Virus record (IMG/VR): IMGVR_UViG_3300026224_000012
Length of the DNA stretch: 14,132 nt
Strand: one strand, 5' to 3'
Source: a virus
Lineage: Duplodnaviria; Heunggongvirae; Uroviricota; Caudoviricetes
In this document: piece after piece, positions 1-14,132 of the stretch
Layout of the letters: the number at the start of each line of letters is the position of its first letter
Position numbering within the stretch: position 1 is the first letter of the stretch
Notes under the pieces: model-generated
What the model saw: only the letters and a program-made list of their open reading frames with translations
What the model was told of the DNA's origin: nothing
Database searches by the model: none
Made by a program: the position numbers and the translations under genes

Positions 1-7243: not shown

Positions 7244-8125
7244 ATGCTTAAAAAAGCGACAATTAATATAAAAACTGATGAGATAAATCTCTATCAAGGA
7301 GACTGTCTTGAGTTGCTAACCATGATGGACGATTCTTCTGTAGATCTCATCGTTACTTCACCACCGTATGCAGATCAACGAAAGAGGACTTATGGTGGCA
7401 TTGCCCCTGACAAGTATGTTGACTGGTTTTCACCTATAGCGGAGCAACTGCTACGGGTTCTTAAGCCTTCAGGCTCCTTTGTGCTTAACATTAAAGAGAA
7501 GGTAGTGAATGGCGAAAGACATACATATGTTTTAGAGCTTATTCTTAAAATGCGAGAGCTGGGTTGGCTGTGGACAGAAGAATATATCTGGCATAAGAAG
7601 AATTCATTCCCTGGTAAATGGCCTAATAGATTCAGAGATTCTTGGGAACGCTGTCTGCACTTTACAAAAAACAGAAAGTTTGCAATGTACCAAGAAGCGG
7701 TTATGGTTCCTGTGGGGGACTGGAAGAATGAGAGGCTAAAAAAATTAAGCTCGCGGGACATGATGAGGGATGAGTCGCGAGTTGGTAGTGGGTTCGGAAA
7801 GAACATTTCAAACTGGCAGGGAAGAGAAATGGCATACCCGACGAATGTGCTGCACATGGCAACTGAATGTGGTAACAAAGGCCACAGTGCAGCATTCCCC
7901 GAAGTTCTTCCTGAATGGTTTATTCGTTTGTTTACAACAGAAGGCGATGTTGTTTTGGATCCGTTTGCAGGCTCAGGCACTACACTTGTGGCGGCATCTC
8001 GCCTGTCCAGAAAGTCAGTAGGTTTTGAATTGCTTGATGAACACTGCCAAGTAGCTAAAGAACGACTTGGGCTGGAAAGAAAAAGGTTAACTAGCGTAGT
8101 AAGTTACAGCAAAAAAGCTGAATAG
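7244..8125 (+). CDS. Orphan beta-class DNA amino-methyltransferase (N4-cytosine or N6-adenine)
   Basis: ORF is open from 7202; ATG at 7244 has SD GGAG at 9-nt spacing. Motif IV DLIVTSPPYA precedes motif I VVLDPFAGSGTT, which is the beta-class order; SPPY suggests N4-cytosine. GC content is visibly lower than in flanking phage genes. Confidence 0.85.
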   Translation: MLKKATINIKTDEINLYQGDCLELLTMMDDSSVDLIVTSPPYADQRKRTYGGIAPDKYVDWFSPIAEQLLRVLKPSGSFVLNIKEKVVNGERHTYVLELILKMRELGWLWTEEYIWHKKNSFPGKWPNRFRDSWERCLHFTKNRKFAMYQEAVMVPVGDWKNERLKKLSSRDMMRDESRVGSGFGKNISNWQGREMAYPTNVLHMATECGNKGHSAAFPEVLPEWFIRLFTTEGDVVLDPFAGSGTTLVAASRLSRKSVGFELLDEHCQVAKERLGLERKRLTSVVSYSKKAE

Positions 8126-8177
8126 GTTTCTGGTTTATGGTAGTTTTCTCCTTGGTTAACCAAAGAAGGAAAATACA

Positions 8178-8459
8178 ATGTCAGGAACATGCATCATTGA
8201 AGGATGTGGTAGACATGCAGATAAAATTATCGGTGTGCGTCTGAGACGTGAACTGGATAATTTATCTGCAATTTGGGCCCACAATACTAACGCTTATTTG
8301 TGTGATGAACATGCAGCTATGGGATTTGATGTAGAAGTAACATTTACCCCTCGGGATGACAAGACCATTAGAACAGTTGTAAGCAACGGTGATGGTGATC
8401 CAGTTGTTCGACTGAAAGCAATCACCAAACCTGTCAACCCAGATGGAACGGAAGACTGA
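8178..8459 (+). CDS. Small zinc-ribbon-like hypothetical protein (93 aa)
   Basis: SD AAGGAAAA before the ATG. Carries CxxxxC...H (CIIEGCGRH) and CDEH motifs. AT-rich codon usage like the adjacent methyltransferase; followed directly by a terminator. Confidence 0.6.
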   Translation: MSGTCIIEGCGRHADKIIGVRLRRELDNLSAIWAHNTNAYLCDEHAAMGFDVEVTFTPRDDKTIRTVVSNGDGDPVVRLKAITKPVNPDGTED

Positions 8460-8477
8460 GGTTAGTATATTTATTAT

Positions 8478-8502
8478 AAAACCGCCTTCGGGCGGTTTTT
8501 TT
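8478..8502. terminator. Rho-independent terminator, potentially bidirectional
   Basis: AAAA-ACCGCC-TTCG-GGCGGT-TTTTTTT: a perfect 6-bp GC stem with a TTCG loop, flanked by an A-run and a T-run. Confidence 0.7.
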
Positions 8503-8528
8503 ATGCTTGCAAAAACTAAACTGCTGAG

Positions 8529-8806
8529 ATGGTAAAGATAATGGGAATCATAGAAATTATTGCTAGCGGTATTGTTGTGCTGGTTGCAGCCGCACTCAGC
8601 GTTTTTTACTGGCAATGTTCGTGGTTGTGGAAAAGTAGCAGAGAAAGCCAAACAGCAGCGCACCGAAGAGAACGCAGTGGCGATCGTTGCAGCAATATCT
8701 GGGCTTCACTGCCGGGGCTGGTTATGGTCAGTTTGAGCATAAAGTTGACAGCCTGATTGCAAAATTCAAAGAAGCTGGCGGAACGGTCAGAGAGATTGAG
8801 GTATGA
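8529..8806 (+). pseudogene. Chimeric ORF or remnant: unrelated N-terminal segment joined to the vestigial 3' end of a lambda R-type endolysin gene, with a 1-nt frameshift
   Basis: 8683-8806 closely matches the 3' end of lambda R as I recall it (RCSNIWASLPG, then after one missing base AGYGQFEHK.DSLIAKFKEAGGTVREI.V*), including the terminal ATGA overlap with Rz. 8529-8682 encodes an unrelated hydrophobic N-terminus in the same frame. The intact track ORF ends at 8756. Confidence 0.45.
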
Positions 8807-9246
8807 GCAGAGTCACCGCGATTATCTCCGTTCTGGTTATCTGCATCATCGTCTGCCTGTCATGGGCGGTTAATCATTACCGTGATAACGCCATCACCTA
8901 CAAAAAGCAGCGCGATAAGGCCGCATCCATTATCGCTGACATGCAGAAACGTCAAAGTAATGTAGCTGAACTCGATGCCAGATATACAAAGGAGCTTGCT
9001 GATGCTAACGCGACTATCGAAAGTCTTCGTGCTGATGTTTCTGCTGGTCGTAAGTGGCTGCACGTCAAAGCAGTCTGTCCGGACATGCATAAAACCACCG
9101 CCGCCTCCGGCGTGGATGATGCTTCCAGCCCCAGACTTACTGACACCGCTCAACGGGATTATTTCGTTCTCAGAGAGCGCATCGAAACCATAACTAACCA
9201 ATTGAATGGCCTGCAAGAGTATGTGAGATCACAGTGTTCATATTAG
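8803..9246 (+). CDS. Rz: i-spanin Rz (inner-membrane spanin subunit)
   Basis: N-terminus [33 protein letters not shown] is near-identical to lambda Rz as I recall it. ATGA overlap with the upstream frame. Confidence 0.9.
9002..9193 (+). CDS. Rz1: o-spanin Rz1 (outer-membrane lipoprotein), embedded in the +1 frame of Rz
   Basis: SD AAGGAG (8989-8994) 7 nt before the ATG at 9002. Lipobox LLVVSGC followed by the proline-rich KPPPPPAW...TPLNGII, matching lambda Rz1. Confidence 0.85.
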
Positions 9247-9284
9247 AAAAGTCTTATCATGAGATTTTTGTATATGGATGCATT

Positions 9285-9659
9285 ATGTCTCAATACGCGC
9301 GCGCCGCTTTAATCGCTTATCATTTGGTTGCTGATAGCTCAATGCCTCCTCGTGATGTATGGGATACAGCTGTCGCAGAGGTTACAGAAAGCGAATCGTC
9401 AAGAAAGAAGATATGCCCAAGGGCAACATTTCTCGCCCTAGCGGATAGCGGTTACCTCAAGAATGTAAAACCACTGCATGGGGAGAAAAAGGGCGGTAAG
9501 TTGTACCAAAGGGCAATTGAAGTTGCGAATCTGATTCTTGATTTACCCGGAATCAGTAAAGCTGAATTGGTTGATAAAACTGGTTACAAAGACAGGCAAG
9601 GGTCTTATGACCTGATTCTCGCTCTGTATCATCATGAGCAACTCCAGCGACCGGAATAA
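9285..9659 (+). CDS. Hypothetical protein (124 aa), AT-rich cargo gene
   Basis: ORF track 9234-9659; first ATG at 9285. No family recognised. Lower GC than the flanking structural genes. Confidence 0.6.
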   Translation: MSQYARAALIAYHLVADSSMPPRDVWDTAVAEVTESESSRKKICPRATFLALADSGYLKNVKPLHGEKKGGKLYQRAIEVANLILDLPGISKAELVDKTGYKDRQGSYDLILALYHHEQLQRPE

Positions 9660-9776
9660 TTATCCCGGCATCAGTGTCAAAAATAGGCAGTGATACGCTA
9701 TTTTCCTGAAAATACTTTACTAACATTTTATGAGAATTATCCTAGTAAAGTGTTTATTTAAAAGGAGTTTGGGTTT

Positions 9777-9980
9777 ATGAAAATTCTCTGGGTCATCAGT
9801 CTTTTGTGTAGTGCTATTGGATTTATTGAAGGAATCCTCGGGGTTTTCGGTGCTCAGAGTGCTCCACAACAGGCTGCAGGTGCAGCAATGGGAGTAGCAT
9901 GGGCAGTTATTCCATATTGTATTTGTCGTGCTATCCAACAATTGCGCCCTCGAGAAGTCATTATTAAAAAGGAAGAATGA
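9777..9980 (+). CDS. Small membrane protein (67 aa, two predicted transmembrane helices)
   Basis: SD AAGGAG (9762-9767) 9 nt before the ATG. Two hydrophobic helices separated by a short polar loop, with a charged C-terminus KKEE. Confidence 0.55.
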   Translation: MKILWVISLLCSAIGFIEGILGVFGAQSAPQQAAGAAMGVAWAVIPYCICRAIQQLRPREVIIKKEE

Positions 9981-10045
9981 CCAGATCTTATCCGGTGTTT
10001 TTTCTGTCTAAGCCTCGCGTCGCGGGGCTTTTTATTGGAGCCAGC

Positions 10046-10396
10046 ATGCCACCACGAACCCCAAAAGCCTGCCGCGTTCGCGGCTGCCGCCAAACCACCA
10101 CTGACCCGTCAGGCTACTGCGAAAGCCACAAAAGCGAAGGCTGGAAACAATACAAGCCAGGACAATCCCGTCACCAGCGCGGCTACGGTTCGAAGTGGGA
10201 TGTTATCCGCGCGCGCGTGCTGAAGCGTGACAAAGGCCTGTGTCAGTTGTGCCTGCGTGTCGGTGTGGTGCGTGAGGCGAAAACCGTTGACCACATCATC
10301 CCTAAAGCGCATGGCGGCACTGATGCAGACTGCAATCTGCAGAGCCTGTGCTGGCCGTGTCATAAGACGAAGACGGCCCGTGAACGACTGAAGTGA
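10046..10396 (+). CDS. Phage-associated HNH endonuclease (terminase accessory type)
   Basis: ORF is open from 9977, but the ATG at 10046 has SD GGAG at 5-nt spacing and gives a typical 116-aa HNH protein (CRVRGC...C.SH ... DHIIPKAHGGTD..NLQSLCWPCHKTKT). Sits immediately upstream of the terminase genes. Confidence 0.85.
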   Translation: MPPRTPKACRVRGCRQTTTDPSGYCESHKSEGWKQYKPGQSRHQRGYGSKWDVIRARVLKRDKGLCQLCLRVGVVREAKTVDHIIPKAHGGTDADCNLQSLCWPCHKTKTARERLK

Positions 10397-10423
10397 TAAT
10401 AACTCTCAACTATCTGCGGGGGA

Positions 10424-10483
10424 GGGGCGGGTCAAATCCCTGTGACCTGACGTCTTCCGGACTGCCCGCCCCATCGTTTTTTT
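10424..10483 (+). terminator. G/C-rich inverted repeat followed by a T7 run; candidate terminator and/or cos-region structure
   Basis: GGGGCGGG (10424-10431) pairs with CCCGCCCC (10465-10472) across a 33-nt loop, followed by TTTTTTT (10477-10483). Lies in the HNH-TerS intergenic region, where cos sites of HNH-containing packaging modules usually sit. Confidence 0.4.
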
Positions 10484-10522
10484 ATACCCGCGAAAAATGA
10501 AATTTAACCAGGAGTGCCGCAT

Positions 10523-11008
10523 ATGGCTGGAACGGCGGGGCGTTCCGGGCGTCGCCCCAAGCCAACGGCGCGCAAGGCGCTGGCCGGAAACCCCGGCAAG
10601 CGAGCCCTGAATAAAGATGAACCTGTTTTTACGCCCATCAAAGGTGTTGAGCCACCGGAGTGGTTCGCTGAAGAAGATCTCCCTCTCGCCACGATCATGT
10701 GGCAACTGACAACCAAAGAACTCTGCGGTCAGGGCCTGCTGTGCGTGACTGACCTGGCGGTACTTGAGCGGTGGTGTGTGGCCTATGAATTCTGGCGACG
10801 TGCCGTGAAAAATATTGCCAGACAGGGCAACACCATCACCGGTGCAATGGGCGGCATGGTCAAAAATCCGGAGCTGACCGCCAAAAAAGAACAGGAGTCC
10901 GAGATGAGCAGCACGGGGGCAATGCTCGGACTCGACCCCAGCAGCCGCCAGCGTCTGATTGGCCTGGCGGGGAAGAAGAAAGCCACTAACCCGTTTCTGA
11001 CAATCTGA
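10523..11008 (+). CDS. Terminase small subunit (P27 family)
   Basis: SD AGGAG 8 nt before the ATG at 10523 (track ORF starts at GTG 10514). N-terminus [27 protein letters not shown] is typical of P27-type small terminase subunits. Confidence 0.85.
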
Positions 11009-11021
11009 AAATCATCGAATC

Positions 11022-12755
11022 ATGAGCCGGAAATCTTACCCCAACGTAAATGCAGCCAATCAGTATGCCCGTGATGTCGTGCGCGGAAAGATTGTGGCCT
11101 GCCAGTTTGTGATTCAGGCCTGCCAGCGCCATCTTGATGACCTGATGGCGGAAAAAAGTAAGTCGTTTCGTTACCGCTTCGACAAGGACCTGGCTGAACG
11201 GGCCGCCAAATTTATTCAGCTGTTGCCGCATACCAAGGGTGAGTGGGCATTCAAACGGATGCCCATCACGCTGGAGCCGTGGCAGCTCTTTGTGATCTGC
11301 TGTGCGTTTGGCTGGGTCAATAAAGGTACCCGGCTGCGCCGCTTCCGGGAGGTGTATACCGAAATCCCCCGTAAGAACGGCAAATCGGCAATCTCTGCCG
11401 GTGTCGCCCTGTATTGTTTTGCCTGTGATAACGAGTTTGGCGCGGAAGTGTATTCCGGTGCCACGACAGAGAAACAGGCGTGGGAAGTCTTTCGCCCGGC
11501 GCGACTGATGTGTAAACGCACACCCATGCTGACGGAAGCGTTCGGGATTGAGGTTAACGCCTCAAACATGAACCGTCCGGAGGATGGCGCGCGGTTTGAA
11601 CCGCTGATCGGTAACCCCGGTGATGGATCATCACCCCACTGTGCGGTGGTGGATGAATATCACGAGCACGCCACCGATGCGCTTTACACCACGATGCTTA
11701 CCGGGATGGGGGCGCGACGTCAGCCACTGATGTGGGCCATTACTACTGCCGGGTACAACATTGAGGGGCCGTGCTACGACAAGCGGCGGGAAGTTATCGA
11801 GATGCTCAACGGGTCGGTACCCAACGATGAACTGTTCGGGATCATCTATACCGTTGATGAAGGTGACGACTGGACCGACCCGCAGGTGCTGGAAAAAGCC
11901 AATCCAAATATTGGCGTGTCGGTTTATCGCGAATTTTTGTTAAGTCAGCAGCAGCGTGCGAAAAATAACGCCCGTCTGGCAAACGTCTTTAAAACAAAAC
12001 ACCTCAATATCTGGGTGTCGGCGCGTTCGGCGTATTTCAACCTGGTGAGCTGGCAGAGCTGCGAGGATAAATCACTGACCCTTGAGCAGTTCGAGGGGCA
12101 GCCGTGCATTCTGGCCTTTGACCTGGCGCGTAAGCTGGATATGAACAGCATGGCGCGACTTTATACCCGCGAGATTGACGGTAAAACGCATTACTACAGT
12201 GTGGCCCCGCGTTTCTGGGTACCGTATGACACGGTGTACAGCGTCGAGAAAAATGAAGATCGACGGACAGCCGAACGCTTTCAGAAATGGGTGGAAATGG
12301 GCGTTCTGACCGTTACCGATGGTGCGGAGGTGGATTATCGCTACATCCTCGAGGAGGCCAAAGCGGCGAACAAAATCAGCCCGGTCAGTGAGTCACCCAT
12401 CGACCCCTTCGGGGCGACCGGATTGTCACATGACCTTGCTGATGAAGACCTGAACCCCATCACTATCATTCAGAACTACACCAACATGTCCGACCCGATG
12501 AAAGAGCTGGAAGCGGCAATTGAATCGGGGCGCTTTCATCATGATGGCAATCCCATCATGACCTGGTGTATCGGCAACGTGGTCGGCAAAACCATTCCGG
12601 GTAACGATGATGTGGTGAAGCCCGTCAAAGAGCAGGCGGAAAACAAAATCGATGGTGCAGTTGCGCTGATTATGGCGGTTGGCAGAGCCATGCTGTACGA
12701 GAAAGAAGACACGCTGTCTGACCACATTGAGTCCTATGGGATCCGCTCGCTTTAA
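11022..12755 (+). CDS. Terminase large subunit
   Basis: 577 aa with an N-terminal ATPase region and a C-terminal nuclease region ([13 protein letters not shown]), directly downstream of TerS. Confidence 0.9.
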
Positions 12756-12766
12756 CTGAGGTAATT

Positions 12767-12949
12767 ATGATCATGCTGATTCTCGCGCCTCTGGTGGGCG
12801 TGCTGGGGGCGCTTTTGCTGGCGTATGGTGCCTGGCTGATTTATCCCCCGGCGGGGTTTGTTGTTGCCGGGGCGTTGTGTCTGTTCTGGTCGTGGCTGGT
12901 GGCGCGATATCTCGACCGTACACAGTCGTCTGTCGGCGGAGGTAAATAG
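12767..12949 (+). CDS. Small hydrophobic protein (60 aa) between terminase and portal
   Basis: SD GAGGT 5 nt before the ATG. Two hydrophobic helices. Its stop overlaps the portal GTG start. Confidence 0.5.
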
Positions 12950-14031
12950 TGTTCTTTTCGGGATTATTTCAACGAAAAAGTGACGCACCGGTGACCACGC
13001 CAGCAGAGCTGGCGGATGCTATCGGGTTGTCCTACGACACCTATACCGGAAAGCAGATCAGCAGCCAGCGGGCCATGCGACTGACGGCGGTTTTTTCCTG
13101 TGTCAGGGTGCTGGCGGAGTCGGTCGGGATGTTGCCCTGCAACCTGTATCACCTGAACGGCAGCCTGAAGCAGAGAGCCACTGGCGAACGTCTGCATAAG
13201 CTGATCTCCACGCATCCCAATGGCTATATGACGCCGCAGGAGTTCTGGGAGCTGGTGGTCACCTGTCTGTGCCTGCGGGGAAACTTTTACGCCTACAAAG
13301 TGAAAGCATTTGGCGAAGTGGCTGAACTGCTGCCCGTCGATCCCGGCTGTGTGGTACCGAAGCTTAACAGTAGCTGGGAGCCGGTCTATCAGGTCACATT
13401 CCCGGATGGCTCCACGGATGTACTGAGCCAGGAGGATATCTGGCATGTGCGCACGCTGACGCTGGACGGACTGGTGGGGCTGAATCCCATCGCCTATGCC
13501 CGCGAGGCAATATCGCTGGCGGCAGCGACCGAAGAGCACGGGGCCAGACTGTTCAGCAATGGCGCGGTGACGTCGGGTGTGTTGCGTACAGAGCAGACGC
13601 TGTCAGATCAGGCTTATGAGCGCCTGAAGAAAGATTTTGAGGAGCGTCACACCGGGCTTGGCAATGCTCACCGCCCGATGATCCTTGAGATGGGGCTGGA
13701 CTGGAAGTCGATGGCGCTGAACGCCGAGGACAGCCAGTTCCTGGAAACCCGCAAGTTTCAGCTTGAAGAAATCTGTCGTCTGTTCCGGGTGCCGTTGCAC
13801 ATGGTGCAGAACACCGATCGCGCCACCTTCAACAATATCGAAGAGCTGGGGCTGGGATTTATCAACTATTCACTGGTGCCGTATCTGACCCGCATCGAAC
13901 AGCGGATCAACACCGGACTGGTACGAAAAAGTAAGCAGGGCGTTTATTACGCCAAATTTAACGCCGGGGCGTTACTGCGCGGGGATATGAAGTCCCGTTT
14001 TGAAGCCTACGCCACCGGGATGTCCAGCTGA
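12949..14031 (+). CDS. Phage portal protein (HK97 family), possibly C-terminally truncated
   Basis: GTG start with SD GGAGGT 5 nt upstream. 360 aa with an HK97-portal-like sequence pattern. Ends at 14031 immediately before an AT-rich segment, and no protease or capsid gene start follows. Confidence 0.85.
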   Translation: MFFSGLFQRKSDAPVTTPAELADAIGLSYDTYTGKQISSQRAMRLTAVFSCVRVLAESVGMLPCNLYHLNGSLKQRATGERLHKLISTHPNGYMTPQEFWELVVTCLCLRGNFYAYKVKAFGEVAELLPVDPGCVVPKLNSSWEPVYQVTFPDGSTDVLSQEDIWHVRTLTLDGLVGLNPIAYAREAISLAAATEEHGARLFSNGAVTSGVLRTEQTLSDQAYERLKKDFEERHTGLGNAHRPMILEMGLDWKSMALNAEDSQFLETRKFQLEEICRLFRVPLHMVQNTDRATFNNIEELGLGFINYSLVPYLTRIEQRINTGLVRKSKQGVYYAKFNAGALLRGDMKSRFEAYATGMSS

Positions 14032-14132
14032 ACTACAATACAGTAAATGGTTGAGCTCTTCATATAAGCCGTAGAACATTGTTACAAACATATTTTGATT
14101 CACATTCTTTTCCACTACGCGATTTAGCCTTT

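Follow-up and report, generated by a model that had tools for sequence, protein, structure and literature searches.

"Novel joints" have reportedly been described in comparisons of the HK97 and HK022 genomes. The mechanisms that form mosaic joints have been the subject of experimental work (Martinsohn et al. 2008, PMC2327257; De Paepe et al. 2014, PMC3945230). Two types of lysis cassette are of concern here. In phage lambda (NC_001416), the endolysin gene R (lambdap75) occupies positions 45493-45969 and the start of the spanin gene Rz is located at 45966, inside the end of R. In HK639, mEp390, Fostie, Chris1, and an Enterobacter genome assembled from a metagenome (L020), an intact inner-membrane spanin (i-spanin) of 91 aa starts 7-8 nt past the stop codon of a GH19-type endolysin, and the sequence TGAGG provides both the endolysin stop and the Shine-Dalgarno sequence preceding the i-spanin ATG. 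The endolysin of these cassettes follows two holin genes, with a single holin gene annotated in Fostie. HK639 and mEp390 are listed as a spanin group (Kongari et al. 2018, PMC6139136).

The window, that is, the whole stretch of 14,132 nt of a Caudoviricetes virus which was analyzed here (IMG/VR record IMGVR_UViG_3300026224_000012), contains remains of both types fused to each other (table 1). Region 8541-8806 is very probably a non-functional scar, produced by one illegitimate recombination event in the lysis module of a lambda-like prophage. The functional replacements of the damaged genes, that is, the GH19 endolysin and Rz/Rz1, are intact in the window. The former was also named as the working endolysin in the preliminary description, and its Pfam score agrees. 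The Rz gene shows 82-96% nucleotide identity to Rz of lambda, SfI, and mEp460, and Rz/Rz1 by all appearances constitutes a functional spanin pair which was brought in by the swap. Searches with tblastn for the rest of R, the C-terminal half of the i-spanin, and the o-spanin gave no match anywhere in the window.

Table 1. Coordinates of the scar, its component parts, and the neighboring genes of the lysis module in the window
Feature	Position	Strand	Native frame in ORF	Basis or remark
GH19-type endolysin, followed by TGAGG	6517..7131	+		Pfam GH19, 33 bits (cutoff 25.5); phrog_181, 8e-86
Inserted gene block ("moron"), endolysin stop to i-spanin start	7132..8506	+		Comparison with intact cassettes
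N6/N4 DNA methyltransferase	7202-8125	+		Pfam PF01555, E=9e-44
93-aa Cys/His-containing ORF	8178-8459	+		No Pfam or PHROG match
Strong intrinsic terminator	8478-8506	+		Terminator scan
Chimeric ORF, 75 aa from ATG 8529 or 71 aa from ATG 8541 (gene callers)	8529..8756	+
ORF part 1, spanin TM domain			yes
ORF part 2, 25 codons of spanin sequence			no
ORF part 3, 12 codons of R			yes
ORF part 4, 13 codons of R			no
i-spanin remnant segment 1, start codon and TM domain, codons 1-20/21	8541..8601	+	yes	tblastn; native frame in the 71-aa ORF
2-nt deletion site relative to the closest intact i-spanin	8601..8602	+		Position ambiguous by 1-2 nt beside the T6 run; 13/13 related loci alike
i-spanin remnant segment 2, codons 22-52, FFTGNVRGCGKVAEKAKQQRTEENAVAIVAA	8602..8690	+	no	Native frame is +1 to the ORF; the ORF reads nonsense YWQCSWLWKSSRESQTAAHRRERSG
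Recombination joint CGATCGTTGC	8681..8690	+		Intact spanins GGCGACCGTTGC, lambda R TCGACCGTTGC
Lambda-type R remnant, codons 118-129, DRCSNIWASLPG	8682..8716	+	yes	tblastn 12/12; in the frame of the 71-aa ORF by happenstance
1-nt deletion site, C of lambda GGGCGCTGG	8716..8717	+		Alignments; same state in all related contigs
Lambda-type R remnant, codons 130-158 and stop, third frame	8717..8806	+		tblastn 28/31; phrog_90
Intact lambda-type Rz (i-spanin, 147 aa)	8803..9246	+		Pfam PF03245 Phage_lysis, E=3.5e-39
Rz1 embedded in Rz, lipobox LVVSGC	~9002-9193	+		ORF list

The downstream half of the scar is derived from lambda-type R. Positions 8681-8806 align with lambda 45843-45969 (R codons 117-158 and the stop codon) with 95.5% identity, with 126 nt here in place of the final 127 nt of R. 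When 8440-8900 was compared by megablast with 50,697 phage records and 5,426 complete E. coli genomes, a match was found from 8681 onward only, to lambda 45843-46063, that is, the 3′ end of R and the 5′ end of Rz (E=1e-94). The upstream half of the query was covered by no record of these two collections. The assignment of the last ~120 nt before Rz to the 3′ end of R, as proposed in the preliminary description, is thus confirmed by alignment. The abrupt stop of the similarity was also seen correctly; its edge is located at 8681 instead of 8683, inside 10 nt that are common to the other parent.

The R tail is split over two frames. In tblastn, R residues 118-129 were found at 8682-8717 in the frame of the 75-aa ORF (12/12 identical) and residues 128-158 at 8711-8803 in another frame (28/31 identical), which ends in the ATGA overlap with Rz. 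The alignments place the lesion at a single base. Lambda reads CCGGGCGCTGG and the window CCGGGGCTGG, with one C absent between 8716 and 8717, as had already been noticed from the letters of the window. An uninterrupted R frame with a start codon is absent. R residues 1-117, which include the catalytic N-terminal region, had no tblastn match in the window. After repair of the frame, the 41-aa R tail matches phrog_90 (PHROGs, E=2e-11), the endolysin family of R-type, GH24-like lytic transglycosylases. The splitting of the tail over two frames and the absence of residues 1-117 both support the earlier suggestion that this is a non-functional 3′ remnant of R. Stretch 8717-8806 also holds the ribosome-binding region of Rz.

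The upstream half has a different origin. Its hydrophobic N-terminus was previously regarded as novel and unrelated, a view that does not hold: it represents the 5′ third of the i-spanin gene that belongs to the GH19 cassette itself. In detail, codons 1-52 of an HK639/mEp390-type inner-membrane spanin gene (phrog_1026) occupy 8541-8690. Sensitive blastn of 8440-8700 showed matches to the "Rz-like spanin" genes of HK639 and Fostie with 72-82% identity (best E=2e-8), the remnant also matches the mEp390 gene, and a family-alignment scan of species-representative genomes revealed 14 enterobacterial loci with a match to the spanin family. L020, with an i-spanin that reads MSIIEMILGGLGVLVAAALSGFVVGNIRGSGKTEAKAKQQRTEENAAATVAAAERK..., is the closest intact relative (75.6% nucleotide identity over 8541-8694, E=9e-25). 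The endolysin genes of the window and L020 show 75.2% identity, and because these two values are so similar, the stub of the spanin gene and the endolysin gene appear to belong to a single cassette. The homology to the spanin ends at codon 52, at the joint, and the full-length periplasmic domain (~91 aa) is absent. A cognate o-spanin was sought downstream, and neither the HK639 nor the mEp390 o-spanin has a match in the window.

Similarly to the R tail, the spanin remnant is divided between two frames. Residues 1-22 of the L020 i-spanin match 8541-8606 in the ORF frame with 68% identity, and residues 20-52 match in the +1 frame with 70% identity (tblastn). For the second of these segments (8602-8690), identity to the i-spanins of HK639, Fostie, and L020 is 59-70% in tblastn, and blastn showed 81-82% identity to phage spanin genes (E=2e-8). 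In the pairwise alignment, 2 nt are absent at 8601/8602, where L020 has CTCAGTGGTTTTGTT and the window CTCAGCG--TTTTTT; the sequence state without this lesion is CTCAGYGGTTTT. When the 2 nt are restored, the resulting 52-aa fragment matches phrog_1026 "Rz-like spanin" over residues 1-45 (PHROGs, E=5e-5). The 71-aa ORF as encoded has no spanin family match in PHROGs, and Pfam gave no significant match for the short fragments. Since the true spanin parent is unsampled and the best relative only ~76% identical, we infer where exactly within 8681-8690 the crossover fell and where exactly the 2 nt were lost. A +1 insertion in the T6 run, which the distant HK639 had suggested, was dropped in favor of the 2-nt deletion shown by the closer L020. 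L020 also revealed a subtype of the family that is longer by one residue.

The two halves meet in a 10-nt microhomology, CGAYCGTTGC, which is common to the spanin family and lambda R and is located at 8681-8690. This was determined from a five-way alignment of the window, the intact spanin genes L020, L025, and L027, and lambda R. In their wider context, the three intact spanins read ...GCAGCGGCGACCGTTGC(N)GC... and lambda R reads ...GCAATCGACCGTTGCAGCAATATC.... The window follows the spanins to 8680, shows CGATCGTTGC at 8681-8690, and follows R beyond this point, so that the sequence spanning the joint is GTGGCGATCGTTGCAGCAATATC. Similarity to lambda sets in at 8681. That to L027 stops precisely at 8690, and the spanin matches as a whole end at 8690-8694.

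The shared 10-mer is read in different codon phases in the spanin and in R, and thus the fusion was out of frame already at its formation. Being out of frame at once, the joint would never have given a hybrid protein on which selection could act. That the TM segment and the R segment are now in one frame is due only to the separate loss of 2 nt at 8601/8602, by which the spanin remnant was shifted. The in-frame fusion of the preliminary description is therefore apparent only: spanin and R frames differ at the joint, and 25 out-of-frame spanin codons lie between the two segments. The joint fits the formation of lambdoid mosaics by illegitimate or relaxed homologous recombination, the pathway itself not being readable from sequence.

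The module around the scar has the gene order of the HK639-type cassettes. Window 5863-7128 encodes Phage_holin_8, Phage_holin_3_7, and Glyco_hydro_19, and the scar spanin takes the same place in the order as the spanin of the intact cassettes, but with 1.4 kb inserted after the endolysin. The 3′ end of the endolysin gene aligns with HK639, Fostie, and L020 up to ...GTGTGAGG (7124-7131), and the similarity returns at the spanin ATG (8541). The inserted block sits exactly in the spacer of 7-8 nt of the intact cassettes, and the spanin ATG is cut off from its GAGG Shine-Dalgarno sequence. Among related contigs the gene block is nearly invariant (5 SNPs in 6600-8750).

In comparison with E. coli phage SKA5, 7002-10045 of the window is a replaced module, to either side of which the two sequences are 97% identical. 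Together with the switch from spanin to R at 8681-8690, this supports the earlier proposal that the site marks the recombination joint of a lysis-cassette swap. The replaced segment, 3 kb long, begins in the endolysin gene, of which it includes the last third, and continues through the methylase block, the scar, and Rz/Rz1 into a DUF6979 gene (9234-9659) and a membrane ORF of 67 aa. Since its left boundary (~7001) falls inside the endolysin gene, the endolysin is itself a chimera.

The 44 nt upstream of the spanin ATG (8497-8540) resemble the 3′ end of the GH19 endolysin gene, with "FMLAKTKLLRW*" compared to "FNLAKSVLV*". This likeness is better than that of shuffled sequences (p about 5e-4), yet 7% of random pieces of the window equal it, and BLAST gave no match. 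As an unproven suggestion, this stretch might be a third fossil, or a short duplication which arose from the insertion of the block.

The scar with both its lesions is identical in ~25 independent contigs, all belonging to one prophage lineage, with flanks that differ by ~1%. Region 8440-8900 is base-for-base the same in three IMG/VR contigs which elsewhere differ by up to 1.3%. In IMG/VR, the 29-mer of the junction is found in three contigs only, all identical copies, and two further 30-mers of the spanin remnant hit only the same three. One contig of the JGI metagenomes is identical across the scar, and it is the only copy of the junction there, also when the search tolerated degenerate positions. 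At least 21 Logan/ENA contigs code for exactly the 71-aa product, in each case preceded by the same holin-holin-GH19-methylase-ORF93 block. The occurrence of identical lesions in ~25 independent contigs excludes an assembly error; both lesions are real and fixed, and this includes the 1-nt deletion of the preliminary description. The distribution of the scar is narrow. The junction 29-mer has no match in 185,579 species-representative genomes, and the scar is absent from these, from 5,426 E. coli genomes, and from the phage collection (50,697 records). No copy lacking even one of the two deletions was present in the searched data, and in the absence of such intermediates the order of the two deletions cannot be established.

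Contigs that carry the scar differ in their Q/antiterminator modules and in their Rz alleles (145, 147, and 155 aa). For instance, the scar is identical in L010 and L015, which have Rz alleles of 145 and 155 aa, compared with 147 aa here, and L010 also has a different Q/antiterminator module. This is an indication that the block from the holins to the scar travels as a unit, with recombination continuing on both of its sides. The only variant in 8529-8806 among the aligned related contigs is 8753 C>A (in L014), which is synonymous in the ORF. With one substitution among these contigs, the sequence data cannot separate neutrality from constraint.

These results are consistent with the following course of events. 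The first parent would have been a GH19 cassette with its own i-spanin, in which the methyltransferase block already stood between endolysin and spanin, and the second a lambda-type S-R-Rz/Rz1 cassette. A crossover in the 10-nt identity CGACCGTTGC, shared by chance, would have joined i-spanin codon ~50 to R codon ~117. The product would have retained the GH19 endolysin and gained the lambda-type Rz/Rz1. Lost in the exchange would have been the entire o-spanin, the final 40 codons of the former i-spanin, and R codons 1-117. What remained of the two broken genes would have been dead stubs, 150 nt from the 5′ end of the spanin gene and 126 nt from the 3′ end of R. Decay would then have removed 2 nt from the spanin stub at 8601/8602 and 1 nt from the R stub at 8716/8717, and the 71/75-aa ORF would be an accidental read-through across the spanin and R pieces. 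A crossover farther downstream would have removed the translation initiation region of Rz. Only joints upstream of this region would give working spanins, and for this reason the R tail would survive; it probably persists as the carrier of the Rz initiation region.

A different reason for the retention of the R tail was given in the preliminary description, according to which the remnant keeps Rz translationally coupled to the frame upstream. The ATGA overlap on which this was based is present (Rz ATG at 8803, TGA at 8804-8806). Moreover, the Shine-Dalgarno sequence of Rz is weak in lambda and window alike (-3.6 kcal/mol, near the background mean of -2.7), and the Rz start lies within a predicted hairpin, GGAACGG...CCGUUCU, in both (window 8785-8830; lambda, locus L001, 806-851). 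From the weak Shine-Dalgarno sequence and the predicted hairpin, Rz of lambda may depend on ribosomes arriving from R. The geometry that such coupling requires, however, is lost here. The frame that ends in ATGA is open from 8636 only and contains neither ATG nor GTG. Its sole start codon is a TTG at 8687, which would give 39 codons (8687-8806) and has a Shine-Dalgarno match at background level (-2.9 kcal/mol versus -2.7 ± 2.5). The ORF that does possess an ATG terminates at 8756, which is 47 nt short of the Rz start codon and still ahead of the predicted hairpin, and the 1-nt deletion which breaks the geometry is fixed in every copy found. Preserved coupling into Rz is consequently not supported as far as frames and start signals can tell, and it is a very unlikely reason for the persistence of the R tail. 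The weak Rz Shine-Dalgarno sequence bears on the yield of Rz once the upstream R frame is dead.

The ORF across the scar is most likely not a gene. It does end at 8756 and does open with a hydrophobic stretch (~22 residues), as originally described. Nevertheless, it might be active, either as a TM-anchored peptide in lysis timing or as an uORF which brings ribosomes near the weak and partly structured Rz start; we regard such activity as very unlikely. In the first case, it would be an example of gene birth from a recombination scar, and in the second, its translation would substitute for the lost R-Rz coupling.

The claim that the 71-aa ORF encodes a small membrane protein with a new function which arose from the scar, such as one that modulates holin or spanin action, is hardly probable. 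Its product would have an N-terminal TM helix, its ATG has a moderate Shine-Dalgarno match (-5.3 kcal/mol), and it is placed within the late lysis operon. The block inserted upstream, though, parts this ATG from the original GAGG Shine-Dalgarno sequence of the cassette, and half of the residues stem from other genes that are read in the wrong frame. The deletions total 3 nt, and thereby both ends of the ORF, 20 codons at its beginning and 12 at its end, stay in the frame of the original hybrid and the 71-codon ORF remains open. This could hint at selection on the ORF, but little weight is given to it because a pair of frameshifting indels will compensate each other by chance in roughly half of all cases. 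At least 21 contigs with diverged flanks encode an identical product, an identity which reflects the recent common origin of the 6600-8750 block (5 SNPs in 2.1 kb). The 71-aa form is on record and an exact look-up gave no record of the 75-aa product from ATG 8529. No diverged homologue of the ORF was found among the 5.8 billion proteins searched, the repaired spanin fragment retrieved from the same proteins the ORF itself only, and there is no family match beyond the 12 residues derived from R. Instead of conservation of an intact gene in many phages, the identical copies come from one lineage only.

The weakest alternative, in which the missing base results from faulty sequencing or assembly and a TM-anchored fusion with the C-terminus of R is the real gene, could appeal to the short G/C run (CCGGGG), an error-prone context on some platforms, but it is effectively refuted by the same state in three IMG/VR contigs, one JGI contig, and at least 21 contigs assembled from independent sequencing runs and by the fact that, even with the C restored, the product would be without R residues 1-117 and their catalytic region. 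Programmed frameshifting at CCGGGGC was also rejected: the site does not contain a slippery heptamer of the form X XXY YYZ, and any catalytic domain would be missing from the product.

The interpretation of the region as a scar has a practical consequence for annotation: the 71-aa ORF, which gene callers list as a protein, should be marked as a mosaic pseudogene. As a case of lysis-cassette reshuffling in lambdoid phages, the locus is of textbook quality: both parental genes can be named, the crossover is confined to 10 nt that are identical by chance, and what is left of each gene remains legible, including its later decay.

Compared with the i-spanins of HK639 (gp70) and mEp390 (gp51), the remnant shares the N-terminal TM domain, the motif G-N/H-x-R-G...K-A-x-QQRTEEN-A, and the position downstream of a holin-holin-GH19 endolysin cassette. 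The starts of these proteins are MGIIE in the window, MSIIE in L020, and MGFE/MGLE in HK639 and mEp390. Unlike the i-spanins of this group, only codons 1-52 of ~91 are left, split over two frames by the 2-nt deletion, and unlike the respective loci, a methyltransferase block of 1.4 kb stands between the endolysin stop with its Shine-Dalgarno sequence and the spanin ATG. With lambda R, the scar shares 8681-8806 including the overlap with the Rz start. In contrast to R, the first 117 codons are gone, the tail is in two frames, and, apart from the TTG at 8687, the frame ending in ATGA has no start codon and no ribosome-binding site.

The scar as a whole is an ordinary phage mosaic scar, unusually well resolved, and does not constitute a new kind of system. 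As in the mosaic joints of other lambdoid phages, the sequence switches abruptly from one parent to another, unrelated one at a very short identity inside coding sequences, and the flanking functional genes are kept. There is no difference in kind from these joints; what distinguishes the present one is that both parental families can be named, that the joint is located to 10 nt, and that both stubs are still recognizable, each with its own later frameshift.

What the first reader, a model, noticed from the sequence alone, without database searches (positions are those of the whole stretch)
9234..9990. Second AT-rich module after the spanins: a 124-aa cytosolic protein plus a 67-aa two-helix membrane peptide
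The slot between Rz/Rz1 and the packaging genes is a classic lambdoid moron site (bor occupies it in lambda). Here it holds two unrecognised genes of lower GC with their own strong SD sequences. The small two-TM peptide resembles small membrane toxins or superinfection-exclusion effectors, and pairing it with a soluble partner suggests a sensor/effector abortive-infection or exclusion system.
Basis: inference. Interest (0 to 1): 0.5.

Follow-up and report, generated by a model that had tools for sequence, protein, structure and literature searches.

The report
Two unlinked prophage accessory genes
The two small genes between the lysis and packaging genes of this E. coli/Shigella prophage are real, but they are two separately inherited accessory genes and not a paired defence system: a soluble protein of unknown function (DUF6979), and a self-contained promoter-gene-terminator cassette for a tiny membrane protein that also occurs alone in many other phages and mobile elements.

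Summary
Window 9285-9659 encodes a 124-aa soluble protein and 9777-9980 a 67-aa two-helix membrane protein. GC is 41.7% here against 51.3% for the window. The genes lie between the spanins (Rz/Rz1) and HNH-cos-terminase of an SfI/e14-like prophage. The same pair is in published phage SfI, where the 67-aa gene is unannotated.

The sensor/effector pairing is not supported. The 124-aa protein is Pfam DUF6979. It follows Rz in 248 of 5,426 complete E. coli genomes, and only 52 of these also carry the peptide gene. Peptide homologues (73-82% identical) occur in about 60 other prophage contigs without DUF6979. They also occur in tail modules and integrative islands.

The peptide gene is a textbook moron. 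It has a conserved TTTACT-N16-TATCCT promoter-like element, a strong Shine-Dalgarno sequence (SD), the ORF and a conserved intrinsic terminator. It belongs to a large uncharacterised family (893 clusters) with an invariant SAPQQAA..AAMG.AWAVIPYC motif.

DUF6979 folds confidently into a two-lobed all-helical protein with only weak helix-turn-helix resemblance. It has no fixed partner, and in Flavobacteriia it lies within restriction/defence islands.

Functions remain inferred. The peptide is most likely a lysogen-expressed inner-membrane protein, possibly a superinfection-exclusion factor. DUF6979 is probably a late-expressed nucleic-acid-binding accessory protein. Interest is moderate.

The parts
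8803..9246 (+). Rz i-spanin gene, with a lipobox-bearing Rz1-like ORF embedded at 8975-9193. It is the upstream anchor of the slot, and the DUF6979 gene travels with it.
   Evidence: PF03245 E=3.5e-39 and phrog_13 E=4.8e-70. Rz at 75-100% identity lies immediately upstream of DUF6979 in nearly all E. coli-type loci.
9285..9659 (+). DUF6979-family gene encoding a 124-aa soluble all-helical protein. It starts 38 nt after the Rz stop codon and has only a weak SD (GGA). It is probably read as part of the late operon.
   Evidence: PF22399 at 96.1 bits (cutoff 27) and phrog_5039 E=2.5e-68. RefSeq calls it 'DUF6979 family protein'. AF2 gives pLDDT 92.9, pTM 0.87 and 7 helices. dN/dS is 0.20-0.27. No promoter-like site was found upstream.
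9716..9743 (+). Conserved sigma-70-type promoter-like element of the peptide cassette: -35 TTTACT (9716-9721), a 16-nt spacer, and -10 TATCCT (9738-9743). It sits 33 nt upstream of the ATG.
   Evidence: The element matches only 8 of 12 consensus positions, so the scan missed it. The hexamers and the 16-nt spacing are kept in 56 of 61 distinct flank variants, while the spacer and flanks diverge and synonymous sites in the ORF are saturated. The variants seen are TATCAT and TTTACA, both closer to consensus.
9763..9767 (+). Shine-Dalgarno sequence AGGAG, 9 nt before the peptide ATG.
   Evidence: Read directly from the sequence. GGAG is conserved in most of the aligned cassettes.
9777..9980 (+). 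Gene for the 67-aa two-TM inner-membrane hairpin (phrog_12304). It carries the invariant motif SAPQQAAGAAMG.AWAVIPYC (periplasmic loop plus TM2) and glycine-zipper-like spacing in both helices.
   Evidence: phrog_12304 E=2.1e-44, with no Pfam, NCBIfam or PADLOC family. AF2 hairpin with pLDDT 86.6. Alignments. dN/dS is about 0.07-0.10 where it could be estimated. The profile search found 893 clusters at E<=0.01.
10010..10037 (+). Intrinsic terminator of the peptide cassette: AAGCCTCGCG-TCG-CGGGGCTT followed by TTTATT.
   Evidence: Best terminator-like site in the region, with 9 pairs of which 6 are G-C. The hairpin GCCTCGC-N-GCGGGGC plus a T-run is present 26-45 nt after the stop in 51 of 61 flank variants. 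One variant restores a perfect pair (GCGAGGC), and other lineages have a different hairpin at the same place.
10046..10396 (+). HNH endonuclease gene, the downstream anchor of the slot. It is followed by cos and the small terminase subunit (10514-11008).
   Evidence: PF01844 E=1.1e-14. The RefSeq start corresponds to 10046. This ATG is the cos-F primer site of phage SfI, whose cos lies between HNH and terS.

Best explanation
The interval holds two independent accessory genes at the right end of an SfI/e14-like lambdoid prophage. It is not a two-gene system.

(1) The DUF6979 gene.
- Shown: it is part of the mosaic block that carries Rz/Rz1. It has no promoter of its own. It encodes a compact soluble two-lobed all-helical protein.
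- Inferred: it is transcribed with the late operon, and it binds nucleic acid or another universal ligand through helix-turn-helix-like lobes. The family occurs in bacteria and archaea, often as a lone gene in variable or defence islands, so it cannot be specific to the enterobacterial envelope.

(2) The 67-aa gene.
- Shown: it is an autonomous cassette of about 0.33 kb, consisting of the promoter-like element TTTACT-N16-TATCCT, an AGGAG SD, 67 codons and an intrinsic terminator. In this lineage it sits between DUF6979 and HNH-cos. It occurs on its own at the same pre-cos position in dozens of other Enterobacterales prophages, and at other accessory positions in other mobile elements.
- Shown by prediction and by domain fusions: the product is an N-in/C-in helical hairpin with a short invariant periplasmic loop.
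- Inferred: it is expressed from the repressed prophage, inserts in the inner membrane, self-associates or binds a larger membrane component through its small-residue faces, and benefits the lysogen. The most likely benefit is interference with genome entry by superinfecting phages, as the HK97 gp15 moron does.
For: Independence:
- In complete E. coli genomes, DUF6979 is present in 248 and the peptide cassette in 52.
- In IMG/VR, 29 of 48 DUF6979 loci lack the peptide and 61 of 80 peptide loci lack DUF6979.
- The Salmonella prophages examined lack the peptide.
- Rahnella, Yersinia, Morganella, Pseudomonas and Edwardsiella elements lack DUF6979 next to the peptide.
- One contig has a frameshifted DUF6979 next to an intact peptide cassette.
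- Neither gene has a conserved neighbour apart from Rz (for DUF6979) and the small terminase subunit (for the peptide).

Cassette:
- Homology between lineages starts about 100 nt before the ATG and ends just after the terminator.
- The hexamers, their spacing and their distance to the ATG are conserved in 56 of 61 flank variants, and the terminator in 51 of 61.
- GC is lower than in the flanks. These are the criteria for morons given in PMC3594210.

Protein:
- AF2 predicts a hairpin and hydropathy agrees.
- Zn-ribbon fusions at either end place both termini in the cytoplasm.
- The family is large and always found in mobile contexts. This includes the slot between the tail chaperone and the tape measure in Pseudomonas prophages, which is where the HK97 gene 15 moron sits.

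DUF6979:
- The Pfam match is clear and the model is confident.
- There are 518 representatives at E<=0.001, spanning archaea and many bacterial phyla.
- In phages it sits in late-operon positions: after Rz, or directly after a Q-like antiterminator.
- In Flavobacteriia it lies next to McrBC-like, type I/IIG R-M and PDC-S14 genes.

The pair exists in the viable phage SfI.
Against: - No expression or phenotype data exist for either gene, and no paper mentions either family.
- The promoter-like element is weak by consensus (8 of 12) and was not called by the scan. Its conservation could partly reflect shared ancestry.
- The exclusion function rests only on analogy of organisation, size, location and genomic slot. 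The peptide has no sequence relationship to HK97 gp15/YebO, T4 Imm or any annotated Sie family in PHROGs or Pfam.
- Within E. coli the peptide is only ever seen next to DUF6979 (52 of 52). A lineage-specific functional interaction therefore cannot be excluded.
Confidence: 0.55

Rival explanations
1. One reading: the soluble 124-aa protein senses infection and the 67-aa membrane peptide is its effector, or the two are a toxin with its partner. Together they would form a two-gene abortive-infection or exclusion system.
For: The genes are adjacent and co-oriented. Both are AT-rich relative to the flanks. In E. coli the peptide is always found next to DUF6979 (52 of 52 genomes). DUF6979 relatives lie in defence islands in Flavobacteriia.
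Against: The pairing is confined to one nearly identical lineage (at least 94% identity). Everywhere else each gene occurs without the other. The transcription signals are separate, with a promoter-like element and terminator around the peptide only. One contig has a frameshifted DUF6979 and an intact peptide cassette. There is no significant PADLOC hit for either protein.
Confidence: 0.06
2. The 67-aa protein is a lysis accessory, such as a pinholin-like holin, an antiholin or a lysis-timing factor. It would be expressed late by read-through from the Q-dependent late promoter.
For: It has a class II holin-like architecture: about 67 aa, two TMDs rich in Gly and Ala, and a charged C-terminal tail. 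It sits at the end of the lysis cassette in most prophage loci. TM2 is only moderately hydrophobic.
Against: It has its own promoter-like element and terminator. It lies after the spanins and not before the endolysin. It co-occurs with at least three unrelated holin types that are already complete: Phage_holin_8 with holin_3_7, lambda-family holin, and holin_2_3. It is also found in tail modules and integrative islands that have no lysis genes. It matches no holin Pfam or PHROG family, and it has no dual-start motif (sequence).
Confidence: 0.12
3. The 67-aa protein is a small membrane toxin of the type I toxin or addiction kind. It would stabilise the prophage or kill infected cells by depolarising the membrane.
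For: It is a small hydrophobic hairpin with glycine-zipper-like motifs and a conserved polar residue in TM1, features seen in pore-forming peptides. It is carried on many mobile elements.
Against: There is no Rfam match and no convergent promoter or terminator that would suggest an antisense RNA. No conserved adjacent antitoxin-like ORF exists. The putative leader is short (about 26 nt) with a strong SD, unlike the translationally locked type I toxin mRNAs (own knowledge). A toxin expressed from a constitutive-looking promoter would not be tolerated.
Confidence: 0.07
4. DUF6979 is the functionally important gene of the interval: a late-expressed counter-defence or defence accessory that acts on DNA, for example by modulating restriction of McrBC type. 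The peptide would be an unrelated passenger.
For: In Flavobacteriia DUF6979 sits directly upstream of McrB-like AAA_5 genes (a 4-nt overlap in L165) and next to type I/IIG R-M genes and PDC-S14 candidates. Its lobes are HTH-like. In phages it occupies late-operon positions. The family is near-universal in taxonomy, which points to a universal target such as DNA.
Against: Most neighbourhoods are housekeeping genes and no partner is fixed. There are no informative domain fusions. It matches no PADLOC model. The structural similarity to DNA binders is weak.
Confidence: 0.2

Closest known systems
HK97 gene 15 moron (gp15, a superinfection-exclusion inner-membrane protein; Cumby et al. 2012, summarised in PMC3594210)
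   Same: Both are small inner-membrane proteins encoded by a self-contained insert with its own promoter and terminator and a deviating GC content, inside a late operon of a lambdoid prophage. Distant homologues of the 67-aa protein in Pseudomonas prophages occupy the same slot as gene 15, between the tail chaperone and the tape measure.
   Different: There is no sequence relationship: no YebO/gp15 family hit in Pfam or PHROGs. The peptide has two TM helices and a different conserved motif. In this window the slot is at the pre-cos end and not in the tail operon. No exclusion phenotype has been shown.
Lambda bor and other morons between Rz and cos
   Same: They occupy the same genomic slot, between the spanins and cos-terminase, and they are accessory genes not needed for lytic growth (own knowledge of lambda; for the moron concept).
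   Different: Bor is an outer-membrane lipoprotein on the opposite strand. Here the product is an inner-membrane hairpin on the late-operon strand. There is no homology.
Class II holins / pinholins (e.g. phage 21 S21-68)
   Same: Similar size, two TM helices with small-residue faces, a charged C-terminus, and proximity to lysis genes.
   Different: There is no family match. The gene lies downstream of the spanins with its own promoter-like element and terminator. It is present alongside complete holin sets and also away from any lysis genes.
Pfam PF22399 (DUF6979)
   Same: The 124-aa protein is a full-length member: 96 bits, profile positions 1-126 of 127. It shares the nearly invariant W26, K42, C44-P45, F49, L52 and G56.
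   Different: The enterobacterial prophage clade has RQGSYD(L/I) where most members have NGQMDVV, and it lacks the second Cys of the common CPRxAFLGLC motif. No member of the family has a known function.
Winged-helix / HTH DNA-binding domains (MarR, TrpR, paired-type transposase domains, AbiEi N-terminal domain)
   Different: The scores are low and cover only half of the protein. No sequence-profile link to any HTH family was found. DNA binding is untested.

Membership tests
Phage moron (Juhala/Hendrix 2000; criteria as given in PMC3594210) | An insert present between genes that are adjacent, or differently filled, in related phage genomes | tested here: met
   For the 67-aa cassette: 196 E. 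coli genomes and 29 IMG/VR loci have Rz-DUF6979 without it. The slot instead holds a KilA-N gene or small unrelated ORFs. For DUF6979: it is present after Rz in only 248 of 5,426 genomes.
Phage moron | Base composition different from that of the surrounding genes | tested here: met
   GC is 41.7% for 9234-9990, against 48.9% for Rz, 59.0% for HNH and 51.3% for the window.
Phage moron | Own promoter | tested here: inconclusive
   The peptide cassette has TTTACT-N16-TATCCT conserved in 56 of 61 variants at a fixed distance from the ATG. It matches only 8 of 12 consensus positions, was not called by the scan, and has no transcript data. DUF6979 has no candidate promoter, so that gene fails this criterion.
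Phage moron | Own terminator | tested here: met
   The hairpin plus T-run at 10010-10037 is the best site in the region and is conserved in 51 of 61 variants, with a compensating change and with replacement hairpins in other lineages. No convincing terminator follows DUF6979.
Phage moron | Expression from the repressed prophage | not testable with these tools
   This needs RNA-seq, 5'-RACE or reporter fusions in a lysogen.
Two-gene abortive-infection / toxin-partner system | The two genes are conserved neighbours across lineages | tested here: not met
   The pair is found only in one lineage of at least 94% identity. Each gene is otherwise found alone.
Known anti-phage defence systems (PADLOC-DB v2) | Significant match to a defence-protein model | tested here: not met
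   DUF6979 had no hit. The peptide hit only PycC at E=0.026, 12 bits.
Holins (class II / pinholin) | Membership of a holin sequence family; a gene placed with the endolysin; a dual-start motif | tested here: not met
   No holin Pfam or PHROG hit at E<=1. The gene lies after the spanins with its own transcription signals. There is a single Met start (sequence). Only the general architecture (two TMDs and a charged tail) matches.
HK97 gp15 / YebO family | Sequence homology to YebO/gp15 | tested here: not met
   No such family appeared among the Pfam, NCBIfam or PHROG hits at E<=1.
HK97 gp15-like superinfection exclusion (function) | Blocks genome entry by superinfecting phage when expressed from the prophage | not testable with these tools
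   This requires plating and DNA-entry assays.
Type I toxin-antitoxin | Overlapping or adjacent antisense RNA controlling a small hydrophobic toxin | tested here: inconclusive
   No Rfam family matched and no convergent promoter-like site lies over the gene. Unknown sRNAs cannot be excluded.
Pfam PF22399 DUF6979 | Score above the gathering threshold over the full profile | tested here: met
   96.1 bits against 27, profile positions 1-126 of 127.
HTH / winged-helix DNA-binding proteins (for DUF6979) | Three-helix HTH fold with a recognition helix; DNA binding | tested here: inconclusive

The most novel reading that the evidence does not exclude
The 67-aa protein may define a large, so far unnamed family of two-TM proteins borne on mobile elements. 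The family has about 900 clusters across Proteobacteria, an invariant periplasmic-loop/TM2 motif SAPQ[QE]AA-x-AAMG-x-A[WF]AVIPYC, and occasional fusions to cytoplasmic Zn-ribbons. The novel reading is that this is a new class of superinfection-exclusion or genome-entry-blocking factor.

In cos phages the cassette sits about 0.5 kb from the genome end that enters the cell first (by my knowledge of lambda polarity). Its own promoter could therefore make it the first phage gene expressed on infection as well as in the lysogen.
Probability: 0.2. Interest if true: 0.6.

Novelty: new member of a known kind. Interest (0 to 1): 0.35.

Why it matters
The result corrects a tempting mis-annotation: adjacency alone would have filed these two genes as a new two-gene defence system.

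It also delimits a clean, portable 0.33-kb expression cassette for a strongly conserved small membrane protein. This protein is unannotated even in the reference genome of the serotype-converting Shigella phage SfI, and it belongs to a large uncharacterised family that always travels on phages and other mobile elements. Small prophage membrane proteins of this kind have repeatedly turned out to control phage entry or envelope physiology, so the family is a cheap and well-defined target for plating and topology experiments.

DUF6979 is a confidently folded orphan family that recurs in phage late operons and beside restriction systems. It is a reasonable candidate for defence or counter-defence screens. 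Neither point overturns current understanding.

Tried and rejected
- Sequence families for the peptide: Pfam gave only T4SS_pilin at E=0.059, below cutoff. NCBIfam and PADLOC gave only noise.
- PDB sequence searches with single sequences and with profiles found nothing significant for either protein. The best DUF6979 hits were MGMT at E=1.1 and caspase-4 at E=0.33, which are short motif coincidences.
- Domain fusions of DUF6979 were uninformative. A scan of 94 members for recurrent weak Pfam hits found none.
- I looked for a conserved partner of either gene by clustering neighbours in about 200 loci. None was found beyond Rz for DUF6979 and the small terminase subunit for the peptide.
- Literature searches for DUF6979, the accessions and the PHROG ids returned no papers.
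- Rfam and tRNA scans of the window were empty.
- I considered that the conserved hairpin after the peptide gene might be part of cos. I rejected this because it accompanies the peptide in phages with unrelated terminases and in non-cos contexts.
- I considered the 141-aa GTG-start form of the first ORF. I rejected it on the family alignment and the RefSeq start.
Full report
**What is there.**
The window is the late region of a lambdoid prophage of E. coli/Shigella. It holds replication and Nin-type genes, a Q-like antiterminator region, two holin-like ORFs, a GH19-type endolysin, a DNA methyltransferase insert, Rz/Rz1, the two genes of the finding, an HNH endonuclease, the small and large terminase subunits, and the portal. 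The 801 bases around the finding are 99.4-99.5% identical to prophages in 52 complete E. coli genomes, where RefSeq annotates 'lysis protein | DUF6979 family protein | hypothetical protein'. The same pair is present in the published, viable serotype-converting Shigella phage SfI. There the first gene is 'hypothetical protein' gp63 and the 67-aa gene is not annotated at all. In SfI the order is lysis cassette, gp63, (peptide), HNH, cos. The pair therefore lies about 0.5-1.2 kb from the right end of the packaged chromosome.

**Check of the observation.**
The first ORF is listed mechanically as 9234-9659 (GTG, 141 aa). The second ORF is 9777-9980 (67 aa).

- GC is 41.7% across 9234-9990, against 51.3% for the window and 59.0% for the HNH gene that follows.
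- Pairwise Nei-Gojobori estimates show purifying selection on both genes. For the peptide, dN/dS is about 0.07-0.10 in the two comparisons where dS could be estimated, and synonymous sites are saturated in the rest. For DUF6979, dN/dS is 0.20-0.27.
- AlphaFold2 models are confident. The 124-aa protein scores pLDDT 92.9 and pTM 0.87, with seven helices in two lobes joined by a tiny two-stranded bridge. The peptide scores pLDDT 86.6 and forms a hairpin of helices 2-24 and 29-55.
- Only the peptide gene has a strong SD (AGGAG, 9 nt upstream). The DUF6979 gene has only GGA and starts 38 nt after the Rz stop codon.

**Are the two genes a pair? No.**
In complete E. coli genomes the DUF6979 gene is found in 248 of 5,426 genomes at 80-100% DNA identity. 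The peptide cassette is found in only 52, all at least 95% identical and all of the same lineage.

In IMG/VR, 29 of 48 DUF6979 loci have Rz-DUF6979 at the same fixed spacing but no peptide. The following slot holds a KilA-N gene or small unrelated ORFs, ahead of lambda-type, P22-type or HK97-type terminases. Conversely, 61 of 80 peptide loci (73-82% protein identity) have no DUF6979. One further locus has a 45%-identical DUF6979 2.3 kb away.

The Salmonella prophages examined carry DUF6979 after Rz, followed by KilA-N, with no peptide ORF called in between. The peptide occurs without DUF6979 in several other settings:

- Rahnella prophages carry it after Rz and a different 74-aa ORF.
- A Yersinia prophage and Edwardsiella phage Edno5 carry it in the tail module.
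- Morganella carries it in a primase-bearing island.
- Pseudomonas prophages carry a distant homologue between the tail chaperone and the tape measure.
- Other distant homologues sit beside integrases and transposases.

Clustering of neighbours found no conserved partner for the peptide other than the downstream small terminase subunit, and none for DUF6979 other than Rz. In one contig a 1-nt deletion frameshifts DUF6979 while the peptide cassette is 100% intact. A sequencing error in that G-run cannot be excluded.

**The peptide gene is a self-contained cassette.**
An alignment of 16 diverse loci shows that similarity begins about 100 nt upstream of the ATG and stops just after a hairpin plus T-run. 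Across 61 distinct flank variants:

- The hexamers TTTACT and TATCCT are separated by exactly 16 nt in 56 variants and lie 30-33 nt from the ATG.
- The only recurrent substitutions are TATCAT and TTTACA, both closer to the sigma-70 consensus. The spacer sequence varies.
- The terminator GCCTCGC-loop-GCGGGGC-T(n) is present in 51 of 61 variants. One variant (GCGAGGC) restores a perfect pair. Rahnella-type cassettes have a different hairpin at the same place.

In the window these elements are at 9716-9743 (promoter-like), 9763-9767 (SD) and 10010-10037 (terminator, the best-scoring site in the region). The consensus scan did not call the promoter, because it matches only 8 of 12 positions. Promoter function is therefore an inference from conservation. 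Lower GC, presence or absence between the same flanking genes, and own promoter and terminator are the criteria for a moron as set out by Cumby, Davidson and Maxwell (PMC3594210).

**The peptide family.**
A profile search finds 893 clusters at E<=0.01. These include 56-60-aa forms in Pseudomonas and other Proteobacteria, and fusions to CxxC...CxxC zinc-ribbon segments at either the N- or the C-terminus. A zinc ribbon on either end argues that both termini are cytoplasmic and that the short loop is periplasmic.

The loop and second helix carry the family's invariant motif SAPQ[QE]AA-x-AAMG-x-A[WF]AVIPYC. Both helices have small-residue (G/A-xxx-G/A) faces, and helix 1 has a conserved polar residue (E/Q/D). 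No Pfam, NCBIfam, PADLOC or annotated PHROG family matches, and no solved structure is related. The fold search is uninformative for such a small hairpin.

**DUF6979.**
The 124-aa protein is a full-length member of PF22399. An exhaustive profile search finds 518 representatives at E<=0.001. A genome scan places relatives in Methanococcoides and Methanoregulaceae, Paenibacillus, Clostridia, Flavobacteriia, Acidobacteriota, Planctomycetota and Proteobacteria. Nearly invariant residues are W26, K42, C44-P45, F49, L52 and G56, at the start of helix 4.

Structural and profile comparisons give little:

- One flavobacterial member hits the AbiEi winged-helix region (E=2.9e-5).
- Profile searches give nothing else.

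Immediate neighbours are heterogeneous and mostly housekeeping. They include a sprinkling of restriction and defence genes: type I and IIG methyltransferases, DUF4357/RAMA proteins matching PADLOC PDC-S14, AbiV, DndB and GajB-like helicases. In four loci a McrB-like AAA_5 gene lies one or two genes downstream (immediately downstream in three of them), and in L165 the two genes overlap by 4 nt.

In phages DUF6979 occupies late-operon positions. It follows Rz in E. coli and Salmonella, and it directly follows a Q-like antiterminator in another prophage group. A family shared by archaea and bacteria cannot have an enterobacterial envelope component as its target. This again argues against a role as the peptide's dedicated partner.

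**Most likely mechanism.**

- Shown: there are two separately inherited genes. The peptide cassette is delimited by its own conserved signals. The peptide is a predicted N-in/C-in hairpin. DUF6979 is a soluble helical protein.
- Inferred for the peptide: the cassette is transcribed in the lysogen, and by read-through late in infection. The peptide inserts in the inner membrane and acts by binding itself or a larger membrane component. The most plausible benefit is exclusion of superinfecting phages at the genome-entry step. This rests on analogy with the HK97 gene 15 moron, which shares the organisation, product type and, for the Pseudomonas homologues, the exact genomic slot. I put this specific function at about 0.25-0.3.
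- Inferred for DUF6979: it is a late-expressed nucleic-acid-binding accessory protein, possibly connected with restriction or anti-restriction (about 0.2-0.4).

**Rivals.**

- The sensor/effector pair is contradicted by the co-occurrence data.
- A holin or antiholin role fits the architecture and the neighbourhood. It does not fit the separate promoter-like element and terminator, the position after the spanins, the coexistence with several complete holin sets, or the occurrence away from lysis genes.
- A type I-like toxin is not supported by any antisense signal, but it cannot be excluded without experiments.

**Novelty.**
Neither gene is functionally characterised and no paper mentions either family. 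However, the pair is already in public phage and genome records. DUF6979 is a curated Pfam family, and the peptide is a further example of a well-known kind of element, a moron encoding a small membrane protein. The main value of the follow-up is the negative result on pairing, the precise delimitation of the cassette, and the recognition of a large, strongly conserved family of membrane peptides that is always found on mobile elements.

Noticed in passing
window 8682-8806: This is a 3' remnant (about 125 nt) of a GH24 lambda-R-type lysozyme gene. It is in frame with a stop codon that overlaps the Rz ATG. Similarity to the SfI/E. coli ST80 prophage lineage starts here. It looks like a recombination scar showing that the present holin/GH19-endolysin/methylase segment replaced the front of an older lysis cassette.
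   Followed up: partly
window 7202-8499: This is the first AT-rich insert (GC 42.8%), lying between the endolysin and Rz. It holds an N6/N4 DNA methyltransferase (PF01555, E=8.8e-44), then a 93-aa Cys/His-containing ORF (8178-8459) with no family hit in Pfam, PHROGs, NCBIfam or PADLOC, then a strong terminator at 8478-8499.
   Followed up: partly
window 12767-12949: A 60-aa hydrophobic ORF lies between the large terminase subunit and the portal. It corresponds to the gene annotated ymfR (e14) in the related E. coli prophage, and appears to be another small membrane protein inside the packaging module.
   Followed up: no
L216 (phage SfI NC_027339) 4001-4201 = record 37695-37895: The 67-aa gene is 100% identical in the reference genome of phage SfI but is not annotated there.
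   Followed up: yes
L165 4071-9710; L198 2059-10077; L150 402-3593: In Flavobacteriia the DUF6979 gene sits directly upstream of, or one gene away from, large McrB-like AAA_5 proteins (one of them with an EVE domain), with McrC in L165. These are flanked by PD-(D/E)XK and Eco57I-type enzymes. This may be an accessory of type IV restriction systems.
   Followed up: partly
L277 4001-4183; L278 4001-4183: Distant 60-aa homologues of the peptide lie between the tail chaperone and the tape-measure gene of Pseudomonas prophages. This is the same slot as the HK97 gene 15 moron. They sit next to ORFs that carry signal-peptide or lipoprotein signals.
   Followed up: partly
L218-L221 6001-6560: In Morganella the 72-aa homologue overlaps by 4 nt a downstream 114-aa ORF with a signal peptide. 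Both lie inside an island that carries a primase (Zn_Ribbon_Prim/Toprim_3/DUF927) and a ProQ-like gene. This is a different, possibly operonic, context.
   Followed up: no
L054 2683-3202: A 1-nt deletion in a G-run frameshifts the DUF6979 gene, while the adjacent peptide cassette is identical to the window. It could be a real pseudogene or a homopolymer sequencing error.
   Followed up: partly
several peptide loci, about 100-150 nt upstream of the ATG (e.g. L006 5851-5960, L066 4851-4900; alignment A6): Upstream of the conserved promoter-like element some lineages carry short palindromes (CAGGCATTCA-C-TGAATGCCTG; TATCCCCTATAGGGGATA) and a GATAAT box. These could be operators, a second promoter, or the terminator of the preceding unit. 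They are absent or degenerate in the window.
   Followed up: no
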